64,000 nt of DNA, taken from the IMG/VR virus record IMGVR_UViG_3300046008_000291, positions 1 to 64,000 of that record; one strand, written 5' to 3'. The notes below the pieces were generated by a model, which ran no database searches, was not told where the DNA came from, and saw only the letters and a list, made by a program, of their open reading frames with translations. Position 1 is the first letter of the stretch. Every line of letters begins with the position of its first letter. Positions 1 through 64,000 of this stretch are shown in pieces. Source of the stretch: a virus. Made by a program: the position numbers and the translations under genes.

Positions 1-380
1 GGTAGTTCACGAACCTTAAACTCAATCTTTTCTTCTGGTTCGTCTTTAACCTGCTCTGGTGCTACTAGGTCTTTGATACGAATAGCTTCAATTACCAATC
101 GTTTAACATCGCTATCACCTGCGCCCATCCAGGATAATAGTTTGCGAAACTTAAATGTTAAGTGCCTGCCTGGTTGATACGATGCTTTGAAGTTACAGTT
201 AAAACAGTGATACGACACACTACCATCTGCATTAGCTGTTAAGCCACCGCGACCTCTAGTATCTGCCGAGTCACCGTTGTGTATACAGCAAGGTGCATTA
301 AAGCTAATCCAACCGCTAGGAGTTGTTTTACGCTTTGCAGGTAAAATACTTTTAATGAAATCAGAGATGATGTTCAGCAT
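1..380 (-). CDS. DNA primase-like protein, N-terminal Zn-binding domain (partial, runs off window start)
   Basis: Manual translation from ATG at 380: MLNIISDFIKSILPAKRK...FNAPCCIHNGDS...SYHCFNCNFKASY; CxxH...CxxC zinc ribbon typical of gp61/DnaG-type primases; not in ORF track. Confidence 0.7.
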   Translation of the reverse strand, partial: MLNIISDFIKSILPAKRKTTPSGWISFNAPCCIHNGDSADTRGRGGLTANADGSVSYHCFNCNFKASYQPGRHLTFKFRKLLSWMGAGDSDVKRLVIEAIRIKDLVAPEQVKDEPEEKIEFKVREL

Positions 381-387
381 ATACTAT

Positions 388-416
388 ATTATATGCTAGT
401 TGTTACTGCGAGTCAA
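388..416 (-). promoter_or_regulatory. sigma70-type promoter, -10 box 7 nt before primase ATG
   Basis: TTGACT-17 nt-TATAAT on minus strand. Confidence 0.75.
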
Positions 417-425
417 GTATTTTGA

Positions 426-863
426 TTAATAAACGTTTGAGATAACTTGCATTTGTCCAACCGCACCCCAATTGTCATCAGTGTATGCAGGTAGTGTTAA
501 GTTACCCACAGCCGTACCGCTATAGCTTACAGTATAATTATAGTATTCTTGTGTTAGGTTTGCGATGTTTGCTTGGGCCAACGTAACCGTACCAACCGCA
601 GTAGTTACATTTGAAATATTAGCAGTAGTTGACCATACTGTTGCATTGCCATCAGTCAGCGCAAACGTAAAAGATCTACTTACAACATTAGCAGGCTTTT
701 GGTCATTATTTCTAAATTGAATTGTGATAATATTGTCGATATTCTTATAAACTTTCACTGGTCTGCTATACACGATTCTATTCCTTGTTTTAATTGTGGG
801 ATCTGTGTCCAGAACTTGAACCTCTATAATATTTTCATATAAATAACTTGTGATGAGTGGCAC
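426..863 (-). CDS. Probable virion structural protein (beta-rich, Ig/BppU-like)
   Basis: 145 aa beta-strand pattern, GTG start with SD, preceded by a perfect TATAAATA late promoter (885-892). Confidence 0.45.
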   Translation of the reverse strand: MPLITSYLYENIIEVQVLDTDPTIKTRNRIVYSRPVKVYKNIDNIITIQFRNNDQKPANVVSRSFTFALTDGNATVWSTTANISNVTTAVGTVTLAQANIANLTQEYYNYTVSYSGTAVGNLTLPAYTDDNWGAVGQMQVISNVY

Positions 864-1276
864 TGTGTTTTATCCCTTATCACATATTTATACGGATTCT
901 AATGGAAGACAGTCACAAGGTTTTACTTGATCAATATCCCTTCCTATCGTTCATAACGTATGGGGGAAATGATTATATTGGCATTGTTCAAAATGCAGAT
1001 GAATTCATCACCACTATATATGACTTTGCTGCATTGCGTACATTAGAGCAAAAAACAGTGTTTTTAGCTATGGCAGATCAGTGGTGGTGGGAAAGTAACA
1101 GGCTTATACCCATTAACGTGTTTTTAAAGCAGGATTGGACAGAGTTTAGAGTTTGTTTAAAAACATTCAACAGCAAAGATGTTGTAATACAACACGGGCC
1201 GTATGTAAGTCTTAGAGAAATTGCGTCGAAAAGAAGTAAACGCAGAAGTATTACGTTAGTAAGACGTATCCAGTAA
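857..1276 (+). CDS. Hypothetical protein (true start probably ATG at 902)
   Basis: Protein-like ORF filling the gap between two minus-strand genes. Confidence 0.6.
   Translation: MALCFIPYHIFIRILMEDSHKVLLDQYPFLSFITYGGNDYIGIVQNADEFITTIYDFAALRTLEQKTVFLAMADQWWWESNRLIPINVFLKQDWTEFRVCLKTFNSKDVVIQHGPYVSLREIASKRSKRRSITLVRRIQ
885..892 (-). promoter_or_regulatory. T4-type late promoter TATAAATA
   Basis: Exact match to T4 gp55 late promoter consensus. Confidence 0.65.
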
Positions 1277-1837
1277 GTTCATATTAACAACAACTAATTG
1301 CGCATAGCTGATAGCATGCGCTTTCTTAAAGTAATAAGTATCATCCGTAGGTTTATCCCACACAGTCATCGCTACTTCTTTCCAGGTCTTGCCAGCTAGA
1401 TTACGTTTAGCTGGACGAATAATAGCTAGGAACATAGCCAGTCTAGGAATAGTATCTACAGGTTCAGGCATCTGTAATAACAAATCATAGTGCCCATTAA
1501 CATGCATTAGTTTTGCACAAACTTCTGGGTCATATAACTTTGTCCAGTCCGGTTCCTGCATAAGCTCAACTAAATGTTCTTCGTCCTTAACCTGCTTATA
1601 CAAATTGACATTTAAAAAGTCTAGTTTAACATAGCCTCTATCTTCAGCTAGGTCATAATCTAAACTTGCTTGCCCAGTAAATGGATCCATAGGAACATCA
1701 GTAGCATACACACCTGTGTTGTGACGCACTAGTTTACCATCACGTAATATACTAGCAGGAGTAACGTCAAGTAAACTAATTATCTGCTCTCTTGAAGCAA
1801 AATCGATGTCAATATCCGAAGCAAATTTAATTGTCAT
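1256..1837 (-). CDS. Miniaturised DNA polymerase III alpha (DnaE)-like catalytic core
   Basis: Colinear DnaE motifs SDIDIDF, RHNTGVY, GYVKLDFL, LAMFLAIIRP, YYFKKAHAISYA in 193 aa. Confidence 0.8.
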   Translation of the reverse strand: MTIKFASDIDIDFASREQIISLLDVTPASILRDGKLVRHNTGVYATDVPMDPFTGQASLDYDLAEDRGYVKLDFLNVNLYKQVKDEEHLVELMQEPDWTKLYDPEVCAKLMHVNGHYDLLLQMPEPVDTIPRLAMFLAIIRPAKRNLAGKTWKEVAMTVWDKPTDDTYYFKKAHAISYAQLVVVNMNLLDTSY

Positions 1838-2577
1838 AGTCCAGCGGCCGTTAATATTTGTCTAGTCCATTCAGTATCAGCTAGGTAATCTTTAAACTTA
1901 CGTTGCCAATACTCTGGATCAATCATTGAGATTATTTGTGCAATTTGCTCTTCGCCCAATGTATCCAAGAATGCAATGCCCGAATCGCAGTTAAACACAA
2001 TCCAAGGACTAATACGCCCATTTGCAATATGATGACAAACACGGTTTGCGTTAGCCAGTCTAAAATAGTCTGTAAACCCGTTTGGAAATAATTCCGTATT
2101 TTCATCCACATAATTCTGCATCTCCGTTAGTGCTCGTTCAAGTGCATCTTGTACTGCTTCTTTGCGCATGTATTGATGCAAGTATTCTAAGTATATTACT
2201 TCATGTGTCCAGTTGTCAATCTTCTTGTTCTGTTTAATTACATATTCAATAAATGCTTTTGGGTTTACTGCACGTATACCAATAATATGTCTGCCGAACT
2301 TAACAAACGCTGTGTAGTATGGACTTGTAACAAAGTCAGCATAGCTCTTTAGTTTAGCCGAACCTTGCGTTAGCTCAAAGAAACGTAGATATGCTTGTAA
2401 GCCGAACTGCACCCCAACTTCTTTTTCTTGTTGCCAACGACGCTTGGGTTCACACAGATGCGCAGCCAGAGTACTTTCTTTACGAAATTCCTTTGAACAA
2501 TATTTACAGGTATATGTTGGTGTAGCTTCTATGTTAGTTTTACCTTCATTCCAAGCTGATACTATGTCGTTGATCAT
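1834..2577 (-). CDS. C2H2-type zinc-finger-containing hypothetical protein
   Basis: YTCKYCSKEFRKESTLAAHLC near N-terminus. Confidence 0.6.
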   Translation of the reverse strand: MINDIVSAWNEGKTNIEATPTYTCKYCSKEFRKESTLAAHLCEPKRRWQQEKEVGVQFGLQAYLRFFELTQGSAKLKSYADFVTSPYYTAFVKFGRHIIGIRAVNPKAFIEYVIKQNKKIDNWTHEVIYLEYLHQYMRKEAVQDALERALTEMQNYVDENTELFPNGFTDYFRLANANRVCHHIANGRISPWIVFNCDSGIAFLDTLGEEQIAQIISMIDPEYWQRKFKDYLADTEWTRQILTAAGL

Positions 2578-3041
2578 TCCAACTCTTTCTTAATGGTCTT
2601 ATCATCCATGCCTAACTTCTGTCCGAGTAATTTAAGACTTTTAGTATCGTTAATTGCTACAAGTACATCAAGTTCATCTTGACGTAAATTAGGATACAAT
2701 TTAGCAAGAAACTTCGATGCTTTACTATTGCCTTCTTTCTTCTTTGTACCTAACCAGTAATGACTTTGTGCGCCCATGCCTGGACTGACAGTTGTACATG
2801 ATAACCATTGTAGTTTTGGATGTTTGTTTAGGTCAAAGAAGTTTTTGTTTACACGTTCGTTTACTGCCAATAGATAATATGCCTGTAGGTCACTTGACCC
2901 TGTGACGCTAGCACCATAGCGTAGCATTAGATAGGTACTGAACTTCTTACGATCTTCGTCAGTGAAATTATCATAGTAAGCACGATCTTTGCGATCATAT
3001 GCTCTCATTTCATCATTTATTTGTAAACTACTGCTCATCAT
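2574..3041 (-). CDS. Probable clamp-loader small subunit (T4 gp62-like)
   Basis: 155 aa; pattern Y..R...Y...NE..N...LQW...W.KK...YP resembles gp62 of T4-like phages. Confidence 0.5.
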   Translation of the reverse strand: MMSSSLQINDEMRAYDRKDRAYYDNFTDEDRKKFSTYLMLRYGASVTGSSDLQAYYLLAVNERVNKNFFDLNKHPKLQWLSCTTVSPGMGAQSHYWLGTKKKEGNSKASKFLAKLYPNLRQDELDVLVAINDTKSLKLLGQKLGMDDKTIKKELE

Positions 3042-3277
3042 TTACCTTTGCGCAAATAACTAAGAATTCCAGTTATGCTTTGTTGCATGTTATTGTATTT
3101 GTACTTAAGACTTTCTAATTCTTCGGCTTGTCTATGTATTTGTAGTTGCAAATTTAGAATAACATCTTTTTGTTCTCTGATAACTTTATCATGCGACAGC
3201 AGGTTAGGGCGCGGTGGGGCATTCGGATCTACTGCTCGCTTTTTCTTTGCTTTAAATTGGGCTGGGTTATAGGCCAT
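3038..3277 (-). CDS. Hypothetical protein with coiled coil
   Basis: 79 aa ORF in operon with overlapping start/stop. Confidence 0.6.
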   Translation of the reverse strand: MAYNPAQFKAKKKRAVDPNAPPRPNLLSHDKVIREQKDVILNLQLQIHRQAEELESLKYKYNNMQQSITGILSYLRKGK

Positions 3278-3476
3278 CTTTATATTCCTTGCTTAACTTA
3301 TATATCATTATAGCATGATCAAGAGCGGCTTGTAAAGAGGTATTTGTCTTAGCCACGCGGCGCATCTCGCCCCACAGTTTATCTTCTTTTACTTGTTCTA
3401 TTAGAGGTAAGTTTGTTGATATGATGCCTTCATACATCATGTCGTCAGTAATTAATGCAGGATTAATTTTTACCAT
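3267..3476 (-). CDS. Hypothetical protein
   Basis: 69 aa ORF in operon. Confidence 0.55.
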   Translation of the reverse strand: MVKINPALITDDMMYEGIISTNLPLIEQVKEDKLWGEMRRVAKTNTSLQAALDHAIMIYKLSKEYKDGL

Positions 3477-3970
3477 ATCTTACTATAGTCTACAATTTCA
3501 CTTTGTCTAGAAATGTCCTTAACAAAGTAAGCACATAAAGGTGCATCGCCTGATTCAACTGGTACTGCTAACATCTGCCCAGGTTTAAGTTTAGGAAAGT
3601 ACCACTTAACATCTTGATAGATATCAATAATCTCAATCTTAAAGAATTCCGGTTTAAAACTACTCAATGGGTTAAATGCAAATACACTAAAGCCACGGTC
3701 ATTGATACTAGTCAAAGGTATTACTTCTAAATCACCAATGTCAGGTTCACCAATTAGCACCTGCCAGTCCACAGGCATCTTTACTATGTTGCCGCCGATG
3801 TTTAATACCAATGCAGGACTGTTGAATGATTCTAAAAAGATTAACGGAATAAAGAAGTAGTCTGGATTCTTTGGATCACTGTTATCTAATATTGCAAAAC
3901 GTAAGTCCTCGACTTCATCGGGGATTTCGTTCATTTCGTAGGCTTGATTTTCTAAGGTTAAGATGTGCAT
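3470..3970 (-). CDS. Hypothetical beta-rich protein
   Basis: 166 aa ORF directly downstream of uvsW. Confidence 0.7.
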   Translation of the reverse strand: MHILTLENQAYEMNEIPDEVEDLRFAILDNSDPKNPDYFFIPLIFLESFNSPALVLNIGGNIVKMPVDWQVLIGEPDIGDLEVIPLTSINDRGFSVFAFNPLSSFKPEFFKIEIIDIYQDVKWYFPKLKPGQMLAVPVESGDAPLCAYFVKDISRQSEIVDYSKIW

Positions 3971-3973
3971 GTG

Positions 3974-5431
3974 TTACTTCCACTCCGTTTTTTCTACCGC
4001 ATAAGGATAGTTTGCTTCAGTATAAAATTTCTTTCTGACTGTAAGATGCCGCTTGGCAAACTTACAAGTTGATGTTACGTCCCAGATTTGGACGAAGTCC
4101 TTGTCTTCCGCTTTGCGAATGCCACGCCCGATACTCTGGATGACCCTGACAAAAGATTTACCAGGCTCGATAAGCACAAGATTAAAAATACGAGGAATGT
4201 TAAGACCAACAGCCGCAACACCATAAGTGGCAACAGCAACGAAGTTATCGCTGGTTGCAAACTCATCATAGCTTTCTTTACGGTCATCTGCTTTGGTTCC
4301 TCCACTAACAAACACAGCATTATTAATTTTTTCAATTAATGCTTTGCCTGGTGCAATACGATCAACTAACACAAGTGTATTACCTGTCTTACGTATTGTT
4401 TCTACTAGTTTACTTATGTAATCTAAACGTGCTTCAGTCTCTAATAGATAACGCAGTTCGCTTTGATAGTCTTTATATTCCACGTGGTCAATTAACTGTA
4501 AGATGTTCACATGACAGTTAGCAAGTACACCCTGGTCTTGTAATTCACTGGCACTTAACCGTCCAATAACCTCGCCTAATGAACATTTTAGGCTCATAAA
4601 TTCGTACATTTCCTTAGGTATTGTACCAGTTAATCCCCATCGAATTGGAATGTGTGCCATTACACCAGTAAGCAAGGTCTTAAGCGCATCTGCCTTGGCC
4701 ATGTGTACTTCGTCAACCATAACACAAACAACATCTTCTAAAAATTCCATTATAGTAATGTCAGCTTCGTGTGCTTTGGTGTTTTTAAGTAGTATGTTTA
4801 GACTTTGCCAAGTACAGATTGTGTGTTGATGTCCAAACTCCTTACGGTCACCAAAGTACACTCCTACATCTAGGCCTAGGTTAATATAGTCTGCTTCTGT
4901 TTGTGTTACTAGACTTTTGTTTGGTACAATTACTATAGTACGACCATACTGCTCACAGCTATAACTAAGTGCTGCAGTGATTAGGGTCTTACCTGCACCT
5001 GTGGCAATTTCCTGTAGACACTGCGGATTCTCAAGAAACTTGTTAATAATCTCAATTTGATAATCTCTGAGCACGACCGGTTGACCTGCAATTGTATGTT
5101 TAGCTGGCCAAACTTTATGTGCAAACGTAGCTTCTGTTACCTGCGCAAAATCAAACTGTGTACGATAGTCACGTAGATCTTCAAGTTCGATATTATAACC
5201 ACGTTCATCTATGTAGGGCAACATCTCGGCAAGCAAGTTAGTATATGTGCTACCGCCTAATTGAAAGTAAGCCACTTTGCCATCCCATCGACCAAGACGT
5301 ACACTTGGTAGATAACGTGCGCCTGGGATTTCATACTTAAACTTGTTGGCTAGATACTTGCGTTCTGTAAGTTCAAGTCCATCTAACTTACAGTTCACTT
5401 CATCTTTAATTATAATTTTACAGGTTGCCAT
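3974..5431 (-). CDS. uvsW: SF2 DNA helicase UvsW
   Basis: LRDYQ, ATGAGKT, DEVH, GLTGT, QSIGRGIR motifs; 485 aa. Confidence 0.92.
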   Translation of the reverse strand: MATCKIIIKDEVNCKLDGLELTERKYLANKFKYEIPGARYLPSVRLGRWDGKVAYFQLGGSTYTNLLAEMLPYIDERGYNIELEDLRDYRTQFDFAQVTEATFAHKVWPAKHTIAGQPVVLRDYQIEIINKFLENPQCLQEIATGAGKTLITAALSYSCEQYGRTIVIVPNKSLVTQTEADYINLGLDVGVYFGDRKEFGHQHTICTWQSLNILLKNTKAHEADITIMEFLEDVVCVMVDEVHMAKADALKTLLTGVMAHIPIRWGLTGTIPKEMYEFMSLKCSLGEVIGRLSASELQDQGVLANCHVNILQLIDHVEYKDYQSELRYLLETEARLDYISKLVETIRKTGNTLVLVDRIAPGKALIEKINNAVFVSGGTKADDRKESYDEFATSDNFVAVATYGVAAVGLNIPRIFNLVLIEPGKSFVRVIQSIGRGIRKAEDKDFVQIWDVTSTCKFAKRHLTVRKKFYTEANYPYAVEKTEWK

Positions 5432-6555
5432 TAATCGTTTTCTCTTAATTTGGTATTGGTGCAGTAGGCTATCTTTTCTGCTTGGTTAATCCATTCCATA
5501 CGTTTGCCGCCGTACATCATTTCCACAGTGGAGACCAACAATGGTATTGAGTAATTCCATGTTGCTGGTATCTTGTGCGCATATACTACTTTAACACAAT
5601 CTATATTGTAATCGCAAGTCTTTGTTTTACCACGATAGTCAAAACGCACTATTTCATCTTCATTAAATCTACTTAGATCTAAATCAATCGATGTCATTGT
5701 TGGATCGTATATACAAACTGGATAACGATTGGTTAGTTCAGCATACGAGAATAAAAATGATATTGCATCATCTGTCATTGGTAAATGTATATCACGACTG
5801 GAGCCAAATATATCCAGGAGTGCAGGACGAGTTAGCGTATCATCGTAGGTATATCCCAGCACACCAGAATTATCAATTAGTGTGACTCCGTTGTCTATAC
5901 CAAAGCCACCCAACTTAGTATTGATATATTCAACTAAACTATCAGCGGCGTTGGTAATCTCATAACCATCAGCAGTCTGCACTAGTTTAATTTCATACGG
6001 TCTAGCTTCACACTCCATAATTAAATTGAACAAGTTTTGTACTAGTGGATCAATTTCAAATTGATTTATCTCGCCCCAGGTTACTGCCCAATTTACATTA
6101 GATTCGGTGATGGCCAAATACCAAACCTTCTCTTCTTGATTGTACTTCATACTACCTTGACTTATGTTTCGTTCTTCTTGTATGGATTTAATCATTGGTA
6201 GGTCGTAGGGAAAGCGTACACCAATGCGTTCATCATCTAACCAAATTTGTTTTGATCTGTTTACCACACGTACTGGTTTACGAAACTGTGGATTCTCTGC
6301 CGGAGCAACATCAATACCATAGCGAGCAAACTGCTTACGATATTTAAGTACTAATCGCACAGCAAGATCTGCTTGTCTATCTGTTAAAGCGCCGCCCCAG
6401 TAGGTATGTGCGCTCATACTTTCTACAATTGTAATGTCATAACGTGCAAGATTAATAATAGGAGGTTCAGGCGGATTAACGATTACCAACGTACCAGGTG
6501 TATGTCCACCGAGTAGTTCTAAATAATCTTCAATATGTGTATACGCAACTGTCAT
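5431..6555 (-). CDS. Hypothetical protein (possible HARP-like segment), coupled to uvsW
   Basis: 374 aa; VRFPYD...KYNQEEKVWYL resembles HARP-like motif; TAATG overlap with uvsW. Confidence 0.55.
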   Translation of the reverse strand: MTVAYTHIEDYLELLGGHTPGTLVIVNPPEPPIINLARYDITIVESMSAHTYWGGALTDRQADLAVRLVLKYRKQFARYGIDVAPAENPQFRKPVRVVNRSKQIWLDDERIGVRFPYDLPMIKSIQEERNISQGSMKYNQEEKVWYLAITESNVNWAVTWGEINQFEIDPLVQNLFNLIMECEARPYEIKLVQTADGYEITNAADSLVEYINTKLGGFGIDNGVTLIDNSGVLGYTYDDTLTRPALLDIFGSSRDIHLPMTDDAISFLFSYAELTNRYPVCIYDPTMTSIDLDLSRFNEDEIVRFDYRGKTKTCDYNIDCVKVVYAHKIPATWNYSIPLLVSTVEMMYGGKRMEWINQAEKIAYCTNTKLREND

Positions 6556-6561
6556 ACTATT

Positions 6562-6590
6562 AGTATACGAGAATATTTCAGGTAAATCAA
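6562..6590 (-). promoter_or_regulatory. sigma70-type promoter, -10 box 6 nt before ATG
   Basis: TTGATT-17-TATACT-6-ATG. Confidence 0.65.
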
Positions 6591-6593
6591 CCT

Positions 6594-6628
6594 AAAAAAA
6601 AGCCCAATGTAATCAAACATTGAGCTTT
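6594..6628 (-). terminator. Intrinsic terminator downstream of fhs
   Basis: AAAGCTCAATGT/ACATTGGGCTTT stem followed by U run. Confidence 0.75.
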
Positions 6629-6674
6629 GAGGCTACCACACAAGGAGCTAGACTAGCAGTGTAGTAGGGTGAAA

Positions 6675-8294
6675 CTAATCCAGTCCTTCTATACGACCAT
6701 CCTTACCAATTGAGATCTTTTCTGCGTTTGGCTGTGCTGGCAAGCCTGGCATGGTCATAATGTTACCGCAGACTGCTACGATGTATTCTGCACCTGTACA
6801 CAGTTTTAACTCACGTACTGTTAAGACATGTTTAGATGTTGCGGCTAATTTGTTAGCGGGATCATCACTGAAACTACTTTGTGTTTTAGCAATACAAACG
6901 GGATAGTGTCCGTAGTCCTTTTGTAGTTCATATAAGTGTGCTGATACTTTAGCATCCATATTAATTCCCGATGCATTATATATCCGTGTAGCTACTTTGT
7001 TTAGTTTAGATAATAATGTATCTTCATCTCGATATGTCAACTCCATTGCCTGAACACTTTGATCAATTGCCATAATAACTTCGTGTGCCAATTCCTCTGC
7101 TCCATCGCCGCCTTCGGCAAAGTGTGTACACTCTACTGCTTCAATGTCAAATGTGTTACTGATGTAGGCTATTAAGTCTGAAATCTCTTGATCAGTGTCA
7201 TCTTTAAAACGATTAATAGCAACTACGCAAGGCAGGTTATACTGCGTCTTAATGTTAGTAATATGCCTATCTAAGTTGGTATAATTACCTTGATACTTAA
7301 TTGCTCTGATAGTGGCTACCAGCACTACTACATCAGGCCGTAGACCGCTTTTACGGCACTTAATGTTAATAAACTTCTCAGCACCTAGGTCAGCACCAAA
7401 GCCTGCTTCTGTTACCACATAGTCAGCTAACTTCATTGCCAGCTTAGTAGCAATAACACTGTTACATCCATGTGCTATGTTGGCAAATGGACCACCGTGT
7501 ACAAGTGCAGGAGTACCTTCTAAGGTCTGCACTAGGTTAGGTTTAACTGCGTCTTTTAATAGTGCAGCCATAGCACCATGTGCTTTTAAGTCCTTAGCTG
7601 TAACAGGTTTATTATCACGAGTATAACCTATGGTAATCTTTCCCAACCGACGCTTTAGGTCTTTAAAGTCTTCTGCTAGACATAGGATAGCCATTACTTC
7701 ACTTGCTACCACAATGTCAAATCCTTCTTCACGGGTAACACTATTATGCGCACCTAGCCCCACCACAGTACTGCGCAGGCTACGGTCATTCATTTCACTT
7801 ACACGACGCCAAACGATCTTGTTAGTGTCTAAGTTTAATTCATTGCCCCAATGTAAGTGATTGTCTATCATTGAGCTTAGTAAATTATGAGCACAGGCAA
7901 TAGCGTGGAAGTCACCTGTAAAGTGAAGATTAATATCTTCCATTGGTGCTACTTGTGCATAGCCGCCACCTGTGGCTCCACCTTTCATACCAAACACTGG
8001 ACCTAAGGCAGGTTCACGTAAACATACAATTGACTTGTAGTTTAACTTACGTAAGCCATCTGCTAGGCCAATAGTTGTGGTAGTTTTACCTTCACCAGCA
8101 GGTGTTGGTGTTATCGCTGTTACTAAGATTAACCTGCTATCTCGACCAGGACGGTCAGCAAGTGCTTCTATGTTTAGTTTGGCTTTCTTACTGCCGTATA
8201 CTTCCAATTGTTCATTCCATACATCGATGGAATTAGCAACGTCGGTAATAGATAGTAAGTTGGCCGATTGGTTGATTTGAATGTCTGTTTTCAT
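6675..8294 (-). CDS. fhs: Formate--tetrahydrofolate ligase
   Basis: [59 protein letters not shown]; 539 aa. Confidence 0.97.
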
Positions 8295-8312
8295 TGATAC
8301 TACTATTTAATG

Positions 8313-8483
8313 CTACCGAGGACGGAGGATATAATTTATTCCTACAATGAAAGCATCCAATACTGCGCCTGGATAGTTTTGTTTACCCATATCCACAAAG
8401 AAACACATAACAAATAAACCAATGAAGAACCATGTTAGTTGTCGATCATTTTCATGCAACCAAAAACGAATTTTATTCCACAT
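8313..8483 (-). CDS. Small membrane protein (56 aa)
   Basis: Manual: MWNKIRFWLHENDRQLTWFFIGLFVMCFFVDMG...; SD AAGGAG. Confidence 0.6.
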   Translation of the reverse strand: MWNKIRFWLHENDRQLTWFFIGLFVMCFFVDMGKQNYPGAVLDAFIVGINYILRPR

Positions 8484-8486
8484 ATA

Positions 8487-8630
8487 CTACTCCTTGTTAG
8501 CTAATTTTTCAGATAATTTTTGTAGTTTGTCCACTGCTTCACTGTAACGAATCCACGATTCGTGCGCACGACCAAAACAATAACCGATGAACACAAACCA
8601 AACCACGCCTAACCAAAATTGCCATTCCAT
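8487..8630 (-). CDS. Small membrane protein (47 aa)
   Basis: Manual: MEWQFWLGVVWFVFIGYCFGRAHESW...; SD AAGGAG. Confidence 0.6.
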   Translation of the reverse strand: MEWQFWLGVVWFVFIGYCFGRAHESWIRYSEAVDKLQKLSEKLANKE

Positions 8631-8641
8631 ATTAAATCTCC

Positions 8642-8773
8642 TTAGTCTTTACCGCTAGCTAAAAGTATTACGGTAAGTAGGAACCACCAAGCACTCCAAC
8701 CCTGCCAACCTACTAGGTAAACGGTACCTCCTAGTAGGATTAAATTATACATCATTGCCAACAACAGCTTCAT
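8642..8773 (-). CDS. Small membrane protein (43 aa)
   Basis: Manual: MKLLLAMMYNLILLGGTVYLVGWQGWSAWWFLLTVILLASGKD; TAATG overlap with upstream gene. Confidence 0.55.
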   Translation of the reverse strand: MKLLLAMMYNLILLGGTVYLVGWQGWSAWWFLLTVILLASGKD

Positions 8774-9795
8774 TATGCTGTCTTCATACAAGTTGTACGT
8801 GCCATGCTTTCCCAAGTGTTAGGAAAACTCTTGTATAGCTGTGCTACTTTAATTGCCATACGCAAACTCATCTCACGCATTTTGTTTTTGTTAGCATCTA
8901 AAAAATCAATAATAACATCTTGTCCAACTTCGCTAATGCCCAAGTCACTAAACATCTCACCTTGTTTAGCAATCTGTCTAATACGCAATACTTTATCACG
9001 CATAGTGTCTAATGTCAAATCTAAATAGTGACAACGTGACTGTAATGCTTCTAAGTGATCCTTCAAACGTTGTGACTTAACTGCATCAAATTTTAAGTTA
9101 GTAATAAAAATTACACTACCTTTAAATTGGAAACTGTTAGGAATGTCTTCTTGTTTTAGCACACGAGATTCTGACAACCAGCTAATCTTACGTGACTTGC
9201 CGCTGTCTAACGCACCTTTAAGCAAGTTCAAACTAACATCATCAAATAGTATGCTATCACAGTCATCAAATACAATAACGCTGTTAGCATCACTGTACTC
9301 GTACAATACCTTGTACAAACCAATAGCACTAGCACTACCTTTAACCACAGTGTGTTTAGGTTTTGCATTAGCAATGTTTTGGAATAAGTTTGCTTTGTCA
9401 ATTTGTGCTTCCACAGTATAGCTTTTACCCACACCCGGAGGTCCACTTACAATCATCGCACGTATATCACCGTTCAATACTGCCTTAGTCATTTCGTCAA
9501 GCATTTCAAAACGCAAGCCAATATCAGCAATACGTTCTTCGTCTGACTGTTTGCTAGTTGCGTCTACTTCTTTAGCAGTTACTACACCAGTATACTCGTC
9601 AGCATGTACAAACTCAATGTCTGTAGGACTTTCTACTAATACTCTAATTTTATCTTTACCAAACTGCCCTGTACCATCAACAGTAATAAAGCCGCCTTTA
9701 GCACCAACAGTATAATGTTTTACAAGTGGAAATACTTCGTTTTTAATTTCAGTGTTTCTATAACTACCATTTTTAATTTTAACAAAACCAGTCAT
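8773..9795 (-). CDS. AAA+ family ATPase
   Basis: Walker A GPPGVGKS, Walker B VIVFDD, sensor FITN, ALQSR arginine finger. Confidence 0.85.
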   Translation of the reverse strand: MTGFVKIKNGSYRNTEIKNEVFPLVKHYTVGAKGGFITVDGTGQFGKDKIRVLVESPTDIEFVHADEYTGVVTAKEVDATSKQSDEERIADIGLRFEMLDEMTKAVLNGDIRAMIVSGPPGVGKSYTVEAQIDKANLFQNIANAKPKHTVVKGSASAIGLYKVLYEYSDANSVIVFDDCDSILFDDVSLNLLKGALDSGKSRKISWLSESRVLKQEDIPNSFQFKGSVIFITNLKFDAVKSQRLKDHLEALQSRCHYLDLTLDTMRDKVLRIRQIAKQGEMFSDLGISEVGQDVIIDFLDANKNKMREMSLRMAIKVAQLYKSFPNTWESMARTTCMKTA

Positions 9796-9864
9796 TTATT
9801 GCTCCTTTTGTTGTTTTCTTAGTATTCGTAATTATAGCACCTCTGCGTGTGCTTGTCAAGTACT

Positions 9865-10152
9865 TTAGTAGTTAAGTTCGCGGAAGTCTGAATATGGAAT
9901 TGTGTAGTTGTTAGCACGAATAATTGTGACTAACTCTTTGGCCGCCGCGTTGTAAAAACGAGCGAATTGACGAACTTGTAGACCGCTACGTTCACCGTCG
10001 CAGGTTAAGTTCTCTGGGCTTAGATCATTGTCTAAACTATCATACAAATTTTGACAATCACGTTCTGATAAGTTATTAACATCGTAGGTTACATTATTGA
10101 AAATACGTGCCCAAGCATTTTTTTGTTCAATGTATTGTGCTAGATTTTTCAT
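9865..10152 (-). CDS. Hypothetical early protein
   Basis: 95 aa with SD and upstream TTGACA-17-TATAAT. Confidence 0.7.
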   Translation of the reverse strand: MKNLAQYIEQKNAWARIFNNVTYDVNNLSERDCQNLYDSLDNDLSPENLTCDGERSGLQVRQFARFYNAAAKELVTIIRANNYTIPYSDFRELNY

Positions 10153-10218
10153 TAGTTGCTCCGTGTTGTTAGTGTATGTATAGCATTATACAGTCATTTA
10201 ACCAAAATGTCAACTACT

Positions 10219-10419
10219 TTATTGGGCTAATTTTGTGAAAATACTTTGTTGGAGTTCTGCTACTTCATCGTTTGGTACGTAGAAGTCTGTAGTTGGGTCG
10301 TAATACTCGCCTGCAGGTGCATCGTAGTACAATACGCGACCGTTTGGATAATGGAATGGGCCTTCTAAGCCCTTGCGTGGGCCATATTCTTTGCCATTTT
10401 GAAAAACTGTGTAGGCCAT
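10219..10419 (-). CDS. Hypothetical early protein
   Basis: 66 aa with SD and upstream sigma70 promoter. Confidence 0.7.
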   Translation of the reverse strand: MAYTVFQNGKEYGPRKGLEGPFHYPNGRVLYYDAPAGEYYDPTTDFYVPNDEVAELQQSIFTKLAQ

Positions 10420-10486
10420 TTGTCTATTCCTTATTAACTAAACAAATGCTATTATACGTTCTTTTGGGTTAGTTGTCAACCGTTAT

Positions 10487-10615
10487 TTAATCACAGTCAG
10501 AGAACGCTTCTATCAAACGTTTGTTACATTCTGTGTCGCCTGGTTGACAGACAGTTGATGGAATAGTTGGTTCTTGTGGTGTAGTTGGTACGGTTGGTTC
10601 TGTAGTAGTCGACAT
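10487..10615 (-). CDS. Hypothetical small protein (start revised to MSTTTEP)
   Basis: SD AAGGGA before ATG 10615; the ORF-track start at 10720 lies directly after a -10 box. Confidence 0.5.
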   Translation of the reverse strand: MSTTTEPTVPTTPQEPTIPSTVCQPGDTECNKRLIEAFSDCD

Positions 10616-10743
10616 TGTATGTCCCTTGGTTAATTTGTATGGCAATTTTGTCACCATGCAAATATTTAGTTGTTTATGAAAATAATAAGTAGCACCATTC
10701 ACTAAAAACATAGTATACATGAATTTAGTGAAGGTGTCAAGCG

Positions 10744-11280
10744 TTATCTTATAGCAACTTTATCGCCACTGTAGAATGTGTGTCCGCCGATGCGATCTAT
10801 TCTTTCAAGACCCCACTTTGGACGTACTCGAGCATTGTGAAAATACAATGCGTCAGAACCGAGTGATTCTAATCTAAGTCCGTCAAGTAATACCTTACGT
10901 GCAATTTCCTGACTTTCCTTCCATGCTTTAGAATATACTCGTCGACCTTTAGCCAACGGATCACATACCCACGAGAACTGACATATAGTTTTGTCTGCTA
11001 CTTGAGTTTTTTGATGTACAACCCCGCATATGGTTGATGGGAATTTACCATTGTTAGCTCTATTGATGGTTACCTGAGCTACTGCTACTTTGCCGTTAAA
11101 ACTTTCACTACCGGCTTCATGGTAAATGTTTTGTGCTAGACACGTTAATTGTCGTTGCGTTGATGCGTTTATTTCTTCATTTGCTTGCGCAGATGTTGTT
11201 ACTGTTACTGCTATTACAACAATGGACAGATTTGCCCAGGTTAGTAAATTTCTGTGAAACAATCGTGAGATTGATCGCAT
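10744..11280 (-). CDS. Cell wall hydrolase, SleB/Hydrolase_2 family
   Basis: CLAQNIYHEAGSE, VAQVTINR, ICGVVHQ, CQFSWVC, ALYFH, IGGHTFY. Confidence 0.92.
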   Translation of the reverse strand: MRSISRLFHRNLLTWANLSIVVIAVTVTTSAQANEEINASTQRQLTCLAQNIYHEAGSESFNGKVAVAQVTINRANNGKFPSTICGVVHQKTQVADKTICQFSWVCDPLAKGRRVYSKAWKESQEIARKVLLDGLRLESLGSDALYFHNARVRPKWGLERIDRIGGHTFYSGDKVAIR

Positions 11281-11321
11281 AGCGTTTCCTCCTGTTTAGT
11301 TTTGTCTTTAGGTTGTCGGCC

Positions 11322-11558
11322 TTAAGAATTGATGTCAGCAAGTGCCTTTTCGATGCTGACATAATATTGGCATGATCGTGTGTTCATATCTTTAATCATT
11401 ACCAAGTCATAATCATCAAATGGTGCACGGGTAATCTGTGTGCTTGATGTGTGTCTATGACATTTTTCTCGCTTTGCGCAATATCTTCCTGCGCAATAGT
11501 AAGTTCTTGCTTCTGTACTACTTATATCTGCTACTGTCATTACCTTAGATTTCGTCAT
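11322..11558 (-). CDS. Hypothetical Cys-rich protein
   Basis: 78 aa, YCAGRYCAKREKCHRH...CQYY. Confidence 0.6.
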   Translation of the reverse strand: MTKSKVMTVADISSTEARTYYCAGRYCAKREKCHRHTSSTQITRAPFDDYDLVMIKDMNTRSCQYYVSIEKALADINS

Positions 11559-11638
11559 CTGAATCCTCCGAAGGTATAGTATATAGTTAAAGTTTGATCT
11601 TGTTTACTGTATACTTTACTAGATGCAGATTAGGATAA

Positions 11639-12472
11639 CTACTCTAATCCCAAAATCGCCGGATGTTGTCGTAGTAAGCTATTTCTATAATGGTTCCAAA
11701 TGTTGTACAATTCATCACTATTATGTTCATTTATCAGTACTTTTAGGCTAGATAATGCTCGTAAATCGCCCAAATATGGCTTATATTTTTCCGGCACAGT
11801 TTCAGACGTATATTGGTAGCCAAGTGCAGAAATCTGCTCTAAATCAATAAATGTAGGAATTAATCTTTCAATCAAAAATGTAAAGTTTGGTAATGTTTTA
11901 TCATGTGCATAGTTGCTCAACCCTGCACCAAATACCTGATGTTTAAACACAGGATCCTTTTCTGCTTCTGTAAATAGTCGACGTGAAAACGTCATAAATC
12001 TTTCCCAGAATGATCTGCTACCAACAATATAATTTGCAAACATTGTGCAGTTGCGATCAAGTACCATGCTTTTTACATCAACATCTTCATAACCAAGTTT
12101 AGTTAAAAAGCTATTGCCAATTGTAGATATGTTAGGATGATATAGATCACCTTGTTCCCAGCTATTAGCAAATACTGCTTCGTTAACTATACATGGATTA
12201 ACAAAATAAACATCAGCGCCGGGATTACTTGTAATAAAGTCAATAAATTGTTGACCTGACAGGTTAGTTTTTTCTTTGAACTTCCAAGACACAAATCCCC
12301 AGTAGTCTAATCCCTGTGCCAGAATGTTTTCGTATTCTCTATCCCACACGTCCCACTCACGTAATTCTGGACGAGGGTTCGCTGTATTATCCAATGGAGT
12401 AAACGCAGGATCGCAGTGCTGTTTTAATTCTGGCTTAAAGTATATTTGAAAAATTTTCATGTTTGTCGACAT
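11639..12472 (-). CDS. Glycosyltransferase-like hypothetical protein
   Basis: 277 aa, last gene of sugar operon; WGFVSWKF, FANYIVG..FW, IERL. Confidence 0.45.
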   Translation of the reverse strand: MSTNMKIFQIYFKPELKQHCDPAFTPLDNTANPRPELREWDVWDREYENILAQGLDYWGFVSWKFKEKTNLSGQQFIDFITSNPGADVYFVNPCIVNEAVFANSWEQGDLYHPNISTIGNSFLTKLGYEDVDVKSMVLDRNCTMFANYIVGSRSFWERFMTFSRRLFTEAEKDPVFKHQVFGAGLSNYAHDKTLPNFTFLIERLIPTFIDLEQISALGYQYTSETVPEKYKPYLGDLRALSSLKVLINEHNSDELYNIWNHYRNSLLRQHPAILGLE

Positions 12473-13220
12473 AATATGCTAGTTCCTTAGATATATCTCT
12501 TGCTCGAGGAACAAATTCGTTCTCAAGTCTATAGTTTAATGTTTCTTTGTTTGTAATGTGATGATATCCCCAACCGCGTTGACGGTCTAATAGAGGTATT
12601 TGTGTTTGTATTTGCAGTTTACGTGCAATACCATCTTCATCAAACGGACACCATCCATAATATAATATAGCCAACTTATCTGTAGTATAGAAGTTGTAGT
12701 GACGTCCGGGAGCCATACAATCACCAGTGGTTGATATTGGATAAGGCACGTGTCCTTTGTGTAGTCGTCTGGCACGACGTTCTAAGAATGCCTGATTGCT
12801 GTCGCTGAATACAAAGCCATGATGTTTTTGTTTGTACAAGGGCAGGTCGTGTGTAACAGTCTGCTCTCTATCGGTGTCTACCATAAAGATACTTGGTACT
12901 AGTATATGTTCAGGACCACGGTCATCCATTGCTGTGTAATCACCAATTAGCTGTTCTGTTACATTAAGACAAATCTTCCAACCTTCAATGCCAGCTTCAA
13001 TGTCGTTGACTTCTACATCAATTAAGTCTGCTTGAAAGTTTGGGTTACGACTAGTTACAATATCCCATGTAGGACAGATCTCTCGAATGATGTCACGACT
13101 ACGATCAGTGCTGTGATAGTCAATCATCACGCCGTGGTCAAATATCTGCTTATGATGATTAAGGAACCACGGTAATAGATATTCTTCATTGTAAAAATGA
13201 CAAAGTAAGGTCTTACGCAT
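12435..13220 (-). CDS. GT-A fold glycosyltransferase (GT2-like)
   Basis: FYNEEYLLPWFLNHH...IDYHSTDRS N-terminal GT-A signature. Confidence 0.75.
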   Translation of the reverse strand: MRKTLLCHFYNEEYLLPWFLNHHKQIFDHGVMIDYHSTDRSRDIIREICPTWDIVTSRNPNFQADLIDVEVNDIEAGIEGWKICLNVTEQLIGDYTAMDDRGPEHILVPSIFMVDTDREQTVTHDLPLYKQKHHGFVFSDSNQAFLERRARRLHKGHVPYPISTTGDCMAPGRHYNFYTTDKLAILYYGWCPFDEDGIARKLQIQTQIPLLDRQRGWGYHHITNKETLNYRLENEFVPRARDISKELAYYVDKHENFSNIL

Positions 13221-14434
13221 TATTCTACACTGATAGTTGGGAAGTAACGAACGAACACATCTTCTGTATTATCACGTTTAGTTTTAATATTGCGTTTAAT
13301 TTCATTAAAGAAATTCCAAGCCAATGGAACAAATGCTACGTTAAGATCTGCGCACTCATCTAACATATCAATTGACACCACAGGAATATGCATGCCCGGA
13401 CTGAAAAGACCCTGCTTCATCGGATTGTCATCAATAATAAAGTCTAATGTAATGTTGCCAAAGTTAAGTAATGTCATACCTTTGGCTGCCGCGCCATAAC
13501 CAGCAATAACAAATCCTTCTGCACGATAGGCCACAATAGTATCTTTAAGATCTTGTACTACTTGCTGTGCTCGACGAGCATACTCTACATAAGTCTGTGG
13601 ATCTTGTAAACCTGCGGCACGTTCTTCTGCTAGTACCTGTTCAACTTTGCCATCTGTACTAGGATGTTTACTAAACACAAACACATAGCTGTTACCATGG
13701 ATAGGTGTTTTAGTAATATCAATTAAGTTTAAGCCTGCACGTTTTGCCAGTTCATTCATGCTGTTGGCACAGAAGAAACTTAGGTGCTCGTGGTAGATAG
13801 TATCAAACTCATTGTTCTTAACCATGTCTGCTTGACTAGTTTGAATGAACAATACGCTACTATCGTGCATGATTTCTTTACATTGCTGTAAGAACTCTAA
13901 TGGATAGCTGTTATGTGCAAATACATTCTGCGCATTGATGATATCAATGTTTTTGGCTTTCAATCCTTCTACATGAGCCGCTGTAAAGTAATCTAAGATA
14001 ACTTCGTGATTCTTACTGCTAATTGGATGTAGGTTTGTAGCTGGGTCAACACCATAAGTTGTTAAGCCAACCTTTTTAAATGAATCTAACTGTGTGCCAT
14101 CATTACACGCAATGTCTAATACACTGGTTGGCTTCTCCGAAAAGAATTCAAATGAGTAGTTAGCAAACCAATCAAAGTAATCTTTAAGTGTTTGGCTAGT
14201 GCCGCTTACATACAAATAGTTACGGAATAATAAGTCAGGATCAACTGCATGACTTAACTGCAAGTGACTACATTCTGTACAACGATTAAGTTTTAACGGA
14301 AATATTAATTCTGGCGTTTCTGGTGATTCTAAGAAACTATTGGCCATTGGTTGTTCACCAAGGTCTAAGGTTGGTTCTAAATGCTTACTGCCACAGCACA
14401 GGCATTCAGTTAATTCTTTCGCGTTATCGGTCAT
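13220..14434 (-). CDS. NDP-hexose C-methyltransferase
   Basis: CLCCG, LDLGEQPMANSF, C..C...QL, YLYVSGTS, LDIACNDG, IYHEHLSFF, GYGAAAKG. Confidence 0.9.
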   Translation of the reverse strand: MTDNAKELTECLCCGSKHLEPTLDLGEQPMANSFLESPETPELIFPLKLNRCTECSHLQLSHAVDPDLLFRNYLYVSGTSQTLKDYFDWFANYSFEFFSEKPTSVLDIACNDGTQLDSFKKVGLTTYGVDPATNLHPISSKNHEVILDYFTAAHVEGLKAKNIDIINAQNVFAHNSYPLEFLQQCKEIMHDSSVLFIQTSQADMVKNNEFDTIYHEHLSFFCANSMNELAKRAGLNLIDITKTPIHGNSYVFVFSKHPSTDGKVEQVLAEERAAGLQDPQTYVEYARRAQQVVQDLKDTIVAYRAEGFVIAGYGAAAKGMTLLNFGNITLDFIIDDNPMKQGLFSPGMHIPVVSIDMLDECADLNVAFVPLAWNFFNEIKRNIKTKRDNTEDVFVRYFPTISVE

Positions 14435-15350
14435 ACTCTTTTTCCCATTGATATGTCATGTAATTGTCGCGGCGTTCAACGTGTGATTCCGCATATCTTT
14501 TTTTTAGACTAGTAACTATTGTACTAGGTGTTTCAGTAAATGTAAAGTCAAATGTCTTCTGAAATAATGTAGTATCTAGTCCAAAGTCATATGCGTTAGC
14601 AGTAACTCCTCGGTCAACTACAGGCACGGCTAGTTCCTCGGCTACAGTGGTAGCAATATATTCAACGGTAGCGTTGAAACTAGCCATGTTGTAGATACCC
14701 GCTTGTGGACGTTCAATACAGTGTGCTATACCTCGACATAGATCTTCAATGCCTAATAGGGCACGATTGATATGCTTGTTTGTTACAGTAATTTTACCTT
14801 GTGTGTTAGCCGCATTATACATAGCATTGATCATAACATCGGCACGTAGGTTAGGTGCCCAACCGTTGACTGTACCAAAGCGTAGACCCATTATGGTATG
14901 TCCGTTACTGATAGCAATCTTAGCTTCTAAGTCTAAAGTATATTTGGTAATGTCGTAATTGTTTACAGGGATAAACTGTCGATTTTCTTCAGTAAACAAT
15001 TGCCCTGGCAGACTGTTACCGTATACGCTTGCTGAACTAGCGTAGATCAACGGAATATTTTTATGTGACAATTTGTCTATTAGATCAGTAAAATTAGTAA
15101 CATTGTTTAACCAAGGACTTTTTATATCGCCGACACAACTAGCCACACTGCTATGCCCTGCTAGTAATACCACAGCGTCAAACGTTGACATGTAGTCTAC
15201 GGTTAATTTATGATAGTCAGTTCTATTAGACGTTTCATCATAGTTGTACCAGCAACAGTCTACACTTTCTACAGTGTAGGTCTGTGCCAATACTTGCCTT
15301 AGTCTAGATCCAACATAACCATTACCGCCAATGATTAAGATGTTTTTCAT
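14424..15350 (-). CDS. NAD-dependent epimerase/dehydratase (extended SDR)
   Basis: GGNGYVG, YASSASVYG, YDITK, LRFGTVNG. Confidence 0.9.
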   Translation of the reverse strand: MKNILIIGGNGYVGSRLRQVLAQTYTVESVDCCWYNYDETSNRTDYHKLTVDYMSTFDAVVLLAGHSSVASCVGDIKSPWLNNVTNFTDLIDKLSHKNIPLIYASSASVYGNSLPGQLFTEENRQFIPVNNYDITKYTLDLEAKIAISNGHTIMGLRFGTVNGWAPNLRADVMINAMYNAANTQGKITVTNKHINRALLGIEDLCRGIAHCIERPQAGIYNMASFNATVEYIATTVAEELAVPVVDRGVTANAYDFGLDTTLFQKTFDFTFTETPSTIVTSLKKRYAESHVERRDNYMTYQWEKEYDR

Positions 15351-16090
15351 TAGTCAATAATCATCATGCCATTTGGAGCAATGTTGCCTTGTAGGCCAAC
15401 TGTGTCCAATTCAACTAACTTGGCTGATGGCACAAACTTTGCCATACTGTGTTCAACATCAATATATTTTCCTTGATTAAAGGTGGCAAACATATTTTGT
15501 AGAATATTTTGAAACAGTTGAATAGTATCAGCAAACAAACTAGGAGTAAACGACCATAGGCGAGTTTGTAACATAGTAGTTACACCGGTATCAGCTGAGT
15601 TAATCCAGCTGGCCTGTGCTCGTTTAAACACATATTTGTCAGCAGTAACATCATTATCAAATTTAGTAATATCAAACTTATCAGTTAATTGATAACGTCC
15701 ACTAAGTTTAAATATTCTCGACGAGTTTGCAATAACTTCCATTATCTCAGGATTAGATGACATGTAAGTAAGCGCCTTGTGCATACCAACACATTCCATT
15801 GAATTTTTACCAATGTCATAATTTGTAATATTGTTATGGAAATGTTGTATGTCTAGGTCGTCGCTGTTATCGATATAATAATCAACTTGATCAATTAGTT
15901 CATTTAATTCTACACTGTCATCTGCCTGTACCGCAACTGTGCTATTATCAATTAAAATAATAGTACAATCTGGTATGTATTTCTTGGCACTTTTAACTGT
16001 ATCTAATGTTTGTTGTATACGTTGTTTAGCATCGTATATACCATAGTTAGTATATACTGCTGATGTAATTAAAACTGTTTGTTTACTCAT
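15350..16090 (-). CDS. Hypothetical protein, possible GT-A glycosyltransferase
   Basis: 246 aa; IILIDNS and IFKLSGRY; within sugar operon. Confidence 0.45.
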   Translation of the reverse strand: MSKQTVLITSAVYTNYGIYDAKQRIQQTLDTVKSAKKYIPDCTIILIDNSTVAVQADDSVELNELIDQVDYYIDNSDDLDIQHFHNNITNYDIGKNSMECVGMHKALTYMSSNPEIMEVIANSSRIFKLSGRYQLTDKFDITKFDNDVTADKYVFKRAQASWINSADTGVTTMLQTRLWSFTPSLFADTIQLFQNILQNMFATFNQGKYIDVEHSMAKFVPSAKLVELDTVGLQGNIAPNGMMIID

Positions 16091-16758
16091 ATTGGTGTAC
16101 TCGTGACTAATTCAGTTGGGCGTTTGCCATCTTTGTCTAATACTACAATACTATCATAGAAATGTTGTCCTGAAAGATCTTTATAAAAGTCGGCAAACAT
16201 CATATTATCTGGGTGACGATCTAAATCTTTGTAGTAATTAACATTCATAGTGTCGGTAATTTGTTTAGCATAGTTTAAAAACGTGCTAGGTACTCGAATA
16301 CCGCCACTATACTCTGGCCAATAGTTAGTGTGTGTATCTTCACACAGATAAACACCGCCGGGAGTAATACTCGACCAAACCTTTTGTAAGGTTAGGATTT
16401 GATGACTGCATACATGACTACCATCGTCAATGAACACATCAATGTTTGGGTACTCAGTTAAGAACTTGTCCCAAAATGCCGGATCTGCCTGGCTACCGTT
16501 TACCTGTATACAACCAGGAGTCTGGTGCTCTAATTTGAAAGAATTCGGATCAATGTCAATACCAACAATAGTAGCACCTTCACCAAAATACTTTTTCCAC
16601 ATTTCAGCACTGCCACCGCGGCAAATACCAACTTCAACTACTACTGGCTTCTTGCCAACAAACTTAGCAAAGTGTTGTTCATAGATATCAAAGTAGTGGC
16701 TCCACTTACCGCAGTGTAGATCCAAATTATCAAATATTTCTCTTAGCATCGTAACCAT
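16087..16758 (-). CDS. Class I SAM-dependent (sugar O-) methyltransferase
   Basis: VEVGICRGGS, GIDID, FIDDGSH, GGVYLCED. Confidence 0.85.
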   Translation of the reverse strand: MVTMLREIFDNLDLHCGKWSHYFDIYEQHFAKFVGKKPVVVEVGICRGGSAEMWKKYFGEGATIVGIDIDPNSFKLEHQTPGCIQVNGSQADPAFWDKFLTEYPNIDVFIDDGSHVCSHQILTLQKVWSSITPGGVYLCEDTHTNYWPEYSGGIRVPSTFLNYAKQITDTMNVNYYKDLDRHPDNMMFADFYKDLSGQHFYDSIVVLDKDGKRPTELVTSTPI

Positions 16759-17771
16759 CTCTCATTGTCAAGTGTCCATTGTACTACTTCACCGATACGT
16801 TCTGTTAGGCTAACCTTAGGTTCCCAACCTAATTCTCGCATGTAGTCACCACTTAGAGCATAACGTAGGTCATGGCCTGGGCGACTACTATGGAAATCAA
16901 CCATTTCGTATTTTAATTCTTTACCTTGTGCATCAGCAATGATCTGTGCTAGTTGTAGGTTGTTGATTTCTTGTTTACCTACTAGGTTGAACTTAGGACA
17001 TTTAGCATCACCGTAGTCTGGTGCTAGTTTAGTACTGTCTAAGCCTAACAAGAAGAACATGGCATCTGCTACATCTGCCGCATGAATGTAGAAACGACTG
17101 CCCGGAATTGTACGTGTGCTGTCACTGTGAATAGTAATAGCATCGCCATCGTTTACCTTACGAATACACATTGGAATAAACTTCTCTGGGTGTTGGCGTT
17201 GACCAAACACATTCATTGTATGTGTAATGTAGATAGGCATCTTGTAGGTATTTTCAAACGCTACAGCTAATTCTTCACCACCAGCTTTAGTAGCTGAGTA
17301 TGGATTGCTTGAGTTGTAACGATCACGTTCACCGTAGTTTACGCCAACTGGTGCTGGACCAAATACTTCATCTGTTGAGAAGTAGATAAAACGTTCTAGA
17401 TTAGGTAGTTTACGTGCAAACTCTAAGATGTGACCTGTACCTACAACGTTGTCCCAGACAAATTCCATTGGGAACTCAATTGATCGATCAACGTGTGATC
17501 CTGCGGCTAAATGTAGTACATAGTTTACATCACCAATGTCACGAGCAACCATTGGATTTAATTCTGCACGTAAGTCGTGGAATACAACCTTAACACGTTT
17601 CTTAGTTTCTGCATCAAAGTTTGCCATCATATCACTCAAGCGGTTTAAGTTGCCGCTAAAGTCTAGACGATCTAAACTAACGATATTCCAATCTGTATTT
17701 CTAAGTAAGTTTTCGATAACGTGGTGTGCGATGAATCCTGCACCACCTGTTACCAGCACGGTTTTTGACAT
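16743..17771 (-). CDS. rfbB: dTDP-glucose 4,6-dehydratase
   Basis: VTGGAGFI, HLAAGSHVDRSI, STDEVFG, PYSATKA, QHPEKFIP, RPGHDLRY. Confidence 0.92.
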   Translation of the reverse strand: MSKTVLVTGGAGFIAHHVIENLLRNTDWNIVSLDRLDFSGNLNRLSDMMANFDAETKKRVKVVFHDLRAELNPMVARDIGDVNYVLHLAAGSHVDRSIEFPMEFVWDNVVGTGHILEFARKLPNLERFIYFSTDEVFGPAPVGVNYGERDRYNSSNPYSATKAGGEELAVAFENTYKMPIYITHTMNVFGQRQHPEKFIPMCIRKVNDGDAITIHSDSTRTIPGSRFYIHAADVADAMFFLLGLDSTKLAPDYGDAKCPKFNLVGKQEINNLQLAQIIADAQGKELKYEMVDFHSSRPGHDLRYALSGDYMRELGWEPKVSLTERIGEVVQWTLDNERWLRC

Positions 17772-17841
17772 TGATGTGTTCCTTGTTAATTGAATGTTAC
17801 TATTATATCAGTATTTATTTTAGCCAATTACGCAACTAAAA

Positions 17842-18069
17842 TTATGCTGGTTGTGATACTTTGCCTTCTACATATTCACGAATGAATTTAACTGCTTTGC
17901 GACTTGTGTCAAATACAAACTCTTTGGCATCTTCTTCTGTATTTAAAATTACAATAAAACCGTTTGCTACTTTACGAATTTCAATTGATTCAAACATAAT
18001 GTGTACTCCAGTTAATTTAAGATAAACTCTTATTTTACTATTATAACATTGTTTTGATACGTTAGTCAA
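17842..18069 (-). CDS. Hypothetical protein (start probably MFESIEI)
   Basis: Short ORF with SD GGAG before internal ATG. Confidence 0.6.
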   Translation of the reverse strand: MTNVSKQCYNSKIRVYLKLTGVHIMFESIEIRKVANGFIVILNTEEDAKEFVFDTSRKAVKFIREYVEGKVSQPA

Positions 18070-18072
18070 GAG

Positions 18073-18114
18073 AAAAGGCAGAAAAACTTGCCAAAATTAA
18101 CAAGTTTCTGCCTT
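18073..18114 (-). terminator. Intrinsic terminator
   Basis: AAGGCAGAAACTTG/CAAGTTTTTCTGCCTT hairpin plus U run. Confidence 0.6.
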
Positions 18115-18125
18115 ATTTGATTCAA

Positions 18126-18326
18126 TTAACTAGGTTGACGTGCTTGACCACCGTTAGCTGGTGTTGAGCGTAACTCGGAGAACTTTTTGTTTTTTGATTC
18201 CATATATGATTGCTGTGCGCTGACCATTGCTTTCAAATAGATCCTGCGTTCGGTTTTATCTAAGATTGTTGCTAGTGTTAATTTAACCATCTTACCTAAT
18301 TTGAAACCTGCGTTTGTTTTAGCCAT
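18126..18326 (-). CDS. Small basic hypothetical protein
   Basis: 66 aa, SD AAGGAG. Confidence 0.7.
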   Translation of the reverse strand: MAKTNAGFKLGKMVKLTLATILDKTERRIYLKAMVSAQQSYMESKNKKFSELRSTPANGGQARQPS

Positions 18327-18338
18327 GTGTATTGCTCC

Positions 18339-18578
18339 TTATCGTGATTCAACTTTGAGATTTAGTACAAAATTTTCTACTAACAGTTTAATAATTGTTG
18401 ATACTATAATTGCTTCACCGGATTCCGAATCAGCGTGTTGCTTATATAGTTCGTATGCTTGACTGCCCACCAGTTGATATATACTATCTTTGTTCAAAGG
18501 TAAGTTATCCCAATCTATAGCATCAGTCGTTTCTACTTCTTTTGCTAGTTCTATAATTTGTTCAAGTGTGTAGTTCAT
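18339..18578 (-). CDS. Hypothetical protein
   Basis: 79 aa; TTGACT-17-TATACT-6-ATG upstream. Confidence 0.7.
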   Translation of the reverse strand: MNYTLEQIIELAKEVETTDAIDWDNLPLNKDSIYQLVGSQAYELYKQHADSESGEAIIVSTIIKLLVENFVLNLKVESR

Positions 18579-18614
18579 ATAATTAGTATACTGCCTGTAG
18601 AATGTAAAGTCAAG

Positions 18615-18641
18615 AAAAAGCTCACCGAAGTGAGCTTTTTT
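18615..18641. terminator. Bidirectional intrinsic terminator after porin
   Basis: AAAAAGCTCAC-CGAA-GTGAGCTTTTT. Confidence 0.85.
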
Positions 18642-18659
18642 GGTTAAACTAAATTATTC

Positions 18660-19871
18660 TTAGAAGAATAAGATAGCACCTGCTGATACTGAACGTGATT
18701 TACCTTCTGCACCGTTTTGTGCTTCTGATTTAACGTCTGAGTATTCAGCTACTAAATTAACTGATTTAGTAAGTGCGTGATAAGCACCAAATGTCCACAT
18801 TTCGTTTTTCGAAACTAATGCGGTTGCTGTTTCACCACTGTTACGATCTAGTTTACTTTGACCATAACTTACACCAAGTTTAGTTGCTGTTGGCAATGTG
18901 TATGTACCTTGTACATAACCACCGTTTGAATCACGACGTCGACCTGTAGTGTCAAAACCATCAGCTAATTGTAGTGTGCGGCCAATACCTTTACCATCAA
19001 AGTAGTAAGCAGTTAAACCGTATGGACCAGCAGCTAAGTTTGTACCAACGTCCCAAGCATAAGCGCGGTCATCTGCTGCAGAGCCAGTTACACCTTCAAC
19101 TTTTTGTGAAATAGCACTTGACCAAACTTTAGCAGCAATGGGACCTGCTAATGAGTAAGATACTTTACCTTCAAAAGCTGGTTGTGCACCACCACGGCCT
19201 GTTGAAGTTGCTGAAGCAGCTTGTACACCTGCTGTTACTGCATTTAAGTCAGCTGTTTGAGCATTCCATGCTTGCGTTACACCAGCAGTGAAGCTTAAGC
19301 CGTTGAAGTTTGGAGATGTGTAAGAAATTTGTGATTTCCAGTCTGCATACATATAGCCAGTACCAATACGACCTAATGTAGTTGTGTTACCAGCTAGTGC
19401 ACCAGCACCAGAACCAACACCTAACAATGTCATGTCGTTTAAGATAGCATCACTAGCGAAAATACCTAGGTCTTTACCTAGTTTTACACTACCCCATGAT
19501 TTATCACCGATAGTCAAGAATGCTTGACGATTTTCTTGGTTAGCACCTTGATCACCAGCTGATGTTGTTGAAGCACCTGGATTAATTGCAATAGTGAAAC
19601 CAATGTCTAAATCATTTTGACGTGACTTACCAGAAACTGATAATACGTTTGGTAATAAGCCAGTTGTAATATTTGATTCATTGCGTTGACCATTGGCATT
19701 AGGGCCGCCAAGACCACCAGCAACTGCACTACCTGTGCCACGTGTGTTTGTATAGTATGCGTTTACAACGCCGCCGATATCTAATGTCCAATCACCTGCT
19801 GGAATTTGAATACCTGCATTTGCTGTAGAGTACATACTTGCTAATAATGTTGCTAATAAAATTTTCTTCAT
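18660..19871 (-). CDS. Gram-negative outer-membrane porin
   Basis: Signal peptide MKKILLATLLASMYSTANA, amphipathic beta strands, C-terminal ...SAGAILFF; start revised to 19871 (SD AAGGAG). Confidence 0.9.
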   Translation of the reverse strand: MKKILLATLLASMYSTANAGIQIPAGDWTLDIGGVVNAYYTNTRGTGSAVAGGLGGPNANGQRNESNITTGLLPNVLSVSGKSRQNDLDIGFTIAINPGASTTSAGDQGANQENRQAFLTIGDKSWGSVKLGKDLGIFASDAILNDMTLLGVGSGAGALAGNTTTLGRIGTGYMYADWKSQISYTSPNFNGLSFTAGVTQAWNAQTADLNAVTAGVQAASATSTGRGGAQPAFEGKVSYSLAGPIAAKVWSSAISQKVEGVTGSAADDRAYAWDVGTNLAAGPYGLTAYYFDGKGIGRTLQLADGFDTTGRRRDSNGGYVQGTYTLPTATKLGVSYGQSKLDRNSGETATALVSKNEMWTFGAYHALTKSVNLVAEYSDVKSEAQNGAEGKSRSVSAGAILFF

Positions 19872-20003
19872 TACGATACTTCTCCTTTTAATGGATAACA
19901 CTAATATGTTATACTATCAGTGTAAGTTATTTATAAAGAGAAGTCAATAAACTGTGGCTTTTTGATATACTTTTTGGTAAAATTAGTGCAAGATGTTGTA
20001 TTT

Positions 20004-20882
20004 TTACAACAAATCAATGTATTTCAATTGGAAGCTGTCGGCTTGCATTTCATGTCCTATATAACCGCGTGGGTTACATACTACACGTGTTTCACCTAAG
20101 ACATAGTCAAACGCATCGTGTGTATGCCCGTGTACCCATAACTTAATCTGCGGGCGATAGGCTATGAAGTCACCAAGTTCAGTATGGAACGCACCGTTCA
20201 TAACCCGATCACCTAACCATTTAGGTGCACAGCTCTGCCAGCTAGGTGTGTGATGTGTGACTACTACATACTTCTTAGTGTCATCATTCATCAACACATG
20301 GTTAATATAGTCTAAGGCCTGCTTGTGATCATCGACGCTGTCCTGTGGACTAAACTTAGCTGGCTCTTCTTTGACCTTATGCCCTATGACCTTACGATCC
20401 ACATTATACTCACCATCATCATACAACGGTACTGTACGTGCTATCATTCTGAGACTGTTCTTAACATTGCGGAAGTCATTCATCATGTCTTTGACAGCGT
20501 GTAGAGTAACAGGATCCTCATCGTTCATACTGGTCCACATAGTAGCACAGACAAAGGTAACATCCTCTAATTCAAGTGTTTCCTTGTCCATGACCTGTAT
20601 GTTAGGAAACTTAGCTAGGTGACGTTTAAGAATACCGTAGCTGTAAGCAACATCACCGTTGTAGTGTTCGTGATTACCCAAAATGTAGATAACTTTAGCA
20701 AACTCGTTTGATACTTGTTCAAAGAAAGCAAAGTAACGTTCTGCTCGTTTGGTCTCGGTGATTTCAAAGTCACGAGCCATACAGATATCACCGGCTAGGA
20801 TTAAGACATCGGCATCAGAGTCGTTGGTCAGCTCCAAACTGCCAAACTCCAAATGTATATCTGATGCTATTGCTAAACGCAT
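20004..20882 (-). CDS. Calcineurin-like metallophosphoesterase
   Basis: SDIHLE, AGDI, GNHEHY, THH, HGHTH. Confidence 0.92.
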   Translation of the reverse strand: MRLAIASDIHLEFGSLELTNDSDADVLILAGDICMARDFEITETKRAERYFAFFEQVSNEFAKVIYILGNHEHYNGDVAYSYGILKRHLAKFPNIQVMDKETLELEDVTFVCATMWTSMNDEDPVTLHAVKDMMNDFRNVKNSLRMIARTVPLYDDGEYNVDRKVIGHKVKEEPAKFSPQDSVDDHKQALDYINHVLMNDDTKKYVVVTHHTPSWQSCAPKWLGDRVMNGAFHTELGDFIAYRPQIKLWVHGHTHDAFDYVLGETRVVCNPRGYIGHEMQADSFQLKYIDLL

Positions 20883-20934
20883 GTCGCTCTCCTTATTAAT
20901 GTATTATTATACTACCAAACGACTGTGTTGTCAA

Positions 20935-21612
20935 TCAATATCTATACGTATCAGGTTTGAATGGTCTAACAACTGGAACACCAATATAATCTGCTTGTGT
21001 TTGATTTAATGTAGTTAGCTCTGCGCCAATATGAAAAGGTTTCAGCAACCTTTTCATATTGGCGTTAGCGGCGCCAATCATAGTATTGACCACAGTCATT
21101 AACGGAGTACCGTTGGCAATAGCTTCGTTAATTTTATAGATACCTGTAGTAGTTTCTTCTGTTACACCACGGATGTCTGCTAATAGTTCTGGATAGTTAA
21201 CATGGATATACCAAGTTAGGTCATGCCCATCATCTAACAACATGTTAGGGCGCCAACCATCTGGACCTGCAACTGTTTGTTCTAAGCACCACCAGTATTC
21301 ATCTTCTGTTTCGCCTTTCCAAGCAAAAACAGGAATACCTTGATCAGCTAGTGCAGCCGCGGCATGGTCTTGTGTTGAAAAAATATTACAACTTGCCCAA
21401 CGTACTTCTGCGCCTAATGCCACAAGAGTTTGTACCAGTACCGCAGTTTGAATAGTCATGTGTGATGACCCTGTGATACGTGCTCCTTTAAGTGGTTGCG
21501 AATCTTCTAATTCTTTACGAATTGCCATTAGGCCTGGCATTTCTGTTTCAGCAATTGCAATTTCTTTGTGTCCCCAAGCCGCTAGGCCAATGTCTGCTAT
21601 TTTATAATCCAT
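20935..21612 (-). pseudogene. ahcY: S-adenosylhomocysteine hydrolase with NAD-binding domain deleted (open frame retained)
   Basis: [47 protein letters not shown], then jumps to C-terminal [21 protein letters not shown]; 225 aa, about half a normal AhcY. Confidence 0.88.
21024..21064. repeat. Perfect 18-bp inverted repeat at ahcY deletion junction
   Basis: cgccaatatgaaaaggtt-tcagc-aaccttttcatattggcg. Confidence 0.95.
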
Positions 21613-21633
21613 GTTAATCCTTATATAATTAAA

Positions 21634-22104
21634 TTATGCTGCTAATACGTGATGCAATCTATCAGCCGCGTAACTTGCAGCCCATGCGTTTGGTTTAACC
21701 ATTGGAATAACATTGCATGTTCCGCGAATGTAACCTATTGCCTGTGTTACAACACAGCTTGAACCGTGAGCTTCGTTTGGGTTGATGTCTAAGTGTACAG
21801 CAACATCACGACCTTCTAATACTTCGTGTAGTTTCAAGTACAGTTCTGAAATTTTGTACACTTCGTTCATTAGGCGCATACTCGGACGATTACGTTTTTG
21901 GTCGTAGTCTACTTCTGTTGAACTTTCACCAAAGATTTTACAACCGTGTTTACCGTCAATGTGCACCACAACTGCTAAGGTATATTCTGCATGCCATTGT
22001 CCGTTTTTACGAAAACGTGTACTGTCGCCGCCAATGTAGATTTTTGTTTCTGTACTTTGTGCATTGATAAAATCACGCACTTCATCGAAATTCAGTTTTT
22101 TCAT
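21634..22104 (-). CDS. RNase H-like protein (YkuK/DUF458 type)
   Basis: IYIGGDS, RLMNEV, VHLDIN, KPNAWAASYAAD. Confidence 0.8.
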   Translation of the reverse strand: MKKLNFDEVRDFINAQSTETKIYIGGDSTRFRKNGQWHAEYTLAVVVHIDGKHGCKIFGESSTEVDYDQKRNRPSMRLMNEVYKISELYLKLHEVLEGRDVAVHLDINPNEAHGSSCVVTQAIGYIRGTCNVIPMVKPNAWAASYAADRLHHVLAA

Positions 22105-22130
22105 ATACTGCCCTTATATTGTATTTACTA

Positions 22131-22595
22131 CTAGACTAAATCCAAGTAATACATTAATTTATGTTTGACCATCAGGTTTGGGATACGGTATTTCTCTGTA
22201 TCTCTAAACCCAATCATATGCCCTACCTCTGCCACTGCACCACTACGTGCTACACCCATATGGCAGTGTACTACTACATTCATACTTTGTTCCCATGCTT
22301 CTTTTAATGCTTCTGCAATACCCTTGGCATCAGCGTTGGTAATTGCTGCCTCATAGTAAAACTTTTCGCTATCGCTTTCTTCTACATCTAAGAAGTAGAA
22401 CTGGCGCACTGTACGAAAGTTATACTTAGGTGTAGGGAATTCAGTACCAGGATCTACGATCTGGATTAACATACTGTTGAAACCCGGGTCGTAATGATAT
22501 CCTTTACGTACATCATCAAGACTGATATTTTCAATCCACGGTTTCATCATCGTATTCATCCTTATATAATTCTGGGTGTTTAGCACGTACAGCAA
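22131..22595 (-). CDS. Cys-based phosphatase (PTP/DSP fold); start probably ~22550
   Basis: VVVHCHMGVARSGAVA = HCx5R. Confidence 0.8.
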   Translation of the reverse strand: MLYVLNTQNYIRMNTMMKPWIENISLDDVRKGYHYDPGFNSMLIQIVDPGTEFPTPKYNFRTVRQFYFLDVEESDSEKFYYEAAITNADAKGIAEALKEAWEQSMNVVVHCHMGVARSGAVAEVGHMIGFRDTEKYRIPNLMVKHKLMYYLDLV

Positions 22596-22920
22596 GGTGT
22601 GTGCTCATTGCACTACCACTACTAAACTGTGCTCCTACTTTAAATTTTCTTCCGTTAAGCGTAAACGGCTTTAAGACTTCGTCTCCATTCCACCAACTGC
22701 GTTGAATACGAATGTAACCTAGTTCACCTAACTGCTCACGTAGTTTAATAAACTCCGGGTGATCCTCCGAACTTGTAGTACTACACTTGCCTTTGCCTTG
22801 TAAGATTAATATTAATTCTTCAGCAGTTGGCTCACGGCCGTTTTGAGTATAAGTGTTCCATTCATTGTAAATAGTTACACTACACATGTAGTCTGGGTTG
22901 ATTGTAAAGTCCACTACCAT
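22531..22920 (-). CDS. Hypothetical protein
   Basis: 129 aa in operon. Confidence 0.6.
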   Translation of the reverse strand: MVVDFTINPDYMCSVTIYNEWNTYTQNGREPTAEELILILQGKGKCSTTSSEDHPEFIKLREQLGELGYIRIQRSWWNGDEVLKPFTLNGRKFKVGAQFSSGSAMSTHLAVRAKHPELYKDEYDDETVD

Positions 22921-23171
22921 GTCTCACTTTTTAATATTTGAAAAGTTAGTGCTTCTCGTTCTTCCTTGGACAATGTTAAGTTTTCGTGCTCTCGATTCTT
23001 ATACCATTGCATCACATGATCGGAGTTGTCACCTACAATGTTTTTTGACGCAAACGTAAGACCCACTGGGATAATGCTACTAGTAACTATTACGTAACGC
23101 CCAACTACTCTGGGTCCGTTCATTGTACGTATTATATTTTTATCGTTGGGCAGCTCACAGTAGTATGTCAT
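22914..23171 (-). CDS. Hypothetical protein
   Basis: 85 aa in operon. Confidence 0.55.
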   Translation of the reverse strand: MTYYCELPNDKNIIRTMNGPRVVGRYVIVTSSIIPVGLTFASKNIVGDNSDHVMQWYKNREHENLTLSKEEREALTFQILKSETW

Positions 23172-23326
23172 CGTTTCTTCCTAATATTCCTATGATACAC
23201 TTCACCATTGGGCAACTTACCATCTATAACACCAGCAACTCCCATTTTGCCGATAAAGACTACAGGTTCTTGGCCCAATTGGTTAAGGCGTTCACGAGTC
23301 TCGACCCATTTTGGTTTCTGTTTCAC
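23168..23326 (-). CDS. Hypothetical protein (52 aa, GTG start)
   Basis: Manual: VKQKPKWVETRERLNQLGQEPVVFIGKMGVAGVIDGKLPNGEVY...; fills operon gap, ATGA overlap. Confidence 0.55.
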   Translation of the reverse strand: MKQKPKWVETRERLNQLGQEPVVFIGKMGVAGVIDGKLPNGEVYHRNIRKKR

Positions 23327-23676
23327 CAATCTTGTTCCTTTATTTCAGTATGGTCTGCGTTTAAAGTTTCCCATACTAGACTCTTTTGAAACTTTTCATA
23401 CGCTGGGCCTTTGTTGATCCATTCTTTGTAGTAGTCTTCATGTCCCCAACTACCTTCTGGTGCGTTTTTAGCAATCCAAGAGACAATATCTGCTAATGCT
23501 TGTTTGTTCCATGTATCAGCACGTGCTACACTGCTATATAAATCATTACAAAGAACAGCTTTTACAAAACTGCCAGGTTCAAAAGCATATAAGAAGTAAC
23601 GTTCTAAAGCACCACGAGTGTGCTCGGGTACTTTACTAAAAAAGTCCCATTCAAATTTACTCATAATGCTCTCCAC
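23323..23676 (-). CDS. Hypothetical protein
   Basis: 117 aa in operon. Confidence 0.65.
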   Translation of the reverse strand: MESIMSKFEWDFFSKVPEHTRGALERYFLYAFEPGSFVKAVLCNDLYSSVARADTWNKQALADIVSWIAKNAPEGSWGHEDYYKEWINKGPAYEKFQKSLVWETLNADHTEIKEQDW

Positions 23677-23905
23677 GTTTTCTTAGTTCATCAATTAAGC
23701 CACCATAGGCTAATGTATATTGTTGTTCTAATCGTTCTAACATATTAATGCAACTTATGATGTGTGCTGTATCCATGTCACCGATCAATAAGACTTTGCG
23801 TGTTTTAGTTAACCACGTCATCCGATGCGTCCTGCGATACTCCTTAAAGTCCGCATTGTTAGGCGTACTTAGTATGTCCCAGGCTAATTGTTGTTCTTTA
23901 TCCAT
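23657..23905 (-). CDS. Hypothetical protein
   Basis: 82 aa; TTGACA-17-TATAAT-6-ATG upstream. Confidence 0.65.
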   Translation of the reverse strand: MDKEQQLAWDILSTPNNADFKEYRRTHRMTWLTKTRKVLLIGDMDTAHIISCINMLERLEQQYTLAYGGLIDELRKRGEHYE

Positions 23906-23941
23906 GTGTGTATTATACTATCATTCTACCAAAATGTCAAG

Positions 23942-24018
23942 TGGGGTAACCAATGGGTAACGATCCCATTCTACGACTTTCACAGAGTCGGGTGCTAAAC
24001 CTTTACACTATGGTTACC
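23942..24018 (-). tRNA. tRNA-His(GTG), G-1 and CCA encoded
   Basis: CGACT-CTGTGAA-AGTCG; acceptor GTAACCA/TGGTTAC. Confidence 0.9.
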
Positions 24019-24025
24019 ATCGAAC

Positions 24026-24099
24026 TGGAGCGGATAACGAGGTTCGAACTCGTGATTCAACCTTGGCAAGGTCGTGTATTACCACTATACTATATCCGC
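24026..24099 (-). tRNA. tRNA-Gly(GCC)
   Basis: CGACC-TTGCCAA-GGTTG; CCA encoded. Confidence 0.93.
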
Positions 24100-24108
24100 A
24101 TTTTAATC

Positions 24109-24172
24109 TTACTGCTCAGTAATATTTGAACTGATTTAGCCGGGTTTGACGGCAAATATTACTGCTCAGTAA
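24109..24172. repeat. 20-bp interrupted inverted repeat made of two TTACTG-CT-CAGTAA dyads
   Basis: ttactgctcagtaatatttg ... caaatattactgctcagtaa. Confidence 0.85.
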
Positions 24173-24181
24173 CATTTTATT

Positions 24182-24260
24182 TGGAGCCCCCAGAAGGATT
24201 CGAACCTCCGACACTAACGTTCGTAGCGTTATGCTCTAGTCCAGACTGAGCTATGGGGGC
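24182..24260 (-). tRNA. tRNA-Arg(ACG)
   Basis: TAACG-CTACGAA-CGTTA. Confidence 0.93.
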
Positions 24261-24261
24261 G

Positions 24262-24338
24262 TGGTAGAGATGGTAGGATTTGAACCTACGGTAGCTTGCG
24301 TATGGAGCAAGTGCATTAGGCCACTATGCTACATCTCT
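24262..24338 (-). tRNA. tRNA-Met(CAT), elongator-like, C33
   Basis: CTTGC-TCCATAC-GCAAG. Confidence 0.8.
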
Positions 24339-24348
24339 ATATTGAAAG

Positions 24349-24425
24349 TGGAGTATGTGACAGGGGTCGAACCTGCATAATACGGGGTTGCAATCCGCAG
24401 CTTATCCATTCAGCTACACACATAC
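24349..24425 (-). tRNA. tRNA-Cys(GCA)
   Basis: GCGGA-TTGCAAC-CCCGT; apparent 2-nt insertion after acceptor 5' strand. Confidence 0.8.
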
Positions 24426-24431
24426 ATTGTT

Positions 24432-24507
24432 TGGCACCCCCTGATGGACTCGAACCACCGAATGACAGGATCAAAACCTGTTGCCTTACCAGCTTGGCGA
24501 AGAGGGT
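24432..24507 (-). tRNA. tRNA-Gln(TTG)
   Basis: ACAGG-TTTTGAT-CCTGT. Confidence 0.92.
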
Positions 24508-24512
24508 ATTAC

Positions 24513-24586
24513 TGGTGCTCCTACCCGGTATCGAACCGGAGTTACTACATTACCAATGTAGCGTAATGCCTTTATACTATAAGAGC
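24513..24586 (-). tRNA. tRNA-Thr(GGT)
   Basis: CTACA-TTGGTAA-TGTAG. Confidence 0.92.
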
Positions 24587-24593
24587 AATTAAA

Positions 24594-24698
24594 CTATTTT
24601 AGTTTGTTTGCTATCCACACTAATACAAATACTTCTAAAATCAATGCGCAAAATGCTAGTGTAACAACTACTGCACTCTTTAAAATTAGAAATAACAT
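24594..24698 (-). CDS. Small membrane protein (34 aa)
   Basis: Manual: MLFLILKSAVVVTLAFCALILEVFVLVWIANKLK; SD AGGAG. Confidence 0.55.
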   Translation of the reverse strand: MLFLILKSAVVVTLAFCALILEVFVLVWIANKLK

Positions 24699-24713
24699 AT
24701 AATGCTCCTGTAG

Positions 24714-25175
24714 TTAATTAATGCTTTTACCAAATATTTCATTGAGATATTCGGCATCCCAAAATTTATAATAATTAGTTTTAGCTATTTTATTTCTTGC
24801 CGCTAACAGCTTATCCATTGGCTGACACAATATTAAATTATGTTTGCCATTGTTGGTTTGTGCTTCGCCGATATAAGTATTTCTTGTGCTATGATCTGGC
24901 AGGTATTCTATTAATGGGTTTTGTTCTTTCAATGTTGCACAGGCTTTATTTAATTCTTCAACTGTAATTGCAGATCTAATTACATATACAATTAATTCAA
25001 AGTCTTTGTTAGGAGGAACAATTGATGTAACATTATCAACAATTTGTACTTCGTATAAATCCATACTAGCTTTAGCAAACGGGCAAACTGATAGTCCGCT
25101 TAAACTTTTTTGCGGCAAGCCTACATAGACTGCCCAATCATGTATGTCTTTCTTAATTTGTTCATCTGTAATCAT
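24714..25175 (-). CDS. DUF1415-like protein
   Basis: DW...VG.....L..CPFAK N-terminal motif; TATAAATA at 25200-25207 upstream. Confidence 0.55.
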   Translation of the reverse strand: MITDEQIKKDIHDWAVYVGLPQKSLSGLSVCPFAKASMDLYEVQIVDNVTSIVPPNKDFELIVYVIRSAITVEELNKACATLKEQNPLIEYLPDHSTRNTYIGEAQTNNGKHNLILCQPMDKLLAARNKIAKTNYYKFWDAEYLNEIFGKSIN

Positions 25176-25357
25176 ATAATTCCTTTATGCTATCAGCCCT
25201 ATTTATATACATGATACTTTAGGTATCTGGCAATTTGATATAAGAATGAGTTGGGAGTTGTCCTCCCGGAAAATCGTAGTCCCATACGTCTATGGGATTC
25301 ACGTGTAAATCCACGCTTGATGTTGCACATTGTTAAGAGGTGTCCTCGATTAGCTTC

Positions 25358-25447
25358 TGGCGGAGAGTATAGGATTCGAACCTATGCTCCCATTACTGGG
25401 AGGACGGCTTAGCAAGCCGCTGCCTTCGACCACTCGGCCAACTCTCC
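25358..25447 (-). tRNA. tRNA-Ser(GCT)
   Basis: GCGGC-TTGCTAA-GCCGT, long variable arm. Confidence 0.94.
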
Positions 25448-25467
25448 TAATTTCTTACTATACAACT

Positions 25468-25496
25468 ATTATAACACCGTGTATCAACAGTGTCAA
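25468..25496 (-). promoter_or_regulatory. sigma70 promoter upstream of tRNA-Ser(GCT)
   Basis: TTGACA-17-TATAAT. Confidence 0.8.
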
Positions 25497-25501
25497 GTGT
25501 T

Positions 25502-25589
25502 TGGCGGAAGTTAATCGCATCGAACGATTTACCATTCCTGGTAACTACAGTTTTCAAGACTGTGTGAGGAGCCGACCTCAGTAACTTCC
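25502..25589 (-). tRNA. tRNA-Ser(TGA) with atypical D arm
   Basis: ACAGT-CTTGAAA-ACTGT; D stem TGAGG/CCTCA; variable arm TTACCA-GGAA-TGGTAA. Confidence 0.85.
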
Positions 25590-25725
25590 GAGTTGACAAG
25601 TCACCGCATTAGTCTTCAGCTTGCGCTGTTATCTTATCCTTGTCTGACAGCTTTTTAATACTAGGGTTTTGTTAAAATACTACGGGTCGCTGTTTGCCCC
25701 TAAACCCATACCGGTTAAAGATACT

Positions 25726-25800
25726 TGGTACCCGATAGTGGTAACGATCCACTCACCTATCGCTTATCAAGCGATTGCTCTACCACTGAGCTAATCGGGT
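25726..25800 (-). tRNA. tRNA-Ile(GAT)
   Basis: ATCGC-TTGATAA-GCGAT. Confidence 0.92.
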
Positions 25801-25828
25801 ATAAAAATGACACTATCCGTATAAAATG

Positions 25829-25904
25829 TGGCTCCGGTCGTTGGAATCGAACCAACCTTCATGGATTAACAGTCCACCGCCTACACCGTGTTTGCTTGAC
25901 CGGA
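25829..25904 (-). tRNA. tRNA-Asn(GTT)
   Basis: GTGGA-CTGTTAA-TCCAT. Confidence 0.92.
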
Positions 25905-26522
25905 ATTGATCTTATCTAAAATTTCGTTTGCAAGCCTGATACGTTTAGCACTATTAGATAATCCCATAGCCCGTAACGCAGGTGTTGCATACATGTAGAT
26001 TCTTAAATTTTTTTCTAATTCTACTAAATCAACATGTATTCTATTGATTTTAATATTTCTTGCTCTAAATGTGTGTGTTTGACTATGACAATTAGGACAC
26101 AATATTCTTAAGTTTTCAGGCTTGTTGTTTTGATTGTTACCATCAATGTGATCTAATTCTAAAACTAACTGTTTACCCTGCCACTCTTCACCTATTCCAC
26201 ATTCTTTACATTGATAATTACTTTCATGCAATACTCGACGTTTAAGAGCTTCTCTACTCATTTCTTCGTGCGGACGATTCCATGATTTTAACAACTTAGT
26301 TTCTTTTGCTCTTCGTTGTTGATCTTCATAATCATATTTAGATTTATTTTGTTCAAATCTAAGCCGCTTTCCTTCATCGGATAACGAATTATAAAATTTA
26401 GTATTTGCTAATCTTTTCTTTTCTTTTGACTCATCACTAAACACTCTACTATTAGCACAACTTCTACTACAAAATATTCCGTTTAGTGAGTGCTCTTTTT
26501 TACATTTAGGACAAATTTTCAT
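25881..26522 (-). mobile_element. Free-standing HNH endonuclease (probable homing endonuclease) inside tRNA array
   Basis: CKECG...LELDHIDGNNQNNKPENLRILCPNCHSQT plus N-terminal Zn ribbon; last 24 nt overlap tRNA-Asn. Confidence 0.88.
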
Positions 26523-26579
26523 ATCGAACTCTCTGTTATATGAACATACTTAGTCGCAAGTTCGATACTACTAAAATTT

Positions 26580-26655
26580 TGGTGGAGGTGACAAGGATCG
26601 AACTTGCGACATCATGCTTGCAAAGCATGCGCTCTCCCAACTGAGCTACACCCCC
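26580..26655 (-). tRNA. tRNA-Ala(TGC)
   Basis: CATGC-TTTGCAA-GCATG; G3:U70 present. Confidence 0.95.
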
Positions 26656-26676
26656 GTAAAACTTTAATATTTAATG

Positions 26677-27708
26677 CTATATATTGTGATTAAAATAATC
26701 ACTGATTTGTTCTCGAACATGGGCAACATCATTGAGGTATTTTTGATGTAATCCGTTCCAAAAGTAATTATGATTATATTCCAATACAGGTTTAATTTTT
26801 GTATACATTGAATTTAATGTTCCCTGTGATTGGTTAAAAAGATCAAGTAATTGTTTAAGTAATAGCTCAAATCTTAGTTGAGGCACATCAACACTATCAT
26901 AACTCTCATCAAATATAGAACTATATGTTTCAAATCCTAATTTTTTTAATTCTGCTAGTGCACCAGCACTGCTAAACAATAACATCGGATGTCCGTATGC
27001 CAATGGTTTCATAGTTTTTTCTGTAAAAAATACATTATAGTTTTCGCTTATATATGTTTCATTGACAAAGGAACAAAAACTTTTTTCGTAATACTCGATG
27101 TTTCCTGGACCCCAATCATTATTAACAAAATTATCTATTTTATATGGTAATTTTTGATAGGCCTGTTCCATATCTAAATCTAAGTTATACCATCGTTTAC
27201 CATTGCCGATTGTATCGTTTAGAGTATTATATATAGTTTTACTATCGTTAACACCAAAACGATCCTGCATCAAATAACTAAAGTAACACCGATCTAATAG
27301 ATTAAATTTCAACATAAACTGATATAACGCTTGCCTTGGCCACGCGGCACGATTGTTTAAACTTAATAATAGTTTTTCAAATGTTCTATCGAAGTTAACT
27401 GGTACCTGCGGCATCTCTGTTGTATAGTATGCATAGGCCGATGGTATTTTAAAAAACTTGCAATCATAAGTTTGACTGAACTCTTCGGGATAATCTCTTG
27501 TGGTAACTATAGCAACTCGACAATGTTGATAGCGTTTTAACATGTTTTCAATTTGATCATTTCTAGTAGCTTCACCTAGACATGAATAAATTATATATTT
27601 TTTTGTTGTTTTATTATTATATCGTCCATGATAATTACTAACCAAATCAACCTGGTCTGATATCAACGTGTCGAGTTCCGGGTAAGGATTTGATTTTTTT
27701 GGATTCAT
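26677..27708 (-). CDS. GT-B/GT10-like glycosyltransferase-like protein (paralog 1 of 3)
   Basis: FVNET...FFTEKTMKPL...G..F.DESYD C-terminal motif. Confidence 0.55.
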   Translation of the reverse strand: MNPKKSNPYPELDTLISDQVDLVSNYHGRYNNKTTKKYIIYSCLGEATRNDQIENMLKRYQHCRVAIVTTRDYPEEFSQTYDCKFFKIPSAYAYYTTEMPQVPVNFDRTFEKLLLSLNNRAAWPRQALYQFMLKFNLLDRCYFSYLMQDRFGVNDSKTIYNTLNDTIGNGKRWYNLDLDMEQAYQKLPYKIDNFVNNDWGPGNIEYYEKSFCSFVNETYISENYNVFFTEKTMKPLAYGHPMLLFSSAGALAELKKLGFETYSSIFDESYDSVDVPQLRFELLLKQLLDLFNQSQGTLNSMYTKIKPVLEYNHNYFWNGLHQKYLNDVAHVREQISDYFNHNI

Positions 27709-27936
27709 ATAATAGTCTTAGTGTAAGTGTTCTGCTACTAGCACCACCTAGCCCAGAACTGAGTAGTTACCCTGTCCAGCTGTTATCTTTTGGATATAAC
27801 AACAAATAACCCACGATACTTTCAAGGCTCCCGGCAATGGGACTTGTGGCATGGTCTAGACCATCGTGTGTGCCTTGGCGCTATGGTATTGCCAATTACC
27901 CACTTTCGATAAAGCGCAAAGTGTAAAGCTAGTGTT

Positions 27937-28010
27937 TGGAGCGGGATATCAGAATCGAACTGATGACAGAAGTTTGGAAAACTCCAGTTTTGCCATTAAA
28001 CTAATCCCGC
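27937..28010 (-). tRNA. tRNA-Gly(TCC)
   Basis: GGAGT-TTTCCAA-ACTTC. Confidence 0.93.
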
Positions 28011-28014
28011 ATGT

Positions 28015-28099
28015 TGGTGCGAATGGTCGGACTTGAACCGACATGCCCTGCGGCGAGGGATTTTAAGTCCCTTGTGTATACCAATTTCACCACACTCGC
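28015..28099 (-). tRNA. tRNA-Leu(TAA)
   Basis: AGGGA-CTTAAAA-TCCCT. Confidence 0.95.
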
Positions 28100-28106
28100 A
28101 TATTAC

Positions 28107-28191
28107 TGGTGCCTTAGGAGAGACTCGAACTCTCACGCTGTTAAGCACCGGCTTCTAAGACCAGCGTGTATACCAATTCCACCACAGAGGC
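28107..28191 (-). tRNA. tRNA-Leu(TAG)
   Basis: CTGGT-CTTAGAA-GCCGG. Confidence 0.95.
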
Positions 28192-28198
28192 ATATTAC

Positions 28199-28273
28199 TG
28201 GTACAGCTACGGGGAATCGAACCCCGCTTGCCGGGATGAAAACCCGATGTCCTAACCGATAGACGATAGCTGC
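28199..28273 (-). tRNA. tRNA-Glu(TTC)
   Basis: TCGGG-TTTTCAT-CCCGG. Confidence 0.94.
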
Positions 28274-28278
28274 ATTAC

Positions 28279-28363
28279 TGGTGCCGGCTGAGTGAATCGA
28301 ACACTCTCTATCTTACGAAGCCTGATTACAAGTCAGGTGCAATCCCACTCTGCGCAAGCCGGC
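28279..28363 (-). tRNA. tRNA-Thr(TGT) with extended variable region
   Basis: CCTGA-CTTGTAA-TCAGG; 14-nt variable region. Confidence 0.85.
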
Positions 28364-28374
28364 GGTTAAAACTT

Positions 28375-28536
28375 TTACTTACGTGCTTCTAATATTCTAA
28401 TACGACTACGGATCTTTGCTTGATCCTTTTTCTTACTAGTCTTTTCTAACATGGTATTTAATTGTGTTAGGTTTAATGGACCTAAACGTGGTTTACCTGT
28501 GCGTGTCTGCATTGGATTTGCTTTTTTCACTGCCAT
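28375..28536 (-). CDS. Small basic protein (53 aa)
   Basis: Manual: MAVKKANPMQTRTGKPRLGPLNLTQLNTMLEKTSKKKDQAKIRSRIRILEARK; SD AGGAG. Confidence 0.65.
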   Translation of the reverse strand: MAVKKANPMQTRTGKPRLGPLNLTQLNTMLEKTSKKKDQAKIRSRIRILEARK

Positions 28537-28552
28537 GTTACTTCTCCTATAT

Positions 28553-28627
28553 TGGTTGCGGAGGACAGATTCGAACTGCCGATCTTCGGGTTATGAGCCC
28601 GACGGGTTGCCACTTCCCCACCCCGCG
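28553..28627 (-). tRNA. Initiator tRNA-fMet(CAT)
   Basis: C1:A72 mismatch, TCGGG-CTCATAA-CCCGA (three G:C pairs). Confidence 0.93.
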
Positions 28628-28802
28628 ATAAAAGTTCTGCGGCCAGTACAGGCCTGTTATCATGTGCAGAATCATGACTGATTTCAACGGTGGAGTTTCA
28701 CCACAGGCATCAGCTACCCTTGGACGGTTTGCCGTACTCTCCTAACCTCGAATACATATTGTTACGGCTTTCTTCCATTTACTTATTTGTTACTATCTAT
28801 AT

Positions 28803-28831
28803 AGTGTAGCATTTTTGATATTTGCTGTCAA
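28803..28831 (-). promoter_or_regulatory. sigma70 promoter upstream of structured leader and tRNA-fMet
   Basis: TTGACA-17-TACACT. Confidence 0.7.
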
Positions 28832-28845
28832 CCACTATTTGAAAC

Positions 28846-28919
28846 TGGCTCCGGTGGAGGGAATCGAACCCCCACTAACGGTTTTGGAGACCGCCGCACT
28901 GCCATTATACTACACCGGA
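28846..28919 (-). tRNA. tRNA-Trp(CCA)
   Basis: GCGGT-CTCCAAA-ACCGT. Confidence 0.94.
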
Positions 28920-28925
28920 ATAACT

Positions 28926-29000
28926 TGGCGACCGATGAGAGAATCGAACTCTCGTAGCAGGATGGACAATCCCGTGTAATAACCATTATACGAATCGGCC
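28926..29000 (-). tRNA. tRNA-Asp(GTC)
   Basis: CGGGA-TTGTCCA-TCCTG. Confidence 0.92.
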
Positions 29001-29011
29001 TTAAAATTTGT

Positions 29012-29086
29012 TGGGTTGACTAATGGGGGTCGAACCCATAATGCAGGAATCACAATCCTGAGTGTTGCCGCTACACTATAGTCAAC
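29012..29086 (-). tRNA. tRNA-His(GTG), second copy, G-1 encoded
   Basis: CAGGA-TTGTGAT-TCCTG. Confidence 0.92.
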
Positions 29087-29088
29087 AT

Positions 29089-29164
29089 TGGTAGGACGGG
29101 TGGGCTACGATCCCACCACCTCGACGTTAAAAGCATCTTGCTCTTCCAAATGAGCTACCGTCCC
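29089..29164 (-). tRNA. tRNA-Lys(TTT)
   Basis: Loop CTTTTAA; D arm GCTC/GAGC. Confidence 0.88.
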
Positions 29165-29169
29165 AAACT

Positions 29170-29253
29170 TGGTGGGTGATCTAGGAGTCGAACCTAGTTT
29201 CCAGTGGACACAGATTTACAGTCTGCTGCAGTCGCCAATGCTGCTCATCACCC
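29170..29253 (-). tRNA. tRNA-Tyr(GTA)
   Basis: GCAGA-CTGTAAA-TCTGT, long variable arm. Confidence 0.94.
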
Positions 29254-29259
29254 TTAAAT

Positions 29260-29337
29260 TGGTCTCTCGTGTAGGATTCGAACCTACGTTCTTCTTGCTC
29301 CCAAAGCAAGTGCCATACCAGACTAGGCGAACGAGAG
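29260..29337 (-). tRNA. tRNA-Pro(TGG)
   Basis: CTTGC-TTTGGGA-GCAAG. Confidence 0.93.
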
Positions 29338-29341
29338 TTAA

Positions 29342-29545
29342 CCGCACTCATATGAATGCGTATAATAAAGCACACTAATTACTCGCCTAAGACATAGTCC
29401 ACGTTGCATGGGACCTAGTTGCCGATTAATGTACTTTATTATAACTAGAATTTTCTGTTCACATAAGAACATGCCATCCTCTAGTCCGCCCATTTGCCTA
29501 GTTAACGTGCAGGCTGCGATCTCGTTTCGCGTAACACGTACTGCT
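29342..29545 (-). ncRNA. Candidate structured ncRNA of unknown family upstream of tRNA-Pro
   Basis: 19-bp stem TATAATAAAGTACATTAAT/ATTAGTGTGCTTTATTATA with G:U pairs, plus further hairpins; no ORF. Confidence 0.55.
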
Positions 29546-29546
29546 A

Positions 29547-29675
29547 CTACTTAGAAAGTTTTTTCAAAAGATTAGCATTTTCTGTTAATAGTTTTGTTAC
29601 TCTTTCTAATTTTTGTTCTAGTACCACTATCCTTTGTTCTGGAGTCGGCTTTTGAACAATTTCTTTTTTATCCAT
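29547..29675 (-). CDS. Small coiled-coil protein (42 aa)
   Basis: Manual: MDKKEIVQKPTPEQRIVVLEQKLERVTKLLTENANLLKKLSK. Confidence 0.55.
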   Translation of the reverse strand: MDKKEIVQKPTPEQRIVVLEQKLERVTKLLTENANLLKKLSK

Positions 29676-29688
29676 TTTTCGTCTTCTT

Positions 29689-29727
29689 AAAAACAAAAAA
29701 CCCTAGTAACATTTCTGCTCTAGGGTT
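29689..29727 (-). terminator. Intrinsic terminator of putative tRNA-operon attenuator
   Basis: AACCCTAG-13 nt-CTAGGGTT followed by TTTTGTTTTT. Confidence 0.85.
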
Positions 29728-29777
29728 CTTAATTAAAATTCACTTATATTATATATAAACGTTAACTAAGATCCCCA
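29721..29777 (-). promoter_or_regulatory. Putative antiterminator hairpin
   Basis: TGGGGATCTTAGTTAA pairs with TTAATTAAGAACCCTA (13 WC, 2 G:U, 1 mismatch), sequestering the terminator 5' arm. Confidence 0.7.
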
Positions 29778-29893
29778 TAGATACTATTCGGTGTGCGATC
29801 ATTGCCTAATGTCTCAATCGCTGACCAATAAGACATCGTGGCAAGTGCTGACACTTGTTTCGATATTGTAAATTGATGTAGCTGGTTAAACAT
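29762..29893 (-). CDS. Putative attenuator leader peptide (43 aa)
   Basis: MFNQLHQFTISKQVSALATMSYWSAIETLGNDRTPNSIYGDLS*, between promoter and terminator. Confidence 0.6.
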   Translation of the reverse strand: MFNQLHQFTISKQVSALATMSYWSAIETLGNDRTPNSIYGDLS

Positions 29894-29936
29894 TTTGCTT
29901 TCGCATTCCTTTAATTAATTTGTTACTATAACAACT

Positions 29937-29965
29937 AGTATACAGTCTATTTATCAGACTGTCAA
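29937..29965 (-). promoter_or_regulatory. sigma70 promoter with dyad and embedded late-promoter core
   Basis: TTGACA-gtctgataaatagactg-TATACT. Confidence 0.85.
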
Positions 29966-30018
29966 CCTCTTTGTTAATTTATTTATCTTTTATTTTTAAT
30001 ACGGTATAAAATACCAAG

Positions 30019-30216
30019 TTAATCGTCAATTACGTCAATTCCAGCAGTACCAAGTTCAGTTACTGCTTCTACTGCGGCTTTCTTCTTCGGTGCGCCCCAG
30101 AAGTTAGTTGTTGCTGTTTCACTTTGTACACCACGGGCAATTTGTTGTATCTGTCCGCCATTGGCTAAAAACTCTGCCATTGCTTGTTCGTAATCGTATT
30201 CATTCAAATCTGACAT
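30019..30216 (-). CDS. Hypothetical protein
   Basis: 65 aa, SD AAGGA. Confidence 0.65.
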   Translation of the reverse strand: MSDLNEYDYEQAMAEFLANGGQIQQIARGVQSETATTNFWGAPKKKAAVEAVTELGTAGIDVIDD

Positions 30217-30239
30217 CTTATTTCCTTATGTTATATTAC

Positions 30240-30314
30240 TGGTCCGGCGTGAGGGAATCGAACCCCCAACTAGGGAGTAGAAATCCCCTGTTATATCCAT
30301 TTAACTAACACCGG
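30240..30314 (-). tRNA. tRNA-Arg(TCT)
   Basis: GGGGA-TTTCTAC-TCCCT. Confidence 0.92.
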
Positions 30315-30320
30315 AGTGTT

Positions 30321-30397
30321 TGGTGGGCCTTACTGGACTTGAACCAGTGACATTCCGATTATGAGTCGGACGCTCTAACCAACTGAGCTAAAGGCCC
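30321..30397 (-). tRNA. tRNA-Ile2(CAT), lysidine type
   Basis: TCCGA-CTCATAA-TCGGA; GGGCCTT acceptor resembles bacterial ileX-type tRNAs. Confidence 0.85.
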
Positions 30398-30404
30398 AGA
30401 TAAA

Positions 30405-30674
30405 TTATTGTCTTATTTGCTTGCCAACTTTAGTTAAATATTCTACACCACAGGTGCCTGCTTCAACATCTAGTAGTGCCTGCACAGTAGGAAGATTTTC
30501 ATATTTAGGTTGCGCTGTAGTTGATCCTGCATTGCGTGCAGCAATAACACGAGTCTTTGCAATTTCGTGCCCACGTACACCTGCGGCTAAAATTAATTGG
30601 AATCGGTTGCCACCAAATACGGCATCACAGTTATCAATGTTGTATTTTTCAACTGACGCTATCTTTTTTGACAT
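30405..30674 (-). CDS. rpoZ: RNA polymerase omega subunit homologue
   Basis: NRFQLILAAGVRGHEI and PTVQALLDVEAG match the RpoZ conserved segments (NRFDLVLVAARRARQ, KPTVIALREIEEG); 89 aa. Confidence 0.75.
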   Translation of the reverse strand: MSKKIASVEKYNIDNCDAVFGGNRFQLILAAGVRGHEIAKTRVIAARNAGSTTAQPKYENLPTVQALLDVEAGTCGVEYLTKVGKQIRQ

Positions 30675-30730
30675 AGTATGTACCTAAGTTATTATTTAAA
30701 ATACTATTATAACATAGGATTACTTAGATG

Positions 30731-32149
30731 TCAACGTTTTTGTCTGGGAACTTTTATAGAAGTACTTCTTAGATCTCTGCTTTGATCATCCCAGGCACGT
30801 TGCTGTACCATAGTTATTTCTTCAAGCAATTTACCTTTTTCAATAACGCTTCTTATATAGATATTCCCCGATTTTAAAGTTTCAATCTTAACTCGTATAT
30901 GCAATAATATACGTTTAGGATTAGTAACGTCGTGTATAATAATCTCTGGTCTGGCTTTACCGCCAAGATATGTAGCTGTTAAGTTAACTTTGCTTAATTT
31001 ATCTCTAAGATTTTTAAATCGTAAAATTTTAAAACCGCCTTTGTTAAAGTCGACTAGTTCTACACTAGGATCGCCTAATGTAGCAAAATGAGTAATAGCA
31101 TGTGCTAAGATATCAACAAATTGTGCTTCTTTGGTATCATTATCACCCATTAAATTTCTAGCTAATTCTTCTGTTACTAACTTATAAATGTAGGCCAACG
31201 CTTCAAATTGGTTCTCTCTATTTAAAGTATTAAATTGTTGAGTATATTTACTAACGTCGATACCAAAGTAATTCCATAATTTAATCATCGACGTCATATC
31301 AGCGCCGCCTACTTGGCCAAATTGTTTAATTCCACCAATTTTAAGACTAGTGTTAAGTCTTAAATAGCGCATTTGCCCGCTGGTTTCTTTCACTCCAACC
31401 CATACATCTGTTTTTTTATCAGTTTCACTGGCGGCGCCATCTGCTACTATATTAATTTCATCTGCTTTGCCGTTTAGATAAAAATATTTACTATAGCGTT
31501 CAGCCATTGGACTGTTAACATACGCAGCTGCACTTAAAAACTCGCTAGTAACCAAACTGCGTTTTGCAGGATCCATTAGATCTTTATACGGACCAGTTTT
31601 TAATTTAAGTATAAAAGAAATAGTATCTGAAATTTGACTATTTGCATCATTTACAGTAACTTGATATGTATCTTCTCCGGTCAGTTTTAATTGACTTAAA
31701 ATACTTGCAATATCATCAGGTGTAACTGTTGCTATGTTTTCATTACCTCGACGTTTGGTAAATTTAGCAAACATAGCGGCGCCCAGGATGCCCTCGGCAA
31801 TTTCACCTTTATTGGCTACTTTAGGTTTTTCGGCGCCTGAAGCTGTATAATGTACTAAAGGATTTTGAATAGCCGAATTGCTACCAACTACTAGCCATGT
31901 TTGGCCCTTGTCATTTTTAAAAGCATATTGATCCTGCCCTCGACCAAGTTGTAGTGTAGCATCAAACTCGGATACTGTAGCGGGATCAATCAATTCAATA
32001 TAACCACCGGTGTCAATTCCCTGTCGAGATAATTCCGCAGAAAATTTTTGTCCGTGTATACTATCACTAATGAGAAACTGTTCACCGGGGCCGTATTTAG
32101 ATATAGTTACTTCAAAAAGATTGTCAATAAGGTTAATAAATTCGCGCAT
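30731..32149 (-). CDS. Late protein with possible PD-(D/E)xK nuclease domain (start revised to MREFINL)
   Basis: KGEIAEGILG...KTDVWV...SLKIG; ATAAATA 4 nt before ATG 32149. Confidence 0.5.
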   Translation of the reverse strand: MREFINLIDNLFEVTISKYGPGEQFLISDSIHGQKFSAELSRQGIDTGGYIELIDPATVSEFDATLQLGRGQDQYAFKNDKGQTWLVVGSNSAIQNPLVHYTASGAEKPKVANKGEIAEGILGAAMFAKFTKRRGNENIATVTPDDIASILSQLKLTGEDTYQVTVNDANSQISDTISFILKLKTGPYKDLMDPAKRSLVTSEFLSAAAYVNSPMAERYSKYFYLNGKADEINIVADGAASETDKKTDVWVGVKETSGQMRYLRLNTSLKIGGIKQFGQVGGADMTSMIKLWNYFGIDVSKYTQQFNTLNRENQFEALAYIYKLVTEELARNLMGDNDTKEAQFVDILAHAITHFATLGDPSVELVDFNKGGFKILRFKNLRDKLSKVNLTATYLGGKARPEIIIHDVTNPKRILLHIRVKIETLKSGNIYIRSVIEKGKLLEEITMVQQRAWDDQSRDLRSTSIKVPRQKR

Positions 32150-32159
32150 ATTGTATTTA

Positions 32160-32924
32160 TTATTCTTTACGCTCGATGTCATCTTCGACGCAGAAGTCAC
32201 CGTATTGTATTTCAATTATACGACAGGGTTTGTTGTAAGGGTTAGCCAATTGATGCCACTGTTCTTCCGGTATGCGATGAGTTGAATGTTTATTTAGATG
32301 CGGTGTTTGAATAGTAGTTGGGTAAACACGACTATATTCGCCTACGGTTGCTTGGCCGTCTGCAACAAACCATAATTCAGATCTATTATAATGTTTCTGC
32401 ATACTTAGGTGCTTACCGGGATTAATGGTTAATTCTTTGACTTTTAAGCCCAAAACGTCATGTAATACACGATAATAACCCCATTCTCGCTCAGTTTTAG
32501 GCGCTTTCCATTCATCTAATATCCAACTGCTACTATTACGCTTTTCCATGCCGCCGACACCAAATACAAATTCTACATCCTTGCACTTCATCTCAGGAAT
32601 ATTGTCTTGGGTTCTATCGCCGCCATTGGCAAATACTATATGGCTGTTTGGATACATTAGTTTAACATTATTAATTGCTTCAATAGCCGTGCCGTCATTA
32701 TCATCAAACAATATACAATGATCAACCATTTTTAAGTTTTCGATAATAGCAATCCGCTCGATACTAGGCATAAATGCACGGCCTTTCTTTCGAGCTACCC
32801 AGGCATCACTGTTTACGCCAACGACTAGTATATTACCTAATGCTTTAGCTGCTTTGAAATATTCTATATGTCCGCTATGCAAGCAGTCAAATCCACCAGT
32901 TACAAGTACAACTCGATTAATCAT
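32160..32924 (-). CDS. Cytidylyltransferase-family + cupin (mannose-6-P isomerase type) fusion
   Basis: TGGFDCLHSGH (HxGH), ANGGDR; REWGYY, LSMQKHYNRSELW, IIEIQYG; start revised to MINRVV. Confidence 0.88.
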   Translation of the reverse strand: MINRVVLVTGGFDCLHSGHIEYFKAAKALGNILVVGVNSDAWVARKKGRAFMPSIERIAIIENLKMVDHCILFDDNDGTAIEAINNVKLMYPNSHIVFANGGDRTQDNIPEMKCKDVEFVFGVGGMEKRNSSSWILDEWKAPKTEREWGYYRVLHDVLGLKVKELTINPGKHLSMQKHYNRSELWFVADGQATVGEYSRVYPTTIQTPHLNKHSTHRIPEEQWHQLANPYNKPCRIIEIQYGDFCVEDDIERKE

Positions 32925-33810
32925 ATTTTTTCTTAGGTGGGCGCAAGATGCCAACTGGCTTGGTAATCTTAGTTTTTTTAATTATGTTTGCCTGCTTGAT
33001 AGTCTGCTTGTCCGATGGTGTAGATATATTAATAACTCCATCAAATGTGCGAGTAGCTTCTTCTGGAATTTCAGTCCATTGACTTACATAATCGATAAAA
33101 TAATTTTCTTTATCTAGCCACGGATATAATATATCTTCCTGTCGTAGATACCCATATTGAGTTATCGAATCGACCACAGTCGGATTTAATAAACCCAGAT
33201 CAATTAGATCATACCACGTTGTGTTAGTTGCATCCATAGGAGCAATGTCTGATTTGTATACTGCTATGTGTATCCATGGGTCATTAAATGATTTAAGTAG
33301 GTAAGCATCCTTGCAGTCAAATCCATTTACTGCCAACATATAAATTAAACTAGTTGGAGTAAAGTTATAAAAACACCCGCTGTGTGTTCGACTATAATAT
33401 TTGTTATCTGCTACGCCGCTATGTTGCGGAATGCTCAATACTAGCATAGCATTGACATTCATCTGTTCGTTCCATACTCGTAATGTTTCGATTGGATTAG
33501 TACTATATTGCAGACTATCATGCGACCATACTAGGTCAGCTTGTACTGGAATACATCGTGCAGTAAAATCTCTGTTGATTGGTCGAATATTAGCAAACGA
33601 CGGTATTTGACCAAGTTTAGCAGCATCACGATCAACTGCATAACAATTATAATTATAAGGGCGAGGAGGATCGTCGCGTGATACTAATGTTGCCCACCAA
33701 GTGATGTCTTCACCTGTTCCACAGCCCATATCTACAATCGTATGTAAACTATCAAGAAAGCTATCATACTCCCTAAGTTGATTTAATACCTTAAGTGCAT
33801 GTCTAGCCAT
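32917..33810 (-). CDS. Class I SAM-dependent methyltransferase
   Basis: IVDMGCGTG, AVDRD, DLVWSHDSLQY. Confidence 0.82.
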   Translation of the reverse strand: MARHALKVLNQLREYDSFLDSLHTIVDMGCGTGEDITWWATLVSRDDPPRPYNYNCYAVDRDAAKLGQIPSFANIRPINRDFTARCIPVQADLVWSHDSLQYSTNPIETLRVWNEQMNVNAMLVLSIPQHSGVADNKYYSRTHSGCFYNFTPTSLIYMLAVNGFDCKDAYLLKSFNDPWIHIAVYKSDIAPMDATNTTWYDLIDLGLLNPTVVDSITQYGYLRQEDILYPWLDKENYFIDYVSQWTEIPEEATRTFDGVINISTPSDKQTIKQANIIKKTKITKPVGILRPPKKKYD

Positions 33811-34108
33811 TTTTTAATATCCTAAAAATAAAGTCTTTGCTGAAAGTAGTGTATGCTTCTATAAATTTTGCAGTATAGTCAGCTTCGTCTATTGTGTTAT
33901 TACTTAATCTCGCAAATCGTAATTCTTGTGAATAGTGTATGAGTTGACCTTTACGATTCATATAATCCAATATGTCAATATTATCGTTTGGGCCAATATG
34001 AGAAGAAACGTATTTAATCTCTTCCCACTGTGCTAACAGTTCGTCTACGTTATTGATTAACTGTTGCATCTTCCATTCCTGCTGTGCGCAGTCTAACAAT
34101 ATGTCCAA
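33803..34108 (-). CDS. Hypothetical protein
   Basis: ORF in operon; start possibly MQQLIN. Confidence 0.55.
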   Translation of the reverse strand: MDILLDCAQQEWKMQQLINNVDELLAQWEEIKYVSSHIGPNDNIDILDYMNRKGQLIHYSQELRFARLSNNTIDEADYTAKFIEAYTTFSKDFIFRILKNG

Positions 34109-34508
34109 TCATGTATGATTTTGCTTCCAAACCTTTCATAATGCCTAGCCATTTATTACGCAGTAAGGCTACTTCGTTAATGATGGTTTCCATATCAATA
34201 ACTTCGCTTTCACCATCGACATACTTTTCAGCATCGCGACTGGTCAGCGCACGTGCATAGGCTTCAAGATACTTTTTGTAGTGGTCCTGACGGATTTTAC
34301 GAAGTTTGATGTTGAGAAAGTTAAGCACCGCTTCAATCTCCTGTAACTGATTGAAACGTTGCTCTGTAACTCCGGGTAAAGTAGCTAGGCCTTTTTCAAT
34401 ATTGCCGTGTACCTTAACTTCATTTTTAGCCTGTGCTAGCTCATTACTATAGTAGTCAATGAAGTCAGGCAATGCGCCAATATTTTGTACTACTCGGTTA
34501 TACCACAT
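34050..34508 (-). CDS. uvsY: Recombination mediator UvsY-like
   Basis: Helical 152 aa, YARALTSRDAEKYVDGE, KWLGIMKGLEAK; adjacent to uvsX. Confidence 0.7.
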   Translation of the reverse strand: MWYNRVVQNIGALPDFIDYYSNELAQAKNEVKVHGNIEKGLATLPGVTEQRFNQLQEIEAVLNFLNIKLRKIRQDHYKKYLEAYARALTSRDAEKYVDGESEVIDMETIINEVALLRNKWLGIMKGLEAKSYMIGHIVRLRTAGMEDATVNQ

Positions 34509-34510
34509 AC

Positions 34511-34741
34511 TTACTCGTCGTCGTAGTCGTTTTCAGGTTCGGCTTCTTCGCCTAGATATTCTTCCACAGCACGTCTAAGGTATGCATCGGTACCGCCAAA
34601 CTTTTTCAAATCTGCTTCTGTAATGCTGTGATCAGCAACTACATTAACCACATGATCTGCTACTGCCTGTCGATCTTTTTGTGAAATATATTCCTTAGTA
34701 GTAAGCCACATTTCACTTAACAAATCAATTTCTAAACTCAT
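34511..34741 (-). CDS. Small acidic hypothetical protein
   Basis: 76 aa between uvsX and uvsY. Confidence 0.7.
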   Translation of the reverse strand: MSLEIDLLSEMWLTTKEYISQKDRQAVADHVVNVVADHSITEADLKKFGGTDAYLRRAVEEYLGEEAEPENDYDDE

Positions 34742-35841
34742 TATTCAGTCCCTTGTTCAAGTACTTGGTTTTCAGATAAATCTTCGTCTGCTACGTCGGT
34801 AGCTTTTGTACTTAGCAAATGCACATTAGTTGAAATTTCTTTCATTACTTTATCTAGACACTCATCTTCATTACGTTCCCATGCTTTACGGAATTTTTTA
34901 ATAACAACCCCGTCTGCTAGTGTGTAGACTAAACTGTTGCCTTCTTTTTTCAGCATGTTTTTAGCTTCTAACATATCTACCATACCTGAATAAGGACTCA
35001 TACCAGTTTCATATGGAATCTCTACTTGTACACTCTCAAACGGTTTAGCATATCGTGTCTTCATAATCTTACAAGCGGCACGGATACCGTTAACTGTTGT
35101 GGTCTTATTACCGTCAGCGTCTGTTTTAAGTTTAAGTTTACGCATAGCTACAACAATACTTGAAGCATAGATAAAGCCTTGACCGCCACTAATCTTGTCA
35201 TCTGGGTCAAACATATCCTGTGACGCATACGTATGGTTAGTTGCTACTAGACCTAAGTTTAATGTACCAAACATGTTCACACAGTTACGTACAAGTGCTG
35301 TTAGTGCTTTAGGTTTACGACCCATATCACCTTTCATTTCACCTGCTTCAAACTGGTTAACGTCTGTCGGAGTTAACATCATTCCTAAACTGTCCAGAAC
35401 AAACAATACTTTAGGACGGTCTTCTTCTGGAAGGGTACGATACTCTTTAACAAAGTCACTGATAACTTTAGCCACATCATCAATCATAGCCATGTTAAGT
35501 TTAAGCAGTTTACTTTCGTCTGTATCTACACCCAATGCGTGTAGCCATGCTTCGTCAAGTGCGTTTTCTGTATCAATTAAAATAACATAAATGCCTTGCT
35601 CCTGTGCATGACGTACAATATTACCCGAACAGATAAATGATTTTCCTGCACCCGATTCACCAGCAAACACAGTTACCTTACCCATAGGAATGCCTTTATT
35701 AAAGTCTCCGCTTAATAGATAGTTTAATGTGTAGTTGCCTGTACTGATCCAATCTGTAGGATCGTTAAAGCCAATACCTAACCCATCAATTGATTTGGTA
35801 ATTGATTTTCTAAATTTACTAATGTCGAATGGTTTTGCCAT
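34741..35841 (-). CDS. uvsX: RecA/UvsX recombinase
   Basis: GESGAGKS, IDTENA, VLDSLG, TNHTY, SGGQGFIYASS. Confidence 0.95.
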   Translation of the reverse strand: MAKPFDISKFRKSITKSIDGLGIGFNDPTDWISTGNYTLNYLLSGDFNKGIPMGKVTVFAGESGAGKSFICSGNIVRHAQEQGIYVILIDTENALDEAWLHALGVDTDESKLLKLNMAMIDDVAKVISDFVKEYRTLPEEDRPKVLFVLDSLGMMLTPTDVNQFEAGEMKGDMGRKPKALTALVRNCVNMFGTLNLGLVATNHTYASQDMFDPDDKISGGQGFIYASSIVVAMRKLKLKTDADGNKTTTVNGIRAACKIMKTRYAKPFESVQVEIPYETGMSPYSGMVDMLEAKNMLKKEGNSLVYTLADGVVIKKFRKAWERNEDECLDKVMKEISTNVHLLSTKATDVADEDLSENQVLEQGTE

Positions 35842-35883
35842 AATGTTTTCCTTTGAGTGTGTATTAAGTTTATTTTACATGAA

Positions 35884-36678
35884 TTATACTGCTATGTCTA
35901 CATGTAATGACATATATCTTTTCCAAAATTTACCAATTGCACTAGGATCAAAGTCATCGAATCCTAGTTGAGTATATAACTGTTGCATATTGCTGATAAA
36001 CAATTCTGCAGCAAAAATAGTCGAGTCCACATCAACAACTATTTTTTTATTTTTTACAAGATGCCACAGATAGAATTTTTGCATTTCATCGTTGTCAGTT
36101 ATGTAATTATCATTTTCAAATTGTTCCCAGGTTGGCCAATCGTGTCCTTTTAGTATATTGTATTTTTCTTTACAATAATTACCTGCGTATGATTCAATCG
36201 GTTGTAGATTTGATGTTTTTAGTTTTGCTGCAATATCAAAGAATTTTCTATAATTTTTTAACATTATCACAGTGGCATTAGGCCACACTTTAAGCAAATT
36301 TAATACCTCGCCCGGACCTCTATGAGAGCAAATGAAGAATTTTAAATTTGATTTTGATAGCTGCTCGGTGAGTGAATTTATATAATTAATAGTTGGGCTA
36401 CCTGTTCTCCATAGTTCCTGGACCGGTCCATATATGTCAGCATCGCCATATTCATACATTGATATCCAATTTAGCATGTCATGCCTCGGTGCTAGCGAAT
36501 TTAATGCAGTCTCTAGTCTAAACTGATAATCATTGGGACTATTAATCAAATATTCAGCAGCACGAGTATCCTGCGGTACAGCATACTTACTCAATGATAA
36601 ACAATTGCTTATAAATTTGCCGCCGGCAAATGGTGTAAATTGTATAATAACTGGATTTGTGCTGTCGAAATTAACCAT
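35884..36678 (-). CDS. Hypothetical protein, sulfotransferase/P-loop-like N-terminus (paralog A)
   Basis: IIQFTPFAGGKFISNCLSLS. Confidence 0.4.
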   Translation of the reverse strand: MVNFDSTNPVIIQFTPFAGGKFISNCLSLSKYAVPQDTRAAEYLINSPNDYQFRLETALNSLAPRHDMLNWISMYEYGDADIYGPVQELWRTGSPTINYINSLTEQLSKSNLKFFICSHRGPGEVLNLLKVWPNATVIMLKNYRKFFDIAAKLKTSNLQPIESYAGNYCKEKYNILKGHDWPTWEQFENDNYITDNDEMQKFYLWHLVKNKKIVVDVDSTIFAAELFISNMQQLYTQLGFDDFDPSAIGKFWKRYMSLHVDIAV

Positions 36679-37651
36679 TGAATTTCTCTAGTTGTGTTAG
36701 GTAATGTTTACTCATGTACCAATCATAATTATAATCAACCGTGTCTTTTTCTAATAGATATAAATCATGCCAATCGGCAGTGGTCAAATGACCAAACTTT
36801 GATAACATACTTAGAAGTTCTACTAATCGAACAACTGGATTGGTAATTGAGTCAAAGTCATAATTAAATATTGTAGTGAATAGTTTAAATCCGTATATTT
36901 CAGCTAAATGCCGGTGCCAGCCCGGTTGACTATAACCTAGCCATAAAGATTTACCTACTACTGGATATAAAAACTTTTCGGTAACAAACGGTACGTTGCT
37001 GGTTGCCATTGTTTCCGATACTATTTGTATAAATGATTGATTTATCTTGTCTAATAGTATTTTTATATTACGTTTATGATTATAGCGTGTATAGTCAATT
37101 GAATAGATATTATTATAAAACTCGTCCGCATCAGCACCATCTGCTATGATAAATTTTCTATAAAATCGTTCATCTAGACTAGATTCAAAACACGCAATTA
37201 TATTACCATCGATTCGATCTTTATATGTGGAGAAATTTTTAGTATTGTATTCAGGTGTAAACCAACCAAATTTATGTAGTGCCGATGTTAACAATTGTCG
37301 CGATATATGTTCGGACCCATTAAAAGAACATACAAAGTTCTTAAAATCTTTTTCTTTATCGACTAATTTAATATTAGTAAAGTGTGAGAAATTTAATGTA
37401 TGCTGATACTCTGATGAAAACCGAATATTTAAATTTGAATAATTAGCATGAACCGCCTGCGATAAAACATTATGATATTGAATGTCGTATTGTTTGCCCT
37501 GCGCACCTGCGTAATCGTTTATACTATCTAATACCGCATTACAATTATCTACGTCAAATCCACCAAGGTGATCAAGCAATTGAAACCTGGCTGGTAGGCC
37601 GGCAAAGTCGATTGCTGATTCGGGTAAGAGTTGATATTGTGTTATTTGCAA
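36671..37651 (-). CDS. GT10-like glycosyltransferase-like protein (paralog 2 of 3)
   Basis: IVSET...FVTEKFLYP...GFKLF...YDFD. Confidence 0.55.
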   Translation of the reverse strand: MQITQYQLLPESAIDFAGLPARFQLLDHLGGFDVDNCNAVLDSINDYAGAQGKQYDIQYHNVLSQAVHANYSNLNIRFSSEYQHTLNFSHFTNIKLVDKEKDFKNFVCSFNGSEHISRQLLTSALHKFGWFTPEYNTKNFSTYKDRIDGNIIACFESSLDERFYRKFIIADGADADEFYNNIYSIDYTRYNHKRNIKILLDKINQSFIQIVSETMATSNVPFVTEKFLYPVVGKSLWLGYSQPGWHRHLAEIYGFKLFTTIFNYDFDSITNPVVRLVELLSMLSKFGHLTTADWHDLYLLEKDTVDYNYDWYMSKHYLTQLEKFNG

Positions 37652-38484
37652 TTTCTACTCCACCATATATTATAAATTTTGCTTAACAAATCTTTATCGG
37701 GCATTGCCAGTGAACTACTTTGTGTAATTTGTTCTATATTATCAATTACAGTGTCTATAGAGAATATATTATCAAGATCAAATACTAAATTATTCACTAG
37801 TTGATTGCTTGGGTGTTGATACAAAGTTTCTGTACTAGAAAATAAATTAAATTCTGGATTTTGGGAAATATTAATCATCTTAAATTCATCAATACTATCA
37901 ACTTGTATCACAGCATTGCCAGTGAAGAATTGTTTTACTAGCTCTTTTCTTTTTGGGTTGCAGTATGCAGGATCATGTTGTAATTGTCTAATTAGCATAG
38001 GTGCTTCGACATAATAGTGTTTTGACCATACCATTTGCTCGACCCATGCTCTAGCACGTTCTGACGTGATAATTACATTAACAAAAATACTGCCTGACAT
38101 AAATTGAGGTATCTCAGATTTATGTAATATTAAATTAACTTTTTTATTTGCCTGTACATTATCAAAATAATAATCATCGTGGCCATCAACAAGCAATTGA
38201 TTATATTCTTCAAAAGATACCTGCGTGCCTCGATCGTATGTGCCGCTGTAAAAATCCGAGCGATATGGTAAATCAGGTTCTAATCGTAAATGATAGGTTA
38301 AATCAACGGGGAACTTTGAATCAACGTAATTAACATATGATTCAGCAAACTTATCTGTGCCCTTTATTGCTTCAATGGATGACTCCCAATGAGCAATATC
38401 ATTACTTAATTGAAGTGCAGTCGATAGAAATCTACCAGCTCCGCCACTTGGGTATCTTACTACGATGAATGGAGACTTATGCAT
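37642..38484 (-). CDS. Hypothetical protein, sulfotransferase/P-loop-like N-terminus (paralog B)
   Basis: VVRYPSGGAGRFLSTALQLS. Confidence 0.4.
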   Translation of the reverse strand: MHKSPFIVVRYPSGGAGRFLSTALQLSNDIAHWESSIEAIKGTDKFAESYVNYVDSKFPVDLTYHLRLEPDLPYRSDFYSGTYDRGTQVSFEEYNQLLVDGHDDYYFDNVQANKKVNLILHKSEIPQFMSGSIFVNVIITSERARAWVEQMVWSKHYYVEAPMLIRQLQHDPAYCNPKRKELVKQFFTGNAVIQVDSIDEFKMINISQNPEFNLFSSTETLYQHPSNQLVNNLVFDLDNIFSIDTVIDNIEQITQSSSLAMPDKDLLSKIYNIWWSRNCK

Positions 38485-39097
38485 TCTTAGTGAGAGTTAT
38501 TGTTTCTATATAATCCAATTCAATTGCTGAATCGATTACTTTTACTAGTTCGTCAACAGTCATATGTTGTCTAGTATCATAAAAAGAATTAACAGTTTGA
38601 TCATCGTGTATTCTTCTATTCTTAGCAAATGATGTTTTAATCCTACCCGGGCGGATTTCTATTAATCGGTAATTAGAATTTTTTAATTCATCACGCATAC
38701 ATTGTATGAATGTAGTTAGCCCAGCTTTACTTGCGGAATAAATGCTATCGCCGCCTAATGAAGATTCAACCGCTCTGCTAGTAATAAAGATAATTTTACC
38801 TGTGGGATTTTGTTGAATAAATTTCTGTGTTAGATAAATTGGTGCCCGAAGGTTGACATCGAGTATATCAGTCCAAGCTTCTATATCATGAGTTAGTATA
38901 CCCTTGCCTCCGCCGTGACTATGACCGGCATTGTTGATTAATACATCAACTCCGGATAAATCAACAGTTTGTAGATCGGATAGTGTGCTTAAATTAACTA
39001 TCGGTTTGTCAATTGACAAGACATTATGGTTAAGCAATAGATGTTCTTTTAATGCTAACCCTAAACCTGAGGTAGTGCCAGTAATTGCTATTTTCAT
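38477..39097 (-). CDS. Short-chain dehydrogenase/reductase
   Basis: ITGTTSGLG, LINNAG, YSASK. Confidence 0.92.
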   Translation of the reverse strand: MKIAITGTTSGLGLALKEHLLLNHNVLSIDKPIVNLSTLSDLQTVDLSGVDVLINNAGHSHGGGKGILTHDIEAWTDILDVNLRAPIYLTQKFIQQNPTGKIIFITSRAVESSLGGDSIYSASKAGLTTFIQCMRDELKNSNYRLIEIRPGRIKTSFAKNRRIHDDQTVNSFYDTRQHMTVDELVKVIDSAIELDYIETITLTKNA

Positions 39098-39103
39098 TTT
39101 TAG

Positions 39104-39140
39104 AAAAGAGGGATAGTACTTAAACTATCCCTACTCTTTT
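39104..39140 (-). terminator. Intrinsic terminator after gp32
   Basis: GGGATAGT/ACTATCCC stem flanked by AAAAGAG/CTCTTTT. Confidence 0.75.
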
Positions 39141-39145
39141 ATCAA

Positions 39146-40186
39146 TTAAGCAGTTTTCTGACGATTGCGAATCATTGCTAAAATGTCTTCAGCACGTTGT
39201 CCGCCAGCTGCCGGAGTAGCTATTGGTGCTGTTGGAGCACTAACTTCTACTTCATCAGTATCAAACGGAGCATCTGCTACTGGAGCAATTGCCACCGGAG
39301 CACTTTCAACATGCTCAGAAACAACTGCACGGTCTGCCGGTTGAGCTGCTACATCACTAGCCGCAGTAGTCGTTGCAGGAGCATTTGATGTGTATGAACC
39401 GCGTGGTTTAAAGTACGCACCCCATTTTTCTTCATCATATGGTTGACCATCAACACTTGCTTCAAACATTTCTTTCATGATTTTAAGCTCTGCTTCGTTT
39501 GGACGTTTAGGCAAGAAGTCAGCAAGGTTATATAAACCAAACTTCTCAATTGCTTCTGCTTCGTCTACAGTTAATGCAGATTCTTTACGTGACCATTTTG
39601 AAGTACTGTAGTCAGCATAACCACCTTTACTTGTTTTAGTAGCAGTAAAGTCCAAACCACCTGCATAGTCAGTTGGCAAGTTTTCTAACTCTGGATCCAT
39701 CAATGCTGATTTAACCAAGTTAAAAATCTGTGGGCTAATGATAAAGCGACGAATTGGATTTTCTGGAGTCTTATCATCTTTCAATGGATTTTCACGTACA
39801 AAGCCTTGGAATAAGTATGATTTCTTTTTCCAGTATTTACGACCCATTTCTTCTAAACTTGGATCTTTAAACCATGTACGTACTTCTGCTAGGATCGGGC
39901 ATGATTCACCCCACATCTCAACACATGGTACTTGTACTGTTGTTTTTTTACTGTCTGTTTGGCCTTTAATGCCAGCGAACTCTAAGTTGATCATATTACG
40001 TTCAACCCAGAAGAATGTGTTTTTTGGATCTGCATCTGGTAAGAAACGGATACGTGCTGTTGCACCTTCGTCAATATTCCAGTGTGCATAGATTGCGTTG
40101 TCGCCGCCGCCTGTGGATGATTTACCTGAACTACGTGTGTCTTGCGCTTGTAACTTTGCTCTGATTTCTGCTAATGATGTTGCCAT
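39146..40186 (-). CDS. Single-stranded DNA-binding protein (gp32-like)
   Basis: IRFLPD, CPI, YADYSTSKW, acidic Ala/Pro-rich tail. Confidence 0.9.
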   Translation of the reverse strand: MATSLAEIRAKLQAQDTRSSGKSSTGGGDNAIYAHWNIDEGATARIRFLPDADPKNTFFWVERNMINLEFAGIKGQTDSKKTTVQVPCVEMWGESCPILAEVRTWFKDPSLEEMGRKYWKKKSYLFQGFVRENPLKDDKTPENPIRRFIISPQIFNLVKSALMDPELENLPTDYAGGLDFTATKTSKGGYADYSTSKWSRKESALTVDEAEAIEKFGLYNLADFLPKRPNEAELKIMKEMFEASVDGQPYDEEKWGAYFKPRGSYTSNAPATTTAASDVAAQPADRAVVSEHVESAPVAIAPVADAPFDTDEVEVSAPTAPIATPAAGGQRAEDILAMIRNRQKTA

Positions 40187-40308
40187 GATGTGTTTCTCCT
40201 GTTGTTTTAAGTTGGTCTTAATATAAGTAACTTCCCGCTACCTACAATAGTATTTATCACCTATGCATTAATAATACGTTATATTGATAGCAAGGTCAAG
40301 TAAAAAGT

Positions 40309-41103
40309 TTAGATATTTTTACCAAAATATGGGAGTAGCTCATCTATTAGTTTACTGTATCCTACAATGTCTGGGTGTACTTCTTTCCAATTACTATATA
40401 TAAGATCCAATTTCTCAGCGGCTACAATAGACATTGGCTTAAATTCTGTGCCAAATTTCTGCATGAATTCTGGAGTATCTGCTAGTTGGCTATACCATTC
40501 TGGGTCGCTTAGATATACATCTTCTAATAGATTAGGTATTAATAATTTAGTGGCACTAGGTACTACAGATGTTAAATTACTATATTGTTCAATACTCGGG
40601 TGTAGTTGACCCCAACACCCTAACATTAATACCTGTACATTATGTTGCAGAGCAATTTCATTTAATTTAGTATAGAATTTAGAAAAATAATCAGCAATCA
40701 TATCATCTAAACTATCGTATTTCAATAAAGAATCAACAAACGTATGCTCTAATTCTTTCCACTGTGTGAATTCAGCATCGGGCGGTTTCTTGACATATAG
40801 ATAGTGTTCTCTAAATATATCTGTTTGCAGGAATACAATATAATCCACAGTATCCCAGGCAATTTCTTTATATTCGTCACTGTGAGAATGCCCATATAAA
40901 GACCTGCCTGTATTGTTCCAATTACCTTCCATACGATCAAGTTGTAACCAATTCGAGCCACCGGCTTTGCTTATATTAATCACAGTGTGCCCGTGTTCTT
41001 GTAGTATAGATGCTGGGCCGATACCTAAAGGACCGTAGTCACTGCCAGTGCCACCGAATACACCGATACCCCAACTGTCACCTGCTAGTACTATTGTGCT
41101 CAT
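40309..41103 (-). CDS. SGNH/GDSL hydrolase-like protein
   Basis: AGDSWG, SKAGGSN, C-terminal HPDIVGY. Confidence 0.7.
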   Translation of the reverse strand: MSTIVLAGDSWGIGVFGGTGSDYGPLGIGPASILQEHGHTVINISKAGGSNWLQLDRMEGNWNNTGRSLYGHSHSDEYKEIAWDTVDYIVFLQTDIFREHYLYVKKPPDAEFTQWKELEHTFVDSLLKYDSLDDMIADYFSKFYTKLNEIALQHNVQVLMLGCWGQLHPSIEQYSNLTSVVPSATKLLIPNLLEDVYLSDPEWYSQLADTPEFMQKFGTEFKPMSIVAAEKLDLIYSNWKEVHPDIVGYSKLIDELLPYFGKNI

Positions 41104-42125
41104 TTATTGTGGGATGATACTAATTTTAAATAATGATGTCTATTATACTCTATTGTTGGCAACATTTCTTGGAATATACTGTTAAGCTCGTCTAAGGAAA
41201 ATGTAGCTATACGATCTATTTCTTGTTTAATAGCTTCAAATCGCTGATAATTATTTTCAATTTGGTCATAACTTTCATCAAACCATGGGCTAAATGTTTT
41301 AAATCCTGCTTGTTGTAACCGTGTTAGGCTGTGTGCGCCTGACATCATAATGAATGGTCGACCTATATATAAATTCTTAATTGCTTTTTCTGTGATCCAT
41401 GTATTACTCACACAGTCTGTTTCTACAACAATTTCCATAAAATAATCATGATACGGTTTACGGCCGGCACCTACTATCATGTCATGACTGTATACTCGCA
41501 TTGGAAATAGTTGATCATATACAATAGGTGTATTGGCGTCGGCCCAGGCTATATCATCTTCGAAGTGTTTACGAAATGGTAGATCAACCAGCATACCACG
41601 TTCTTGATATGATATGTACGAGTCTTCTCTATAGTGAGTAAACAATTGTCGAGCTATTTGTAATCGATAAAACGTGCCTCGGTGAAACCATGCGGCAAAT
41701 TTCTTAGTAAATCGATTAGTAGACATAGGTATGTCTTTAATAGTTGGATATAATACATTTATCCACATTTGTATGCTGTCATGTTTGAGTATAGTTACAT
41801 TGGGTATATCTAAATCATCTCTACAGAACATAACACAGGTTTCGGTAGTAAGATTGTATTTTTTAATAATCAACTTGACAATTTCTATGCCGCCTGACAG
41901 AATCGGATTACAACCGTCTTCGAATACAAAAAGAAAACGTTTGCCTTCGCCTATTTTATCAACTTGATATATTAATTGATCAGTACCCATAAATGCATAG
42001 TTACGATCAAACATACTATTAAAGTTAAGTGCAATTACATCTTCTATTTCAATGATAGGCACACTTCTGTCTGCCCATGGTCTATTTAAATATACCTGCC
42101 AGAAAAATTTTGTTAATTTATGCAT
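41100..42125 (-). CDS. GT10-like glycosyltransferase-like protein (paralog 3 of 3)
   Basis: IVVET...WITEKAIKN...GFKTF..WFDESYD. Confidence 0.55.
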   Translation of the reverse strand: MHKLTKFFWQVYLNRPWADRSVPIIEIEDVIALNFNSMFDRNYAFMGTDQLIYQVDKIGEGKRFLFVFEDGCNPILSGGIEIVKLIIKKYNLTTETCVMFCRDDLDIPNVTILKHDSIQMWINVLYPTIKDIPMSTNRFTKKFAAWFHRGTFYRLQIARQLFTHYREDSYISYQERGMLVDLPFRKHFEDDIAWADANTPIVYDQLFPMRVYSHDMIVGAGRKPYHDYFMEIVVETDCVSNTWITEKAIKNLYIGRPFIMMSGAHSLTRLQQAGFKTFSPWFDESYDQIENNYQRFEAIKQEIDRIATFSLDELNSIFQEMLPTIEYNRHHYLKLVSSHNK

Positions 42126-42145
42126 ACAAATATTTATTACTCAAG

Positions 42146-42172
42146 AAAAAAGGCATTAAAAAATGCCTTTTT
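42146..42172. terminator. Intrinsic terminator
   Basis: AAAAAAGGCAT/ATGCCTTTTT. Confidence 0.75.
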
Positions 42173-42189
42173 ATAAAACTAATTTGTTA

Positions 42190-44166
42190 TTATTGTAGCC
42201 CTGCTATTTTACGCATTTGTGCGATATCTTCATCAAATTGTTTATTGTATAATGACACATCGTCTTCTGGTTCATCTTTAGCTATTGCCTTGATACCATG
42301 AGGGATAGTTTTAAGTTTGTCTTTGAAGCTTAATGGTTTTGCGCCCATACGTTTTAATTTTTCATCTTTGTTAACGTGATCTTCGTAACCTTCTGCTAAT
42401 GCCGCTTTCATTTCTTCTTTAGATTTGTTATACTTTGCCTGAAATTCTTCATCTGATAGTTCTGTAAGATCCATGTCAACTTCTTTCATACGTCCTTCGT
42501 TCATTTCTGGATATTCTACGCCCACTTCGTTATATACTTGACGGACCATAGCACTAATATCACTTGAGCCTAATTCTTCCATCGGTGCGTGGAATGATGC
42601 TACATCACGTGCAGCATTCATAACACCATCTGGGCCTGCTTTCATTAATAGTTCTTGGTGTTGCCTAATGTTGCTTGTAATTCTACGAATAATTGCTGTT
42701 TGGATTGATTCAACTTGGTCTTCATCGTATTCGCCTTCGCTCATTCCACGATTAAACTGATCTGGGTTGTCACGATCTTGGTCAAATTCTAAATCGCTAC
42801 CATATTCTTGATCAGGTTCGTCAAGGTCACGATCAAATTCCATGTCGTCACCACCTTCATCAACTGTCTGATCGGCTGGCTCTACGTCGCCGATTTCGTT
42901 CATAACTTTACCGTAGATTTCTGGCATATTTTCTTGTACCCAATCCATAACTACATCACGTGCATCAGCTTCTGGGTCTTGGTCTGCTAGTGACTCTAAC
43001 TGATCAAACAATACATCGTCGCCAATTAAGTTGTATAATGCGCTGGTAGCATTAGTAGCATCTACACCAACAATAAGTGGTTCCATTAGTAAATCGATTA
43101 GTTTAGTAACTTGTTCTTCACCTTCTGGTGTAGCCCATGTACCTTCAGCTACATTAGTAGCCCATGATTCAAATTGTTGTGCGAATTTATTAGATTTTTT
43201 CATATTATATGCCTTTTGTACAATTGGTAGTGCCGAATCAGTTGCGTCATTGTAAGTTTTTCTAACGAAACGCTCACGCATACTATCAACGTCAAAGTCA
43301 TCCATTAGAGTTTGTTCATCCATCTGGAAACTTTCTTTGCAAGCAGCGTAACCCTTACGTCCGCTCATTCTTTTTAGAGTGTCATTCAATAAACCATGAT
43401 ATTCAAATGCCGCTTCCACCATAGCTTGTGTTTCGGCATCTTCAAATGTTCTACGTACCATTTGTGATTTAAATGGGCGTAGTTTACTACATTCTTCTGC
43501 TACTTTAGTAATGTGTTGACCGAAATCATCATTAACATTACCGCCTTCCGATACGTGGCGTGCCATAGCACGTGCGTATCTTAAATTGTTGTATGGTAAT
43601 TTGAAACGCTCACCGTCTGTTGTTTCAACAAACAATGCTTTAATTTTGCGACTACGTGCGCCACGTTGCTCTGGGTCTACTCTGTCGCTGTGACGTACAA
43701 TAATCTTCACGTTGCCATCTTGCTCGTAACTGCTACGACTTGTGCCGTGCATTCTGCTTTCACCGATGACTTCATCTTTACTATATGTGCTGTCTGATTT
43801 GCTTACTTGTTGTAAGTCACGGTGTTTTAGTGTACTACGTGTAATATCACGTGGCTCAAAGCTCAATAGATTACGTTTAGCAAACTCACGTAGCTCTCTT
43901 AAAAAGCCATACCATTTAGCTTTTTCTTCTTCATCTAAGTCACTGCTGATATTTTTACTAAAGTATATTTTAAGTGAAGTTTCATCAATAACGCTAATTG
44001 TTATATTACCGTGGCTTGTACCATCAACTGTATAATCAAAGTTGAAAAAACGTGCATCTTCTGGGTTTTGTGTTGCCTTGGCATTTTCATCGCCTAAGCT
44101 AACATCTTCAAACCTATCACGGATCTTTTCAAACAATGCTTCAGATATTTTATTAATTTCTCTCAT
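42190..44166 (-). CDS. Large acidic late protein, probably head-associated (start revised to MREINK)
   Basis: Directly downstream of terminase; ATAAATA 4 nt before ATG 44166; ends IAQMRKIAGLQ. Confidence 0.6.
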   Translation of the reverse strand: MREINKISEALFEKIRDRFEDVSLGDENAKATQNPEDARFFNFDYTVDGTSHGNITISVIDETSLKIYFSKNISSDLDEEEKAKWYGFLRELREFAKRNLLSFEPRDITRSTLKHRDLQQVSKSDSTYSKDEVIGESRMHGTSRSSYEQDGNVKIIVRHSDRVDPEQRGARSRKIKALFVETTDGERFKLPYNNLRYARAMARHVSEGGNVNDDFGQHITKVAEECSKLRPFKSQMVRRTFEDAETQAMVEAAFEYHGLLNDTLKRMSGRKGYAACKESFQMDEQTLMDDFDVDSMRERFVRKTYNDATDSALPIVQKAYNMKKSNKFAQQFESWATNVAEGTWATPEGEEQVTKLIDLLMEPLIVGVDATNATSALYNLIGDDVLFDQLESLADQDPEADARDVVMDWVQENMPEIYGKVMNEIGDVEPADQTVDEGGDDMEFDRDLDEPDQEYGSDLEFDQDRDNPDQFNRGMSEGEYDEDQVESIQTAIIRRITSNIRQHQELLMKAGPDGVMNAARDVASFHAPMEELGSSDISAMVRQVYNEVGVEYPEMNEGRMKEVDMDLTELSDEEFQAKYNKSKEEMKAALAEGYEDHVNKDEKLKRMGAKPLSFKDKLKTIPHGIKAIAKDEPEDDVSLYNKQFDEDIAQMRKIAGLQ

Positions 44167-44181
44167 ATTGTATTTATTCAA

Positions 44182-45744
44182 TTAGAACATTATGAATGGC
44201 ATTGGCTCGATAAAATCATCAAGTGTATCGCGCATTGCATTGTCAAGTGTTGCATCATATGTTTGTAGTAGCATTGCCATACGTACTATTAACACCAGGC
44301 TCATCACCAAGTCATCTGTTTCGCCGGGCTTAGCCGCAAAACTTGATCCAGTTGCTACAAATGTTTTTAATTCTGATATTAGGTTCTTACTAGCAATAGT
44401 CATACGTTTGGTTTCTATTAGATTTTTTAACTTAGAACAAGCTGATATTTTGCTTTTGTTTGTAGTATTAAATCCTTTACGATAGCGTCTGCCAGAGCCC
44501 ATAGCCTTAGGTTCATTTAAGAATGTTCCTTTGATATTTTCCTCGCCCATTTCGGCTACTGTTATTAGTGCCGCTTCACCTATTGTGTTGTTTTCCATAC
44601 TGTAGTAAATGTTGTTTACTGGTATTGTTTCTGCCAGATAGCGTGTGATTTCTCGTAATATACCGATTTGTTGCTGTATTGGTGTGCGATTGTGTTGCCA
44701 TTCTCCTACTTGCATAAAGCTAGGCAATTCAAATATTTGTATTGCCGCAGGATCACCACCTGTACCAAGACTAGGATCCAATGCTACAAGATAAGTGTTT
44801 GTTGGGCTAGGTTTTTTATACCAACGTATTTGACCTTGTCGTTCAATTGGGTCAATTCCGTCCATTTCAATTAAATGTCCTGGATTAATTAATGTTTCGT
44901 CCCAGATAATAAATTCACAATCCATTTCACGACGGAAACGTTCGTCACCTAATTGACTACGCTGTTCTGCGGCCCATTTATCATCTCTATCCGGATGTTC
45001 GCGCCAGAAGCTACGGAATGATTTAAACCCATTAACTCCTAATTCAGTGGCATTGCCAAATTCGTCGATGCATTTGTTGGCTCCTTTCCATAAGGTAGCA
45101 AATTGGTCTTCATCTGAATTAGGTGTTGATGTGATAATACATTTACCACCTGTTGCTAGTGTAGGACTAATAGAAGTCCAGAATTCACGGCCAATGGTAC
45201 TGCGCACAAACGCAAACTCATCGCAATATAATAATGAAATAGACATACCCCGGCCGGTATTTTCTGTTGTAGTTGATGAGTTAATTCTACTGCCATTTTC
45301 AAAGTCTATACTACCTTTGTTGTAGCTTGTGGCACCGGCACGTATAAAGTCGGGACACAGCTCGTATGCATAACGTATACGAGCCATAATTTCTTGTGAA
45401 CCTGTGTATTTGTGTGCGGCAATTAGGATAGTACTATCTGGTACAAACATAGCGTACCATAGCAAGTAGCCTGCAGCAGATGTTGATTTGCCTGTTTGTC
45501 GCGGCATTAATGATATGCTAAAACGATAGTTGTGATATGTTTCAATTAAACGTTTTTGATAATCAAATGGTTGGTACAACATACGACCTTTAGTAGGATG
45601 CTGTATATAGAAATAGTTACTCATAAAGTATTCTGGCCCGGTAATAGGGTCAGCACAACGAGCAAACTCTAAGATTTGCTGTTCGGTAAAGGTTTCTGTT
45701 TGGTGCGCACGTTTTACAAGTACGCCTTCAAGTGATTTAGCCAT
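44182..45744 (-). CDS. Terminase large subunit (gp17-like)
   Basis: PRQTGKS, LYCDEFAF, ITSTPN, ALDPSLG, TDDLVMS. Confidence 0.96.
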   Translation of the reverse strand: MAKSLEGVLVKRAHQTETFTEQQILEFARCADPITGPEYFMSNYFYIQHPTKGRMLYQPFDYQKRLIETYHNYRFSISLMPRQTGKSTSAAGYLLWYAMFVPDSTILIAAHKYTGSQEIMARIRYAYELCPDFIRAGATSYNKGSIDFENGSRINSSTTTENTGRGMSISLLYCDEFAFVRSTIGREFWTSISPTLATGGKCIITSTPNSDEDQFATLWKGANKCIDEFGNATELGVNGFKSFRSFWREHPDRDDKWAAEQRSQLGDERFRREMDCEFIIWDETLINPGHLIEMDGIDPIERQGQIRWYKKPSPTNTYLVALDPSLGTGGDPAAIQIFELPSFMQVGEWQHNRTPIQQQIGILREITRYLAETIPVNNIYYSMENNTIGEAALITVAEMGEENIKGTFLNEPKAMGSGRRYRKGFNTTNKSKISACSKLKNLIETKRMTIASKNLISELKTFVATGSSFAAKPGETDDLVMSLVLIVRMAMLLQTYDATLDNAMRDTLDDFIEPMPFIMF

Positions 45745-45757
45745 ACAAATACTTATG

Positions 45758-46066
45758 TTAGAAAGGAGATTCGCCTGTCAAATAAGGCTTAGAAAACCAT
45801 AAACGGAACCACTCGGGTGTTCCTGGCTTTACGTTGTTTTGTTGTTGGTATTTTATTTTTTCGTCAGCAGTAACGCTACAGTTACTACCTTCGTCGCTAG
45901 TTTGGCTAGCAGTATATTCTTGTAGCTGTGCTAGCCCGCCTAGTCCAGATCCATTTAATCCAGCAAGTGCTTTCATTTCATGTATAGGATCGGCAGAGTC
46001 AAGTACAGCATCAGGAATAGTGTCCTGAGAATAGTCTTGTGTACGAATGGAATATTGTTTAAACAC
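45758..46066 (-). CDS. Hypothetical late protein
   Basis: 102 aa; EMKALAGL; KPGTPEWFRLWF. Confidence 0.65.
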   Translation of the reverse strand: MFKQYSIRTQDYSQDTIPDAVLDSADPIHEMKALAGLNGSGLGGLAQLQEYTASQTSDEGSNCSVTADEKIKYQQQNNVKPGTPEWFRLWFSKPYLTGESPF

Positions 46067-46412
46067 CGTATTTGTTTTTCTTTGGCGCGGCTACAGGACT
46101 GACTTTGTTTACTTTGCTGGACTCGACACTGTCTTTGCCGCCATGCGTTTTACGTTTAAGTCCAAACTTCTTAGCTGCGTGAGCAATAATTTTATCGTCG
46201 GCATCGCTGTAACCTACTGTTACAAAGTCACTGCCGGTGCCGGCACGTTGATCAGCGTCTACATCAGGTGCGCCGGCTAGCTCAATACCAAAGCGGTAGG
46301 CTAGGTATGGGTTAGCGTTGTTATCTAAATGAGGGAAAGACTGAAGATTAGGAAGGGCATTTTTAGAACCCGTTCTAACATCACCTTCAGTAACTATTTC
46401 ATTAATTTTCAT
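46059..46412 (-). CDS. Hypothetical head-associated protein
   Basis: N-terminus MKINEIVTE resembles T4 capsid-targeting peptide. Confidence 0.6.
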   Translation of the reverse strand: MKINEIVTEGDVRTGSKNALPNLQSFPHLDNNANPYLAYRFGIELAGAPDVDADQRAGTGSDFVTVGYSDADDKIIAHAAKKFGLKRKTHGGKDSVESSKVNKVSPVAAPKKNKYGV

Positions 46413-46753
46413 TAGTATTTGCCTGTTAGTGTAGCTATTTGTTTACGTAACTGTTCAAGCTCATCTGTAAGTGCGTCAAGTTTATCACTATTTGCATCAA
46501 TTGCTAATTCTTCACTATCATTTTCAATTTCTAATTGATCAATGTCTGCTTCTTCTGCATCATTTTCTGCACCAAGCGTTTTAATATCAGACATACTGTG
46601 TTTGTTTGCTTTACGTACTAATGTTGCTAATGCGCCAAAATCATCATTATTTGCATCGGGATACTTAGCCTTTGCTATATTCAGCATATTTTGTGTTTCT
46701 GGGTCCATAGTGGCCTCAGCAAGTTGCTCAATATATTCGCGTAATGTTTTCAT
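46412..46753 (-). CDS. Hypothetical head-associated protein
   Basis: N-terminus MKTLREYIEQLAE; acidic coiled coil. Confidence 0.6.
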   Translation of the reverse strand: MKTLREYIEQLAEATMDPETQNMLNIAKAKYPDANNDDFGALATLVRKANKHSMSDIKTLGAENDAEEADIDQLEIENDSEELAIDANSDKLDALTDELEQLRKQIATLTGKY

Positions 46754-46754
46754 T

Positions 46755-47060
46755 TTAATATTCGTCGTCTTCTTCTAGTCTACCACGTAGATCAGTTACA
46801 GAACCTGTTTGACTATTACTACGCAAAAATGCTTCAAGCCACGGGCGAGTGTATGCACCAACAACATTACCTACTTCTTTAGTAGATTCAAGTTGATTCG
46901 CAATTCTAACCGCTTCCGATAATGCTTCCTCGAGTTGATCTATTAGATCAGCCGCGTGGCTAGTGCCTTCATCATCCCAAAGTGCTTCTTGGACTGGCTG
47001 TTCTAATGAACTACCGTTTTCAACAATCATCGCATATTTTTTTAATAAGTCTGAACTCAT
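46755..47060 (-). CDS. Hypothetical protein
   Basis: 101 aa acidic ORF in operon. Confidence 0.6.
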   Translation of the reverse strand: MSSDLLKKYAMIVENGSSLEQPVQEALWDDEGTSHAADLIDQLEEALSEAVRIANQLESTKEVGNVVGAYTRPWLEAFLRSNSQTGSVTDLRGRLEEDDEY

Positions 47061-49054
47061 TTTGTTAGACCTTTTAACAAGCTAGTATATTTGCTCCAGC
47101 TAGTATCTTTAGCTTCTGCAACTGCCATCGGATTGTCACCTGGCTGTGCAATTTTGTAAGCACGTTTAGTAGCATGTAAATCATTGCCGCTTGGAATAGC
47201 AGCATCAATGCCAGCTGTTTGTTCGCGTGGACTGTTTACGTATTCTGGATCACGTTCTTCATCAACTGCATCAATCATACCTTGTGCAATAGCTGATTCT
47301 GCATCTTGTGGTAATTCAACTGCTTGTATTACTGGTTGTGCTGTAACTTGTTCCATGCCTGCTAGTTTACGGAATAAGTTAAGTGCATCTTCTTGACCGT
47401 TAGCAGTAATGTTGACATTAATATCTTCTTTAACTGTGTAACGTTTACCAGCAACTTCGAACTCTTTAGCACCACTTGCCTTAGCAGCTGCTAATGCGCC
47501 TGAGAATTCATTGCCTTCTGCCATTTCTGCTTCTGGTAAGGAATCCATATCAACATTAATTTCAGCTGGTGGATTAGGTAGTAATTCAGCTTCAACAACA
47601 CCTGCGGCAGCATAGAATTTATCATGGCTGAAGCGTGGGTTTTGCTGTTTAAATATATCAGCGTGATGTTGTGCTAACTCTTTACGTTTAGCCTCATCTG
47701 GAATATTTTTAATTAAATCTGCTACCATACGGAAGTCTTTACGGCTTGCAGCTTCATTAATTGAACTTTCGTCTAACTCTTCTAAGCTAGATCTTTCTAA
47801 TCCAATTTCTTGTGCTACATCAGTTTCGGCAACAGGAGCAGGCAATCCAGCTAATGCTGCAATTTCATCTAATTCTGATATACCACCCAAGTGACTATTC
47901 ATTGGAGCACCGCACTCAGCAACTTCTTTACAGTAGTGGCTATATGATGTTGCTACGTCACCTAAGAAATCTTCGTCCATTAAAAGAATGTTTCTAGCAC
48001 GGTTAGGTTGGATACCTTGTGCTACCATTTCTTTACGCACAGCCATTTCAAATTCGCTGTCTGCTGTGTTTAAATTAGGATTCTTTTCACATAATGCTTT
48101 GGCAACTTGTTCATAGAAGTAATCAGTTTCTTCCATTACTCGACCTTCTTTAATTTTAGCAAGTTTAGCTTTTTTCATAGCAGGAGCAGAATTTTTAATT
48201 TTGCCAGCATCTTTAAACTCGGTGCCTTCGTTTATCTCGTAATCTTCATCGTCGCCTACATCAACTACGTTGTAACGGCTTTTACGATCCATAATATCTT
48301 TTTCACGACGGTCTTGTTCTTCTTCACCGCCATATTTTTTACCTTTGTGCGTGGTTACATTACCTTGCTTAGTGACAACTCCACCTGTAGCTGTAGTTAA
48401 TTCGTCTAACTCTTCTGGCTCATCTTGATATGTTGCTTGATGAATACGAACATTTGGCTCTGCATCTTTACCGCTAAACCAGTCGTCTTTTTCTGCTCGA
48501 CGATCTTCAATATCTTGTAAGCGACGGCGTTTTTCTGCCGCAGATTTTTTAGCACTTGCTGGATCAATACTAGTATCTGTATCTGGATCAGCAAATTGAT
48601 AGCTATCTAAGTCAGTTAAATCATCCATTCCTTCTTTAATTTTTAATTTGCTAGTTAGGTCGTTTGCATCACCGCCAAACATATCTTTAAACGCACCTTT
48701 GGCATTGTTTTTATCTTTAACTGCTTTCTTAGGTGGTTGATTAAAAGATGAGGAGTGACGTACACCGTATTCATCGTAGTCGTCGCTACTAAAAGGTTCA
48801 GCTTTTTTTTCCTTAACAGCTTGCTTCATTGGCTCTTTCTTGTCGCCATCTTTATCTAAGTCTAAGAAGTCTGGTTTAGCGGCAGCTTCTTTAAAAGTTT
48901 GATATTTTGCTTCTAAACTTTTAACTGCTTCGGTGATACTACCACGTGCATCTACGCTTTCGTAGACTGTAGTAGCTTCTGTATCTGGCGTTGGTGCGGC
49001 AGTATCAGAAATGCCTTTTAACTTGCCTAAGATGTTGTAGATGTTGTTGCTCAT
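47057..49054 (-). CDS. Large acidic modular protein, probable prohead core/internal protein (start revised to MSNNIY)
   Basis: Many [ILV]xE sites; KPDFLDLDKDGD; LAGL motifs; SD AAGGA before ATG 49054. Confidence 0.6.
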   Translation of the reverse strand: MSNNIYNILGKLKGISDTAAPTPDTEATTVYESVDARGSITEAVKSLEAKYQTFKEAAAKPDFLDLDKDGDKKEPMKQAVKEKKAEPFSSDDYDEYGVRHSSSFNQPPKKAVKDKNNAKGAFKDMFGGDANDLTSKLKIKEGMDDLTDLDSYQFADPDTDTSIDPASAKKSAAEKRRRLQDIEDRRAEKDDWFSGKDAEPNVRIHQATYQDEPEELDELTTATGGVVTKQGNVTTHKGKKYGGEEEQDRREKDIMDRKSRYNVVDVGDDEDYEINEGTEFKDAGKIKNSAPAMKKAKLAKIKEGRVMEETDYFYEQVAKALCEKNPNLNTADSEFEMAVRKEMVAQGIQPNRARNILLMDEDFLGDVATSYSHYCKEVAECGAPMNSHLGGISELDEIAALAGLPAPVAETDVAQEIGLERSSLEELDESSINEAASRKDFRMVADLIKNIPDEAKRKELAQHHADIFKQQNPRFSHDKFYAAAGVVEAELLPNPPAEINVDMDSLPEAEMAEGNEFSGALAAAKASGAKEFEVAGKRYTVKEDINVNITANGQEDALNLFRKLAGMEQVTAQPVIQAVELPQDAESAIAQGMIDAVDEERDPEYVNSPREQTAGIDAAIPSGNDLHATKRAYKIAQPGDNPMAVAEAKDTSWSKYTSLLKGLTK

Positions 49055-49058
49055 TTTA

Positions 49059-49664
49059 TTATTTTCCTTTAACTGGGCTTGGTATTTTATTTTGTACTGA
49101 GCCCACTGGGCTTTGTGTTCCTTGTGGTAAATCATTTGTTGTTTTACCATCTGCCGGTTCATTGCCAGCAATTTCAAACTTAACTTTGTTTAATTCTTTA
49201 AGAAAACTACCTTGACTGTATGCTTTACTAGCTTCTTCGCCGCAGGCACATTCATCATGTGAGTATTCTTTATCTAATACTGCTTCACCTTTTTTGAATT
49301 CACGCACATCGTTGCCTTCTAAATTCCAACGACGTTGTTCTTCTGGGTGATGCGGACTTACTACTACAATGCTTGCCTGTGGAATGCCTGCACGCTCGCT
49401 AACAATGGCACGTAGTTGTGCTTCGTTAACTGGATATGTAAGTACAACATCCATCAAATAAATTTGACAGTTTGCCATACTTGGAAAATCAATATCACTA
49501 GGCTGAATTGGTAAACGTTTAGCTTTACTCATACTTTCTAAGCCATATGCATCAAGTGCTGCTTCCAATACTGCTAGTTTTTCAGCTGGGTCAATGTTAG
49601 CAATTTTAATGCGAAACTCATAGGTCTTGTGACTTTCAGTTAAATGTTGTAGAAAATTCTTCAT
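49059..49664 (-). CDS. Hypothetical late protein
   Basis: 201 aa, starts MKNFLQHLTE. Confidence 0.7.
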   Translation of the reverse strand: MKNFLQHLTESHKTYEFRIKIANIDPAEKLAVLEAALDAYGLESMSKAKRLPIQPSDIDFPSMANCQIYLMDVVLTYPVNEAQLRAIVSERAGIPQASIVVVSPHHPEEQRRWNLEGNDVREFKKGEAVLDKEYSHDECACGEEASKAYSQGSFLKELNKVKFEIAGNEPADGKTTNDLPQGTQSPVGSVQNKIPSPVKGK

Positions 49665-49706
49665 AGTTTTATATATCCTTACAGTTATTTATTCAAAATT
49701 GCTGTT

Positions 49707-50216
49707 TTAATCTGGCTTGCTTTTGCCTAGTATCTGTGCTAGTAAGGCGTTTCTATCAAGCACTACACCACCGCTAGTACCATCTACCGCATCAAGTAAC
49801 TTATCACCATCTGTCTTACTAGCATCTTTTGCTGCCTGCTGATCTAATCGCATCTTTTTAAGTTGTAGATCAATTGTACGTATCTTTCTATCAATCTTAG
49901 CCTGTTTAGCAGTGATTGCATGTCCTAGCAATGTACCCGCTGTGGCTAAGATATGCCCGCTAAAGCGTGCTTCAACATTCATACCTAAATCCATTAGGTC
50001 TTGAAACTTGTCTTTAGCTAGGTCACTTAACTCATCTAGTTCTTTATCAGTTACATCTAGATCGTTGACGTGTGGCAGTGCCGCATCAATTTTATCAATA
50101 GTAAGATCCATTTCTTCAATGAGTGCTCTATTTTCTTCAATTGTGGTGGTTGCGTCGTCTACGGTAGCTTCTTCAGTAGGAGCAAGGTTAAAGAGTTCTT
50201 CAAGTTTTTTTGTCAT
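49707..50216 (-). CDS. Probable terminase small subunit (gp16-like)
   Basis: 169 aa helical, central DLMDLG...ILATAGTLL, C-terminal VLDRNALL; near gp17. Confidence 0.55.
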   Translation of the reverse strand: MTKKLEELFNLAPTEEATVDDATTTIEENRALIEEMDLTIDKIDAALPHVNDLDVTDKELDELSDLAKDKFQDLMDLGMNVEARFSGHILATAGTLLGHAITAKQAKIDRKIRTIDLQLKKMRLDQQAAKDASKTDGDKLLDAVDGTSGGVVLDRNALLAQILGKSKPD

Positions 50217-50222
50217 AGTAAA

Positions 50223-51188
50223 CTATTTATTGTGTATTGGTATAACATTATATTTTGTTTGTCGTATGTTAGTGCTCTGATTGTTATTGCACACATCACA
50301 TAATCCAATTTCTCGACTACTTGTAATATAAAAATGTTCAAGCTCTTCAGGAGTTGTATTAGTTAAATCTATCGGCTTGTATTTTAAATATTTTTGCCAG
50401 TCCGGATCATCGAGTTGTCCTTTAATTTTTAATAGATATGGCATTACTAAAAACCAGCTACATTTGTATAACTTAGAATCAACAAGTGCATGACAATGCG
50501 GCATACCGCAACCATTAGCATACGAGCCCGCAGGATCATTTGTGGCATATGGTTTCAATAATCCATCAATTTCAAAATATCCGGCTTTGAATTCTGCGAG
50601 CCTTGAAACTTGGACAGTATTTGAGTTTACGTGATATATTTCCGCCCATGATGATAATTTATGTAAATTAGTTGCTGTTACAGCATCTTTATTATTTTTT
50701 AACCAAGTTACATCAAGCGTCAATGGTATAGACGATACCTTGTCAGCGGCTAAGTTCTCTACGAATTTATCTAATTTAGCATGATATTTCTTTGCAATTA
50801 CATCTCGCGAAAATAATGTAAAATGATCAGTTATATCTACATTGCATGGGTGATAAGTTTCACATAGTGATAATAATGGTTTTTTAAATTTATCTATTAG
50901 TAGGCCATTGGTTAACAAACAGATCACGGTAGTCGGATAGTATTCTCGGATTTTTTTAACTATAAGCTGTACTTTATCCCAATATAGGAACAATTCGCCG
51001 CCAATGAGATCTATTGATTCTGGGTCAACATACTTACTAAGATCTTCTATACTTTTGTATATTGATTCTATTGTTGGATCAAATTGAGAATCTTTAATGA
51101 AGTCGGATCCACTAGAGCAACCACGACAACTAAGATTGCACCGATGACCGTATATTATTTCAACTGTTTTTAATTTGATTCGTTGCAT
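50223..51188 (-). CDS. Radical SAM protein
   Basis: CNLSCRGC, GGELF, LTNG, C-terminal Cys cluster. Confidence 0.9.
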   Translation of the reverse strand: MQRIKLKTVEIIYGHRCNLSCRGCSSGSDFIKDSQFDPTIESIYKSIEDLSKYVDPESIDLIGGELFLYWDKVQLIVKKIREYYPTTVICLLTNGLLIDKFKKPLLSLCETYHPCNVDITDHFTLFSRDVIAKKYHAKLDKFVENLAADKVSSIPLTLDVTWLKNNKDAVTATNLHKLSSWAEIYHVNSNTVQVSRLAEFKAGYFEIDGLLKPYATNDPAGSYANGCGMPHCHALVDSKLYKCSWFLVMPYLLKIKGQLDDPDWQKYLKYKPIDLTNTTPEELEHFYITSSREIGLCDVCNNNQSTNIRQTKYNVIPIHNK

Positions 51189-51193
51189 AGTAT

Positions 51194-51625
51194 CTAACGT
51201 TTAACGTTTTTAAAAATATCAAATTCTGATACTACTCTAAAACGCATACCGTGTGATTTAGCCCATTGATCTGCCATAGCCCATTTAGCTAGGTTAATAG
51301 CTACTGATAGTTTGTCACGATAGCTTTTAGCTGCTTCCATTGTTGTTTCTTTGCTAGGTTTAATTTCAATAAGTTCAGTATGACGTTGTTGATTTGCATC
51401 TAAATAGACTACAAGAAAATCTGGAATATACACTGTATTCTTGCCAGTTACTGGATTGCGATATGGAATAGTAATTGCTTCACTAGCCCAGTTAATAACA
51501 GATGGGTTATTATCAGCAAAACACATAAATGTGAATTCCCAACTACTCCGATAAGTGGGTGCTCGTTTTCCTATATATTTTTCTGGATTTTTTATAATAT
51601 ATTTTCCGCTAGCATACTTTGCCAT
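51194..51625 (-). CDS. Head completion nuclease (T4 gp4-like, TnsA fold)
   Basis: YRSSWE, WASE, IPY, YIPDF, IEIKP. Confidence 0.88.
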   Translation of the reverse strand: MAKYASGKYIIKNPEKYIGKRAPTYRSSWEFTFMCFADNNPSVINWASEAITIPYRNPVTGKNTVYIPDFLVVYLDANQQRHTELIEIKPSKETTMEAAKSYRDKLSVAINLAKWAMADQWAKSHGMRFRVVSEFDIFKNVKR

Positions 51626-51718
51626 CTCTATATCCTTTACAATTTGTGTTGTGCCAACGCGAATAATTACCTTTATTAGTTGTCGTTCCGCAGTATTTAC
51701 ACTATTCTGTGATATTCA

Positions 51719-52084
51719 TTATGCAAGGATAGATCGTGCTATGTATTTGTTTAGTTGCGGACTATTGCTAAGTCCTAATAAACTAGTATTAACTCTATTT
51801 AAGTTAAGAAACATTGTTAGATATGCATTAAGTTCATTTTTATTTAATTTGCGAAATTCATCAAGTATTGTCATTGGATCGATACCTTGTGTTTGTGCAG
51901 TGTAGATAACAGATGCGGCTAGTGCTGATCCACTTTCTTTATTGCCTGTCACGGTTTGAAAATATCCCACTATAGCATCGTCGGCATTTTGACCGATTGT
52001 AAAGTTAGGATTAAAAAAATTATTAAAGTAAGTCGTTGTACTATTTGTATCAACGCTTGGTGGTAAATTTCCAGTTACTGACAT
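51719..52084 (-). CDS. Hypothetical structural protein
   Basis: 121 aa in tail operon. Confidence 0.6.
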   Translation of the reverse strand: MSVTGNLPPSVDTNSTTTYFNNFFNPNFTIGQNADDAIVGYFQTVTGNKESGSALAASVIYTAQTQGIDPMTILDEFRKLNKNELNAYLTMFLNLNRVNTSLLGLSNSPQLNKYIARSILA

Positions 52085-52093
52085 ATTATTCCT

Positions 52094-53125
52094 TTAATTC
52101 ATGTTGCCCGAGGATTTTCTTGTTGCAGGTGTTATTGCTTTAGCTAATCCCGTTTGTACACTTGATATAGTCGGTACAAATACTGTGCTCTGTGTATTCT
52201 GTCCACGAAGTATATTCATTGCAGTTTGTTTAAGTTCTGCCGAAGCTACATTTTTAATATTAGTATTTTTAAAATTGGATCCTGTGCGTAATGCACCCAA
52301 TGCCGCAGCGCCGAAGTTGCCGCTGCCTAGGTTAGTTAAAACATCACCAATACCTTGCACTAATCCACCCTGTCCAAGTATGCTAGTTGTACCGCCGCCT
52401 AAACTTGACAACGGGCTAGCTGACTTATCGTAATGTACCTGTGCGAACCCCTGCACTTTGCCACTGGCAACTGGGCCCGATTCATAATGAATTGCTTCAT
52501 ATGCTACAGTCATACTATGTTCCATAGGACTATAATCCCCAGCAGTATGTTGCCCATGTGCAAAACTTTGTATTGTTGGATTTATTAAAATATAACTGCT
52601 AAATGATTTCTGATGTAGACTATAAATTCGAATAGCTGTGATATAATTAGGTGCACCTGTGCCATTAGCCACTGGGCTAAATCCCCAATTTTGTGAAGTA
52701 CGTTTTTTATATTTAGATTCTTGTTTATATACCTGTTCTTGTTGTTCCCAGTCTCTATAATAATACTGGTAGTATCCCTGCCAAAAGTCACGGACTACAT
52801 TAGAACTATCATCATGAAATGTAAAGCTAATCGGGTCATAGTTAATTCGTTCTTGATGAATAATTTTTCTATTGTAGGCATTTAATACTTTATTTTGTAC
52901 AGTAAATTTAGGTAACGTAACTGTTTTTGCCATTATGCCAATTTCAGTATTATCACCAGGTTTAATATTTGGATTAATATCAATAAACACATGGAACATT
53001 GTTCCAATTTTAGGACTAAGTCTATATAATCCATCAACAAAAGTTTTAGAGGCATGTTGCCAGTCTTTTATTTCATCGCCTGTGCTTATTTGTGTTAATA
53101 ATTGGTTAAAGAATCCGGCTGCCAT
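52094..53125 (-). CDS. Tail tube-like / baseplate-tube junction protein (gp19/gp54 family)
   Basis: VTLPKF...YNRK...YDPISFTFHDD. Confidence 0.7.
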   Translation of the reverse strand: MAAGFFNQLLTQISTGDEIKDWQHASKTFVDGLYRLSPKIGTMFHVFIDINPNIKPGDNTEIGIMAKTVTLPKFTVQNKVLNAYNRKIIHQERINYDPISFTFHDDSSNVVRDFWQGYYQYYYRDWEQQEQVYKQESKYKKRTSQNWGFSPVANGTGAPNYITAIRIYSLHQKSFSSYILINPTIQSFAHGQHTAGDYSPMEHSMTVAYEAIHYESGPVASGKVQGFAQVHYDKSASPLSSLGGGTTSILGQGGLVQGIGDVLTNLGSGNFGAAALGALRTGSNFKNTNIKNVASAELKQTAMNILRGQNTQSTVFVPTISSVQTGLAKAITPATRKSSGNMN

Positions 53126-53155
53126 TTGTTCTATCCATTTATATTATTTATCGCC

Positions 53156-53186
53156 AAAAAAAAGCCCGGTAATTAACCGAGCTTTT
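53156..53186 (-). terminator. Intrinsic terminator after tail tube gene
   Basis: AAAAGCTCGGT/ACCGGGCTTTT plus U run. Confidence 0.75.
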
Positions 53187-53207
53187 AAGTTGTTTCATTT
53201 ACGGGTA

Positions 53208-53825
53208 TTAACCAGTAATTGTAGTACCTAATGTTCTTGCAACAACACTACCAACACCTGTACCAACTGGAGTTTGAACAGCATTATCATAACGAATTGT
53301 TAATGCAATTGTCATTGGATCATTTGTACCATAGTTAGAATCACCGTAGTCTGCACTTGACAAGTAGCAACCATACATTTCCCATGATTCAAGGATTGTT
53401 GGCTCACTTGCGCCATTGCCACCATCTAAGGCTTCCCAACGTGTAACGAATTTATAGTCAATACCACTAGAAGCACTAGCTTGTTCCATAAAGTCGAATT
53501 GTTTTTGTAGTTGCTCACCAACACGTTTGCTAACTTCGCCAGATGCATCATCACGTAGGTTGCAGGTAACAGCGTCCCAGGTTGGTTTGCCAGCAAGGTA
53601 AACTTTACTGTTATATACAGGAATTAAGATTTCTTCAAAACTTAATGTTGGACGTTTAAAATCCATAACCTGTTTAGTTAACTCAGTTGATGGTTGACTA
53701 ACACCAAAATTCTCAAATGTTACGCGAAAGCGGAACTTTAATTTAGGCATTAACAAACCTTGCGCACTTGCACTTTGGTTTGTACTTAGCGGTACGGTAA
53801 ACTTGCTTAATGATGATGTTGCCAT
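53208..53825 (-). CDS. Tail tube protein (gp19-like)
   Basis: 205 aa directly after sheath; YLAGKPTW, W.MYGC, LTIRYD. Confidence 0.88.
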   Translation of the reverse strand: MATSSLSKFTVPLSTNQSASAQGLLMPKLKFRFRVTFENFGVSQPSTELTKQVMDFKRPTLSFEEILIPVYNSKVYLAGKPTWDAVTCNLRDDASGEVSKRVGEQLQKQFDFMEQASASSGIDYKFVTRWEALDGGNGASEPTILESWEMYGCYLSSADYGDSNYGTNDPMTIALTIRYDNAVQTPVGTGVGSVVARTLGTTITG

Positions 53826-53909
53826 CTTAGTATTCCTTTTATATATTTAGTTCTTTCTTAGTACATAACTGGGGAAGTCGCCTTCCCCATTATATACATA
53901 CTTTATTAA

Positions 53910-56900
53910 TTATAACCCTGCTGCAATAGCACCTGTATTTTTCAAACGTACTGGAATGTAGATGAATTCAATTGCTTTAACTGGCTCAATTGCAATATCG
54001 ATGTACAATTCGTTACGGTCAATACGATCTGGTGTATTGTTAGTTGTATCGCAAACTACTAAGTAATCGTAGATACCACGTTTAGCAACTACATCATTAA
54101 GTACTGATTCAAATGCTTGTTTAACTTGGTTACGTGTAATTGTATCGTTTGGTTCAAATATGAACGGACGAGCAACTTCATCTAATACTTTACGTAGGTA
54201 ACATACTAAACGAGCAACATTAATGCGATCCATTGCACTTGTTGATGCCGCGCGAGTTTTTTGACCGTAGTTAACTAAACCAACACCTGGTAATACTGTT
54301 AATGGGTTAACTTTTTGTGCATATAATACATCACGTAACCCAGCAGTAACACCAATGCTACGGAATGCATTACCATCAGTTGTATCAACATAACCAATTG
54401 AGCTAACGTTGTCAATTAAACCACGACGTACGCCAGCTGGTGCAAACCATGGATAGCTAACATTATCGCTACGGATCATTGTACGTAACATCATATGACT
54501 TGGAGGAACTACAACACTTTCACCACCTAAATCTGTACCTAGACCGCTTGGGTAGAACACACCTACATATTCACTTGTGCTTACTAATCCGTTTATGCCA
54601 TTATCTGCAGCAAGATTTTGATTGCTTGCCCAGGCTTCAATTTGTGTTGAAGCTGAATTTAATGTAAGTGGACTGTCACCAATAATAAATGCAGTTTGTT
54701 TACGATCGTTATTTAAAGTAATCATGTTAGTGATTAGTTCAGGATAACCAGGAGCGCAAATTAAGTTAAACTGTACTTGTTCTTCACGTAATGCAGTGCT
54801 TGATTCAATTGCAGATTTCATAGCTTCAACAATAACGTTGCGAACTGCTTTATGCCCAAAGTAAGGAACTAAGTTTTGATCAACGCCACTGTTACTTACC
54901 CATGTGCCCACTTCTGCTGGAGGATTAAGATCATCTGCAAAATATGTGCTTTCGAAACGTTTTACACCGTAACCGCTACGACGTGTATTGAATAGCAATG
55001 TACCACGAGGATACAATTGATAGTCAGGGCAATCTGAATCTATATAATCGCTTGATGCTAAATCAACAATGCTCGGAATTGTATCAACGATTGGATCTTC
55101 TGTACCATCAACACCCCAGCGTGCATCTGCAAATAGTATGCCGTCTGCACTAACTTGATCTGTATTATCAATCAATTCCCACACACCAGCTACATCTGTA
55201 TAACGATAAATTACTGGATAGTTTTCTAAGTCGCTAGTATCAATCCATAAATCACCTGGTTGTAATTGGGCACCACTAACCTGTGTAGTTGGTTTACTTG
55301 CTGCTAAGATAGGACCTAGTGGATCTGTTGCTGTTAAATCATAACCACGTGCATCATTTGCTAGATTTTGATAACCTACCCAGCCACTACCGTCGTTAAC
55401 CATAATATCAACTTCGATTGCTGAATTATAATACCATAATGTACCATCAGCTGGATTGCTGTATGGAGCAGTTGTTGAGTATGTATAAGTCAACGGAGTA
55501 AACGGACTAGCCAAGTAAACACTACCTGCTGTTATTGTTTGCATATTGGCAGCAGTTGTTAAACCTGCATCAAGTAATGGAGTACCTGATGTTTGTGTGA
55601 ATTTAATTGTACCGCCAGCAAGATGACTAATGCTAACTGCGCCAGAAGTTTCAATTGCTGCTGCAATATTTGTTAAACCTGCGGCCAATATATCAGCTAC
55701 TAAACTTGTAGCTGTTGTACTGCTTAAATTAATAGTTGCAGATTCTGTTAGAGTTGAACCTGGTACACTAACTTCCATAATAAATGCATCATTTGCATCA
55801 TATGTAAATGAACCGCCAGCAGTTGTACCTGTTATTTTTACAATACCAGTTACATTTTTAACATATGGTTTAAATGTAGCAGTTGTTGCACCTAAAGTGT
55901 CGTATTTAACATACAATGTACCAACACCCAATTGGCCACCGCCGCCAACTAAATCTAAACCATTGATTGCATCAGTATCGCTAGCATACAATGGCGCGGC
56001 TTGTAATTCCCATGATTCTAATAGAGCATTATATTTTTTAATACCCCAGTTTGCTCCGTTACCTGTAGCAGATGTTTTGAACCACACACTGCCGGCTGGA
56101 CGAGGTGTAACATCACTGGTTCTCCACGCAGGAGCATTACGATACGTATCAAATGTGATTGTTGGACCATTTAATGTTACACTTGTAACAGAAACATTGC
56201 TACTAATTATTCCTAAGTTTGCAGCACAATCCGGAGCTGGTACAGAAATTGTAGTACCTTTAGCAATAGTTAATTTACCATCCGCTGTAACTCCGTTACT
56301 TCTAGCTAGACTGTTAGCTCTAATTTCAAGTTGACCAACACTGTTAACTGTTGCAGTAACACCTGGAATAGACGCACCGGCAATATCAGCTGCCGCTTGA
56401 GTAACAGTGGTACTTGTCATAGACACATTAACGCCGTTAATGACCATTTTTTGACTAGTTGTCAATGTTGTTGGGTTAGACACTGTACCCACAACAGTAG
56501 GAATTGCTGTCTTCCATGCATCGCTACCAACTAATACCCAGGTATTATCATAACGTTTAAAATAAACTGGATTAGATGTTGTTGTTGTATTAACCGCATA
56601 GCTACCGATTGTTCCTACTGAAGCTAACGGAACACTGCCACTCAATTGTGCAGTATCAGTAATTACTAATGGATTTTGTAATGTAAATCCTGTGGTGTCT
56701 TCACTCCATTCAGTAATACCCCAGTTAGTACCAGAAGCACTTACATCTAACCAATATGTACCATCCGAAGCAGTGCCTGTTGGGCGGATACTTGTACCAG
56801 CTAACTCAGATAGGTTAACATCAGCACGTTGAACGTATATTTGATTAGACACACCTAATGCACTGTATGCTGCAAGTAAACCATATTCATTTAATTCGTG

Positions 56901-57158
56901 TGCATGAATTGGATTATCGCTAGAATCAACTTGAAAATTAACACTACCAAAGCCTGCGACTAATTCACGTTGACTTGTAAGTTTAATTAATTTACCAGCA
57001 TTTGCTTTTGTTGTGTAAGTAGCAACTGTGCCATCTGGATTTATTTTATCTTGGTCTGTAGCCAATAATACATAAGCAACTGTACCAGTTGCGGTTGGTT
57101 GGTATTGGCTTTCGTCTATAATCGAAACCGATACGCCTGGGGAAATTAATGATGCCAT
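53910..57158 (-). CDS. Tail sheath protein (gp18-like), 1082 aa
   Basis: SPGVSVSIIDES; PWFAPAG..RG; RINVARL; F.FEPND..TR; P.KAIEFI. Confidence 0.95.
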   Translation of the reverse strand: MASLISPGVSVSIIDESQYQPTATGTVAYVLLATDQDKINPDGTVATYTTKANAGKLIKLTSQRELVAGFGSVNFQVDSSDNPIHAHELNEYGLLAAYSALGVSNQIYVQRADVNLSELAGTSIRPTGTASDGTYWLDVSASGTNWGITEWSEDTTGFTLQNPLVITDTAQLSGSVPLASVGTIGSYAVNTTTTSNPVYFKRYDNTWVLVGSDAWKTAIPTVVGTVSNPTTLTTSQKMVINGVNVSMTSTTVTQAAADIAGASIPGVTATVNSVGQLEIRANSLARSNGVTADGKLTIAKGTTISVPAPDCAANLGIISSNVSVTSVTLNGPTITFDTYRNAPAWRTSDVTPRPAGSVWFKTSATGNGANWGIKKYNALLESWELQAAPLYASDTDAINGLDLVGGGGQLGVGTLYVKYDTLGATTATFKPYVKNVTGIVKITGTTAGGSFTYDANDAFIMEVSVPGSTLTESATINLSSTTATSLVADILAAGLTNIAAAIETSGAVSISHLAGGTIKFTQTSGTPLLDAGLTTAANMQTITAGSVYLASPFTPLTYTYSTTAPYSNPADGTLWYYNSAIEVDIMVNDGSGWVGYQNLANDARGYDLTATDPLGPILAASKPTTQVSGAQLQPGDLWIDTSDLENYPVIYRYTDVAGVWELIDNTDQVSADGILFADARWGVDGTEDPIVDTIPSIVDLASSDYIDSDCPDYQLYPRGTLLFNTRRSGYGVKRFESTYFADDLNPPAEVGTWVSNSGVDQNLVPYFGHKAVRNVIVEAMKSAIESSTALREEQVQFNLICAPGYPELITNMITLNNDRKQTAFIIGDSPLTLNSASTQIEAWASNQNLAADNGINGLVSTSEYVGVFYPSGLGTDLGGESVVVPPSHMMLRTMIRSDNVSYPWFAPAGVRRGLIDNVSSIGYVDTTDGNAFRSIGVTAGLRDVLYAQKVNPLTVLPGVGLVNYGQKTRAASTSAMDRINVARLVCYLRKVLDEVARPFIFEPNDTITRNQVKQAFESVLNDVVAKRGIYDYLVVCDTTNNTPDRIDRNELYIDIAIEPVKAIEFIYIPVRLKNTGAIAAGL

Positions 57159-57245
57159 TTTAGTATCCTTATATTATAATACTTTAAAATATTTATCAGT
57201 ATTATCAAAATATAGTCTATTAAGGTGCCTTTGGCAAAGGTTTAC

Positions 57246-57253
57246 TATAAATA
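57246..57253 (+). promoter_or_regulatory. T4-type late promoter TATAAATA
   Basis: Exact consensus 4 nt before ATG 57258. Confidence 0.7.
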
Positions 57254-57257
57254 CTGT

Positions 57258-57608
57258 ATGGAATTTCGCCCCTTATGCCAAAGTTGTACCAGAAACCCCG
57301 CAGCAATTAATTATAAGCGCGATGGAGTAACTCATTTTCGAACAAGATGCAGCGGCTGTATTAGAAAGAACAGAAAGCTAGTACCACAAAAACCGACATG
57401 GATGCTTGCTGGGTATAAGAAAAAGCCACACTGCGAAAAATGTGGCTTTAAGGCCAAGTATAAAGAACAACTCAGCGTATATTATATCGATGGTAATTTA
57501 AAAAATAATTCGCTGTTCAATCTAAGAACAATATGCGCAAATTGTCAAATTACCATTGTTAAAGAAGGCCTAGGTTGGACTCAGGGTGATTTGACTCCGG
57601 ATTTCTGA
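57258..57608 (+). CDS. Zn-binding HNH-like protein, catalytic His apparently lost
   Basis: CxxC pairs; VYYIDGN..NN...NLRTICANC. Confidence 0.7.
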   Translation: MEFRPLCQSCTRNPAAINYKRDGVTHFRTRCSGCIRKNRKLVPQKPTWMLAGYKKKPHCEKCGFKAKYKEQLSVYYIDGNLKNNSLFNLRTICANCQITIVKEGLGWTQGDLTPDF

Positions 57609-58235
57609 TATAATCAATTCTTCGGTGCTAGCATACAATTCATCTATGCTACCATCGTTAGTCACAGTAACATCAAACTTAGTACCAATCCAGGCATATT
57701 CACTTGGGTGGATGCCTAAGCGATCTAACTCACTTTTACCTAATGCCCAGCCAATCTTTTTCATACCAGCATTTACAGTCTTAGCAGCATTGTACCATTC
57801 AGGTTCATTGCCACGTTTAACACGTACTGTTTTGCCACCCAGATTCTTAATCATTTTAATTTCATTGGGAAAGCGACAATCCGAAATCACAATGTCTTCG
57901 TTTGTTTTACGTAGTTTATTTTCTAGACTTGCTATCCATATATCAGTATGGAAACCTTGACGACATACTTCCGTGCCCCAGTTTTGCAGTACCCAACGTG
58001 GAGTTAGTTTTGGCATTTTTAAGCGTTTGGCCCACCATGGATCTACTCGTTCGCGCCAGGCTCTGCCTTCTGCACTGCGTCCTTCTAATAGTTCACGGTC
58101 CCAACCAAATACTGTTGCAACTGCATCTTTGAGTGTGCCAGCAAAGCTCTCACGTTTAAAGCCGTGCTCTGCTACTAGGTAATCTGCGATTGTGTCCTTG
58201 CCTGAACCGATGAAGCCTGTCACTGATATAATCAT
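57570..58235 (-). CDS. Deoxynucleoside monophosphate kinase (T4 gp1-like)
   Basis: GFIGSGKDT, SFAGTLKDA, PRWVLQNWGTE, ISDCRFPNE, HPSE. Confidence 0.93.
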   Translation of the reverse strand: MIISVTGFIGSGKDTIADYLVAEHGFKRESFAGTLKDAVATVFGWDRELLEGRSAEGRAWRERVDPWWAKRLKMPKLTPRWVLQNWGTEVCRQGFHTDIWIASLENKLRKTNEDIVISDCRFPNEIKMIKNLGGKTVRVKRGNEPEWYNAAKTVNAGMKKIGWALGKSELDRLGIHPSEYAWIGTKFDVTVTNDGSIDELYASTEELIISEIRSQITLSPT

Positions 58236-58296
58236 ACTATTCCTTTCTGTATATAGTATATTATACTTTTTTTATTGCCAGGTGTCAATTATTGAT

Positions 58297-59181
58297 TTAA
58301 CCAGTTATCCAAGTTAAAGGGGTGCCGCCGTCGGCATAAGTTGATATTTCAGCATCAAGTTTATCTAGCAATGCCTGTCCTTCTGCTTTAAGTGCTGCAC
58401 CATTTAAACTGCCACCGCCTTGTGGACCAGCAATAGTAGCAAATTTCTCACGTGCTTGACCTATACTCATCATCACCAATGCATAAGCATAGTCTTGTAT
58501 CCACGGATATACCTGCGGATCGTTTAACAACATATTATCAGGTTTAACATTGTATACCCATAACGCAACACTTTCTACCGCAGTAGAGTTTGGTCCTTGC
58601 CAAGGTTGTTTGCGCAATACTGTTAATTTTTTAGTTGCTTTATTGAACGTAAAGTTCATGTAGCCACCAAACATAGTCATTGCTAGCTCTTGGTATTGTG
58701 TAAACAATTCGTAGTTAGCAAGTCCACCTACTCGTCCTGCCACTAACATATAAGTGTTTAAATATCCACTTGCAAATGGTTCAAATTGACTAGCTGTAGT
58801 ACCTGTTACACTACCGATACCACGACGAAATATTTGTCTAACGTCCATAATCTCACGTGGTAATATGTATTCTTGTGTTTCTGGTTGTAAATCTAAGAAC
58901 GCATAGCTTTCTTCTACTGCGTTTGAACTGCGTTGACGATAACGTATAAAGGCCTGCTTAATACCCATGTCGTAATGTTCTTTATCTGCTTCGACATCAA
59001 CAATTTGATCACCTAATCGTAGACGAATGTAATCAATGATATCGTTGCGTTGTTGATTCTCTGGTATCAGCGGAGTTGCATCATAAGCAATATGCCCAGC
59101 ACCTGTACCGGTAACTGGATTGTATAAACTGTCTGTAGTTAGACTGAGATTTGCGGTTAAATTACCTGTTGCTGTTGCCAT
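58297..59181 (-). CDS. Neck/head-tail adaptor (gp13-like)
   Basis: IRLRLG...VE, W..DYA.A......G..REKF...GP.GG.SLNG. Confidence 0.82.
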   Translation of the reverse strand: MATATGNLTANLSLTTDSLYNPVTGTGAGHIAYDATPLIPENQQRNDIIDYIRLRLGDQIVDVEADKEHYDMGIKQAFIRYRQRSSNAVEESYAFLDLQPETQEYILPREIMDVRQIFRRGIGSVTGTTASQFEPFASGYLNTYMLVAGRVGGLANYELFTQYQELAMTMFGGYMNFTFNKATKKLTVLRKQPWQGPNSTAVESVALWVYNVKPDNMLLNDPQVYPWIQDYAYALVMMSIGQAREKFATIAGPQGGGSLNGAALKAEGQALLDKLDAEISTYADGGTPLTWITG

Positions 59182-59233
59182 GTGAAATCATCCTGTTTCG
59201 TATATTTAGCACTAACAGGATGACTTTTAATGT

Positions 59234-60427
59234 TTATGCTACTTTGAGTAAAATAGTATCAAGGTTGATACGTCCATTTAGTTTAATATCAGTTGCTTTG
59301 ATATTGTCTAAGAACTTACGCAATTCAATCTTGCCCGCGGCTAAGAATTCTTTTAGCTGCACCTCTGGCTTACGTAAAGTTTTTTGTACGCTTGTAGACT
59401 CGTTAAAACCTGTTATAGCAGTACCTTTAACACCAAGTGCACCACCCATATCTTCTGCTATGTATTTGCCTAGTTTACGTGTCTTAATATTGTAGACCCA
59501 AAGCTCGGTGGCGCCTATGATGTCAACTGGGTTGATTGATACTAGTTTATTGGTAGTATCGTTTTTAGCATACTTGAGTTTAGCAATAAGTTTTTCTTTT
59601 TGCGGAGGCTTACGCACTGCCGCTTTCTTAGTTGCTTTCTTAACCTGTCCATACTGTGCAATGCCGTCAAACAATCGAGTATAGAAAGCATCATAACGTT
59701 TCCAGTCTGCCGCTTTCATATAGCTGTATGCTTCTTTTAAGTCTTCGTCGCTTGTTGACTTAGCTTCTGTAATTTCAGCATAACGACGTTCAAACACAGC
59801 CTGTATTTTACCTAGCATTGCCTGTGGTACGCCTTTACCACTTAGGTATTCGTATGCTTTAGGTTCTACAGTCTTACCTTCGTACAAACTATCTTCAAGT
59901 TCTTCGAAGTGCAAGATATGAGTTTTCATAATCTCATTCATACGGTCCTGAATAGTAGGCACCTTAACTGCTGGTTTGGTTTTATCTGTTATTTCTTCAA
60001 GTACCTTAACATCGTTATCATCCAATGCTAATGCTTTAGTTACGGCACCAATAATGTATTTGATTTCACGTTCACGCAATGGCATACCCTTACTGTGTGC
60101 TTTAATCAGCGCAGGCGCAGTTAACGGAGTGTAACCGTCTGTGCTTTTAGCAAAACGTGTAATAGTTACAGCATCTAGTTTATGAGCAACGCCTGCTGTC
60201 TGTTTTAACCACTCGACCAAATACTTTTTAAGCTCTTTGCTAGAATAGAAATAGTTGTAATAGCGCAAGCTCTTGCGCATCTCGTGATCAAACTCTTCAT
60301 CTGTAAACTTTAACGCACGTTCGGTATCCCAAACTGGCTCACTACCAACAGCTTTCTCATCTGCAAAAATTGGATCACGTGTTGCTGTCTTAGCTTTTTT
60401 CTTTGCTCCGTCAATTTTAATAGCCAT
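59234..60427 (-). CDS. Conserved hypothetical phage protein
   Basis: 397 aa; C-terminal LWVYN.KTRKL...KTLRKP...GRIN..T.LL pattern seen in T4-like phages. Confidence 0.65.
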   Translation of the reverse strand: MAIKIDGAKKKAKTATRDPIFADEKAVGSEPVWDTERALKFTDEEFDHEMRKSLRYYNYFYSSKELKKYLVEWLKQTAGVAHKLDAVTITRFAKSTDGYTPLTAPALIKAHSKGMPLREREIKYIIGAVTKALALDDNDVKVLEEITDKTKPAVKVPTIQDRMNEIMKTHILHFEELEDSLYEGKTVEPKAYEYLSGKGVPQAMLGKIQAVFERRYAEITEAKSTSDEDLKEAYSYMKAADWKRYDAFYTRLFDGIAQYGQVKKATKKAAVRKPPQKEKLIAKLKYAKNDTTNKLVSINPVDIIGATELWVYNIKTRKLGKYIAEDMGGALGVKGTAITGFNESTSVQKTLRKPEVQLKEFLAAGKIELRKFLDNIKATDIKLNGRINLDTILLKVA

Positions 60428-60490
60428 CTGTTCTTCCTTGTTAATAGTTTATATATAGCATTATACAGCCATTTGTTGTATTTGTCAAGC

Positions 60491-60757
60491 TCATCCTGCC
60501 AGTAGAACTGCAAACGTTATCATACGTTCATAGTTTGCTATCTCTTCATTGACTTTGTCAACTAATTCTTTATGTAGTCTAGTCTGCTTTTGGTGTCTAC
60601 GACAATTGATTTCTTCTTTACTTATATCTTTAACCATTAGTCCAATATTATGACTGATGTTCCACATTTCGTGCGTGTACTTTTTCATTTTATGTAATGG
60701 CGCTTCTAATGCAGTCTGCACTTCTGGCCAATCTAAACTTGATTGTATTTCATTCAT
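60491..60757 (-). CDS. Hypothetical protein
   Basis: 88 aa; TTGACA-17-TATACT-6-ATG. Confidence 0.65.
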   Translation of the reverse strand: MNEIQSSLDWPEVQTALEAPLHKMKKYTHEMWNISHNIGLMVKDISKEEINCRRHQKQTRLHKELVDKVNEEIANYERMITFAVLLAG

Positions 60758-60826
60758 AAAGCAAGTATAGCATCTATTTGCAGCTATGTCAATCTAAGCT
60801 AAATATTAGATATACAGGACTATGTA

Positions 60827-62368
60827 ATGCCAAGATTAAGCATGTACCGCCCAAATAAGGGAAATGATTATAAATTCTTCGACCGCAGAATCAGTGAGAT
60901 GTTTACTGTTGGCGGCGTTGATATTAATATTCACAAGTATCTTGGTCCAATCGAACAAGGCACCAGCATTACTACTTCGGCAGCGCAGGGTTCGCCTGGC
61001 ACCCAATTAGTATTTGCTAATACATCGGCTGTAACCCGTGGTATGTTTGTTGCGGGTACTAATATTCCTGCTGGCGCAACAGTCATTGCAAAGACTAGCA
61101 CAACTATTACATTATCAGCAAGCACCACAGCTATTGTTGGGTCTGGTGCAACCATTGCCGTCTATCCTGATGCAACACAGCCTAGTTATGCTAATGAAAG
61201 TGTGAAAAATATACAAGACCTATTGTTTTTAGAAAATAGAGATCGTAAGTACGACACTAGTGTCTACACTATGCGCAGTGTTTATCGCATGAACGACAAT
61301 GATTTTGACCTAAGTCAGTTTGGTTTGTTCTTAACTGGAGATACTATGTTTATGGTATTTCATTTGAACGATATGGTTGAAACACTAGGTCGTAAGATTA
61401 TGGTAGGCGACGTAATGGAACTACCACATTTAAAAGACTTTTATCCATTAGACGATGATTTACCCAGTGCGCTAAAACGTTATTACGTTGTGCAAGATGC
61501 TACACGTGCGGCAGAAGGATTTAGTCAAACATGGTATCCGCATTTATGGCGTGTTAAAGTTGCTCCGCTGGTCGATAGTCAAGAATACAAAGACATTACA
61601 CAAAACATCAGCAGTGGCGATGATAACAATACACCAATTGGTGATTTATTAAGCACCTACGACAAGTATACTGCGGTTAACGATGCTATTATTGCTCGGG
61701 CAGAAGCCGAAGTGCCACTAAGTGGATATGACACTAGTACCATTTATACCTTGCCAGTTGATACTAATAATTTACCAAATGTAGCTATTACATCTACTGC
61801 TAAAGTACAAGGATACTTAACAAGTACAGGTTTGCCGCCAAACGGATTGGCGGTTAGTGCAGGAATTGCGTTTCCGTCTACTCCAGCCGTTGGCGATTAC
61901 TACCTACGCTTAGATTATGTTCCTAACAGACTATTCCGGTACGATTCTAAACGTTGGATTAAAATTGAGGATTCTGTACGCACTAACCTAACACCGGGAT
62001 TAGATAATACAACTCAACGTAGTGGTTTTGTTAATAATATAAATGCCACATATAGTGGCGGACTTGGTTGGGACGCAATTCGTGTTGCTACCTCTTACAC
62101 TCCGGCGGGCAACGCAAAAACATTATCATTTAATATGTCAACTAAGACAGTTGTAACAAAAATTGCGTATGTTAGCACACATGGCGTAAAAACTACATTA
62201 AATGGCACACATATTACCAATACTGTAGCAAATACTGCTGGAAATGTGTCATTTACCATCACAAATACACTATCTAGTAACGATATGCTAGAATACACAG
62301 TTTACAGTAAAGTAACACCGGAACGTCAGGGTTTATCTGACATACTTTCACCTTTGGCGGATAACTAA
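60827..62368 (+). CDS. Neck protein (gp14-like) with insertions
   Basis: IQDLLFLENRDRKY, LSQFGLF, GDVMELPHL, YPHLWRVK; precedes gp15. Confidence 0.72.
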   Translation: MPRLSMYRPNKGNDYKFFDRRISEMFTVGGVDINIHKYLGPIEQGTSITTSAAQGSPGTQLVFANTSAVTRGMFVAGTNIPAGATVIAKTSTTITLSASTTAIVGSGATIAVYPDATQPSYANESVKNIQDLLFLENRDRKYDTSVYTMRSVYRMNDNDFDLSQFGLFLTGDTMFMVFHLNDMVETLGRKIMVGDVMELPHLKDFYPLDDDLPSALKRYYVVQDATRAAEGFSQTWYPHLWRVKVAPLVDSQEYKDITQNISSGDDNNTPIGDLLSTYDKYTAVNDAIIARAEAEVPLSGYDTSTIYTLPVDTNNLPNVAITSTAKVQGYLTSTGLPPNGLAVSAGIAFPSTPAVGDYYLRLDYVPNRLFRYDSKRWIKIEDSVRTNLTPGLDNTTQRSGFVNNINATYSGGLGWDAIRVATSYTPAGNAKTLSFNMSTKTVVTKIAYVSTHGVKTTLNGTHITNTVANTAGNVSFTITNTLSSNDMLEYTVYSKVTPERQGLSDILSPLADN

Positions 62369-63768
62369 TGAGCAGTCAATATTTTTATGATGGTCAAATT
62401 GAACGCTTTGTAGTACAATTCATTAGAATAATGAGCGGCTACGAAGTTGAGTTTGGACAGGATCGCACTGGTAGCAAAACTCTACAACGTGTACCAGTTT
62501 ATTATGCAGATGGTAGCAGACAAGTTGCGGCAATTTTAGCAAACAATAGTGAAAACACTATGCAGACTGTGCCAGCAATGGCTACATATATCAGCGGATT
62601 AACCTACGATAGAGATCGTGTACAGAGCCCAACTTACGTTAATAATATGAGTATACGTCAACGTAAATATGATTCAGATACAGATACCTACGAACAAACA
62701 CAAGGTAACGCATTTACTATCGAACGCATAATGCCTGTGCCATATACATTAGAATTAAAATTAGATATATGGACTAGTAATACTAAACAAAAATTACAAT
62801 TGATTGAACAAATATTACCGTTATTTAATCCAGGTTTAGAAATACAAAGTACAGACAATTATATCGACTGGACAAGTTTAAGTGTTATATATTTAGATAG
62901 CCCTAATTGGTCAAGCCGGGCAATACCTGTGGGCACTGAAAATCAAATTGATGTTGCTACACTGACATTTAAATTGCCTATTTGGATTAGCCCGCCCGCC
63001 AAAGTTAAAAAGCTGGGTGTTATACAAAAAATTATTGCAAATATACATGATGCACAGGGTGATTTAAACTCTGCTGCTTACACCGAAGATAATCTAATGG
63101 GTACTCGTATGTATTATACTCCCTTGGACTACGGAGTTTTATTAATTGGCAACACGCTTACCTTGCTTAAAATACAAGACGTAGAAACCTTAAGAGAACC
63201 CACGTTAACTACTCCAACTAAAATCGGCACACGAGATAATTGGCACAATTTAGTTAATGTCTACGGTTCATTGGTCGAAGGCATTAGTCAAATTAGATTA
63301 CTAGCGAATGACGGAGTATCGGAGATTATCGGTACAGTTAGCTATCACCCAACCGATGATAGTCTATTAATTTTCAATGCGGATATCGATACCTATCCAG
63401 CAAATACACTAGATGCAATCGATGCTATTGTCGATCCTCGAAAGAATACTGCGGTTGCACTGGCACAAAGCGCCGTAACAGGTACTCGTTATTTAATATT
63501 AAATGCAATCGGTAGTACTGCAAATGGTGCGTTTGATGGCCCAAGTGCGTGGCGTGGTACAGATGATTTAGATTTAATAGCAGGTGCCAACGATATTATT
63601 GAATTTAATGGTACACACTGGACTGTGGTGTTTGACAGCGCGGCCGAAACTGTGTTACAATATGTGTCAAATTTGAATACTGGAACGCAGTATAAATGGA
63701 ATCTCAATCAGTGGGTTAAATCGTTTGAAGGGGAATATCGTAACGGAAATTGGACATTAGTTCTTTAG
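62368..63768 (+). CDS. Tail terminator / sheath stabiliser (gp15-like)
   Basis: YFYDGQIERF, MPVPYTLELKLDIW, QLIEQILPLFNP. Confidence 0.85.
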   Translation: MSSQYFYDGQIERFVVQFIRIMSGYEVEFGQDRTGSKTLQRVPVYYADGSRQVAAILANNSENTMQTVPAMATYISGLTYDRDRVQSPTYVNNMSIRQRKYDSDTDTYEQTQGNAFTIERIMPVPYTLELKLDIWTSNTKQKLQLIEQILPLFNPGLEIQSTDNYIDWTSLSVIYLDSPNWSSRAIPVGTENQIDVATLTFKLPIWISPPAKVKKLGVIQKIIANIHDAQGDLNSAAYTEDNLMGTRMYYTPLDYGVLLIGNTLTLLKIQDVETLREPTLTTPTKIGTRDNWHNLVNVYGSLVEGISQIRLLANDGVSEIIGTVSYHPTDDSLLIFNADIDTYPANTLDAIDAIVDPRKNTAVALAQSAVTGTRYLILNAIGSTANGAFDGPSAWRGTDDLDLIAGANDIIEFNGTHWTVVFDSAAETVLQYVSNLNTGTQYKWNLNQWVKSFEGEYRNGNWTLVL

Positions 63769-63797
63769 TTGACATTTATCAGTTAGTGTAGTATAAT
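63769..63797 (+). promoter_or_regulatory. sigma70 promoter, -10 box 7 nt before ATG
   Basis: TTGACA-17-TATAAT-7-ATG. Confidence 0.8.
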
Positions 63798-63804
63798 AGT
63801 TAAT

Positions 63805-64000
63805 ATGTTAACTAAAATAAAAGAATCAGTATCAAATAAATCAATTGAAGGTGTCGGCACGTTCATTTATTGTGTAACTACACATCGATATCTTTTTCTA
63901 TTACGTAATTCAAGTAGATACGCAGGTACATGGGGATTAGCAGGTGGTAAGATCGATAGTGGCGAGCAGTTACTCGAATCCCTACATCGTGAACTTACAG
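63805..64000 (+). CDS. Nudix hydrolase (partial)
   Basis: Manual: ...YLFLLR...WGLAGGKIDSGEQLLESLHREL = Nudix box. Confidence 0.88.
   Translation, partial: MLTKIKESVSNKSIEGVGTFIYCVTTHRYLFLLRNSSRYAGTWGLAGGKIDSGEQLLESLHRELT

Follow-up and report, generated by a model that had tools for sequence, protein, structure and literature searches.

A cassette on the minus strand of an uncultured giant phage genome probably functions, judging from its sequence, as a ribosome-mediated (leader-ORF) transcription attenuator that gates read-through from a strong promoter into an operon of stable RNAs. The record comprises 177,658 bp, the stretch analysed here (the window) covers 64,000 nt, and a covariance model search of the whole record found one copy of the attenuator, the one described below. 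The structured RNA and the tRNAs encoded behind the switch would probably be made mainly when ribosomes fall behind. Leader-ORF attenuation is established for bacterial amino-acid and stress genes, and our search of the literature found no published case in which it controls tRNA genes.

Promoter, leader ORF and competing hairpins

All features in this section lie on the minus strand. A sigma-70-type promoter (TTGACA-17-TATACT, 29965-29937) matched the consensus at 11 of 12 positions, with an A/T-rich stretch on its 5′ side (about 29966-29995), and its hexamers and spacing were unchanged in all relatives that were aligned. Transcription is predicted to start near 29930, which gives a 5′ untranslated leader (29930-29894) containing an SD-like AAGGA (29911-29907). 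The leader ORF that follows has 43 codons and a TAA stop (ATG at 29893, TAA at 29764-29762). It uses 19 of the 20 amino acids, Cys being absent, and contains no repeats. Because it also has no codon run, its sensitivity to mild starvation would be low. The CAI of the ORF (0.555) was lower than that of all 106 long genes, and its peptide matched no Pfam family, even at E = 10.

The last 16 nt of the ORF, including the stop codon, form the 5′ arm of the antiterminator (29777-29762). Its 3′ arm lies at 29736-29721, and the segment between the arms (29761-29737) is a variable, A/T-rich apical hairpin that is present in both conformers. The two arms, TGGGGATCTTAGTTAA and TTAATTAAGAACCCTA, form 13 Watson-Crick and 2 G:U pairs with a single A:A mismatch. 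The last 7 nt of the 3′ arm, AACCCTA (29727-29721), also belong to an intrinsic terminator (29727-29689), so that 7 nt of its 8-nt 5′ arm AACCCTAG are occupied by the pairing. The most stable duplex that the leader formed with the 3′ arm had a free energy of -16.5 kcal/mol, compared with -6.6 +/- 1.8 kcal/mol for dinucleotide shuffles, none of which (0 of 2000) was as good; the whole leader fold had a z-score of -4.55. The terminator is composed of a stem-loop (29727-29699) followed by T6GT5. Its stem has 12 bp and one bulge and is capped by a GAAA tetraloop (-14.1 kcal/mol), and a simple terminator scan missed it because of the loop limit of that scan. The initial annotation had proposed the promoter, the 43-codon ORF with its 19 amino acids and the 16-nt pairing that hides 7 of 8 nt, and all three were borne out. 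The place that it assigned to the terminator also stood, although the hairpin is not an 8-bp stem with a 13-nt loop.

The long hairpin that spans the stop codon has 20-25 bp; the most stable fold of the window copy retains the upper part of this hairpin alongside the terminator. When both conformers were folded, as the initial annotation had advised, they were near iso-energetic in the family, which is what a kinetic switch requires; the terminator form was favoured by a median of 2.9 kcal/mol. In the window copy, where the lower antiterminator helix carries the A:A mismatch, the terminator conformer was 7.1 kcal/mol more stable, and the energy model suggests that termination at this copy may be efficient regardless of ribosome behaviour. 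The whole-leader fold also contained a pairing of the transcript start UAGUAACA with the terminator loop and 3′ arm UGUUACUA, which we rejected; relatives with other terminator loops lack it.

This arrangement suggests the following scheme. While RNA polymerase transcribes the leader, the 3′ end of the ORF (29777-29762) would, once made, pair with 29736-29721, and the resulting long hairpin would hide AACCCTA and let the polymerase continue. A ribosome that is not delayed would reach the last codons and the stop inside the 5′ arm of this hairpin and keep that arm single-stranded. AACCCTAG would then be free to pair with CTAGGGTT, and transcription would stop at the U-tract. We infer the direction of control from this scheme: because a ribosome that arrives in time would mask the antiterminator, it would cause termination, whereas a slow, stalled or missing ribosome on the leader would raise read-through. 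Our best guess for the signal is a general loss of decoding capacity, either because charged tRNA runs short or because infection damages the translation apparatus.

Conservation and covariation in relatives

About 80 related loci from uncultured phages yielded 41 distinct variants. In all 41, the ORF ended inside the 5′ arm of the antiterminator and 6-11 nt of the terminator 5′ arm paired with the 3′ end of the ORF. The competing arm was located 6-29 nt before the stop codon in 39 variants and reached further upstream in the other two (L083 and L091), and the distance from the stop codon to the U-tract was 55-67 nt. Leaders of 48-49 codons formed a class whose stop was 22-29 nt past the competing arm, so that a ribosome at the stop would no longer cover the arm and only a ribosome in transit would do so. 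The terminator was present in all 37 members with enough downstream sequence. Two loci that matched a 19-mer (L038 and L052) proved to be unrelated G+C-rich coding sequence with no terminator, and were treated as chance matches.

Because RNAalifold on the plain alignment gave the terminator only, the two structures being mutually exclusive and the upper hairpin aligning poorly, we counted pairs in the named structures instead. In the terminator helix, 100% of the cells were paired and three of the eight pairs showed compensatory changes among 28 distinct sequences; none of 500 shuffles was as good, and slid controls were 25-75% paired. In the antiterminator helix, 92.0% of 301 cells were paired in the MAFFT alignment A2, which was not fitted to the structure. 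Four of its pairs (13 cells) had changed on both sides, none of 500 shuffles matched the covariation score, and controls slid by one column were 59-70% paired. The same picture was obtained with the model-fitted alignment A5 (91.3% of 400 cells, 30 sequences). Six structural classes preserved the antiterminator pairing with different letters, as illustrated by GGGGATCTTAG/TTAAGAACCC, GGGTCCTTAG/TTAAGGACCC, GGGTTTAAGT/ACTTAAACCC, GGGGTTCGAAG/CTTAGAACCCC and TTAGGGTTC/GAACCCTAA. Where the segment shared by the two structures was altered (L032, AACCTTAG; L071, AACCCCAGG; L090, AGCCCTAG; L091, AACTCCAAG), both partners followed the change or tolerated it via G:U. The initial annotation had suggested that relatives be searched for a leader ORF, antiterminator and terminator with covariation; with both helices covarying in the relatives aligned, its structural reading of the locus as an attenuator was strengthened.

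The leader frame was open in all 41 variants, and the other two frames contained on average 2.0 and 5.9 stops. Indels in the leader were all in frame, in multiples of three. Codons 2-20 had a pN/pS of 0.80, indicating near-neutral drift, yet they never acquired a stop. The residues at the tail of the leader were replaced wholesale (NSIYGDLS, HNEGLS, GFMGVLS, SNCIRVREGWDGY and NSISGVRS), and the frame still crossed the arm. The frame is predicted to be translated. The AAGGA is 13 nt from the ATG in the window, as the initial annotation had cautioned, and the long spacing is itself conserved: AAGGA at 12-20 nt, a spacing poor for initiation, recurred in most relatives, with an exception in L086 (AGGA 6 nt from the ATG). 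A second caution concerned an overlapping 6-codon frame, MRKQNV (ATG at 29906-29904). This frame is present in the window but is not conserved, its ATG being replaced by AAG or ATA in L006, L003, L018 and L012.

The cassette, from the promoter through the leader and the switch to the structured RNA and the tRNAs, was retained even in distant members with different upstream genes, and on this comparison it is conserved as one unit in a broad clade of uncultured phages. Genes for SutA-like and omega-like proteins, which bind RNA polymerase, are found just upstream in the window and in some relatives. The SutA-like gene was not upstream in L083-L086 and is thus not part of the cassette. Neither a near nor a distant search of GenBank phages gave a nucleotide match to the 1-kb region, and the tail sheath was only about 40% identical to those of PA5oct-like and Atu_ph07-like jumbo phages. 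No leader or switch family was found in Rfam, with only chance-level matches (E 0.18 or worse) in 28500-30050. Across the whole window, tRNA alone reached the gathering score of the Rfam covariance models, and no riboswitch, T-box or other cis-regulatory RNA was detected.

The conserved peptide block and alternative readings

Codons 21-35 of the leader (29833-29789, minus strand) encode a conserved block, S-Y-W-S-A-I-E-x4-D-R-T-P. Residues Y22, W23, S24, A25, I26, E27, D32, R33 and P35 were invariant in alignment A3 and nearly so in 40 database proteins. The block was near-invariant at both the residue and the nucleotide level, while the N-terminal half of the leader drifts. Only synonymous third-position changes occurred within it (GCT and GAA in L075; TCT/TCC, CGC/CGT and CCG/CCA elsewhere), and even these were reduced (pS 0.37 vs 0.56). 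The spacing from W to P was 11, 12 or 13 across members, and T-P was missing in three database members (NSDRGF...). Counted from the first nucleotide of the codon for Pro, the antiterminator arm began 7-19 nt (mostly 7-14 nt) further on in 37 of the 40 R-x-P variants. The block also contains a candidate hairpin, P1, in which TGGTCAGCGAT (29827-29817) pairs with ATCGCACACCG (29799-29789) on the minus strand (TGGT..GCGAT with ATCGC..ACCG). Among 14 distinct forms of P1, there were one compensatory case and five one-sided breaks; in the compensatory case (L085), GCG to GCA was accompanied by CGC to TGT, at the cost of Arg. P1 showed no pairing with the antiterminator arm. A general tRNA sensor, as the initial annotation had envisaged, does not predict a near-invariant block, and the attenuator model itself calls for neither the block nor its reduced synonymous variation. 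Of the nine invariant residue types, Y, W, D and P overlap with the six downstream tRNAs, which is not significant (p ~0.2, hypergeometric, by hand). The block may tune the switch, either through a nascent-chain pause of YWSAIE...R-x-P just 5′ of the hairpin or through P1 as an RNA pause hairpin.

The same switch could instead be driven by arrest of a specific nascent peptide, a reading that we consider unlikely. The ribosome would be stalled by the block when the Pro codon is in the P site or close to it, perhaps sensing a small molecule or the state of the ribosome, and the leading edge of the ribosome would remain just short of the antiterminator arm, allowing the hairpin to form and the polymerase to read through. 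The distance from the Pro codon to the arm fits a stalled ribosome that leaves the arm free. The block is the sole part of the leader peptide under strong residue-level constraint and tolerates synonymous variation, and arrest peptides usually show such a conserved block in this position behind a drifting N-terminus. W-x3-E-x7-P in the window also resembles W12-x3-D16-x7-P24 of TnaC, the leader peptide of the tryptophanase operon (PMC10941005): both place a conserved Trp about 12 residues before a Pro and an acidic residue four after the Trp, and TnaC likewise controls read-through. However, TnaC requires W12, D16, I19 and P24, loses its function with D16E, stalls at its stop codon and blocks Rho (PMC10941005), whereas in the present leader Glu occupies the place of D16, nothing corresponds to I19, 6-14 codons separate Pro from the stop, the W-to-P spacing varies and the terminator is intrinsic. 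These differences, the loss of P from three members and the lack of a Pfam match rule out membership of TnaC. Membership of the RAPP-type arrest peptides (ApdA, ApdP and SecM-related) is ruled out as well. The accessible portions of the reports on that group describe a C-terminal Arg-Ala-Pro-Pro or Arg-Gly-Pro-Pro (PMC10951233, PMC12992588), and the R-[TAVN]-P of the leader family never continues into Pro-Pro, the next residue being N, S, H, G, K or E. Moreover, P1 can explain part of the conservation of the block at the RNA level, as the loss of Arg in L085 illustrates. A more elaborate proposal, which we also regard as unlikely, is that the phage encodes a homeostat of its decoding capacity built around a new arrest module: YWSAIE...R-x-P, possibly together with P1, would pause the ribosome just before the antiterminator for a time set by the state of the translation apparatus, and the structured RNA and the Pro, Tyr, Lys, His, Asp and Trp tRNAs would be switched on when host defences or shut-off deplete tRNAs.

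Two other readings dispense with control by the leader ribosome. The ORF could simply encode a small protein and be closed by a terminator of its own. The hairpin across the stop would then serve in RNA processing or stabilisation, for instance as an RNase III site between the mRNA and the tRNA precursor, and its overlap with the terminator would have no regulatory role. The conserved motif would suit a functional micro-protein, other small ORFs occur in the tRNA region, 20-25 bp is in the size range of RNase III substrates, and the upper part of the hairpin can coexist with the terminator in the window copy. We nevertheless judge this distinctly unlikely, as a bystander overlap should decay, whereas six classes preserve the terminator-competing pairs through compensatory and three-way changes. 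The drift of the N-terminal half would be unusual for a folded protein of 43 residues, the hairpin sequence dictates the tail residues, the cassette is always at the head of the stable-RNA block, and the terminator would leave a consensus promoter with only a 43-residue peptide as its product. Alternatively, a trans factor or ligand could set the switch, the open frame being incidental; it might be a protein (for example one of the RNA-polymerase-binding proteins encoded nearby), an RNA or tRNA, or a small molecule that binds the block. Nucleotide conservation of the block beyond the needs of the peptide, the candidate helix P1 within it, the poor SD spacing and the proximity of the SutA-like and omega-like genes all point in this direction. 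Nonetheless, we consider this reading very unlikely: the frame is open in 41 of 41 variants of A/T-rich sequence with in-frame indels only, where the other frames average 2-6 stops, Rfam gave no match, P1 has more one-sided breaks than compensatory cases and the SutA-like gene is not upstream in four of the relatives. Ribosome-mediated attenuation remains the probable reading.

Comparison with known systems and outputs of the switch

The predicted attenuator resembles those of enterobacteria (trpL, hisL, leuL, thrL, pheL and the ilv leaders) in having a promoter-proximal short frame, here predicted to be translated, and a terminator 5′ arm that can pair upstream, such that a timely ribosome at the leader stop would mask the 5′ strand of the antiterminator. 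The distance from the stop to the U-tract is about 70 nt in the trp leader, similar to that found here. The trp terminator is thermodynamically stronger than the antiterminator; the order is the same in this family, and the choice between the structures would therefore be kinetic. In contrast to the enterobacterial leaders, there is no regulatory codon run, the conserved peptide block is present, and the regulated products would be viral stable RNAs rather than biosynthetic enzymes. There is also no demonstrated counterpart of trp segment 1 that pairs with the antiterminator arm, so that the default of an untranslated leader would be read-through and not super-attenuation.

Among systems that have been tested, the whiB7 uORF attenuator of mycobacteria comes closest, and by analogy it offers the best functional model of a sensor for general translation stress. 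The whiB7 uORF is long and mixed in composition, the Mycobacterium smegmatis version encoding all amino acids but Cys (PMC10274678). Its efficient translation leads to a Rho-independent terminator and its stalled translation to an antiterminator, and it responds to the loss of many amino acids, tRNAs and synthetases, a single Trp codon being enough for the response to Trp (PMC10274678). The present leader also uses everything but Cys, and its composition and predicted geometry agree with such a sensor. Because the whiB7 uORF, likewise diverse and free of codon runs, responds broadly (PMC10274678), it is plausible that the phage leader would sense a shortage of almost any charged tRNA, for example after the action of anticodon nucleases. 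whiB7 is an analogue only: the leader shares no sequence relation with it (no Rfam or Pfam match here), and the whiB7 system controls a transcription factor in Actinobacteria through an Ala-rich, variable uORF with no invariant block. Unlike whiB7, the phage switch would have tRNAs as its output and would thereby feed back directly on the sensed quantity. In antibiotic-sensing attenuators, a drug-dependent stall in a short leader frees an antiterminator before an intrinsic terminator, as described in the accessible parts of the reports on the msrD leader (10.1101/2021.11.29.470318) and yxjB (PMC6851288); some of these leaders rely on a specific nascent peptide, with the drug bound in the exit tunnel. 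Nothing in the phage leader suggests a drug input.

The tRNA cluster of phage T4 similarly combines phage tRNAs with small structured RNAs, two of which, stable and of uncharacterised role, are encoded in it. We are not aware of any report of a leader ORF or a terminator/antiterminator switch in the T4 cluster, and our search of the GenBank phage collection found no sequence similarity to the present locus. To our knowledge, hardly anything is known about the timing or dosing of phage tRNAs. The accessible portions of recent reports view phage tRNA genes as a counter to host tRNA loss and tRNA-cutting defences (PMC10264068, PMC11464382, PMC11555353). An attenuator placed before the tRNA block would make tRNA supply self-regulating, in that a ribosome on a test message would be the sensor and the output would restore what it lacks, and a circuit familiar from bacterial textbooks would thereby reach stable-RNA genes as well as viruses. 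The part is compact (about 280 nt) and can be tested with reporters without phage culture. The invariant peptide block and the structured RNA behind the switch, found in most members examined, are two more riddles, each with a clear experimental handle.

The outputs of the switch would be a small ORF (in some relatives only), a structured RNA of about 200 nt and then the tRNAs, rather than the tRNAs alone; the initial annotation had listed these elements in this order, and it was correct. In the window, the small ORF (42 aa, MDKKEIVQ...; 29675-29547, minus strand) has a good SD. It is optional, being absent in many relatives, and in L009, L023, L020 and L017 the structured RNA directly follows the terminator with no small ORF between them. 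The structured RNA (29545-29338, minus strand; z = -3.42) matched no Rfam family. It has 34 consensus pairs, 11 of which showed compensatory changes across 13 relatives, and it was located behind the attenuator in nearly all relatives examined, its presence being unconfirmed in L083, L087, L089 and L091. The tRNA genes Pro(TGG), Tyr(GTA), Lys(TTT), His(GTG), Asp(GTC) and Trp(CCA) occupy 29337-28846 on the minus strand. Among the relatives, the cassette is most often followed first by a Pro tRNA, and otherwise by Tyr, Glu or Asp. Small ORFs are scattered through the tRNA region of the window, and the next promoter-like site after the tRNA genes is at 28831-28803.

Sampling of relatives and conservation of the two helices

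The IMG/VR record, whose first 64 kb of 177,658 bp make up the window, was judged to be about half complete and carries a single copy of the putative attenuator. Its tail sheath is ~40% identical to the sheaths of PA5oct-like and Atu_ph07-like jumbo phages, and no GenBank phage gave a nucleotide match to the 1-kb region around the attenuator. All 26 tRNA genes in the window lie on the minus strand. We collected ~80 loci from uncultured phages by three independent routes: with the upstream 65-residue ORF as query (23 loci), with a 19-mer out of the leader (36 loci) and by peptide alignment against metagenome contigs (21 loci). A profile search of a protein database returned 40 clusters of 39-66 residues, none with a name, and DNA was also retrieved for nine of the most distant members. 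Once duplicates were dropped from all these loci, 41 distinct nucleotide variants had a complete leader and switch.

The promoter, SD-like element, 43-codon ORF, pairing and U-tailed terminator of the initial annotation were each recovered from minus-strand 30300-28300. The antiterminator pairs 29777-29762 with 29736-29721 through 13 Watson-Crick pairs, two G:U pairs and one A:A mismatch. The terminator (29727-29689) kept its site and U-tail, but it is better drawn with a GAAA loop on a bulged stem of 12 bp (-14.1 kcal/mol) than with a 13-nt loop on an 8-bp stem. The leader-to-arm duplex reached -16.5 kcal/mol compared with -6.6 ± 1.8 in dinucleotide shuffles, none of 2000 being as good, and the most stable fold of the whole leader (z = -4.55) includes the antiterminator. 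That fold also paired the transcript start UAGUAACA (29922-29929, minus strand) with the complementary terminator loop and 3′ arm UGUUACUA (29704-29711); this pairing was set aside, being lost in relatives with other terminator loops.

The complementarity, proposed from one sequence, is kept in relatives for both helices, with compensatory changes. On a MAFFT alignment blind to structure, 92% of 301 antiterminator cells were paired and four pairs (13 cells) had changed on both sides, compared with 59-70% paired when partners were slid by one column; a model-fitted alignment of 30 sequences agreed. All 218 cells of the terminator helix were paired, with compensatory changes in three of eight pairs, and shuffles and slid controls all fell far below. 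In six structural classes, told apart by eye, the lower helix is maintained by different sequences. The most telling cases are variants mutated in AACCCTA itself, the segment common to both helices (29727-29721): AACCTTAG in L032, AACCCCAGG in L071, AGCCCTAG in L090 and AACTCCAAG in L091. In each of these loci the terminator 3′ arm has a compensating change, and the antiterminator 5′ arm co-changes or pairs by G:U.

The leader frame and its conserved block

The leader ORF (29893-29762, minus strand) uses 19 of 20 amino acids, lacking Cys, and follows a TTGACA-17-TATACT promoter (29965-29937) and an SD-like AAGGA (29911-29907) that is poorly spaced from the ATG. Its frame was open in all 41 variants, compared with averages of 2.0 and 5.9 stops in the other two, and several independent indels were each a multiple of three. 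In codons 2-20 all three positions vary (pN/pS 0.80), and a stop was never gained. The overlapping six-codon frame, raised as a caveat, does exist in the window, but its ATG is missing from several relatives. Leader codon adaptation (0.555) was lower than that of every one of the phage's 106 long genes, and 3.4% of random 42-codon windows scored as low. This value fits a slowly read test message, although RNA constraints could also cause it.

Y22-W23-S24-A25-I26-E27, D32-R33 and P35 were invariant in 11 diverse members and nearly so across the 40 database proteins, where the exceptions to YWSAIE read YWLSIE, YWLAIE or YWSAIS; R-x-P was absent from three members, and one has DCLP. Changes inside this block (codons 21-35) were only synonymous, at third positions, and pS was 0.37 compared with 0.56 in the N-terminal half. 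From its sequence, the block may be read as a nascent-chain pause: in nearly all motif-bearing variants the arm begins 7-19 nt past the Pro codon, which suits a stalled ribosome that spares the arm. The block may also be read at the RNA level, as a candidate hairpin, P1, in which TGGT..GCGAT, from the Trp-Ser-Ala-Ile codons, can form a helix with ATCGC..ACCG, from the Asp-Arg-Thr-Pro codons. In L085 a G-C pair of P1 has become A-U by compensatory change at the expense of the Arg, whereas five other forms carry one-sided breaks; that P1 could be a polymerase pause signal synchronising polymerase and ribosome is speculation. The block resembles TnaC in W-x3-acidic-x7-P. Membership was rejected, since D16E inactivates TnaC (PMC10941005) and the leader, which has Glu at that position, lacks an I19 counterpart, varies in spacing and is read out by an intrinsic terminator. 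RAPP-type arrest, which is reported to require Pro-Pro, was also rejected.

Proposed mechanism

In every variant a segment within the last 6-29 nt of the ORF pairs, in the nascent transcript, with 6-11 nt of the terminator 5′ arm, and 55-67 nt separate the stop codon from the start of the U-tract. The C-terminal residues of the leader are wholly different between classes because the hairpin sequence dictates them, yet the frame always crosses the arm. This anatomy points to a leader-ORF attenuator. If the ribosome were absent or late, the long hairpin would form, AACCCTA would be hidden and polymerase would continue; a ribosome at the last codons in time would leave the 5′ arm single-stranded, so that the terminator would form and transcription would stop. 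The two conformers have similar energies: the terminator and upper hairpin were favoured over the antiterminator conformer by a median of 2.9 kcal/mol (range -3.2 to +9.2), and by 7.1 kcal/mol in the window copy, whose antiterminator lower helix is the weakest in the family. The antiterminator must therefore act kinetically, by forming first, as does that of the trp attenuator.

Unlike the trp and his leaders, the phage leader has neither codon runs nor a segment that pairs with the antiterminator arm, so the default without translation would be read-through. The tested system closest in working is the whiB7 uORF attenuator, in which the loss of any of a wide set of amino acids, tRNAs and synthetases triggers a response through a diverse uORF, and a single Trp codon suffices for the Trp response (PMC10274678). 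By analogy with that broad response, it is reasonable to propose that the phage leader may act as a general sensor. The suggested link to anticodon nucleases would follow only from what phage tRNAs are known to do against such defences. A full-text literature search returned no relevant report of tRNA operons or phage tRNA genes headed by an attenuator or leader ORF.

Neighbouring genes and cargo

Upstream genes vary between distant members, so the unit consists of promoter, leader, switch and stable RNAs. Directly upstream of the window promoter is a 65-residue ORF (30019-30216, minus strand) that matches the SutA RNA-polymerase-binding domain (PF20661, E 9.3e-8, 31.8 bits, cutoff 29.3). L090 and L091 likewise have SutA-like ORFs ahead of the cassette, recognised from weak precomputed matches, and L083-L086 have none there. 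An 89-residue ORF (30405-30674, minus strand), preceded by a perfect TTGACA-17-TATAAT promoter (30734-30706), weakly matched RNA polymerase omega/Rpb6 (PF01192, E 0.0049, below cutoff), and a PF01192 match is on record for an ORF of L091 in the same neighbourhood. These similarities point to a cluster of polymerase-binding proteins heading the tRNA region. Elsewhere the cassette is preceded by TctC- and DctP-type solute-binding proteins (L084:1-1860), which may hint at a betaproteobacterial host, by a ClpP protease (L086:1025-1597) or by a weak ribosomal L7/L12-like ORF (L090:642-1049).

The terminator was present in all 37 members having at least 140 nt beyond the stop. In the window (29547-29675, minus strand, 42 residues) and in L084, L086 and L090, the next element is a small ORF with a good SD. 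This ORF is optional, and its products look helical, are rich in Lys and Glu and show poor conservation; in many relatives it is absent and the structured RNA comes directly. Located ahead of tRNA-Pro and behind the attenuator, this ~200-nt RNA (29338-29545, minus strand) is kept in most of the relatives inspected (not confirmed in L083, L087, L089 and L091). It has 34 consensus pairs, 11 with compensatory changes, and matched no Rfam family. Its parts are a GNRA hairpin domain at the 5′ end, the conserved single strand AACGGGCGGA, a stem-loop that covaries and bears a UUAUGUG loop, a 17-bp helix rich in A/U that surrounds a variable insert, and a closing 7-bp hairpin. In some relatives (L026:14035-14243, minus strand; L071:2712-2961, plus strand; 3′ of the structured RNA in L051, L072, L078 and L048), this insert or the spacer before tRNA-Pro contains T-arm-like sequences, GGTTCGACTCC and GGTTCGAGTCC, which ARAGORN did not call as tRNA and which may represent decayed tRNAs or modules resembling tRNA. 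The first tRNA after the cassette is usually Pro, and Tyr, Glu or Asp elsewhere. Between a second promoter-like site, TTGACA-17-TACACT (28831-28803, minus strand), and tRNA-Met(CAT) lie ~170 nt that hold no ORF, and this region (28628-28831, minus strand) may be a further leader or a small RNA.
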